From NCBI GenBank assembly GCA_964635785.1, contig CAZWQC010000010.1, positions 1 to 19,656 of the forward strand: a DNA stretch of 19,656 nucleotides, given 5' to 3'. The translations under genes were made by a program, and so were the position numbers. Under the pieces are notes generated by a model that saw only the letters and a program-made list of their open reading frames with translations, made no database searches and was not told where the DNA came from. This document shows positions 1 through 19,656 of this stretch, piece by piece. Origin of the DNA: an uncultured Ectothiorhodospiraceae bacterium (lineage in GTDB: Bacteria; Pseudomonadota; Gammaproteobacteria; CAYFSA01). Positions within the stretch are counted from its first letter, which is position 1. Each line of letters starts with the position of its first letter.

Positions 1-795
1 ATCCCGAACCATGCTGCCGTCGTCCGCCTTCTGCGTCGGCAAACAATTCGCCCTCGGCGTCAAGTAAAGATTACGACCCGGACCGCCGGTCGTAATCTCC
101 CATTCATCGACACCATCGAGCAGACCCTGCGCGGCCAGTGCGTGTAAATCCGATGCCAGTTGGTTGCGATAATCGGCTTCCGGGTCACGCAAAAGGCCCA
201 CCACCATGCCCAGCTTCTCCAGCGGGCGCGTCCAACTCTCGTTCAACCAAGCCGCCGACCACCAGATATCGCCGAGGATGCCTTTTTGCCGTTGACCGAA
301 ACCAATCTCGGTCGTGTCTCCGTACTCGAGTTCGATAAAGCCGTTGACTGGGGTGCTCAAGTCGGCGCGCAGAAAATACATATCGCCCCAGGGGACGGTA
401 TCGTGCTTTCGCCGAACCGTTTGCCGTGCATCCGCCAGCAGTGCCGCGATCACTTTGAGCATGTTGTTAAAACCTTGTTCGTAGCCCAAACTGACCCGGA
501 CATTGTGTGCCAACATGTTGACAAGCAAAAGCGATTGCGCTTGATTGCCAACCCCCGCCGGGGCTTGGTTCACGACGCCCGCGATATCGGTTGGATTCGT
601 TCTGGCTTGTCGTTGCCGAGAAGCTAACACCAAACCTTGAATCGCGGCTCGCAATGACTCCGCTCGAGTCCCGTCGAGCACGCCATTCGGGCCGTCCAGC
701 GTGACGCCCAGTTCAGCGGCGACCCGGCGAAGTTCGTCAACCGGAACGCCCATTTCCTGCGCCAAATCTTTGACCGCTATTTTATTCAATGTGAT
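1..795 (-). CDS. Hypothetical protein, partial. The N-terminus is at 795 and the C-terminus lies beyond the window start.
   Basis: I hand-translated the minus strand and found an uninterrupted reading frame from TTG at 795-793 to position 1. AGGAG lies 8 nt upstream of the TTG. The N-terminus reads LNKIAVKDLAQEMGVPVDELRRVAAELGV, which resembles a SAP/Rho-N-like helix-hairpin. The rest is protein-like with GC-rich codon usage. This ORF is not in the supplied track because it has no in-window stop. The plus-strand ORF 160..627 is its antisense shadow. Confidence 0.5.
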   Translation of the reverse strand, partial: MTLNKIAVKDLAQEMGVPVDELRRVAAELGVTLDGPNGVLDGTRAESLRAAIQGLVLASRQRQARTNPTDIAGVVNQAPAGVGNQAQSLLLVNMLAHNVRVSLGYEQGFNNMLKVIAALLADARQTVRRKHDTVPWGDMYFLRADLSTPVNGFIELEYGDTTEIGFGQRQKGILGDIWWSAAWLNESWTRPLEKLGMVVGLLRDPEADYRNQLASDLHALAAQGLLDGVDEWEITTGGPGRNLYLTPRANCLPTQKADDGSMVRD

Positions 796-892
796 AACTC
801 CTGGTTTTGCTGCCACGTCAACTCGTTGACAGTCTATTCAAGAAAACGGTTGTCGGCGGCGATTGCCAAGCCGGAAAAATATCACCGTATTC

Positions 893-907
893 ATTGTTGC
901 AAAAGTT
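893..907. promoter_or_regulatory. Near-perfect 15-bp palindrome TGCAAAAgTTTTGCA in the divergent intergenic region, a candidate operator
   Basis: This is a 7-bp inverted repeat around a single central base. It lies ~100 bp upstream of the minus-strand gene start (795) and ~190 bp upstream of the hemerythrin gene start (1095). Confidence 0.3.
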
Positions 908-1094
908 TTGCAGCAAAGCCTGCGGTGTCCCTTCCCCTGTGAGGTTAGGGAAACAAAAACTTAAGATACGAACTGAAGAAACGATTGATATAGCACTGCC
1001 ATCCGGTCACAAGACCTGTCGCAATTGCCGTTGCGTTTCCCCTGCTGCCTTTGATACTTTTGTTCGGTTCCTTGAAAATGCATAGATAAACAAC

Positions 1095-1880
1095 ATGGCT
1101 GATATCCTTTCGTTACTAAATCTTGAACATCGACAGATGCGCGCAGCGCTTACAAGGTTGGAGCAGTATTGTGACGGTGGAGTGTCATTCGATCGAGACG
1201 GCTTTGCCAAGTGCTTTGACTTTGTCGCCGGATTTTTGGCGCATTGCCATCACGTCAAAGAGGATCTCCTGTACCGCAAACTGCTTGAGCGCAAACCCGA
1301 CAGCATTGACCCACTCCCCGATCTGCCCACGGCCCACCAGGATCTCAACGCCCGACTCGATGATCTACGCGAGACAATGGCGATTCACGGGGACCATAGC
1401 GAACCACTGCATGTTGCCCTGACGACCGCTACATTGGCGTTGGTCAATTACCTTCGCCAGCACTTTGACGCGGAAGAACGGACTTTCTTTCCTTTAGCGA
1501 TAGCCCACCTGACGCGCGATGATTGGGATACGATCGACTATGCCGTATTCGACGATTCAACACCGGTTGTCGACCCGGCATTGGAAAAAAACTTCCGTTC
1601 CTTGCTCGATGCTTGCAACGTCGAGGGTGCACAACCATTGAGCGTACTCGCAACCGAAGCGATTGACGGCCCAGGCGACACAATGGCGGAATTCAACCTC
1701 ACGATGACACAGGGAAACCATACGGCGCGACTGAACAAGATCAACGGCTCGGCGTATTGCTTGCTCGATGGTGGCACAACATTGGTGACCTTCCCGGCCT
1801 GCGACGAAAAGCTCGCCGCGTGGAGTGCCTGGTATTTCTTGTTGGGGAAATTCACAAACACGCAGGCATACCATACCTAG
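1095..1880 (+). CDS. Hemerythrin-like (HHE cation-binding) domain protein with a ~100-aa C-terminal extension of unknown function
   Basis: The 261-aa ORF has spaced His/Glu motifs typical of the hemerythrin fold: LEHRQMRAAL, HCHHVKEDLLYRKLL, HQDLNARLDDL, LRQHFDAEERTFFPLA. A weak SD lies upstream. It is divergent from the gene at 1..795. Confidence 0.65.
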   Translation: MADILSLLNLEHRQMRAALTRLEQYCDGGVSFDRDGFAKCFDFVAGFLAHCHHVKEDLLYRKLLERKPDSIDPLPDLPTAHQDLNARLDDLRETMAIHGDHSEPLHVALTTATLALVNYLRQHFDAEERTFFPLAIAHLTRDDWDTIDYAVFDDSTPVVDPALEKNFRSLLDACNVEGAQPLSVLATEAIDGPGDTMAEFNLTMTQGNHTARLNKINGSAYCLLDGGTTLVTFPACDEKLAAWSAWYFLLGKFTNTQAYHT

Positions 1881-2057
1881 CACACCCGGTTTCGCTCCGA
1901 GCACTACCCTGGCGCTAGCTTTTTGCGATGTGTCGTTGTGCCAAGACGCGTCGTCGAACCCGGCCAACACCACACGACGATGCCACGCAACACTCGCCAC
2001 CTCGCTCCGAATGTGCGATGATCAAGACTCATTTTAGCCGCGCTATCGATAAGTGAT

Positions 2058-2885
2058 ATGGTTACTGCACTCAGTTTGATTGTTATCGCGTTATATCTCG
2101 CGACTGCGGGCATGATTACCCAACGTATGCGACGTTTTGCAGACATTGCCGATCATTCCCCGGGACGTTGGGTTTGGCTTGGCACTTGGATCGCTGCCGT
2201 CGTGATACATGCCTTCGTGTTGGCGCCGACCTTGTTCACCGATGCCGGTCTTGACCTTGGATTCTTTCACGCGCTGTCGACCATCAGTTGGCTGATCGCG
2301 TTGCTACTCTTACTCGTTGCGATCAGCCGGCCGATGGAAAACCTCGGGTTGGTGCTGCTACCGTTGTCGGCCTTCGGCGTCGGTATGGGGCTCGTCTTCC
2401 CAGAAGTCCCGTTTTATCCCGAGCCGGGCCAATCCGGCTTGCGTTTGCATATTTTCGTGTCGTTGTTAGGCTATAGCGTGCTCACCATGGCGGCTTTGCA
2501 AGCAATCGTTTTGTACTTCCAGAACCGCCATCTCCACAACCACAACCCCGGTGGCTTGATCAAGGCGCTTCCCCCTTTGGCTGACATGGAAAGCTTCATG
2601 TTCCGTTTGCTTTGGCTCGGTTTTGTTTTGCTTTCTCTGGCGTTAGCCAGCGGATTCTTCTTTCTTGAGAATATTTTCGCGCAGCGTCTGGTCCACAAAA
2701 CGACCCTCTCGATGACGGCTTGGGCCGGTTTTGCCGTGTTATTGTTTGGCCGGGTTCGCTACGGCTGGCGCGGACGCCGTGCGGTGGCCTGGACGCTCGG
2801 GGGGTTCTCCGCATTGTTGTTGGCCTATTTCGGCAGCAAGCTCGTCATTGAGATCATTCTGCCGGCCGTGGGATCCGCTTCATAA
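2058..2885 (+). CDS. ypjD: Inner-membrane protein of the cytochrome c assembly (CcsA/ResC-like) family, YpjD-like
   Basis: The 275-aa product is highly hydrophobic with about eight predicted TM segments. WG-rich motifs such as WLGTWIAAV, WLGFVLLSL and WAGFAVLLFGRVRYGW are typical of the CcsA-like family. It sits directly upstream of a CNNM/CorC gene, as ypjD-yfjD does in enterobacteria. Confidence 0.7.
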   Translation: MVTALSLIVIALYLATAGMITQRMRRFADIADHSPGRWVWLGTWIAAVVIHAFVLAPTLFTDAGLDLGFFHALSTISWLIALLLLLVAISRPMENLGLVLLPLSAFGVGMGLVFPEVPFYPEPGQSGLRLHIFVSLLGYSVLTMAALQAIVLYFQNRHLHNHNPGGLIKALPPLADMESFMFRLLWLGFVLLSLALASGFFFLENIFAQRLVHKTTLSMTAWAGFAVLLFGRVRYGWRGRRAVAWTLGGFSALLLAYFGSKLVIEIILPAVGSAS

Positions 2886-2959
2886 GCCGTTATCTTGACA
2901 ACGGGAACCCTTACGGCTTCTAATCACCGTCTCGCTAGGAACAGAGGTGTTACATCACC

Positions 2960-4240
2960 TTGGACGCCATACCCCTAGGTGCATTGCTGGCGCTCCTCAT
3001 ATTGTTGTTGGGTCTGTCCGCCTTCTTTTCGGGTTCGGAAACCGCGCTGATGTCGCTAAACCGGTACCGGTTACGGCATCGTGCCGAACAGGGGCACCGT
3101 GGTGCGCTGCGGGCACAACGATTACTCGAACGCCCGGATCGGCTCATTGGGCTGATTCTGCTAGGCAATAACTTCATCAACATCGTCATTACCCAGCTTG
3201 CGACCTATATCGGCTATCGTACTTTCGGCGATGCCGGTATTGCCATCACGACCGGCGTACTCACCCTGGTCTTGTTGATTTTCGCCGAACTGGCACCGAA
3301 AACGTTTGCGGCGTTGAATGCCGAACGCGTCGCCTTTCCCGCCGCGCTGATCTATCGGCCATTGCTCGTGGCCTCGTTTCCCTTGGTCTGGTCCATCAAT
3401 TTCATCGCCAATGGACTATTGCGGCTATTTGGCGCACCGGATCACAACCATACCGATCACACGCTCAGTCGCGATGAATTGCGCAGCGTCGTCAGCCAAG
3501 CCGGCGCCCTGATTCCGCCGGAACACCAGACCATGCTGACCAGCGTGCTGGATCTCGAACGAGTCACGGTCGAGGACATTATGGTGCCGCGCAACGAGAT
3601 CTTCGGTATCGATCTCGACGAAGACTGGGAAGTCGTCCTCAGTCAGATCAGTAACGCCGCCTACAGTCGCATCCCGGTGTTTCGCGGCTCTATCGACAGC
3701 GTTATCGGGATATTGCACCTGCGCCACTTGATCTCCCTACACAAACCGACCGATCTGTCCCGTGCCGGGTTGGAATCGATCCTGCGCGAGGCCTATTTCA
3801 TTCCGGAAGGCACCTCTTTGAACGGGCAACTGCTGAATTTCCAACGGGAGCGCCAACGTATCGGTCTGGTCGTCGACGAATACGGTGATATTCAAGGCCT
3901 GGTAACGATGGAGGACATCTTGGAGGAAATTGTTGGCGAGTTCACCACCGACCCGTATGCGTTGACCAACGATATTCACCCGCAAAGCGACGGCAGCACC
4001 ATTCTCGACGCTGGGCTCCACGTTCGCGAGGTCAATCGCGCCATGGGCATTGTCCTGCCGACCGATGGCCCACGTACGATCAATGGTCTGATTTTGGAAC
4101 ATCTGCAAGAAATCCCCGATGCCAAAGCCAGTGTTCTGATTGCCGGCTATCCGATCGAAATCGTCCACACCAAGAACAATGTCATCCGCACGGTGCGCAT
4201 CTCCTCTCGTCTGCCCGCGTTCCAGGCGGATGAAAGCTGA
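2960..4240 (+). CDS. yfjD: CNNM/HlyC-CorC family transporter (DUF21 transmembrane domain, CBS pair, CorC_HlyC C-terminal domain), YfjD-like
   Basis: The 426-aa product has an N-terminal four-TM DUF21 region starting LLALLILLLGLSAFFSGSETALMS. A CBS pair follows (VEDIMVPRNEIFGIDLD...RIPVF, GLVTMEDILEEIVGEF). The C-terminal region matches CorC_HlyC (ILDAGLHVREVNRAMG...INGLILEHL). The start is TTG at 2960, preceded by a GGAACAGAGGTG SD-like sequence. Confidence 0.85.
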   Translation: MDAIPLGALLALLILLLGLSAFFSGSETALMSLNRYRLRHRAEQGHRGALRAQRLLERPDRLIGLILLGNNFINIVITQLATYIGYRTFGDAGIAITTGVLTLVLLIFAELAPKTFAALNAERVAFPAALIYRPLLVASFPLVWSINFIANGLLRLFGAPDHNHTDHTLSRDELRSVVSQAGALIPPEHQTMLTSVLDLERVTVEDIMVPRNEIFGIDLDEDWEVVLSQISNAAYSRIPVFRGSIDSVIGILHLRHLISLHKPTDLSRAGLESILREAYFIPEGTSLNGQLLNFQRERQRIGLVVDEYGDIQGLVTMEDILEEIVGEFTTDPYALTNDIHPQSDGSTILDAGLHVREVNRAMGIVLPTDGPRTINGLILEHLQEIPDAKASVLIAGYPIEIVHTKNNVIRTVRISSRLPAFQADES

Positions 4241-4249
4241 CTTGACAGC

Positions 4250-5611
4250 ATGGCAGCTACTCGCGCCGGAAAACGCTTCGAATGCTCGGCATGCGGAGCC
4301 ACCCAACGCCGGTGGACCGGCCAGTGCCCCGAATGCGGACAGTGGGACAGCCTCAGCGAAGTCACGGTAAGCACTGCCGCCACTCACCATCGGCATGGTG
4401 GCTTCAGTGGCGAAACGGCAACGTTGCAACGCCTCGATCAGGTTGCGCAAGAACAAACCGCCCGTTACAGCACCGGAATTGCTGAATTCGATCGCAGCCT
4501 GGGTGGCGGACTGGTCCGTGGTTCGGTGACCTTGGTCGGTGGCGATCCAGGTATCGGTAAATCCACCCTGTTGTTGCAAATGCTTGCCCATGTCGAGGTC
4601 GAACAAAGCATCTACGTCAGTGGCGAGGAATCACCCGCGCAAGTGGCCCTGCGGGCCCGCCGCCTCGGTTTGGCGAGCGAACGCTTACAACTACTTTCAC
4701 AAACGCATCTGGAAACCGTTCTCGCCACCGCCGCAGCGGCACACCCAGCCATCATGGTGATCGACTCGATCCAAACCTTGTTCAGCGATCAGCTCACGGC
4801 GGCTCCTGGGGCGGTCGGTCAAGTTCGCGAATGTGCCGCGCAGTTGGTGCGTTTCGCCAAACAAACCGGCAGTAGTTTGGTATTGGTCGGCCATGTGACC
4901 AAGGAGGGCGCAATAGCCGGTCCACGCGTACTCGAGCACATGGTCGATACCGTCTTGTATTTCGAAGGCGAGGTCGGTAGCCGCTATCGCGTGTTACGGG
5001 CCGTGAAGAATCGCTTCGGTGCAGTCAACGAGCTGGGCTTGTTCGCCATGACCGAGCAAGGCTTGAAAGGCGTCAACAATCCCTCGGCCATGTTCTTGTC
5101 TCGGCACGAGCAACCGGTTCCAGGTAGCCTGGTCATGGTTAGCCGCGAGGGCACACGACCTCTGCTGGTCGAAGTTCAAGCACTGGTAGCGGACAGCCAT
5201 GGTGCGCAGCCGCGCCGCCTGGCGCTCGGTTTGGAAGCAAACCGGCTTGGTATGCTGTTGGCGGTATTGCAGCGACATGGCGGCATTACCATCGGTGATC
5301 AGGATGTCTATCTCAACGTTGTCGGCGGTATGCGTATTGCCGAAACCGCTGCCGATCTCCCCGTGGTCCTGGCTGCATTATCCAGTTTTCGCAATCGCGC
5401 CATTCCCAAGGATTGGGTCGCCTTTGGCGAGCTGGGTTTGGCCGGCGAAATCCGGCCGGTCCCGCATGGTGAAGAACGCCTGAAAGAAGCTGTCAAACAT
5501 GGTTTTCGCCGCGCCCTGCTACCGCAAGCCAATGCGCCACGGCAATCCCCGCGAGGTATCGAGGTCACGCCGCTGCGGCGGTTGGCGGATGCGATCGATG
5601 TGTGGGACTAA
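4250..5611 (+). CDS. radA: DNA repair protein RadA (Sms)
   Basis: The 453-aa product has an N-terminal C4 zinc finger (CSACGATQRRWTGQCPECGQW). It has a Walker A motif (GDPGIGKSTLLLQ) and the RadA KNRFG motif. A C-terminal Lon-protease-like domain is present (GELGLAGEIRPVP). It begins 10 nt after the yfjD stop. Confidence 0.95.
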   Translation: MAATRAGKRFECSACGATQRRWTGQCPECGQWDSLSEVTVSTAATHHRHGGFSGETATLQRLDQVAQEQTARYSTGIAEFDRSLGGGLVRGSVTLVGGDPGIGKSTLLLQMLAHVEVEQSIYVSGEESPAQVALRARRLGLASERLQLLSQTHLETVLATAAAAHPAIMVIDSIQTLFSDQLTAAPGAVGQVRECAAQLVRFAKQTGSSLVLVGHVTKEGAIAGPRVLEHMVDTVLYFEGEVGSRYRVLRAVKNRFGAVNELGLFAMTEQGLKGVNNPSAMFLSRHEQPVPGSLVMVSREGTRPLLVEVQALVADSHGAQPRRLALGLEANRLGMLLAVLQRHGGITIGDQDVYLNVVGGMRIAETAADLPVVLAALSSFRNRAIPKDWVAFGELGLAGEIRPVPHGEERLKEAVKHGFRRALLPQANAPRQSPRGIEVTPLRRLADAIDVWD

Positions 5612-5754
5612 CCCCCGTTTGGCCGGTTTCTGCCGCAAGACCGAAAGTCGGAGTCCTGCAATCGAGGTGGAGTTCGGTGAAGATTCCGCCAGCCACCCCA
5701 TCCGCAAGCTCTGAATGCCAAGTCCCTTGCCAATCGTCCCTGTGTCTCAATCAG

Positions 5755-6891
5755 TCAATCCGTTGTGCGGATTCGCACCAGGTCTTTCAATACCCCCTCG
5801 ATCCCGCTATAGACATTGAGCTGGTCGACTTTCGTCACCACGTTCTCCAAGGTTTCCAGTTCCTTCAGACGCAACAGCGTCGGATGGTCGTCCATGAGCT
5901 TGGCGGTGTTTAGCAAGGAGCGGGTCGCGGCGGTTTCTTCGCGGCGTCGAATGAGATTCGCTTGCGATTGCTTTTCGGCCATGACGACTTGATTGAGGAT
6001 CTCGCGCATCTCGCCCGGCAGGACGATGTCCTTGATCCCGGTGGTCAGCAGTGCGATCCCGTGCTCGGCGGCTTTGTTGAGAACTTCATCGAAGATCGCT
6101 TGGTTCAATGTGGATTTGTCGGCCAACAAGGTATCCAGCGACTGGGTTCCGACGGCTTGACGCAATGCCAATTGTAGAGCCAAATAGAGCCAGGCTTTGA
6201 CATCGGTGAGCTGAGTGCGGGCTTTGACCGCATCCACGATGCGGTATTCTGCCGATAGATTCAAACGCAAGCTCACTTTGTCGCGGGTCAAGATTTCCTG
6301 GCCACTGACTTCCATGACCTGTACCCGTTGATCGGTCGTCGGAATACTGATGTGCCGGTGGAAACGCCAGAAACCATGCAGACCAGGTGGTAGCGTGGCG
6401 GTAAAAACACCATCGACCACGAGCAAACCGAGATGGTGGTCCGGGATCTCGATCAGCAAGACTTGTTCGGCTAGCGCCCGCGGTTGAGTGCCGAGTAATC
6501 GTTTGGCGACCGTTGGGGCGACCTGGTAGTCGCTATCGATATTTTGCACAACGGTGCGCACCGCCACCGGCCCACGCCAGAATACGCGTCGGCTCCCGGG
6601 CGGCAAAATATGATTGAACACCTCGTCGTAATAGACGATTCCGACTTCGTTCGATCCCAGGCGGACTGGTTGTAGGTGCTCGGCACAGCCCGCGCGATTG
6701 TGTTGTACCCAAAAATCGGCTTGGGCATGCGGGAAGACAGGGTCGTTAATGTCGCAGACCTGCACAGCCCGACGACCAAACGGATTCCAGAGGTGATAAA
6801 CCCCCGGCGTCAAGATCTTGTGCAAAGTGCGATCTTGAAATAACAGGCCACGCTCATGGTCGGCGATGACGATGCGTTGGTAACCGAACAT
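5755..6891 (-). CDS. SPFH/band-7 (slipin-family) protein with an N-terminal duplicated beta-rich domain
   Basis: The C-terminal ~200 aa carry SPFH-domain signatures such as ILTRDKVSLRLNLSAEYRIVD and GIALLTTGIKDIVLPGEMREI. I placed the start at ATG 6891-6889 (MFGYQRIVIADHERGLLFQ...). The supplied track extends the ORF to a TTG at 7011, and another ATG occurs at 6927. None of these has a clear SD. The gene is convergent with radA. Confidence 0.7.
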   Translation of the reverse strand: MFGYQRIVIADHERGLLFQDRTLHKILTPGVYHLWNPFGRRAVQVCDINDPVFPHAQADFWVQHNRAGCAEHLQPVRLGSNEVGIVYYDEVFNHILPPGSRRVFWRGPVAVRTVVQNIDSDYQVAPTVAKRLLGTQPRALAEQVLLIEIPDHHLGLLVVDGVFTATLPPGLHGFWRFHRHISIPTTDQRVQVMEVSGQEILTRDKVSLRLNLSAEYRIVDAVKARTQLTDVKAWLYLALQLALRQAVGTQSLDTLLADKSTLNQAIFDEVLNKAAEHGIALLTTGIKDIVLPGEMREILNQVVMAEKQSQANLIRRREETAATRSLLNTAKLMDDHPTLLRLKELETLENVVTKVDQLNVYSGIEGVLKDLVRIRTTD

Positions 6892-7215
6892 AACGACGAT
6901 CCGTGCAAAAGTTAGCGGGAACGACATGAAAAAAAGCGCCACGGCCTCACAGCCTGGACACGGATGACAAGCGTCGGGAAAGCGGTTGCCAGGCGGCACC
7001 AAGACCTGCAATCCGCACTACCACCGCGAATCGATGGCCTCGGCGCCGGCCGGGCGAACCCACAATCTGTCAGCAAGTCATACAAGGCGTTCAGGGTGCT
7101 GCGCTACCGCCTTACCTGGCAGGCTTGCCTCCTTGGCGGTTTACGCCGAGGCCGTGCGCCGAGGTACAGCAAAAGGAAGCGGGCACGGAGCCCATGGCTT
7201 GATAGGCCATTCCAA

Positions 7216-7290
7216 GGTGTAGACAGGAGGAATCGAACCTCCGCCCACTCGAATGAAATCGAGTGCTCTATCCGACTGAGCTATATCCAC
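7216..7290 (-). tRNA. tRNA-like gene with canonical acceptor, D and T arms but an abnormal anticodon arm (7-bp stem with 6-nt loop, or 5-bp stem with 8-nt loop). Anticodon assignment is ambiguous; candidates are CAU or UCA.
   Basis: The reverse complement reads GTGGATA-TA-GCTC-AGTCGGATA-GAGC-A-CTCGA-TTTCAT-TCGAG-TGGGC-GGAGG-TTCGATT-CCTCC-TGTCTAC-A-CC. The acceptor stem has 7 bp, two of them G-U pairs. The D-arm is GCTC/GAGC with the conserved AGTCGG sequence. The T-arm is GGAGG/CCTCC with a TTCGATT loop. The variable loop is 5 nt and the body is 73 nt. CCA is not encoded. Confidence 0.6.
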
Positions 7291-7667
7291 GGGTGTTGAA
7301 CGACGACAGACACGCGGAACACACGGACACAATGTGTCGTGCGCCAGACGGGCACACCGAACCCGTTATCGCAGTCGTGTTAGCCGTTGGTTCAACTTGG
7401 TACGTCGGTCAAGTATTGAACTTGGCGCGGTGGTGTCCCCGACCGAGACCCGACGTATGAAATATTTTTATAAGATCTTTGGTTCCCGCCCCCCCCATGT
7501 TGGGGAGGGGCCAGGAATTGAGGTTCCGATCACTTAAGCAAACATCAATATCACAGAGCCTGATAGGCTAGCCAATACTCGGCCGTTGTCAATATTAATC
7601 GTTTCAAAAGTTCTCACATCCCTTTCCCGCAGGGGGGAAGGAATGCGAGAGACGTTCCTGCAAAAAC

Positions 7668-7692
7668 TCATCGTCAGTCACTGACGAGCCAA
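7668..7692 (-). terminator. Possible intrinsic terminator for the DUF3108 gene: hairpin CGTCAGTGACTGACG followed 5 nt later by UUUUU on the minus strand
   Basis: A 6-7 bp inverted repeat at 7678-7692 is followed on the minus strand by ATGAGTTTTTGC. It lies ~115 nt downstream of the DUF3108 stop at 7807. The spacer between the stem and the U-run is longer than ideal. Confidence 0.3.
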
Positions 7693-7806
7693 CCCGCGGC
7701 GATCGTCACGAAACGCCGTGGCAAACGTTGAACAGGTTATCCGCGCTCGCCCTGACCCGATCTGTACGCTACGTGGCATAGGGGCACCAGAACAAACTCG
7801 AGCTCA

Positions 7807-8661
7807 CTAACCATTGATCTTTGCATCGAGCAATAACAACTCGCCCTGATCGCCATTTTTCTCGCGGTAGAGCACCCGAACAGGCAAGTAAGCCATTGTG
7901 TAGGAGAGCCAAAACGTGGTCGCGCGTTGGTGATTGTGGTGCTCGCGTTGGACGACCAGGGCGAGGAAACGTCCGGCCGGCGTTTCGACTTGTTCTTGGC
8001 CATGGCGGTGGAATAGCCATTGGCGATGCTTGCCGTAGGCGACGATAGGGTAGGAGAGGGTATCTCGGCCCGCGGCAACATCGCGCATGACCGCAAGTTC
8101 TAGGGTCATGCGATCGAGAACGCCCGGTTCAATGGCGAACTCGTTCTTGTCGCCCCGGTGGTTGGACCGGGCAACGCGGTTTTCCCAGTCGAAACGAACC
8201 TCTTCCTCACGGACTCGTCCGCCACCGGTATGCCGGTATTCGAACGCGAGGGGTTTGAACTCATTGTCCTCGAAGAGCGTGATGGCACGCTCATGAATCC
8301 GGTCGTTGCGGATCAGAGCCAGGATTCCCTTGGCCTGACTGTCACGCTGATAAATGATGCGGCCATCGGCAGTACGGCTCATGCGTACTTCGGCCTCGCC
8401 GACTTTGAATCCGTTAAGCCGCAGCTCATATCGAGCCAGGAACGGCGTGATCCCCGGACGCGGAACTGGTGTCGTCGGTGTCGCCGTACTGGCGTCATCG
8501 ATGGTGGGCGCATTCGCCGCAGGGCTTGCCGAGGCGAAAAGCGGTCCGCAAACCCAGAGGATGGCCAATGATAACGCAAAGCGGGAGATCACCGGCGGCA
8601 GGCCGCCCGCTCGATCTTTCTGGTTGCTCGGCAATAGTCCGTACAACGATCCGATAGACAT
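7807..8661 (-). CDS. DUF3108-family secreted or periplasmic protein
   Basis: This is the maximal ORF, 284 aa from the ATG at 8661. An internal GTG at 8592 would give a canonical signal peptide (MISRFALSLAILWVCGPLFASA|SPA), so it is the more plausible start. The mature region has the YELRLNGFKVGEAEV and IVAYGKHRQWLFHRHGQE motifs typical of DUF3108 proteins. Confidence 0.6.
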   Translation of the reverse strand: MSIGSLYGLLPSNQKDRAGGLPPVISRFALSLAILWVCGPLFASASPAANAPTIDDASTATPTTPVPRPGITPFLARYELRLNGFKVGEAEVRMSRTADGRIIYQRDSQAKGILALIRNDRIHERAITLFEDNEFKPLAFEYRHTGGGRVREEEVRFDWENRVARSNHRGDKNEFAIEPGVLDRMTLELAVMRDVAAGRDTLSYPIVAYGKHRQWLFHRHGQEQVETPAGRFLALVVQREHHNHQRATTFWLSYTMAYLPVRVLYREKNGDQGELLLLDAKING

Positions 8662-8684
8662 GAAGCGATCCGTAAGGGTTTGGC

Positions 8685-8710
8685 GAGGTGTGCATTATGC
8701 ACGCTTTTTG
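8685..8710 (+). terminator. Canonical hairpin plus T-run (GGTGTGCATTATGCACGC-TTTTTG) oriented on the plus strand, with no plus-strand gene upstream
   Basis: A 7-8 bp stem (GTGTGCAT/ATGCACGC, loop TTA) at 8687-8703 is immediately followed by TTTTT at 8704-8708. On the minus strand an A-run precedes it and no U-run follows it. It lies in the intergenic region between the PAS-GGDEF stop and the DUF3108 start. Confidence 0.4.
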
Positions 8711-8964
8711 CCGGGCTTGCATGCTGGCTGCGCAAAAGGTTTGTTCGAGTGGGAGGACGGCGCCCCGTGGTGCAGGTACCCCTAACCAGGCGTGATACCG
8801 CCAGATAGCGGTAGCGTTTGGCGGCCCGGGCCGACCATCTTGGCACCATCTTTTGAGGCGACCTCGTTGGTGAGCACCGTCCAGGCGTTAACACCAGCCA
8901 TGGTTGCGAGAAAGTCGGGTCATTTCAGTGGCGCAAAGGGATAAAGCCACCCGACATGACCGGC

Positions 8965-11262
8965 TCATGGTTGGAAAAATCGGTAACTGTTGCGGCCGTC
9001 TTGCTTGGCTCGATACATGGTTTGGTCGGCATGCCGGAGCAGCGTGTCGGCATCCCCTGAATCAATTGGGTAAATCGTCACCCCAATGCTGGCCGAGATC
9101 TGTGCCCGTTCGCCTTCGATTGCGTACGGTTCGGCGATGCGTGCAAGGATGCGATCGAGGGTTTCGATGACGCGGCTCGGGTTGTCCAAATCGCCGAGTA
9201 GGACGCAGAATTCGTCGCCGCCCAAGCGAGCGACCGTATCGCTTTGTCGGACGCTGGCATTCAGTCGCTGGGCGACGGCCAATAACAGTTCGTCGCCGGC
9301 TTTGTGTCCGAGGGTGTCGTTGATGGGTTTGAAATTGTCGAGGTCGAGGTAGCAGACGGCGAGTAAGCGATGATCTTTCGTCGCGTTGGTCAGACCATGG
9401 GCGAGCCTTTCCATCAGCAGGCGGCGATTCGCCAACCCGGTGAGGGGGTCGTAGTAAGCCATTTGCTTCAATTGGTTCTGGCTAGCGTACAGTGCATCCA
9501 TCGCTTGTTGCCTGCCAACTGCACCGCCAATCAAGTTGCCGAGATAGCGTAATACCAGGGCTTCATCGTGGGTCCAGTGCCGCGCCTTGGAACTGGTGGT
9601 CAGTGCAATGCAACCAAGCAGGTCTTCGCCGAAGGTGACTGGGGCTGTCAATAGCGAACGAACCCCGCGGCTTTGCAAATAACGGCGTTCATCGGCCGGG
9701 ATGGTCACGGCGTCGGTAATGTGTGACAGAACGACGATTTCGCCTTGCTGTAACGGCTGTAACGCCTTTGGCAGCATTTGCGGATCCAGAAAAAACTGAC
9801 CATCGTTGGGCTTCTTCGGCGGTTTTTTGTCCCATACGTAATGACGGTGGGTTGCCTGACCGGCTGTATCGAACAAAAGTATACCGCATCGTTCCGTGTT
9901 GGTTTCTTCACCAATTAGCGTCAGCGCCCGTTCGATCATGGCGGCCAGACTGAGTGTTTTGTTGTTGAGCAGATGAGCGGAGATTTCGGTTAGGCGAAGT
10001 TCCAAGTCGGCCCGGTAGCGGATTTCGTTTTCGAGGTGGATGCGCTCGGTCTCATCACGGCCGACTGCGTAAATGAGTCTAGTATCGAGAAATGCCCGGG
10101 CTGACCAAGCGATGGTGCGATAATGACCGTCACGGCAACGCCAAGCCGTTTCAAACGAATAGACTTGACGGCCGGCGAGAATTTGCTGAATCGCTTCGCG
10201 CGTGCGGGTGATATCGTCGGGATGGAGGAACTCGACGATCGACCGATTCAGGATTTCCTCGGTAGCGTAGCCGAGGATGTTTTGCCAGGCCGGATTGGCG
10301 CGAACCAGGTATTCATCCGGACCGATGACACAAAACAAATCCAAGGCCAACTCGAAGAACTGGTTTTGGGCTTCCAAGGTCAGTTCACGTTCGGTGATAT
10401 CTTGCACTGTGCCGATGCGGCGAATCGGCTGCCCGTCGGTAAACTCGGTATGGCAACGTTCGTAGACGTGTTTGATGCGGCCATCGGGCAGCACGAGCCG
10501 ATATTGGTAATGCCAGTCGGGTTGTCGGTCGGCTGCGAGGTCGTGTTGATAAATCACCCGACGGCGGTCACCTTGGTGAACGCGTTGGATAAACGCCGCG
10601 AAGCTCGGCGTCGTGTCCGGGTCGATCTCCCAGATTCGATACAACTCGGCAGACCACCACAACTGCTTTTGGTGCAGATCATGCTCCCAGTTGCCCAGAC
10701 CGGCGACGCGCTGGGCTTCATTCAGTAAGGCTTGCTGGTGGGCGAGTTGTTGTTGATAGTGATAGCGCGCGTGGATATCGCGGACTTGCACGAGAATGCC
10801 GCAGATATTGCCTTCATTATTGAGCCTGGGCGTATAGCAAATTTCTTGGCGGCGGTGTTGGCCGTCACGATGGGGGCAAAATGCTTCGTAAACCACTCGT
10901 GTGCCGTTAAGGCAGCGCTCGAGATTGGGTTTGACTTGGGTTTCGTAGAATGGCTTCGGTATGACCTCGCTGACGTGCCGGCCAATGGTTTGTTGCAATG
11001 TGCGGCCCCATGATCGCAAGTAGGCGCGATTGGCGGCGCGATAAATGAAGTCGCGGTCAAGCGCGGCAAATCGATCCTCGCTTTGTTCGATCAGCTCCCG
11101 ATAAACCCCGAGCGTGTTGTTATCACCGCGGTTTGCCAACGCTATGGCTTGCTCAGTAGGGTGGCCGCATTGGTACGCACCCTGTGCCGGGTTGCCAAGG
11201 CGAGGTCTGGGCTGATTGGCTGCGCAAGGGTTGTCGGTGCTGGTGTAAGACGGCGTTGTCAT
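8965..11262 (-). CDS. PAS/PAC-PAS-GAF-GGDEF diguanylate cyclase with an intact GGDEF motif and an RxxD I-site
   Basis: The C-terminus reads YDPLTGLANRRL...CYLDLDNFKPINDTLGHKAGDELL...RQSDTVARLGGDEFCVLL, which is a complete GGDEF domain. A GAF-like region and at least two PAS/PAC modules lie upstream. I used the ATG at 11262 (MTTPSYTS...). The supplied track extends the ORF to a TTG at 11340. Neither start has a clear SD. Confidence 0.85.
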   Translation of the reverse strand: MTTPSYTSTDNPCAANQPRPRLGNPAQGAYQCGHPTEQAIALANRGDNNTLGVYRELIEQSEDRFAALDRDFIYRAANRAYLRSWGRTLQQTIGRHVSEVIPKPFYETQVKPNLERCLNGTRVVYEAFCPHRDGQHRRQEICYTPRLNNEGNICGILVQVRDIHARYHYQQQLAHQQALLNEAQRVAGLGNWEHDLHQKQLWWSAELYRIWEIDPDTTPSFAAFIQRVHQGDRRRVIYQHDLAADRQPDWHYQYRLVLPDGRIKHVYERCHTEFTDGQPIRRIGTVQDITERELTLEAQNQFFELALDLFCVIGPDEYLVRANPAWQNILGYATEEILNRSIVEFLHPDDITRTREAIQQILAGRQVYSFETAWRCRDGHYRTIAWSARAFLDTRLIYAVGRDETERIHLENEIRYRADLELRLTEISAHLLNNKTLSLAAMIERALTLIGEETNTERCGILLFDTAGQATHRHYVWDKKPPKKPNDGQFFLDPQMLPKALQPLQQGEIVVLSHITDAVTIPADERRYLQSRGVRSLLTAPVTFGEDLLGCIALTTSSKARHWTHDEALVLRYLGNLIGGAVGRQQAMDALYASQNQLKQMAYYDPLTGLANRRLLMERLAHGLTNATKDHRLLAVCYLDLDNFKPINDTLGHKAGDELLLAVAQRLNASVRQSDTVARLGGDEFCVLLGDLDNPSRVIETLDRILARIAEPYAIEGERAQISASIGVTIYPIDSGDADTLLRHADQTMYRAKQDGRNSYRFFQP

Positions 11263-11535
11263 CGGTTTAGCCCAATGCGAACTGATAAGTTTAGTATCGT
11301 CGCCTTCGTCGGGGTAAGCAATTCGGGAAAATACTTGCAACGAACTAGGCAGAGATGGTCAAGCGGATGGTCTGTTGCAATCGTCGCGAGATGGTTCGGC
11401 AAACCGGGTTAAATGTCGGTTGTATACCCAGGCAAATTGCGATGTTATTAGTTTTTTGAGAGCTTTTCGGTGTTTTGAGCTGGATATGCCAGTGCAATAC
11501 GCGTGTGGTTTAGCCGTTCGGCTAGCGCTGGCTTC

Positions 11536-11574
11536 TGCAAAAAGCGATATGGCAGGCTGCCAGTTTGTGATCGC
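11536..11574 (-). terminator. Intrinsic terminator downstream of the FixL-like kinase gene
   Basis: On the minus strand the sequence reads GCGAT-cacaaact-GGCAG-cc-TGCC-at-ATCGC-TTTTTGC. This is a compound hairpin followed immediately by a U-run. It lies ~75 nt after the stop at 11647. Confidence 0.55.
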
Positions 11575-11646
11575 TTAAGTCTTTTGGGCAAGTGTGTGGT
11601 GACAGGGGAAGCGCGCAGACACTGGCGACGGTGGCCGGGCGATGGT

Positions 11647-13218
11647 TTACGGGTTCGCTTGATACGCTGGCGCATAAGGCAAAGTAAAAGCAATGCAGGC
11701 GCCAGGGTCGCGATCGGGGTCTCGATGCTCGAGCCAAAAGCGACCGCCGTGGGCCTCGATAATCGCGCGGCAGACCGCCAAACCGATGCCGGTGCCGGCA
11801 GTGCGGTTTGTGATGGCGCTGTGCAGGGCAACACCTTGATAACCCGGTGGGAGCCCTGGACCGGTGTCGGCAACCGTGATGCGGACCTCGTTGGGTAAGG
11901 GTGTGGCGACGATGTCAATGAGTCGCCTGGGCGTATTGCTGCGGGAAATGGCGTCGATCGCGTTTTGTATGAGATGCAGTAGCACCTGCTCGCCTTGTGC
12001 CGGGGTAATCCATAGCCGTGGCGTGTCGTTGGGAATGAACGTGCGAATTTGGATGCGCCGGGCATCCGCTTGGGCTTTGATGTGCTCGATCGCGGACATG
12101 CACAATTCGGCGCAGACGACAAGCTCGGGTTCGGGTTGGCCACGGCGAAAAAGATCGCGGGTTTGAGCGAGTATCTGCCCGAGTAAGTGCAGTTGTTCGG
12201 CGGCTTGTTGGAGGGGCTCGGTCAGATCGGTTGAGACGTCGTTACCAGGGAGCAGTCGTTCCGAGAGCATTTCCAGGTGTAGCCCGGCGGCCGTCATGGG
12301 TTGCGCGAGTTGTTCCACCAGCGACGTCACCAATGTGTTCATGGCTTCGGTTTTCTGAGCGTTGGCCATGGCGCGACGGCGTCGGGCGATTTCTTCTTCG
12401 GCGAGCTTGCGATTGGTGATGTCTTTGTGAACGATGACGGCACCGGAGAAGGCCGTTTGCCTCAAGGCAGTGACCGTAAACTCAAACCAGCGGGTCCGTT
12501 GTGGGCCGATGCAGGCGTACTCCATCATGAAGTGGTCACGTTGACTGGCTAAAACCAATTGGATGCCCTGATAGGCACGCATCGCGTCGGCATCACCGCT
12601 TGCCGCGGATTGTTGACAGACGGCGAGGTAATCGATGCCAAGCCCCTCTTGCAGGGCGATCGATGCCCCGTTCGTCCGTGCGGTCTGGCGCCAGCGGTCG
12701 TTGACCAAGATGATGTGGCCGTGCGCGTCGATCACCACGATAACGTCTGGAAACGTATTTAAGAACCTTTGCTGAAAGGCTTGTTGCTCGGCGAGCTGTT
12801 GTTCGGCTCGCCATTGTGGCAGGGGATCGAGCATGACCCCGATGCAGCAGCTGCCGCCGGTTCGGTGCGGTCGTGTCGACATTAATTGAAAGGCTTGCGC
12901 CGCGATGCTGGCATGGCGAGGTCTGAGCATGAGTTTGTGCCGGGTTTTGGCGGGCGCCGCGAATACGCGGCGCAGATGGTCGATAAACGGTTGGTAATCG
13001 CCAGCGGCGAGGTGTTCGTGAAAGGCGGCCTGCAGCAGTGTCTGTGGTCGCTGTCCGAGTAGCTTGGCACCAGCCACATTGATTTGCCAGATTCTGCCTT
13101 GCGTATCGAGTAGTACGCGACCGATGGGCGCGAGGTCGCACAAGGGTCGATCACAATAGGCCAAGTGACAGGGTTGGTTTGCCGGCGTGCTTGTCTGTGT
13201 GTCGGTTGGCTCGGTCAT
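11647..13218 (-). CDS. FixL-family PAS-PAS sensor histidine-kinase homologue in which the H-box phosphoacceptor His is replaced by Glu; the HATPase_c domain is intact
   Basis: Two PAS domains are followed by a dimerisation/H-box region, EAMNTLVTSLVEQLAQPMTAAGLHLEML. This aligns residue for residue with the FixL H-box SAMGEMASALAHELNQPLAAI, with E at the His position. I confirmed the reading by translating the DNA directly. The ATP-binding motifs are present: the N-box (VLLHLIQNAIDAI), G1 (VADTGPGLP) and G2 (GTGIGLAVCRAIIEAHGG). I chose the ATG start at 13218; a GTG alternative lies at 13308. Confidence 0.8.
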   Translation of the reverse strand: MTEPTDTQTSTPANQPCHLAYCDRPLCDLAPIGRVLLDTQGRIWQINVAGAKLLGQRPQTLLQAAFHEHLAAGDYQPFIDHLRRVFAAPAKTRHKLMLRPRHASIAAQAFQLMSTRPHRTGGSCCIGVMLDPLPQWRAEQQLAEQQAFQQRFLNTFPDVIVVIDAHGHIILVNDRWRQTARTNGASIALQEGLGIDYLAVCQQSAASGDADAMRAYQGIQLVLASQRDHFMMEYACIGPQRTRWFEFTVTALRQTAFSGAVIVHKDITNRKLAEEEIARRRRAMANAQKTEAMNTLVTSLVEQLAQPMTAAGLHLEMLSERLLPGNDVSTDLTEPLQQAAEQLHLLGQILAQTRDLFRRGQPEPELVVCAELCMSAIEHIKAQADARRIQIRTFIPNDTPRLWITPAQGEQVLLHLIQNAIDAISRSNTPRRLIDIVATPLPNEVRITVADTGPGLPPGYQGVALHSAITNRTAGTGIGLAVCRAIIEAHGGRFWLEHRDPDRDPGACIAFTLPYAPAYQANP

Positions 13219-13353
13219 GTTCGGTGTTGAATCGCTAACCCCGCTGAACGGATCGCGAAAACGGCTTCGTCGGATGAAAGTCGCGACGAGGCGGTCCGTC
13301 GGCGCCACGGTAAAACGCCGCTACGCCAACGGGCCGCCAGGTTTTCGGGTGAT

Positions 13354-13665
13354 TCAACCGGCGAAATGGAAGAGCCGATCGATACCTGCCGCCGACATCC
13401 GATGGCGAAACTCCGGCGGGCAGTGCAAGAGATAGACTTGTTGTTGCGCGGCTTTGGCGCGGCGATGGAGGTTGAGTAACAAGGCCATACCCGAATCACG
13501 CAGTTGCTTGGTTTCGCGTAGATCGACCATGACGGTGCCGATGGTCTTGGCTCGCATCATGTGGGTCACTGAGCGCATTAGCGCTGATCTGGAAATATCG
13601 AGTTCGTCACCGACATCGACAATAACGGCGTCACCATGTTGAGTCGCTTGAGGTGTATGGGGCAT
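13354..13665 (-). CDS. STAS-domain protein (SpoIIAA/RsbV-like anti-sigma-factor antagonist) with the conserved phosphorylatable Ser
   Basis: The 103-aa product contains DAVIVDVGDELDIS...GTVMVDLRETKQLRDSGMALLLNL...VYLLHCPPEFRHRMSAAGIDRLF, which matches the STAS fold. Its DSG motif corresponds to DSSG/DSTG in SpoIIAA/RsbV. An AAGGAG SD lies 8 nt upstream of the ATG. The gene ends 45 bp upstream of the kinase-like gene on the same strand. Confidence 0.75.
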   Translation of the reverse strand: MPHTPQATQHGDAVIVDVGDELDISRSALMRSVTHMMRAKTIGTVMVDLRETKQLRDSGMALLLNLHRRAKAAQQQVYLLHCPPEFRHRMSAAGIDRLFHFAG

Positions 13666-13950
13666 TGATGCGTCTCCTTTGGTATTCGCTTGTCGTCGGA
13701 ATCAATGAAATACTGGCTTAAACGCGCCAGCGCCTGCAGTACTGCCATCATCGCTGACGACGCGATGATGCGGTTTCGTGCACAGGCAATGGTGTCAAAG
13801 TATAACGATCGTTGGCAATCAGGGAATCCGTGCGAATACGGAGTGGTGTGGTCGCGGTGCAGCGACCAGCGCCCGGCCTAGGCGACTGCAAGACCGAGGC
13901 CGCATTGGCGATTCGATGCGAGGCGCGAGCGATCATTGGCAAGCTGATCG

Positions 13951-14604
13951 CTAATCAAAGTCGTTGCGAGCGTGAATCTCGGCGATATGGCAGAGCTCGG
14001 CGAGTTTGCGTACCTTGAGTTTTCTCATCAGATGAGCGCGGTGGCTTTCTACGGTGCGATGACTGATATCGAGTTGGCGCGCGATTTCTTTGCTACTTAA
14101 GCCGGCGAAGGTAATGAGGCGCATGATTTCCAGCTCACGAACGGTGAGTGTTCCGACCAGCGCTTGAATCGATTGGGCATCGGCGGAGGGTGCATTGGGC
14201 GGGTTTGTGGGTCGCTCCGAAGTGGCCACCTGATCGTGTTCTGCCATGACTTCTTCGATGCGGTCGACGAGCTGGCGACGAGTGAAGGGTTTTTCGATGA
14301 AGTCCGCGGCACCGCCTTGCATGGCACGAACCGTTGTTGGGATATCGCCGTAACCTGAGATGAAGATGCAGGGTAGCGTATAACCTTTGGCGCGAAGATT
14401 GGCTTGGACCTCGATGCCGGTCATGTCGGGCAGGCGAAGATCGATCACCAGACAACCGGGCTGTGGCGTTTGATAGAATTCAAGAAAATCGGTGCCGGTG
14501 GGAAAGGCTTGGACGCTGTAACCGGATTGCGACAAGGCGATGGTCAGCGCTTCGCGTAGCGGTTTGTCATCATCAACCAGAAAAATGCTCGGTCGTTGGC
14601 GCAT
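13951..14604 (-). CDS. FixJ/NarL-family response regulator (REC domain plus LuxR-type HTH)
   Basis: The receiver domain has the acidic pair (FLVDDD), the phospho-Asp (LVIDLRLPDMTG), the conserved Ser (ISGYGD) and the conserved Lys (IEKPF). The LuxR HTH reads LTVRELEIMRLITFAGLSSKEIARQLDISHRTVESHRAHLMRKL. I preferred the ATG at 14604 because AAGGA lies 8 nt upstream. The supplied track's ATG at 14667 would add 21 residues to the N-terminus. Confidence 0.85.
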   Translation of the reverse strand: MRQRPSIFLVDDDKPLREALTIALSQSGYSVQAFPTGTDFLEFYQTPQPGCLVIDLRLPDMTGIEVQANLRAKGYTLPCIFISGYGDIPTTVRAMQGGAADFIEKPFTRRQLVDRIEEVMAEHDQVATSERPTNPPNAPSADAQSIQALVGTLTVRELEIMRLITFAGLSSKEIARQLDISHRTVESHRAHLMRKLKVRKLAELCHIAEIHARNDFD

Positions 14605-14965
14605 CGGTTTTCCTTTATGCTTGCCCGCGTCGTGACGGCGGCAGTGACATGGCTGGTATGGGCACAACCGGTATCGCGTGACCTGGTGCTATGGCGCATG
14701 CGGGTTGCCTCGGCGAATAATCCAAAAAAACGCCGGTTCTGCGTCAGTCCTGCTTGCTGATGTTGCACTGCACGATGGTGACCGGTAACGCCCATGACGG
14801 GTAAAATGCGCTGTTACGGTCGCTGCCTGGTGCCTAGTTGCAAGCGCCCGAGTATATCGGTTATTCCACCGAGAATGAAGCCGCAGGTCTGTGGAAAAGA
14901 GCGATTTGGTCGGATGTTGAACGCGTTTGCCGGGTGGTCATGTTCGCATGGTTGCGTTAGCGCTT

Positions 14966-17900
14966 TTAGCCCTCCCGTCGAATTGCCGGGCCTTGCGCAT
15001 CAATGTGGGTTTTTTCGGTGGGATCGGCTGCTGCGGTTTGTAGGGCGTGATCGAGAAATGCCTTAAACGGCATGGGTCGGCCAAACCAGTACCCTTGAAA
15101 GCGCTGACAACCGATGCTCAAGAGAAAATCGAGTTGTTCGGGTCGCTCTACGCCCTCGGCGATGACCGGTAAAGACAGGGCTTGGGCCATGCTCATTGCG
15201 GCACGGACGATAGCGGCATCGCTCGGGTCGGTGTCGACGTCGCGGACGAGGGTCTGGTCGATCTTGAGGGTGTTCAGCGGCAAGTATTTCAACTGGGCAA
15301 GGGATGAATAGCCGGTACCGAAATCATCCAGCTCGACTTCGATCCCCAAGGTTTGCAGTTCGCTCAAGATGTTTTGGGTGCGGGCGAGATCGGCAAACAG
15401 CGATCCTTCCGTGAGTTCTAAATGTAACCGTGTTGTGGGTGTGCCATATTTTGCGACGGTGGCTTGGACTTGCTCGACGAAATGCGGCTGGGCGAGTTGT
15501 CGGGCACTGACGTTCACCGAAACGCATAGGGACGCGGTGTGAGGATAGCGTTGGAGTGTTTGTAAATCGGCGCAGGCGGCGTTCAGGACCCATTCGCCGA
15601 GCGGCAAGATTAAGCCGGTTTCCTCCGCCAGGGGAATGAACTCGCCGGGGGATACGGTTTGTCCGTCGGGGGTAAACCAGCGCAGCAGCGCTTCGGCACC
15701 CAGCAAATGGCCGAAGCGGTCGACTTGGGGTTGGTAAAACAATTGAAGTTCGTCGTGGTCGAGCGCTCGCCGCAGGGCGGCGGCTAGGTTTGCCCGCTGA
15801 TCGATGGCGCGTTGCATCTCGGTACTAAAAAATCGAATCGTGTCGCGACCGGCCCGTTTGGCCGCAAACATGGCGACATCGGCTTGTTTCAGCAGATCAT
15901 CAACGTTACTGCCATGGCCGCAAAAAAGAGCGACACCGATGCTCGCAGAGCAATGGAAGGCTTGGTCGGCACCGTGGAGGTCATAGGGTTTACGCAAGAC
16001 GTCAAGCAGTTGTTCGGCGATGCGTTCGGCATGAACGGCCGCTTGTCTTTCGTCTTCACCAAGCTGTTCGCAAAGCAAGATGAATTCATCGCCACCGAGG
16101 CGTGCGGCCGTATCGGTCGCGCGTAATTGCTTGCGCAGGCGCTGGCCGACCTGGACGAGCAGGGCATCGCCGGCACTGTGGCCGCGGGTATCGTTGAGTG
16201 TCTTGAATTCGTCGAGGTCCAGCATGAACAGAGCGCCGTACTGTTGATCGCGTTCGGACTTGATCAAGGCGTGTCGGAGTCGTTCAAGTAACAGCCGACG
16301 GTTGGTCAAATTAGTGAGTGGATCGTAAAACGCCAGGGCGTGAATTTTTTTTTCCGCTGCCTTGTTCTTGGTGATGTCGAAAAAGGTGCCGACGTAATGC
16401 GTGATGACACCCGCGTGGTTTTTGACGGCGGTAATCGATAGCCATTCGGGATAAACGTGCCCGAGTTTGTTGCGGTTCCAGATTTCACCTTCCCAAAAGC
16501 CGGTGTGGTTGAGATGGTGCCACATGGTTTGATAAAAGCTCGGGGCATGACAACCCGATTGCAATAGCCGGGGGTTTTTGCCAATGACCTCGTCGCTGCG
16601 GTAGCCGGTCACTTCGGTGAAGGTATTGTTGACGCGCTGTATGTTGCCTTTGGCATCGGTGATGGTGATGGCAACCTGGGCTTCGAAGGCGATCGCGGCA
16701 AGCCGGGAATCGGTTTCGGCTAATCGCTGTGCGGTATTGTCGAGGTTGATGCCGGTAACACGAACGGGTTTTCCGTTCAGATCGCAGACGCTGCGGCAAT
16801 AGGCTTTGATGTGACGGGTTTCGCCGTCGCCACGCAGCACGCGGAACTCCGCCTCGTGCGGCCCTTCGCTTTCGCGTGCGTCGGCATGCATGCGTTCGCT
16901 GTCGGCAAGATCATCCGGATGAATCAGGGATCGCCAGAGGGCGTGGTCGATACGGTCGTTGGCGCTAAGCCCGTACAACGCGCGCATGCGATGATCCCAG
17001 ACCAATTGTCCCGATTCGATTTGGTCGTCCCAAATGCCGAATCCGGCCGCGCCGACAGCCAAGGCAAGACGCTCTTCGCTTTGCCGTAGGGCTTCGCGGT
17101 GATGGATGGCGTCAACGGCGAACGAGAGGTTGCCTGTCATTTTGTCGAGGAGTTGGGTTTCCTCAGGACCGAAGAAGTTCGATTCGGTGGCGTATATCGT
17201 GAATACGCCTTGAATGTTGCCTGACCAGCACAGCGGGAAAGCGGCGGCGGCGGTGATGTGGTAGCGTTTGGCGGCTTCTGCCCAGATGGCCGTGTTTGGC
17301 GCGGTTTGAAAATCGTTGACGATTTGGATCATGCCGTCGCGAAAGGCACGGCCGGTCGGTCCTTGGCCTTCGGGTCGATCGCCGTGCACGGAAATGCGAA
17401 TGGCCTGCAGATAATGCGTGTTGCCGCTGGCCGCCGCGATTTGCATCCAGCCAGCCGCATCGGGTTTGCCGACCCAGGCTAAGCTGAACTCCCCATGTTT
17501 GACCGCGGTCCGGCACAGTGCCTCGAACAGGGCTTGTTCATGCGAAAAATGCAAAATGGCGTGATTGGTTTCACTCAAGGTTGCGTACAGCCGCTGCCGG
17601 CGGCGCAATTCGACTTCGGCGCGGCTGCGGCTGATGGCGTAGCGAATGGAACGGATCAAGTTGTCGGCAGTGAACTCACCCTTGATCAGGTAATCCTCGG
17701 CGCCGGCTTCGAGTGCGTGCAACGCATTGGTTTCATCCGTGTTTGCCGTCAGAACGATCAACGGCACATCCGGGGCGAGTAGGCGCAGCTCGAATACGGT
17801 TTCCAGGCCGCTGGTATCCGGCAAGCCGAGATCGACGAGCAACAGCTGGACCGGTTGTTCGGCGAGTAGGGTTTTCGCCTGGCCCAGGGTGGGCGCCCAC

Positions 17901-18010
17901 AAGACCTGCTGGACAATTTGATGATGTCGCAGGATGGCTTCGACAAGCTTGGCGTCGCTCGGTTGATCCTCGATCAAAAGCGCGATGGAATGGTCATTGA
18001 AGGCTTGCAT
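14966..18010 (-). CDS. Hybrid REC-GAF-PAS-PAS-GGDEF-EAL protein, predicted bifunctional for c-di-GMP synthesis and hydrolysis
   Basis: The N-terminal REC domain has the phospho-Asp (LLLVDLGLPD) plus LTANTD and LIKGE. A GAF domain and two PAS/PAC domains follow. The GGDEF domain reads RATDTAARLGGDEF, with an RxxD I-site. The EAL domain has the catalytic motifs EALLRW, ELTEGS, DDFGTGYSS, KIDQTLV, AEGVE and QGY. I used the ATG at 18010; a TTG alternative lies at 18031. Confidence 0.9.
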   Translation of the reverse strand: MQAFNDHSIALLIEDQPSDAKLVEAILRHHQIVQQVLWAPTLGQAKTLLAEQPVQLLLVDLGLPDTSGLETVFELRLLAPDVPLIVLTANTDETNALHALEAGAEDYLIKGEFTADNLIRSIRYAISRSRAEVELRRRQRLYATLSETNHAILHFSHEQALFEALCRTAVKHGEFSLAWVGKPDAAGWMQIAAASGNTHYLQAIRISVHGDRPEGQGPTGRAFRDGMIQIVNDFQTAPNTAIWAEAAKRYHITAAAAFPLCWSGNIQGVFTIYATESNFFGPEETQLLDKMTGNLSFAVDAIHHREALRQSEERLALAVGAAGFGIWDDQIESGQLVWDHRMRALYGLSANDRIDHALWRSLIHPDDLADSERMHADARESEGPHEAEFRVLRGDGETRHIKAYCRSVCDLNGKPVRVTGINLDNTAQRLAETDSRLAAIAFEAQVAITITDAKGNIQRVNNTFTEVTGYRSDEVIGKNPRLLQSGCHAPSFYQTMWHHLNHTGFWEGEIWNRNKLGHVYPEWLSITAVKNHAGVITHYVGTFFDITKNKAAEKKIHALAFYDPLTNLTNRRLLLERLRHALIKSERDQQYGALFMLDLDEFKTLNDTRGHSAGDALLVQVGQRLRKQLRATDTAARLGGDEFILLCEQLGEDERQAAVHAERIAEQLLDVLRKPYDLHGADQAFHCSASIGVALFCGHGSNVDDLLKQADVAMFAAKRAGRDTIRFFSTEMQRAIDQRANLAAALRRALDHDELQLFYQPQVDRFGHLLGAEALLRWFTPDGQTVSPGEFIPLAEETGLILPLGEWVLNAACADLQTLQRYPHTASLCVSVNVSARQLAQPHFVEQVQATVAKYGTPTTRLHLELTEGSLFADLARTQNILSELQTLGIEVELDDFGTGYSSLAQLKYLPLNTLKIDQTLVRDVDTDPSDAAIVRAAMSMAQALSLPVIAEGVERPEQLDFLLSIGCQRFQGYWFGRPMPFKAFLDHALQTAAADPTEKTHIDAQGPAIRREG

Positions 18011-18253
18011 GGGCTGTACGTGTTCGTTCAACTCGGAGTGGGGTCACGGATAAAGTACGCAGTGTAACATCTTGGATCACGTATAACGGTAGCACGATGA
18101 CGCGCGGTTTCAGTGTGACGTTGCCAGCGTACTTGCTGCGTGCGGTGATAAACTGACGGGTGGTTTAGGACCACGGTGCAGGGATCGGTTGGCATCTTCG
18201 GGCTCGACGTTGGGCGCAACCCGGCTTGAGTATGCCATAATGGACAACTTTGG

Positions 18254-18293
18254 TCGGCCGGCGTGCGCCGGTCGTGTCGTTTCATTGTTGTGT
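18254..18293 (+). promoter_or_regulatory. GC-rich 8-bp hairpin plus U-rich tract in the yajC leader. A candidate extended -10 promoter (TGcCATAAT) lies at 18233-18241.
   Basis: A stem (CGGCCGGC/GCCGGTCG, loop GTGC) lies at 18254-18273. The T-rich sequence TGTCGTTTCATTGTTGTGTT follows. The yajC SD (AAAGGG) and the ATG at 18308 come next. No plus-strand gene lies upstream for this to terminate. Confidence 0.35.
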
Positions 18294-18307
18294 TAAAGGG
18301 TCAAACC

Positions 18308-18646
18308 ATGACGAATCTGTTGATTACGGATGCGGCCGCGCAAACGGCAGCGCCACCACCGCCAGCGGCGGGTGGTGGGCAACTATTGCTCATGATGGTC
18401 ATCTTCTTCGCGTTGATGTATTTCTTGATCATTCGACCACAGAGTAAGCGGGCGAAAGAGCACAAGCAGTTAATGGACGGCTTGAAGCGAGGCGACGAAG
18501 TGGTCACTAACGGTGGGTTGGCCGGGACCGTTACCAACGTCGGCGAGAGTTTCGTGCGGGTGGAGATCGCGCAAGGCGTGGAAACCGCCGTGCAGAAGCA
18601 AGCGGTCGCGTTGGTGCTGCCCAAAGGCAGCTTGAAAGATGTCTGA
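18308..18646 (+). CDS. yajC: Preprotein translocase subunit YajC
   Basis: The 112-aa product begins at the ATG at 18308 (MTNLLITDAAAQ...) with AAAGGG as SD. It has a single TM segment (LLLMMVIFFALMYFLIIRPQSKR). The conserved YajC core is present (LKRGDEVVTNGGLAGTVTNV...VRVEIA). It lies directly upstream of secD. Confidence 0.9.
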   Translation: MTNLLITDAAAQTAAPPPPAAGGGQLLLMMVIFFALMYFLIIRPQSKRAKEHKQLMDGLKRGDEVVTNGGLAGTVTNVGESFVRVEIAQGVETAVQKQAVALVLPKGSLKDV

Positions 18647-18677
18647 TCGTCGCGACGAACGCTAGAATCAAGCCAAT

Positions 18678-19656
18678 ATGGTCAATCGTTATCCCCTTTG
18701 GGTGAACCTGTTACTGCTGGGAATACTGTGTTTAGGCCTGTTGTACGCCAGTGCCAACTTGTTCCCGGAAGACTATGCCGTGCAAGTCTCCGATCCCGAT
18801 GCCGACGCCGTCGATCCGGCCTTGCTTGAGCGCGTCAAAGCGATTCTTGCCGAGGCGCAGATCGATGCGAAGCGAGTGGGTGTCGAAGACGAACGTTTGT
18901 TAGCCCGGTTCGATGATCCCGAGACCCAACTTGAAGCCAAGGACCGGTTACGCGACGCGTTGGAACGTCGCTATGTCGTTGCCCTCAACCTGGCACCGGC
19001 AACGCCCGGCTGGTTGAAAGCGATTGGCGGTTCGCCGATCTCCTATGGCTTGGATCTAAGTGGTGGCGTGCATTTCCAATTGCGTACCGACATGGATGAG
19101 GTGTTGCGCATGACCATGGATCGCTACGAAGGCGAGATCGGCACGTTGTTGCGCAATAATGACCTACGTTATCTCGGGGTGAATCGGGTCGGTGACGGTT
19201 TGTTGGCCAAGTTTGGCGAGGTCGAAACCCGCGATGCGGCATTGCGGGTATTGCGCGATGAATACTGGCGGACCTTGGAATTCACCTCGGATATGGCGGG
19301 TGCAACGCCGGTCTTGCGCGGTGCGATGACGGAGATGGCCGTGCAGGAAATTCGCAAGTCGGCGCTAATGCAAAATATCACGACGTTGCGGCGGCGGGTC
19401 AACGAGCTCGGTGTGGCCGAGCCAGTCGTGCAACGGCAGGGAGAGGATCGCATCGTCGTGGAATTGCCTGGCGTGCAAGACACCGCGCGAGCCAAAGAGA
19501 TCCTCGGTGCGACGGCGACCTTGGAATTTCGGTTGGTGGTGGAAGACCATGATCCCTATGACGCGGCCGAACGCAATCGTGCGCCGGCGGGAACACGGTT
19601 GTATTACGAGCGTGATGGGCGACCGGTCCTGCTGGAACGGCGGGTCATGTTGACCG
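18678..19656 (+). CDS. secD: Protein translocase subunit SecD (N-terminal part; continues past the window end)
   Basis: ATG at 18678 opens an ORF that runs to the window end without a stop. It has an N-terminal TM segment (LWVNLLLLGILCLGLLYASANLF). The periplasmic domain contains typical SecD sequences (GLDLSGGVHFQL, VVELPGVQDTARAKEILGATATLEFRLV). The yajC-secD order is conserved. Confidence 0.9.
   Translation, partial: MVNRYPLWVNLLLLGILCLGLLYASANLFPEDYAVQVSDPDADAVDPALLERVKAILAEAQIDAKRVGVEDERLLARFDDPETQLEAKDRLRDALERRYVVALNLAPATPGWLKAIGGSPISYGLDLSGGVHFQLRTDMDEVLRMTMDRYEGEIGTLLRNNDLRYLGVNRVGDGLLAKFGEVETRDAALRVLRDEYWRTLEFTSDMAGATPVLRGAMTEMAVQEIRKSALMQNITTLRRRVNELGVAEPVVQRQGEDRIVVELPGVQDTARAKEILGATATLEFRLVVEDHDPYDAAERNRAPAGTRLYYERDGRPVLLERRVMLT

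Follow-up and report, generated by a model that had tools for sequence, protein, structure and literature searches.

The tRNA-like gene at positions 7290 to 7216 on the minus strand of the window, i.e., the whole 19,656-base NCBI contig that was analyzed, probably belongs to the b7a-tRNA class: a non-decoding, tRNA-shaped RNA that presumably functions together with the soluble SPFH/Band-7 protein whose gene accompanies it downstream. The class was predicted by Burroughs and Aravind (2016, NAR 44:8525); as summarized in a preprint (bioRxiv 10.1101/312249), b7a-tRNA is a non-coding RNA that is strongly tRNA-like and is located beside a Band-7 protein and RtcB. Full-text searches of the searchable literature returned no later experimental work on b7a-tRNA. 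In the window, the likeness to a tRNA and the adjacency to a Band-7 gene are both present and an RtcB neighbor is absent, and the element is best described as a somewhat divergent new member of a computationally predicted class. The features of the locus are as follows:

7290-7216, minus strand: tRNA-like gene, probably of the b7a-tRNA class, detected by ARAGORN, by the Rfam tRNA model and by a family covariance model
7290-7219, minus strand: cloverleaf, followed by the discriminator A (7218) and CC (7217-7216), the next base being U instead of A
7258-7253, minus strand: 6-nt "anticodon" loop, UUUCAU, on the stem CUCGA (7263-7259)/UCGAG (7252-7248)
7209-7195, minus strand: anticodon-arm-like hairpin UGGC-CUAUCAA-GCCA (4 bp, 7-nt loop), with UUGGAAU just before it
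7193-7181, minus strand: degenerate second T-arm hairpin GGGC-UCCGU-GCCC (in relatives, GGGG-UUCGACU-CCCC)
7179-7171, minus strand: U-rich tail CUUCCUUUU, directly after the second T-arm hairpin
7160-6929, minus strand: large structured leader domain, recognized by its fold (z = -2.5), a terminator-like scan and homology to the leader of the related locus L015
6891-5755, minus strand: gene for a soluble Band-7/SPFH protein ("slipin family") of 378 aa (Pfam PF01145, E = 5e-24)

Read from its 5' end, the element consists of the acceptor strand GUGGAUA, the dinucleotide UA, the D-arm GCUC-AGUCGGAUA-GAGC, a single A, the anticodon arm CUCGA-UUUCAU-UCGAG, the variable loop UGGGC, the T-arm GGAGG-UUCGAUU-CCUCC, and the acceptor strand UGUCUAC followed by A and CC. 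The acceptor stem GUGGAUA/UGUCUAC includes a G3-U70 pair. ARAGORN found a single gene in the whole window, located exactly at 7290-7216, and reported it as "tRNA-???"; the anticodon given, tc, has two bases, which is how the program denotes a loop of 6 nt. The Rfam tRNA model RF00005 matched the element with 60.7 bits (gathering score 29, E = 3.5e-11), one loop position being deleted in the match. When the isolated anticodon arm was folded, a 7-bp stem including A26-U44 and closed by a 6-nt loop was obtained (-9.6 kcal/mol), and this form made up 93% of the anticodon-arm ensemble (z = -5.0).

An initial annotation had described this locus as a tRNA-like gene with a non-canonical anticodon arm, and ARAGORN, the Rfam score and the reading of the sequence all bear this out, down to the D-loop motif AGUCGG, the T-loop UUCGAUU and the variable loop of 5 nt. 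Its statements that a 6-nt loop sits on a longer stem, and that a 5-bp stem with a 7-nt loop cannot form, agree with the folding ensemble and the sequence, respectively (the latter form would need a mismatch), and the isotype check that it proposed gave no standard isotype with ARAGORN. What explains the element is its neighbor, the Band-7 gene, which fell outside the coordinates to which that description was confined. Exact-sequence and degenerate-pattern scans of the species-representative genome collection returned no related tRNA, the 14 matches of the degenerate pattern all being chance matches outside tRNAs, and no parent isoacceptor could be identified for the window element. An ATG open reading frame of 111 aa (6964-7299, plus strand), which crosses both the leader and the tRNA-like gene in antisense, is almost certainly not a real gene, but could hide the RNA if a gene caller picked it up.

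On the strand of the tRNA-like gene, 325 nt downstream of it, lies the SPFH gene; it is of full length, and its alignment with homologues runs from one end to the other. The encoded protein starts with three beta-repeat units, continues with an SPFH domain and ends in a long helix, with no transmembrane segment predicted, and a database protein (P0001) shares 100% identity with it over 378 aa. The matches of its sequence in the PDB were to stomatin, and its AF2 model has a pLDDT of 82. With Foldseek, the longest alignments were to MVP (421-477 columns, E about 1e-9), those to stomatin and HflK covering less than 280 columns. No PADLOC defense model matched the protein, and among the NCBIfam models only HflK/C did so, below the cutoff. 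Of SPFH genes in tractable bacteria, PaFlo8 of Pseudomonas aeruginosa PA14, situated within the rtc locus, and Anabaena alr0739-alr0740 are candidate carriers.

The remaining genes of the contig (hemerythrin, CcsA, CorC/CNNM, RadA, DUF3108, and a signaling block of PAS/GGDEF/EAL, histidine-kinase and LuxR-type genes) are ordinary chromosomal content, with nothing phage-like among them. Homologues of RtcB, RlaP and HNH were not found by tblastn anywhere in the 19.6-kb contig, and the window carries only the core pair of RNA and Band-7 gene. The signaling cluster occupies 8965-18031 on the minus strand and encodes a PAS-GAF-GGDEF protein, a PAS histidine kinase, a LuxR-type response regulator and a REC-GAF-PAS-GGDEF-EAL protein; no connection of this cluster to the tRNA-like element is evident.

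A metagenome scan with the SPFH alignment added 80 loci to the first homologues, and synteny was counted wherever an orthologous SPFH gene (43-62% identity) had 700 nt or more of sequence ahead of it, which held for 73 loci. At 68 of them, ARAGORN reported a class-I-sized tRNA-like gene on the same strand, 95-625 nt and mostly 300-470 nt upstream of the SPFH gene; the covariance model added four of the five loci that ARAGORN had missed, raising the count to 72 of 73. One of these four, the copy of L101, lies 1,040 nt upstream, past the 700-nt limit. Like elements thus recur in the same place at 68 to 72 of 73 related loci, which far exceeds what chance could produce.

The closest SPFH homologue (62% identity) is found in L015, where a tRNA-like gene (L015:1097-1170) takes up the same relative position. 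The initial annotation had pointed to such an orthologue as an informative comparison, and the loop of this gene has 7 nt, yet is non-canonical as well (GAUCAUC, with A33 and U37; ARAGORN call "SeC"). Relative to the window, the acceptor stem of L015 carries compensatory changes at 1:72 and 2:71 and keeps G3-U70, and the sequence downstream of its tRNA-like gene is homologous to the window leader. A strong cobalamin riboswitch (L015:513-733, minus strand, 114.5 bits) was detected upstream of the tRNA-like gene, on the opposite strand; since it is absent from the window, the upstream neighborhood is not conserved.

More distant homologues (43-55% identity) adjoin RtcB, HNH and RlaP genes and sometimes long tRNA arrays, and in every one of them a tRNA-like gene, each time with a differing "anticodon", closely precedes the SPFH gene. 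Of 92 loci, 34 have RtcB as a neighbor, 23 have HNH and nine have RlaP, and long tRNA arrays were common. As RtcB is missing from 19 of the 31 well-flanked family loci (about 60%), it is a frequent but not a universal feature of the family. Long arrays with 15-24 tRNA genes, most of which encode CCA, are present at L016 (17-1285), L028, L036, L042, L044, L054, L064 and L088, upstream of HNH, RtcB and the Band-7/tRNA-like pair, and are similar to the stress-induced L-arrays of cyanobacteria. In one subclade, a second, weaker tRNA-like gene abuts the main copy on its 5' side and forms a tandem pair with it (L072, L075, L078, L082, L085, L087-L089, L093, L095, L100 and L102-L105). A search of 2.9 million viral contigs yielded a single relative, and the system is accordingly not phage-borne.

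A family covariance model that was built without the window gave the element 66.0 bits, which is the minimum of the family (66.7-90.9 bits for the other members) and overlaps with the best canonical tRNAs of the arrays (up to 69.5 bits), so that membership of the window element rests on synteny and on the homologous leader. Within the family, pairing was assessed on a MAFFT alignment that had not been fitted to any structure, with slid partners as a control. The cloverleaf cells were paired in 94.2% of the cases, compared with 38-48% in the slid controls, and 17 of the 21 pairs showed changes on both sides, all five pairs of the anticodon stem among them. All four stems covary in the family alignment, and the D-stem, the T-loop and the last two T-stem pairs are near-invariant.

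The anticodon itself is not maintained. For 65 unique sequences, ARAGORN made 28 different anticodon calls that cover 14 named isotypes; triplets for Ser and Leu were found on bodies without a long variable arm, and triplets with A34 (ACU, AUU, AAA, AAU and AAG) were also present. U33 was found in only 48 of 60 sequences (non-U in 20%) and a purine at position 37 in 51 of 60. When 75 close pairs with at least 88% identity outside the loop were compared, the anticodon triplet showed 0.55 differences per site. The corresponding values were 0.25-0.29 for loop positions 32-33 and 37-38, 0.13-0.18 for the other loops and the anticodon stem, and 0.00-0.10 for the acceptor, T-arm and D-stem. About nine of 65 family copies encode N73-CCA in frame, as opposed to 185 of 207 other tRNAs at the same loci, and in many copies "CCA" immediately follows position 72, within the stem of the next hairpin. 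Positions 1 and 72 are unpaired in 37 of 60 sequences (C-A in 13 and A-A in 11; A2 alignment, columns 3 and 77).

Most family members have a canonical-looking loop frame (C32 U33 ... A37 A38), so a role of the loop, and in some members even charging, may exist. The window and its nearest relatives (L015:1097-1170, L034 and L038) all retain the G3-U70 pair while the neighboring acceptor pairs covary, and the pair is present in only 7 of 61 family members; L034 and L038 fully encode ACCA. Judged by these identity elements, members with G3-U70, A73 and CC(A) could in principle be charged by AlaRS.

Anticodon loops that deviate from 7 nt are enriched in the family. They were found in 4 of 66 Band-7-adjacent copies versus 1 of 203 other plus-strand tRNAs of the loci (p = 0.014), and in 9 of 80 versus 1 of 193 when the tandem partners were counted (p = 9e-5). 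Three of the Band-7-adjacent cases have 6 nt (the window, L051 and L071) and one has 8 nt (L036), and five of the tandem partner genes have 6-nt loops. L051 (74.5 bits) and L036 (73.3 bits) otherwise score high with the covariance model. The 6-nt loop is thus a recurring variant within a family whose anticodon loop is unconstrained for decoding, and in this context it is by itself unremarkable. Taken together, selection keeps the determinants of the L-shape, namely the four stems, the D-arm UAGCUCAG..GGUAGAGCA and the T-loop UUCGAnU, and the anticodon triplet, the loop length, the in-frame CCA and the 1:72 pair are not maintained by it. Because the shape is kept and the decoding features are not, it is the tRNA shape that matters and not decoding, the 6-nt loop being a tolerated variant.

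The spacer between the tRNA-like gene and the SPFH open reading frame is likewise a conserved structured domain, of about 230-280 nt. Directly 3' of the cloverleaf, the first hairpin of the window (7209-7195) was also present in the MFE fold and is homologous to the hairpin that stands ahead of the second T-arm in relatives, as judged from the alignment with L015 and L017 and from the family comparison. A proper second T-arm (GGGG-UUCGACU-CCCC) is found at a fixed offset in 30 of 69 relatives, usually with a D-loop-like UGGUAA ahead of it; the window retains this layout with the T-loop cut to 5 nt (UCCGU versus UUCGACU). The hairpin and second T-arm modules look like a mimic of the tRNA "elbow", to judge from these motifs. 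The degenerate T-arm hairpin with its U-rich tail (7171-7193) gave a terminator-like score.

The window leader of about 325 nt folds as one closed domain (z = -2.5). Its closing helix is formed by GGCGCACGGCCUC (7160-7148) and GAGGCCGUGGCGC (6948-6936) and is directly followed by U7 (6935-6929), 37 nt ahead of the ATG. As an alternative, GGCCUCGGCG (7152-7143) could pair with CGCCGAGGCC (7045-7036), which hints at a possible switch. In the alignment of the window with L015 and L017, conserved blocks extend up to the ATG. For a 19-locus subclade (A5 alignment), RNAalifold predicted a long-range helix, UCGAGGU/ACCUCGA, that encloses nested helices, and compensatory changes were found in 38 of the 60 pairs, cloverleaf stems counted in. 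Other subclades have equivalent complementary segments of different sequence, and the U-runs after the closing helix are not conserved between subclades. No Rfam family was found for the leader region. The tRNA-like gene and the leader are predicted to make up one longer, conserved and structured RNA of about 350 nt, with the tRNA-like part as its 5' head. A scan of the interval 6700-7850 returned no σ70-type promoter-like site.

Since RtcB, RlaP, HNH and tRNA arrays often adjoin the pair, and since a slipin gene of Anabaena belongs, together with rtcB and the tRNA array, to the TrcR regulon (PMC10272220; PMC8421152), we infer, by analogy with Y RNA and Ro60, that the tRNA-like RNA may be a cognate ligand or cofactor of an oligomeric SPFH scaffold. 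The RNA-SPFH pair would then act in a response to RNA damage or translational stress. The RNA could show a tRNA-like surface to enzymes that act on tRNA, i.e., the RtcB ligase or the RlaP nucleotidyltransferase, or it could serve as a decoy or competitor for nucleases that target tRNA.

A more far-reaching version, which we regard as doubtful, takes the RNA of about 350 nt headed by the tRNA-like gene and the cage-forming SPFH protein to form a bacterial RNP, in which the hypervariable loop would be under diversifying selection as a bait or competitive inhibitor of anticodon nucleases and loops of the 6-nt type would be functional mimics. Loop-length variants might in that case mimic, for example, tRNAs that have been trimmed by a nuclease and re-ligated, which would be handled elsewhere by the neighboring RlaP and RtcB.

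It is plausible, but unlikely, that the window element is a decaying copy, that is, a b7a member that is losing its function in this lineage and in which the 6-nt loop is one degenerative change among several. Decay would account for the lowest family-model score (66.0 bits), but loop-length variants also occur in the high scorers L051 and L036, and the four stems are intact and the T- and D-loops canonical. It would equally account for the second T-arm loop, shortened to UCCGU from the UUCGACU of relatives, although the leader of about 325 nt in which this arm lies is homologous to that of L015 and folds stably. The absence of RtcB, RlaP and HNH nearby points in the same direction; however, about 60% of the well-flanked family loci are likewise without RtcB, and the SPFH gene is of full length and aligns with its homologues over their entire length. 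The related proposal of the initial annotation, a decaying tRNA such as a remnant integration target, did not hold up, as compensatory changes maintain the cloverleaf and the family is conserved beside one protein gene. No integrase or phage context was found around the element; an integration-site remnant was rejected on this ground and because the synteny is with a cellular gene, and a generic pseudogene is contradicted by the family-level evidence.

We consider it quite improbable that the tRNA-like fold and the structured region serve only the Band-7 mRNA itself, as a 5' element for regulation or processing (an attenuator or an RNase P/Z processing signal, for instance), and form no trans-acting RNA partner. 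The constant strand and spacing to the open reading frame and the covarying long-range helices of the leader fit such an element, as do, in the window, the closing helix with U7 at 37 nt before the ATG and the alternative pairing GGCCUCGGCG/CGCCGAGGCC, but the U-runs after the closing helix are unconserved across subclades and no σ70-type promoter-like site was detected in the interval 6700-7850. A cis-acting leader is, moreover, compatible with a role in an RNP after processing and not exclusive of it.

A sequencing or assembly error that conceals a true 7-nt loop, e.g., UUUUCAU with the U-run one base short, is very unlikely. The initial annotation had allowed for a single-base sequencing error, and lengthening UUU to UUUU would indeed give a canonical-looking loop: the loop contains a U3 homopolymer, an extra U would supply U33, the triplet UUC and A37 in the canonical frame, and the window is a single MAG-type contig. 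The assumption is unnecessary, however, as loops of 6 or 8 nt recur in independent relatives, and the 7-nt loop of the closest relative is itself non-canonical. The large open reading frames of the 19.6-kb contig are all intact, with complete domain sets, which implies that indel errors are rare there. A homopolymer error, if true, would leave the identity of the element unchanged.

A genuine decoding tRNA, be it by doublet or -1 frameshift reading, by +1 suppression via an opened 8-nt loop or by reading of UCA or CAU, is hardly credible: the cloverleaf is perfect and G3-U70 with A73 would in principle permit charging by AlaRS, but the 8-nt-loop form is thermodynamically disfavored (93% of the ensemble has the 7-bp stem and the 6-nt loop), no anticodon is common to the orthologues (tc; tca, with A33; act; cat; others), the CCA is incomplete and there is no decoding constraint at the family level. 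A canonical elongator tRNA was rejected on the basis of the 6-nt loop, the 28 anticodon calls and the 0.55 differences per site, and a +1 frameshift suppressor with an 8-nt loop because the stable form has 6 nt and no parent isoacceptor was identified. Unusual decoding or frameshift suppression, as put forward in the initial annotation, is at odds with orthologues that keep no anticodon and many of which lack U33, the in-frame CCA or the 1:72 pair, and the opened 8-nt loop that it invoked for +1 suppression is disfavored by the folding ensemble. The view of the element as non-canonical and probably not normally decoding stands, while none of the three explanations offered for it proved to be the best.

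Assignment of the element to the b7a-tRNA class, which we consider probable, is of practical use in avoiding mis-annotation. tRNA finders label such genes tRNA-Ile, -Met, -Ser, -SeC or "undetermined", and these labels could lead to mistaken readings as suppressor tRNAs or pseudogenes. The element adds a divergent member to the RNA class predicted in 2016. The near-obligate linkage to an SPFH protein without a transmembrane segment and the covarying stems are family properties that are useful to research on RtcB-centered RNA repair and on SPFH proteins, and the free-running anticodon, the missing CCA and the long structured 3' extension are further properties that can be tested.

Many relatives of the window locus adjoin RtcB, as described for the b7a-tRNA class, whereas the window contig is without RtcB and its element has a loop of 6 nt. 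According to the preprint, b7a-tRNA was proposed, without experimental validation, as a functional parallel of YrlA and the Y RNAs (bioRxiv 10.1101/312249). The Y RNAs (YrlA, RF02553, and Yrn1, with the partners Ro60/Rsr) are likewise tRNA mimics encoded beside the gene of a ring-forming scaffold, often in RtcB operons. Yrn1 of D. radiodurans has a 5-bp "anticodon" stem with a 6-nt loop, YrlA of M. smegmatis is cleaved by RNase P and gains CCA, and YrlB has an extra T-arm (PMC4201824). In contrast to the Y RNAs, the window element forms an entire cloverleaf in unpermuted order, on an acceptor stem of 7 bp, and its partner is an SPFH protein and not Ro60/TROVE. The YrlA model (RF02553) gave no match in the window interval 6900-7800 even at E ≤ 10, and no Ro60/TROVE domain was found among the ten largest open reading frames of the window. 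In relatives, YrlA matches were sub-threshold only (30-32 bits against a gathering score of 69) and span the tandem pairs in L104 and L105. A YrlA/Y RNA identity was rejected on these results.

The tRNA-like domain of tmRNA is also a non-decoding mimic, and the window element shares with it the G3-U70 pair and A73 of alanine acceptors. It differs from tmRNA in having no mRNA-like module or tag open reading frame, and G3-U70 occurs in just 7 of 61 family members. Neither ARAGORN nor Rfam detected a tmRNA in the window, and with the tag-encoding domain absent, a tmRNA identity was rejected.

L-arrays are long, stress-induced tRNA arrays that were described in cyanobacteria (PMC8421152). Many relatives have arrays of 6-24 tRNAs, an HNH gene and RtcB beside the Band-7/tRNA-like pair, whereas the window has none of these. 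The other tRNAs of the loci are mostly array members, 185 of 207 with N-CCA and 202 with 7-nt loops, and it is the Band-7-adjacent element that deviates from this pattern.

The +1 frameshift-suppressor tRNAs of the sufD and sufA6 type have 8-nt loops and are derivatives of defined isoacceptors that keep their identity elements and CCA. They also depart from the 7-nt loop, but the stable form of the window element has 6 nt and the loops of its orthologues are unrelated to one another. Finally, the SPFH partner resembles the protein of the vault RNP (MVP and vault RNA) in its beta-repeats, its SPFH-like domain and its long helix, and the modeled structure suggests that in both the vault and the window locus a small structured RNA may accompany a cage-forming SPFH-like protein.

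Follow-up and report, generated by a model that had tools for sequence, protein, structure and literature searches.

A STAS protein gene beside the gene of a histidine-less FixL-family kinase homolog in a signaling island with two c-di-GMP enzymes, from an uncultured Ectothiorhodospiraceae bacterium

How can a sensor kinase signal after the loss of its phospho-acceptor histidine, and with which partner? The question is raised by a signaling island in the DNA of an uncultured Ectothiorhodospiraceae bacterium (GCA_964635785.1, CAZWQC010000010.1:1-19656), where the gene of such a kinase homolog lies next to that of a small STAS protein, together with the genes of a FixJ-like response regulator and two c-di-GMP enzymes. 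The whole contig of 19,656 nucleotides was analyzed and is referred to here as the window. An ORF check and a Pfam search found five consecutive signaling genes, all on the minus strand, where the first-pass annotation had placed them and with the architectures that it had described (Table 1).

Table 1. Positions of the features of the signaling island, counted from the first letter of the window
Feature	Position	Strand	Evidence
REC-GAF-PAS-PAS-GGDEF-EAL hybrid protein, 1021 aa	14966..18031	-	Pfam, motifs from translation
Terminator-like hairpin and T-run, downstream of the GGDEF-EAL gene	14729..14745	-	Terminator scan
FixJ-class response regulator, REC and GerE HTH, 217 aa from ATG 14604	13951..14604	-	Pfam, NCBIfam, Shine-Dalgarno sequence
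Single-domain STAS protein, 103 aa, strong AGGAG ribosome-binding site	13354..13665	-	Pfam, AF2 model, Foldseek
STAS Asp57 codon (GAT), at the position of SpoIIAA phospho-Ser58	13495..13497	-	HMMER alignments, AF2 model
STAS Ser58 codon, directly after Asp57	13492-13494	-	HMMER alignments
His-less FixL-family sensor-kinase homolog, 523 aa	11647..13218	-	Pfam, NCBIfam, PDB alignment, AF2
Kinase homolog codons GAA CAA (Glu302-Gln303), replacing H-box His-Glu	12310..12315	-	Sequence, alignments
Weak terminator-like hairpin after the kinase homolog gene	11550..11562	-	Terminator scan
PAS-PAS-PAS-GAF-GGDEF diguanylate cyclase, 791 aa from TTG	8965..11340	-	Pfam, NCBIfam, translation

The kinase homolog contains two PAS domains (residues 33-130 and 159-266), followed by the DHp (268-358) and CA (365-515) domains. 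Pfam reports the PAS-PAS pair, a weak HisKA match and HATPase_c (63 bits), and HATPase_c_2 is not reported. The open reading frame is intact, and the AF2 model (mean pLDDT 80) shows two PAS domains, the DHp hairpin and the CA domain. An alternative start is located at GTG 13308, and no Shine-Dalgarno sequence precedes either candidate start. The earlier label of a FixL-like kinase holds for the transmitter (DHp-CA), which is FixL-class as judged by sequence comparison, and not for the remainder of the protein. The NCBIfam FixL model (NF041777; cut-off 850 bits) gives 114 bits and matches residues 295-547 only, within the DHp-CA region, and as a result there is no match to the heme-PAS domain of FixL.

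The H-box of this protein reads SLVEQLAQPM, compared to the family consensus SLVHELxQPL. Glu302 (codon GAA, 12313-12315) is located in the phospho-acceptor column, where His is found in all 264 aligned homologs (118/118 from a k-mer search and 146/146 from an exhaustive HMMER search), and in the alignment to PDB entries 4GCZ/8A3U it falls on the phospho-acceptor His of the Bradyrhizobium FixL transmitter. The His-to-Glu replacement reported earlier is therefore real, and the absence of the acceptor His excludes conventional phosphotransfer by the kinase homolog, as had been proposed. At the H+1 position, where the acidic residue is taken as the general base for autophosphorylation, Gln303 is found instead of the Glu that is present in 15 of the 15 nearest relatives. 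Assignment as a functional HisKA histidine kinase was rejected, as both the acceptor His and the acidic H+1 residue are missing. The F-box Phe, kept by all 15 of these relatives, is replaced by Leu. Among the predicted ATP-binding motifs, the N-box still has its Asn, and G1 (DTGPG) and G2 (GTGIGL) are preserved. With its acceptor His replaced and its CA domain retained, the protein is a predicted pseudo-histidine-kinase of the DivL type.

The second PAS domain (PAS-B) is also retained. The proportion of family-conserved columns that are kept is 83% in PAS-B, 80% in CA and 57% in DHp; the latter is the most degraded domain, and its non-conservative losses include two family-invariant Arg residues.

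The STAS fold of the small protein is confirmed at the level of profile matching and predicted structure (Pfam PF01740, 39.4 bits, 5e-10, cut-off 22.6; AF2 model, pLDDT 80). The score against TIGR00377, 38.8 bits, is under the cut-off of 53.45. The top Foldseek matches of the model are SpoIIAA, RsbV and RsbS, with TM values up to 0.80 (SpoIIAA, 1H4Y/1TH8), the closest structures being those of SpoIIAA and RsbV bound to their GHKL kinases. MlaB structures are also among the matches, at weaker TM values of 0.58-0.64. Two independent HMMER alignments (1TH8_B and 4HYL_A) place Asp57 in the column of the SpoIIAA phospho-Ser58, and helix α2 of the model begins at this residue, with Asp57 as its N-terminus. 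The predicted α2 N-terminus thus carries Asp in place of the conserved phosphorylatable Ser/Thr. This is a new observation, which the first-pass annotation had missed, and it makes a classical Ser-kinase partner switch unlikely. The neighboring Ser58 could serve as a remaining phospho-site.

The regulator contains REC and GerE/LuxR HTH domains by Pfam. Its best NCBIfam match is FixJ (NF006900), at 171.7 bits against an equivalog cut-off of 255, and it is classified on this basis as FixJ-class, not demonstrably FixJ, in keeping with its earlier description as FixJ-type. The start at ATG 14604 has an AAGGA Shine-Dalgarno sequence, and a TTG at 14667 is the alternative. The acidic DD pair, phospho-Asp, Ser/Thr and Lys of its REC domain are intact in the translation (motifs VDDD, LVIDLRLPD, FISGYGD and FIEKPF), as are the REC Asp, Thr and Lys of the 1021-aa protein. 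With these residues complete, both REC domains are predicted to be phosphorylatable; no kinase competent for this is encoded within the island.

Both flanking genes encode c-di-GMP enzymes, as previously suggested, and the motifs of these enzymes are intact. In the GGDEF-EAL protein (Pfam EAL 1.8e-72, GGDEF 4e-44), all the EAL motifs are present (EALLRW, DDFGTGYSS, KIDQ and AEGVE), an RxxD I-site lies by the GGDEF domain, and a NifL PAS1 match of 90 bits is found for the second PAS domain. The cyclase (GGDEF 6e-51; alternative ATG at 11262) also has intact GGDEF and RxxD I-site motifs. In each of the two GGDEF domains the active-site motif is RLGGDEF, preceded by RxxD. A tie between the STAS/kinase core and these two enzymes is plausible.

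A search of about 15 billion proteins finds no close homolog of the kinase homolog, the STAS protein or the regulator. The nearest relatives of the kinase homolog, all with His, have 29-37% identity to it and belong to conventional kinase-regulator operons, one of which adjoins a Crp/Fnr gene. A FixJ-like regulator gene is found directly downstream of the kinase gene on the same strand at 33 loci, and upstream at none. Gene order in the relatives shows the predicted ancestral arrangement of the family to be an operon of kinase and then regulator. A STAS gene beside the kinase gene was found in none of the 5 closest relatives, most related loci having been scanned by low-sensitivity phmmer. The earlier idea of a STAS gene inserted within a fixJ-fixL pair does not agree with this, as the downstream regulators (33 versus 0) and the lack of a neighboring STAS gene mean that insertion alone would not give the regulator-STAS-kinase order, which requires a rearrangement. 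The regulators of the nearest relatives rank first, fourth and seventh of 34 in similarity to the island regulator (Spearman rho 0.37, p 0.03), in a ranking that is confounded by taxonomy.

The island is likely to contain several transcription units, as had been argued from its intergenic gaps, which are indeed 361 and 285 bp provided that the regulator starts at ATG 14604. Between the STAS and kinase homolog genes the gap is 45-135 bp, and the terminator scan detected no terminator-like site in it; the other island genes are separated by 285-385 bp. Promoter and terminator scans of the island are not above chance. The hairpin downstream of the GGDEF-EAL gene is by itself weak evidence, because the overall terminator-like count does not exceed that of the shuffled control. 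No shared operator-like motif of at least 10 nt was found in the intergenic regions.

The tRNA gene that had been noted nearby does exist (7216-7290), at a distance of 1.7 kb rather than about 1 kb, and a DUF3108 gene is located between it and the island. A tRNA-linked genomic island was considered and rejected: the island is 1.7 kb off and faces the 5′ end of the tRNA gene rather than the 3′ end, where such islands insert, and the check for such islands found no integrase. With the uniform GC content (0.55-0.60) and the wrong side of the tRNA, proximity to this gene does not suggest an integrated island.

We tentatively favor a reading in which the STAS protein and a kinase-dead, PAS-regulated pseudo-kinase signal through binding and not phosphotransfer, at a likelihood somewhat short of even. 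The core would be a two-gene unit, probably co-transcribed, of a small STAS protein and a pseudo-histidine-kinase descended from a conventional FixL/FixJ-type kinase. Because of the changes of His to Glu and of the neighboring Glu to Gln, the pseudo-kinase should be unable to autophosphorylate on His or to pass on phosphate; its DHp hairpin is still predicted to fold, and its CA (GHKL) domain to bind ATP. Signaling would most likely be stoichiometric, with ligand or redox input through PAS and the nucleotide state of CA controlling partner binding. The STAS protein encoded beside it is the leading partner candidate, on the model of GHKL anti-sigma kinases, which bind STAS antagonists, and of MlaF, which binds MlaB. 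The neighboring FixJ-like regulator may be a second partner, in a DivL- or NifL-like mode. With Asp at the phospho-Ser position of the STAS protein, the pair appears to dispense with phosphorylation altogether. Phosphate for the regulator and for the REC domain of the GGDEF-EAL protein would have to come from a kinase whose gene lies elsewhere. The same guarded estimate is a joint one for the whole explanation, which includes about four separately transcribed units (GGDEF-EAL; regulator; STAS and kinase homolog; cyclase). Precedents are provided by the pseudo-kinase DivL (PMC4211667) and by DesK, where the H188E variant is kinase-dead in vivo and other His-less variants act allosterically (PMC12033271). 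A second His in DHp helix 1, His314, 12 residues downstream, counts against this explanation. A more specific form of it has little likelihood: Glu and Asp would act as acidic mimics of phospho-His and phospho-Ser, and PAS ligand and GHKL ATP/ADP state, instead of a covalent modification, would gate the binding and release of the STAS protein, which once free would modulate either the neighboring cyclase or the FixJ-like regulator.

The pseudo-kinase may instead be directed at a regulator, although we consider this rather unlikely. The FixJ-like regulator, or else the GGDEF-EAL protein through its REC domain, would still dock on the degenerate DHp domain, and the pseudo-kinase would serve either as a dedicated phosphatase or phosphate sink or as a DivL-like reader of regulator phosphorylation, with the STAS protein incidental or modulatory. 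The intact regulator and REC domains in an island with no competent kinase, and the kinase-regulator operon as the family's probable ancestral state, are consistent with this. The high similarity ranks of the closest relatives' regulators point the same way, subject to the taxonomic confounding noted above. At H+4 of the H-box, a position linked to phosphatase activity in HisKA kinases, the family Gln is also kept. DivL again provides a precedent (PMC4211667), and its structure (4Q20) is a detectable homolog of the island kinase. However, the degradation of the DHp domain, with its two lost Arg residues, argues against preserved docking of a regulator, and the regulator gene has a Shine-Dalgarno sequence of its own and is located upstream rather than downstream, at a distance of 285 bp plus the STAS gene.

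It is also doubtful that the kinase homolog is a decaying, non-functional remnant of a fixLJ-like pair, in a row of five genes that are adjacent but form no circuit. The protein is a singleton without orthologs, its gene has no recognizable ribosome-binding site, and the absence of a shared motif and of promoter and terminator signals above chance agrees with such a relic. In DHp it diverges more than any other family member and, since this is true of CA as well (0.80), general decay may have contributed. On the other hand, the 1.57-kb reading frame is still open despite roughly 33% identity to the nearest relatives, PAS-B is well conserved, all the nucleotide-binding glycines and the Asn are retained, and the AF2 fold is confident. 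Moreover, five consecutive signaling genes on the same strand are unlikely by chance, which we infer rather than compute.

A Ser/Thr kinase partner switch, in which the GHKL protein phosphorylates the STAS protein (as RsbW, SpoIIAB, HsbR and SypE do) and phospho-STAS changes partner, for example to the cyclase as in HsbA-HsbD, is improbable: the ATP-binding motifs, the STAS gene immediately upstream, the nearest STAS folds (in complex with GHKL kinases), the adjoining Ser58 and the known STAS modules that feed c-di-GMP enzymes (the Moorella stressosome, cited in PMC4976288; hsbAR-hptB with cfcR, bioRxiv 10.1101/2024.11.25.625174, reviewed in PMC8256260) would suit it, but the canonical phospho-Ser is Asp in two alignments and the model, the CA domain is HK-type (HATPase_c) and not RsbW-type, the F-box Phe is lost, and among the ORFs annotated on the 19.6-kb contig there is no PP2C phosphatase for a reset, no RsbW/SpoIIAB-type Ser kinase and no sigma factor.

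The rewiring of dead transmitters to new partners is poorly understood, and only a handful of pseudo-histidine-kinases, such as DivL and NifL, have been studied. Here a natural His-to-Glu pseudo-kinase, whose His-containing relatives are ordinary kinase-regulator operons, is encoded beside a STAS protein without the phospho-site. Binding between the two proteins, if it occurs, would link two-component and partner-switching architectures without phosphorylation, with the c-di-GMP enzymes as candidate outputs. The value of the locus is limited by its being a single instance, one sequence on one contig, from a gammaproteobacterial lineage without sampled relatives; it is a one-off variant of known dead-kinase signaling, not a conserved new system.

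A comparison is made here with five known systems. The transmitter is most similar in the PDB to B. japonicum FixL (4GCZ/8A3U, 1.9e-28), the NCBIfam FixL and FixJ models match the kinase homolog and the regulator, and the nearest relatives are kinase-regulator operons. In contrast to FixL/FixJ, the island kinase has no acceptor His, adjacent Glu or heme-PAS match, its regulator is upstream and parted from it by the STAS gene, and both equivalog cut-offs are missed (114 versus 850 and 172 versus 255).

DivL of Caulobacter, with His replaced by Tyr, is likewise a multi-PAS HisKA-type protein that keeps its CA domain, and it signals via protein binding, not phosphotransfer (PMC4211667). The island protein differs in having Glu rather than Tyr, in its unrelated lineage, and in having no CckA or DivK nearby. 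We know of no STAS partner described for DivL.

NifL, an anti-activator that binds NifA without phosphorylation, has the same PAS-PAS-H-GHKL architecture, and the NCBIfam NifL model aligns with residues 164-537 (72.5 bits). Its nucleotide-binding GHKL domain modulates protein-protein interaction. However, the score is far under the cut-off of 242, no NifA or sigma-54 activator is near the island, and the partner here would be the STAS protein or the FixJ-like regulator.

The STAS partner-switching modules (SpoIIAA/SpoIIAB, RsbV/RsbW, HsbA/HsbR/HsbD and SypA/SypE; PMC8256260) also have a STAS gene adjoining that of a GHKL protein, and the Hsb system and the Moorella stressosome have a diguanylate cyclase next door (PMC4976288; bioRxiv 10.1101/2024.11.25.625174). 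They differ from the island in the phospho-Ser, which is Asp here, in a GHKL protein that is an RsbW-type anti-sigma kinase and not an HK-type transmitter with PAS and DHp domains, and in the PP2C phosphatase and sigma factor missing from this contig. For MlaB-MlaF, the partner is an ABC ATPase, not GHKL, and the island has no mla context; the likeness is in a STAS-only protein whose control of a nucleotide-binding partner involves no cycle of phosphorylation.

The interval 8965-18031 is occupied by five long open reading frames (ORFs), all on the minus strand; the window itself is one entire NCBI contig of 19,656 bp. The domain sets assigned to these genes in the first-pass annotation are also given by Pfam (see the table), and its intergenic gaps of 285 and 360 bp measure 285 and 361 bp. 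The gap between the STAS and kinase genes is 45-135 bp, depending on the start codon chosen, and that between the kinase and cyclase genes is 306-384 bp. The RLGGDEF motif and the RxxD I-site are present in the translations of both GGDEF domains, and the signature motifs of the EAL domain are complete. The acidic pair, phospho-Asp, Thr/Ser and Lys are kept in both REC domains (in the regulator and in the 1021-aa protein).

Positions of the signalling genes and of the hairpins that follow two of them
Feature	Coordinates	Strand	Source
REC-GAF-PAS-PAS-GGDEF-EAL protein, 1021 aa	18031..14966	-	Pfam
REC + GerE HTH regulator, 217 aa from ATG with AAGGA Shine-Dalgarno	14604..13951	-	Pfam
STAS protein, 103 aa, AGGAG ribosome-binding site	13665..13354	-	Pfam
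PAS-PAS-DHp-HATPase_c kinase homologue, 523 aa	13218..11647	-	Pfam
PAS x3-GAF-GGDEF cyclase, 791 aa	11340..8965	-	Pfam
Terminator-like hairpin after GGDEF-EAL gene	14745-14729	-	
Terminator-like hairpin after kinase gene	11562-11550	-	

The kinase homologue has the H-box SLVEQLAQPM, with Glu302 at the position of the phospho-acceptor. The His reported as replaced by Glu is indeed found at this column in 118 of 118 homologues from a k-mer search (phmmer alignment), and in all 146 found when 1.84 billion representatives were searched exhaustively with HMMER. Glu302 also aligns with the phospho-acceptor His of the Bradyrhizobium japonicum FixL transmitter in crystals of YF1-type chimeras (8A3U, 4GCZ). 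A sequencing artefact was rejected, because two substitutions are needed within the codon and further H-box substitutions accompany them.

The His-to-Glu change does not stand alone. When the protein is aligned with the 15 closest full-length relatives (A1), the family-invariant Glu following the His is replaced by Gln, two invariant Arg residues of the DHp domain by Leu and Lys, and the invariant F-box Phe by Leu. The N-box Asn, the G1 (DTGPG) and the G2 (GTGIGL) motifs are unchanged, and nucleotide binding is plausibly kept. From these losses in the H-box, DHp domain and F-box, we infer that conventional autophosphorylation and phosphotransfer are excluded.

The changes are unevenly distributed over the protein. 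Among columns that 13 or more of the 15 relatives conserve, the kinase homologue retains 20/24 in PAS-B, the second PAS domain, and 28/35 in the ATP-binding CA domain, but only 13/23 in DHp; in a leave-one-out control, most relatives retain more than 85% of such columns everywhere. DHp being the most degraded domain weakens the possibility that the protein is a phosphatase directed at the regulator or a DivL-like reader. Simple decay of the gene is made less probable by its 1.57-kb ORF, which is still open, and by the preservation of PAS-B and of the nucleotide-binding residues. In the AF2 model calculated with A1 (mean pLDDT 80), two PAS domains precede a DHp hairpin and a CA domain, and the ATP lid is the sole disordered part.

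The Pfam match of the STAS protein exceeds the cut-off, and its single-sequence AF2 model (pLDDT 80) matches SpoIIAA, RsbV and RsbS with TM scores up to 0.80. The phospho-loop region is ungapped in HMMER alignments to SpoIIAA (1TH8_B) and a Haliangium antagonist (4HYL_A). Asp57 (in LRD-S-GM) is aligned with the phosphorylated Ser58 of SpoIIAA, and thus the canonical phospho-site is an acidic residue here. Ser58 of the query is aligned with Ser59 of SpoIIAA, and helix α2 of the model starts at residue 57. A partner switch run by a Ser kinase is disfavored by this Asp57 and by the lack of a PP2C phosphatase on the 19,656-bp contig, which encodes no RsbW-type kinase or sigma factor either.

The most economical reading of the locus is four transcription units: the GGDEF-EAL gene, the regulator, STAS with the kinase homologue, and the cyclase. 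No terminator-like hairpin is located between the STAS and kinase genes. In scans for sigma-70 promoters and terminators, neither count exceeds that of shuffled controls, and FixK/Fnr boxes (TTGAT-N4-ATCAA) are not enriched (9 matches, 6.8 expected). No motif of 10 nt or longer is common to the four intergenic regions of the island, and Rfam finds the tRNA alone in the window, with no c-di-GMP riboswitch. The regulator-STAS intergenic region (13666-13950, minus strand) contains two perfect hairpins, TGGTCGCTGCACCGCGACCA and CATCATCGC-N7-GCGATGATG, both without a T-run; nothing similar was found in the other island intergenic regions. They could be a terminator of the regulator gene or an operator.

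The island is flanked on one side by a DUF3108 gene, a tRNA, an SPFH gene and radA, and on the other by the divergent yajC-secD. A tRNA-targeted genomic island was ruled out by geometry and composition. The tRNA gene (7216-7290, minus strand; Rfam 60.7 bits) has a 6-nt anticodon loop (TTTCAT) according to ARAGORN, which assigns no single isotype (Glu|SeC). One added T gives a normal loop with anticodon UUC, and the D-arm is unlike that of tRNA-Glu. The sequence reflects either an assembly error in a homopolymer run or a truly aberrant tRNA. The roughly 500 bp between it and the DUF3108 gene (7291-7806) contain no family-matching ORF and no Rfam match at the gathering threshold; a C-run/G-run hairpin (ccctcccc...gggggggg) is located near 7495-7520.

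Elsewhere on the contig that carries the PAS-rich island, a hemerythrin HHE-domain protein (1095-1880, plus strand) precedes a CcsA-like protein of cytochrome c assembly (2058-2885, plus strand), both upstream of CNNM/CorC and radA. The hemerythrin is possibly an O2- or iron-related sensor. Within the island, the second PAS domain of the 1021-aa protein (residues 450-564) matches the FAD-type PAS1 of NifL (TIGR02938, 90 bits, E 1e-25) and has a GKNPRLLQSG motif. There are hints that flavin or redox sensing may reside in this protein, not in the kinase homologue.

The lineage has no close sampled relative. The kinase homologue, STAS protein and regulator are each a singleton cluster among about 15 billion proteins, and the STAS homologue search returned only the query. 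The best RadA match is 66% identical, with matches from Thiothrix-, Ectothiorhodospira- and Thioalkalivibrio-type Gammaproteobacteria (sulfur-oxidising or purple), and no relative turned up when 185,579 species genomes were scanned with yajC as the anchor. The exhaustive search did identify a family of PAS-PAS-DHp-CA kinases with 29-37% full-length identity and the H-box SL(V/I)HEL(T/A)QPL.

The loci of these kinases were scanned with another alignment (A2), A1 being too divergent, which gave 81 loci from species genomes and metagenomes, annotated crudely by ORF calling and phmmer. In the closest relative (P0243), the order is Crp/Fnr, kinase and an overlapping FixJ-like regulator; the Crp/Fnr-family gene lies directly upstream of the kinase-regulator operon, a fixK-like layout (L001, 2572-5918). 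In two other close relatives, a MAG of an uncultured gammaproteobacterium and Thiobaca trueperi (L003 and L026), the kinase is an orphan near dnaG and lacks an adjoining regulator. No STAS protein was detected in ORFs of the 81 loci by low-sensitivity phmmer searches (seeds: the window STAS, SpoIIAA and RsbV), or by Pfam in upstream and neighbouring ORFs of the five closest kinases.

When 34 regulators are ordered by their similarity to that of the window, those of the three closest kinases come 4th, 1st and 7th, and kinase and regulator similarities are correlated across pairs (Spearman rho 0.37, p 0.03), a relationship confounded by taxonomy. The first-pass annotation had proposed a fixJ-fixL pair with an inserted STAS gene. 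Descent of the kinase homologue and regulator from a cognate pair is compatible with these similarities; simple insertion does not hold, since in 33 of the 81 loci the FixJ-like regulator directly follows the kinase on its strand, and in none does it lie upstream on that strand (in one locus it is a neighbour on the other strand). The comparison with His-containing relatives that the first-pass annotation suggested identifies the conventional kinase-regulator pair as the ancestral state. The window represents a derived, rearranged and degenerate state, not a STAS gene merely dropped between fixJ and fixL.

Overall, the five genes and the His-to-Glu change are confirmed, and their earlier interpretation is borne out only in part. 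The locus appears to encode a pseudo-histidine-kinase with an unusual STAS neighbor that has itself lost its phospho-site, and one instance is known. In the best-supported account, this kinase-dead, PAS-regulated protein would act by binding. NifL is a precedent for a transmitter repurposed as a binding module. The co-encoded STAS protein would be the most likely partner, because GHKL domains are a known docking surface for STAS antagonists (structures 1TH8 and 6M36 are among the Foldseek matches) and MlaB, itself a STAS protein, is an example of phosphorylation-free control of an ATPase. A kinase encoded elsewhere would be needed for the intact regulator and for the REC-GGDEF-EAL protein.

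DivL is another transmitter repurposed for binding (PMC4211667). In DesK, Glu at the acceptor position (H188E) gives a kinase-null protein in vivo, and other His-less variants are still capable of allosteric action (PMC12033271). Output through the neighboring cyclase is plausible by analogy, as STAS proteins are linked to c-di-GMP in the Moorella stressosome (cited in PMC4976288) and in the hsbAR-hptB/cfcR system (bioRxiv 10.1101/2024.11.25.625174), and such links have been reviewed (PMC8256260).

Follow-up and report, generated by a model that had tools for sequence, protein, structure and literature searches.

A FixL-type histidine-kinase homologue with glutamate in place of the phospho-acceptor histidine, encoded beside a STAS gene in an uncultured Ectothiorhodospiraceae bacterium

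A PAS-PAS histidine-kinase homologue encoded in the window that we analysed, a stretch of 19,656 nucleotides from the genome of an uncultured Ectothiorhodospiraceae bacterium, carries Glu-Gln at the position where its relatives carry the His-Glu of the H-box. The explanation that we favour, at a probability of about one half, is that the protein is a pseudo-histidine kinase specific to its lineage, comparable to DivL, NifL and plant CSK, and that it would signal by binding, most likely to a FixJ-type response regulator encoded nearby. The case rests on one sequence, and a search of 15 billion proteins returned no relative of the kinase homologue above about 37% identity.

Glutamate at the phospho-acceptor position

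The features of the locus are given in Table 1. The longest open reading frame of the kinase homologue encodes 553 amino acids from a GTG start at 13308, and the public record places the start at an ATG at 13218, giving a protein of 523 amino acids (P0001). In the AF2 model, P0001 adopts the normal PAS-PAS-DHp-CA fold, with Glu302 in the middle of helix alpha1 and low confidence in the ATP lid (residues 467-475). The identity of PAS-B (36.6%) lies inside the family range of 33.6-46.7%, and the Pfam HisKA score of the homologue is 18.9 bits, below the gathering cutoff of 26.9.

Table 1. Positions of the kinase homologue, its domains and its neighbours in the window, with the basis for each assignment. 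Residue numbers of the PAS and DHp domains are those of P0001.
Feature	Coordinates	Strand	Basis
PAS-PAS-DHp-CA histidine-kinase homologue without phospho-acceptor His	11647..13308	(-)	ORF, Pfam, phmmer, AF2
PAS-A domain, residues 33-130	12829..13122	(-)	AF2 pLDDT about 90; aligned across subfamily
PAS-B domain, residues 159-266	12421..12744	(-)	Pfam PAS_4, AF2
DHp-like helical hairpin, residues 268-358	12145..12417	(-)	AF2; HisKA below cutoff
Degenerate H-box TSLVEQLAQPMTAAGLHLEML	12265..12327	(-)	phmmer, codons, alignment of relatives
Codons GAA CAA, Glu302-Gln303 (Glu332-Gln333 in the 553-aa ORF), in place of the family's invariant His-Glu	12310..12315	(-)	Alignments
HATPase_c (CA) domain	11677..12126	(-)	Pfam, 63.3 bits
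Single-domain STAS protein, 103 aa, with good AGGAG ribosome-binding site	13354..13665	(-)	Pfam STAS, AF2, Foldseek
Codons of STAS Asp57-Ser58; Asp57 in the SpoIIAA/RsbV phospho-Ser column, start of helix alpha2	13492..13497	(-)	Alignments, AF2
FixJ-type response regulator (REC and GerE/LuxR HTH)	13951..14667	(-)	Pfam; NCBIfam FixJ
PAS-PAS-GAF-GGDEF diguanylate cyclase, directly downstream of the kinase homologue	8965..11340	(-)	Pfam
REC-GAF-PAS-PAS-GGDEF-EAL protein, upstream	14966..18031	(-)	Pfam

A first-pass annotation of the window had read the H-box as one in which the phosphorylatable His is replaced by Glu and the following Glu by Gln, and this reading was confirmed by the alignment to FixL, by the codons and by the rows of the relatives. 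In phmmer comparisons with solved FixL chimeras, the segment alaHElnqpl pairs ungapped with slvEQlaqpm of the query; the H-box is SLVEQLAQPM, and FixL and most relatives have ..HE..QPL. Among the best 150 matches from 1.84 billion representative proteins, the His column holds His in 148 of 153 aligned rows, and the sole other true exception is a protein (P0002) with Asp. His is also present in all 14 full-length subfamily members and in 82 of the 85 kinase ORFs found across 81 related loci, and the position that follows, Gln303 in the query, is Glu in 96% of relatives. Neither a frameshift or sequencing artefact nor a His elsewhere in helix 1 of the DHp was found. The alignment is in frame on both sides of the H-box, the other two frames contain no His, and the replacement of His by Glu together with that of Glu by Gln takes three base changes. 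Moreover, HMMER pairwise alignment, the anchored alignment of the 150 matches and MAFFT all place Glu in the His column. With Glu302 in that column, phosphorylation on the canonical DHp His is impossible, as had been proposed, and P0001 retains the histidine-kinase fold without a usable phospho-acceptor His, as judged by sequence alignment and the AF2 model, a feature that it shares with pseudo-histidine kinases.

One could suppose that the protein still works as a histidine kinase through a different His, such as His314 in the segment GLHLEML, which lies 12 residues past Glu302 on the same predicted helix. We regard this as very improbable: His314 is conserved in no relative, a distance of 12 residues (∼3.3 turns) would place it roughly 120 degrees off the canonical face of the helix, and the protein lacks the catalytic Glu at +1 and shows degradation of further catalytic motifs.

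The nature of this degradation became apparent from the remainder of the kinase core. The N, G1 and G2 boxes had been described as intact in the first-pass annotation, and this is correct for N419, for the G1 box (D451xGxG, with D451, G453 and G455) and for the G2 box (GxGxGL, with G475, G477, G479 and L480); it is incorrect for the first N-box Asn, 97% conserved, which is His415 in the query (N415H). Also lost are the Phe pair of the F box (89% and 88% conserved), now Leu465 and Ala468 (F465L, F468A), and the Arg-Ala of DHp helix 2 (93% and 92% conserved), now Leu-Leu (R345L, A346L), and K472 is replaced by Arg. At the 38 kinase-core columns that are at least 80% conserved, the query deviates 11 times and the subfamily members 0-5 times, with a mean over all matches of 2.7 (sd 2.9). 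The DHp is the most diverged domain, having 23% identity to the subfamily compared with 33-43% (39% as a group) among the other members. Because the His, the adjacent catalytic Glu and further conserved residues of the N box, F box and DHp helix 2 are lost, we conclude that the protein has no role as a phosphodonor. Given the lost F box and the low-confidence ATP lid, nucleotide binding by the CA domain is no more than a prediction.

The closest relatives of the kinase homologue, all of which keep His-Glu, are 29-37% identical to it and belong to Chromatiales-type gammaproteobacteria. The clusters of the kinase, the STAS protein and RadA are singletons. RadA has no known match above 66% identity, and the lineage is poorly sampled.

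It is possible, if doubtful on balance, that the gene is an evolutionary relic, that is, an unused kinase that has lost its catalytic residues and is drifting towards a pseudogene, the adjacency of the STAS gene then being coincidental. Several motif losses are independent of one another (H-box, DHp helix 2, first N-box Asn and F box), no subfamily member has a kinase core as diverged as this one, the adjacency to a STAS gene was seen at no related locus, and the gene is a singleton from a lineage whose RadA, too, has no match above 66% identity. However, the frame is intact over 523-553 codons, and a drop of ∼16 points in DHp identity by neutral drift would be expected to bring stops or frameshifts. 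In addition, conservation of PAS-B is in the family range, G1, G2 and N419 are retained, the AF2 prediction is well folded, and a parallel paralogue with His changed to Asp has been maintained in 7 assemblies. The concentration of divergence in the DHp would fit a changed or relaxed transmitter on a retained sensor and nucleotide pocket. These data support the earlier view that the protein derives from a histidine kinase and needs another mode of working if it works at all.

The STAS neighbour and its phosphorylation column

The assignment of the neighbouring gene to the STAS family is based on its Pfam STAS score (39.4 bits, cutoff 22.6) and on its predicted structure; its score against TIGR00377 is 38.8 bits, below the cutoff of 53.45. 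The AF2 model (pLDDT 80) has a beta-beta-alpha-beta-alpha-beta-alpha topology, and Foldseek gave TM-scores of 0.80 to the SpoIIAA structures 1h4y and 1th8_B and of 0.76-0.80 to SpoIIAA/RsbV. The gene lies on the same strand as the kinase homologue and upstream of it, by 45 bp, as originally reported, when the start of the longest ORF is used and by 135 bp when the called ATG is used. A protein search for relatives of the STAS protein returned only the STAS protein itself.

STAS substrates in partner switching carry Ser or Thr at the start of helix alpha2 (PMC13373217), and in our model this helix begins at residue 57. Three alignments (HMMER to SpoIIAA 1th8_B, HMMER to 4hyl_A, and MAFFT with SpoIIAA and RsbV) pair R56-D57-S58-G59 of the query with D-S(P)-S/T-G, and this register agrees with the distance between strand beta3 and the conserved Gly, which is bridged without a gap. 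The statement in the first-pass annotation that the DSG motif keeps the phosphorylatable Ser thus contained a mis-registration of one residue: all three alignments put Asp57 in the Ser column, and Ser58 is one position past it. Because the phosphorylation column holds Asp, the STAS protein is not phosphorylatable at this site.

Linkage between the two genes was also sought in related loci. The closest relatives, only 29-37% identical, uniformly have His-Glu, and no STAS gene was detected in 81 related loci by phmmer and hmmsearch with the window STAS protein, SpoIIAA/RsbV probes and a three-sequence HMM, a scan of limited sensitivity for a small divergent domain. Orthologues that uniformly keep His and show no STAS linkage had been named in the first-pass annotation as an outcome that would refute its claim, and this is the outcome observed, albeit among relatives of low identity.

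These results bear on the core of the first-pass annotation, in which the homologue was a PAS-regulated GHKL Ser kinase with the adjacent STAS protein as its substrate, in a partner switch derived from a histidine kinase. Like SpoIIAB-SpoIIAA and RsbW-RsbV, the locus has a GHKL-fold gene beside a single-domain STAS gene, and the STAS fold is nearest to those of SpoIIAA and RsbV. The two genes share a strand, with a gap of 45-135 bp and no predicted terminator between them in a scan whose promoter and terminator counts were at the level of shuffled sequence. The nucleotide-binding residues G1, G2 and N419 are kept, and degenerate homologues with proposed new substrates, such as CSK, exist (PMC5054060). 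Nevertheless, this model was not sustained, and we consider it highly unlikely. The STAS protein has Asp57 in the phospho-Ser column and Ser58 at the next, non-phosphorylated position. The kinase homologue has a HATPase_c domain with a DHp rather than HATPase_c_2 (PF13581), for which there was no match at E <= 0.01 and which the precomputed list of P0001 does not contain either. In SpoIIAB a catalytic Glu precedes the N-box Asn by four residues; SpoIIAB (1til_A) reads S-E-A-V-T-N-A in this region, whereas the query reads L-H-L-I-Q-N-A and has His in place of the Glu. Furthermore, the homologue has a degraded F box and ATP lid, the 19.6-kb contig encodes neither a PP2C phosphatase nor an RsbW-like kinase nor a sigma factor, and a STAS gene was found in 0 of the 81 related loci.

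A STAS partnership that needs no phosphorylation was considered as well. The STAS protein, as a phospho-mimic with Asp57, and the pseudo-kinase might bind each other or a flanking GGDEF protein, and PAS signals might in this way control c-di-GMP turnover. The STAS and kinase genes probably share a transcript, and the same-strand flanks encode the PAS-PAS-GAF-GGDEF and REC-GAF-PAS-PAS-GGDEF-EAL proteins. There is a precedent in P. aeruginosa, where phosphorylated HsbA (mimicked by S56D) acts via the diguanylate cyclase HsbD, a binder of phosphorylated HsbA (PMC5085249). Yet the resemblance to HsbA/HsbD is at the domain level only, the adjacency occurs at a single locus, no relatives of the STAS protein were detected in which co-occurrence could be followed, and PAS and GGDEF genes are abundant in such genomes, so that their clustering may be fortuitous. 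We consider this explanation unlikely. Less likely still is a partner switch in which the Glu-for-His pseudo-kinase and the Asp-for-Ser STAS protein are both frozen as phospho-mimics and exchange partners under the control of ligand and nucleotide alone, with the FixJ-type regulator, the flanking c-di-GMP enzymes or both as output; if true, it would be a STAS module derived from a histidine kinase without counterpart among described partner-switching systems. On the evidence of one locus, some coupling of the kinase homologue to the STAS protein is possible.

The FixJ-type regulator as candidate partner

The locus has the order regulator-STAS-kinase, and the FixJ-type regulator, two genes upstream of the kinase homologue, is intact: it keeps the acidic pocket DD, the phospho-acceptor Asp, and the Ser/Thr and Lys motifs. 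NCBIfam FixJ is its best match, at 171.7 bits against a cutoff of 255, and its real start is probably Met22. Among the 81 related loci, 47 have a FixJ-like regulator within 1.5 kb of the kinase, in 44 of these with the kinase preceding the regulator. The two best matches of the window regulator adjoin the first- and third-best matches of the kinase homologue. Kinase similarity correlates only weakly by rank with regulator similarity (rho 0.25, p 0.09). An ancestral cognate kinase-regulator pair is plausible. Against a partnership of the two proteins count this weak correlation and the position of the regulator, which lies upstream with the STAS gene between, compared with the kinase-then-regulator order of related loci.

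In the pseudo-histidine-kinase explanation that we favour, the gene would descend from a FixL/FixJ-type two-component pair, within a kinase subfamily of Chromatiales-like gammaproteobacteria, and would have retained its two PAS sensor domains, a dimeric helical hairpin and a nucleotide-binding GHKL domain. PAS input, probably together with ATP or ADP occupancy, would determine which conformation the DHp/CA module takes up, and the module may in turn bind or sequester a partner or possibly dephosphorylate it, although a phosphatase activity appears doubtful with Gln at position +1. The best candidate for this partner would be the FixJ-type regulator, which would need a different kinase or acetyl phosphate as its phosphate source, and the interposed STAS protein would be at most an accessory binding partner. 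The first-pass annotation had offered phosphorylation-independent binding of the STAS protein as an alternative to Ser phosphorylation; such binding overlaps with our explanation and may occur, the FixJ-type regulator being the better supported partner.

Other roles for the locus were looked for as well. PADLOC gave no match to anti-phage defence systems (CapK/CapS-like or other) for the kinase homologue or the STAS protein, and megablast gave no match that would indicate a plasmid origin.

Comparison with known systems

The first-pass annotation considered the architecture undescribed, which is an overstatement, since a His-to-Glu case is known in plant CSK (PMC5054060) and a PAS-PAS-DHp-GHKL protein that acts by binding is known in NifL (PMC10372690). 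CSK likewise has Glu where the conserved His would be, and its CA domain has changed as well; it still binds ATP, autokinase activity has not been demonstrated, and the sigma factor SIG1 is the proposed new partner (PMC5054060). CSK differs from the protein described here in being eukaryotic and organellar, in its descent from cyanobacterial Hik2 and its GAF sensor, and in that its substitution is clade-wide, whereas ours is found in a single bacterial sequence.

NifL is neither a kinase nor a phosphatase; its GHKL domain senses ADP/ATP, and it acts by stoichiometric binding to NifA (PMC10372690). Both NifL and the query have the architecture PAS-PAS-helical hairpin-GHKL, and NCBIfam NifL (TIGR02938) matches query residues 134-508 with 72.8 bits. 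This is below the cutoff of 242.45, and the context lacks NifA: the window contains no sigma-54 activator or NifA, and the neighbour is a FixJ-type regulator. We do not assign the query to the NifL family.

DivL of Caulobacter crescentus, a multi-PAS DHp-CA protein in which the His is Tyr, binds a response regulator without phosphorylating it (PMC4211667), and its CA domain is described, as quoted in PMC5054060, as degenerate and poor in binding an ATP analogue. The multi-PAS organisation, the DHp-CA fold and the absence of the phospho-acceptor His are shared with the query. The match of the query to DivL (4q20_A) is only 35.5 bits by phmmer, and in contrast to the query DivL has Tyr rather than Glu and belongs to an alphaproteobacterial family, in which it is conserved and essential; the query is a singleton whose relatives keep His.

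In sequence the query is closest to FixL/FixJ. FixL is the best match of its DHp-CA part (102 bits to the chimeras 8a3u and 4gcz), the H-box context ..QP[LM].A is common to both, and the best match of the neighbouring regulator is FixJ. NCBIfam FixL (NF041777) scores 114.3 bits, below the equivalog cutoff of 850, and covers the DHp-CA part only. Unlike FixL, the query has no phospho-acceptor His, its PAS subfamily is unlike the haem PAS of FixL, and its locus has the order regulator-STAS-kinase.

The nearest parallel in the FixL family itself is P0002, an independent metagenomic paralogue, 33% identical to the query and stable across 7 assemblies, in which His has also become an acidic residue and which also adjoins a FixJ-type regulator. 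P0002 differs in that its Glu at +1 and its F box are intact, as are most core motifs, with 6 differences at the 38 positions, and in having CHASE3 and three PAS domains. Its locus is a FixL/FixJ/Crp cluster, with an intact FixL-like kinase and a Crp/Fnr gene beside it and no STAS neighbour.

The wider significance of the query is limited because it is one sequence from a poorly sampled lineage. For annotation, the kinase-homologue gene should not be named a working sensor histidine kinase, nor should the neighbouring STAS protein be presumed phosphorylatable. If functional, the protein would be a bacterial His-to-Glu example among the few histidine-kinase homologues repurposed for signalling without phosphorylation, so far DivL, NifL and plant CSK, and together with P0002 it suggests that FixL-family kinases repeatedly lose the phospho-acceptor to an acidic residue beside FixJ-type regulators.

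Replacement of the phospho-acceptor histidine

The first-pass annotation described a FixL-type kinase homologue in which the phospho-acceptor His is replaced by Glu and the following Glu by Gln, and both the assignment and the substitutions were confirmed. When the homologue was compared with solved structures using phmmer, the FixL DHp motif alaHElnqpl paired ungapped with slvEQlaqpm of the query, with similarity on both flanks, and the corresponding codons (GAA CAA, 12315-12310) are in frame. Three substitutions separate GAA CAA from CAY GAR, so the change is not explained by a frameshift or by a slip in sequencing. The Pfam HisKA match was weak (18.9 bits; cutoff 26.9). From 1.84 billion representative proteins, scanned exhaustively with HMMER, the best 150 matches were placed in a query-anchored alignment, in which His occupied the H-box column in 148 of 153 aligned rows; the other rows were misalignments, save that of P0002, a metagenomic FixL-family relative with Asp. 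All 14 full-length closest relatives (29-37% identity to the query) read SL[VI]HEL.QPL, and His was likewise found in 82 of 85 kinase ORFs from 81 fetched loci. We conclude that the His-to-Glu change is real and lies far beyond family variation. That the homologue still uses another His is highly improbable.

Elsewhere in the family, three kinases of related loci (L002-L081) keep His with Gln at +1 and seven have H-D; the former show that the Glu-to-Gln change occurs without loss of His.

Of the kinase-core positions, 38 show conservation of 80% or more among the matches, and the query deviates at 11 of them: in the H-box (H302E, E303Q), DHp helix 2 (R345L, A346L), the first Asn of the N box (N415H) and the F box (F465L, F468A), with milder changes at K289, M308, R472 and V482. 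Members of the subfamily of closest full-length relatives deviate at 0-5 positions, and the mean for all matches is 2.7 (sd 2.9). The query retains N419 as well as both glycine-rich boxes, G1 (D451-x-G-x-G) and G2 (G-x-G-x-G-L), so the earlier description of intact N, G1 and G2 boxes holds except at the first N-box Asn, which is His415; the F box is also lost. Identity of the query to the subfamily was 36.6% for PAS-B, compared with a mean of 41.8% (range 33.6-46.7%) among the other members, 23.2% for the DHp (39.4%; 33.3-43.0%) and 37.6% for the CA domain (47.2%; 42.3-50.4%). Thus, the transmitter, and the DHp most of all, is abnormally diverged, but the sensor is not. An AF2 model built with the subfamily alignment (mean pLDDT 81) showed a normal arrangement of PAS-A, PAS-B, DHp (helices 268-322 and 333-358) and CA, with Glu302 in the middle of helix alpha1 and a low-confidence ATP lid (467-475). 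Judged by its sequence, the homologue cannot be a canonical phosphodonor, and its catalytic core has lost several further conserved residues while retaining the sensor and a glycine-rich nucleotide pocket. It is possible that the protein, known from one sequence, is a decaying relic that is drifting, but the ORF is intact, PAS-B is conserved and the G boxes are kept, and we consider this doubtful.

P0002, the nearest match in a word-indexed search (33% identity), reads ILADELNQPL, with Asp in place of His, and comprises CHASE3 and three PAS domains followed by DHp and CA. The Asp is kept in 7 of 7 members of its cluster, from separate assemblies (P0002 and its cluster members lie at 2907-5462 of locus L001 and 9680-12235 of locus L082). 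The P0002 locus also encodes an intact FixL-like kinase, a single-domain REC protein, a FixJ-like regulator, a Crp/Fnr regulator and HtpG, and no STAS gene was found in it. P0002 is an independent FixL-family paralogue without the phospho-acceptor His; together with the Glu of the window, it indicates that acidic replacement of the phospho-His recurs in the FixL-type family, beside FixJ-type regulators.

The adjoining STAS protein

The STAS ORF is a genuine gene: it is preceded by an AGGAG ribosome-binding site, its product matches Pfam STAS (39.4 bits; TIGR00377 score 38.8, below the cutoff of 53.45), and a single-sequence AF2 model (pLDDT 80) has the canonical topology, with a Foldseek TM-score of 0.80 to SpoIIAA. 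A DSG motif in this protein had been thought to keep the phosphorylatable Ser. However, R56-D57-S58-G59 fell opposite D-S(P)-S/T-G both when HMMER aligned the protein to SpoIIAA (1th8_B) and 4hyl_A and when MAFFT aligned it with SpoIIAA and RsbV. The end of strand beta3 and the conserved Gly lie the same number of residues apart, without gaps, and helix alpha2 of the model starts at residue 57. Because alignments and spacing agree, Asp57 fills the phospho-Ser column and Ser58 the next, non-phosphorylated position. By this register, the STAS neighbour lacks the canonical phospho-site.

The kinase homologue also differs from Ser kinases of the SpoIIAB/RsbW type. In SpoIIAB, the Glu four residues before the N-box Asn (S-E-A-V-T-N) is catalytic, whereas the window kinase has His there (H-L-I-Q-N). 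A Pfam search gave no HATPase_c_2 match to the homologue, and the 19.6-kb contig has no gene for a PP2C phosphatase, an RsbW-like protein or a sigma factor. Scanning 185,579 species genomes gave 80 related loci, the closest from a Chromatiaceae MAG, an uncultured gammaproteobacterium, Thioalkalivibrio, Thiohalocapsa and Thiobaca. None of these loci yielded a STAS ORF, although the sensitivity of this search is limited for so divergent a small domain, and the kinase-STAS adjacency is thus far seen at one locus. The proposal that the homologue is a Ser kinase of the STAS protein in a partner-switching module, which rests on the mis-registered motif (Asp57) and this non-conserved adjacency, is therefore very unlikely to be right. 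A partnership with the STAS protein that is free of phosphorylation, perhaps feeding the flanking c-di-GMP enzymes, is somewhat less remote but still unlikely; its precedent is HsbA, which when phosphorylated acts through the cyclase HsbD, as examined with an S56D mimic in genetic tests (PMC5085249).

The signalling cluster and its contig

Features of the contig, with the basis for each assignment
Feature	Coordinates	Strand	Basis
155-aa ORF	160-627	+	
261-aa protein, N-terminal hemerythrin HHE domain	1095-1880	+	
RadA	4250-5611	+	
tRNA gene	7216-7290	-	Rfam, 60.7 bits
PAS-PAS-GAF-GGDEF protein	8965-11340	-	domain search
PAS-PAS histidine-kinase homologue	11647-13308	-	domain search
STAS protein, 103 aa	13354-13665	-	Pfam STAS
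FixJ-type regulator, REC + GerE	13951-14667	-	domain search
REC-GAF-PAS-PAS-GGDEF-EAL protein	14966-18031	-	domain search

The 9-kb cluster at 8965-18031, all on one strand, encodes two intact REC domains and two c-di-GMP enzymes (both with RLGGDEF; the EAL motif is present), and the His-less protein is its sole kinase-like member. The other genes of this complete public contig (19,656 bp) are housekeeping: a hemerythrin-domain protein, a cytochrome c assembly protein, CNNM/CorC, RadA, an SPFH protein, DUF3108, YajC and a tRNA. The hemerythrin-domain protein is a possible O2, NO or iron sensor, and the 155-aa ORF matched neither Pfam nor PADLOC. Among 5.8 billion proteins searched, none exceeds 66% identity to RadA, and the best named matches are to the sulfur-oxidising gammaproteobacteria Ectothiorhodospira, Thiothrix, Thioalkalivibrio and Chromatiales, which places the contig in a deeply branching, poorly sampled gammaproteobacterial lineage and explains the absence of close relatives of the kinase and STAS protein. 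The tRNA gene was reported by ARAGORN as 'tRNA-???' with anticodon 'tc'. In place of the usual 7 nt, the loop closed by the anticodon stem CTCGA/TCGAG has 6 (TTTCAT), and a metagenomic tRNA-Lys(UUU) (L089, 2720-2794) has the same stem with a normal loop, CTTTTAA. A pseudogene, a misassembly and an unusual tRNA are all possible readings.

In 47 of the related loci the kinase has a FixJ-like regulator no more than 1.5 kb away, and in 44 of these the regulator is directly downstream on the same strand, so the window's order of regulator, STAS and kinase is atypical. When the window's regulator is compared with those of the related loci, the two that match it best adjoin the first- and third-ranked kinase relatives, but overall the rank correlation between kinase and regulator similarity is weak (rho 0.25, p 0.09). 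The window's regulator retains the acidic pocket, phospho-acceptor Asp, Ser/Thr and Lys.

The closest His-bearing relatives, in a gammaproteobacterial MAG (L003, 5704-7509) and Thiobaca trueperi (L037, 5833-7110), are orphan kinases without an adjacent regulator; judging by translation starts only, their flanking ORFs are housekeeping-like (primase-like in both, tsaD-like in L003, rpoD-like in L037). The kinase relatives in L002, L004 and L005 are followed by a FixJ-like regulator.

A candidate pseudo-histidine kinase

By analogy with known systems, we give a probability of about 0.5 to the homologue being a pseudo-histidine kinase whose signalling works through regulated binding, with the FixJ-type regulator as its most plausible partner. 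It would bind this regulator and act by sequestration or possibly dephosphorylation, though phosphatase activity is doubtful because of the Gln at +1. DivL is a precedent for such signalling by binding (PMC4211667), and NifL is another. The latter, of PAS-PAS-DH-GHKL architecture, has neither kinase nor phosphatase activity; it is a sensor of ADP/ATP and binds NifA (PMC10372690). The plant protein CSK resembles the window kinase in having Glu in place of His and a modified CA domain; it still binds ATP and is not known to have autokinase activity (PMC5054060). For nucleotide binding, the Kd of CSK is near 1 uM and that of DivL above 50 uM. The homologue belongs with the degenerate or pseudo-histidine kinases, an already known kind, and its gene merits a caveat in annotation.
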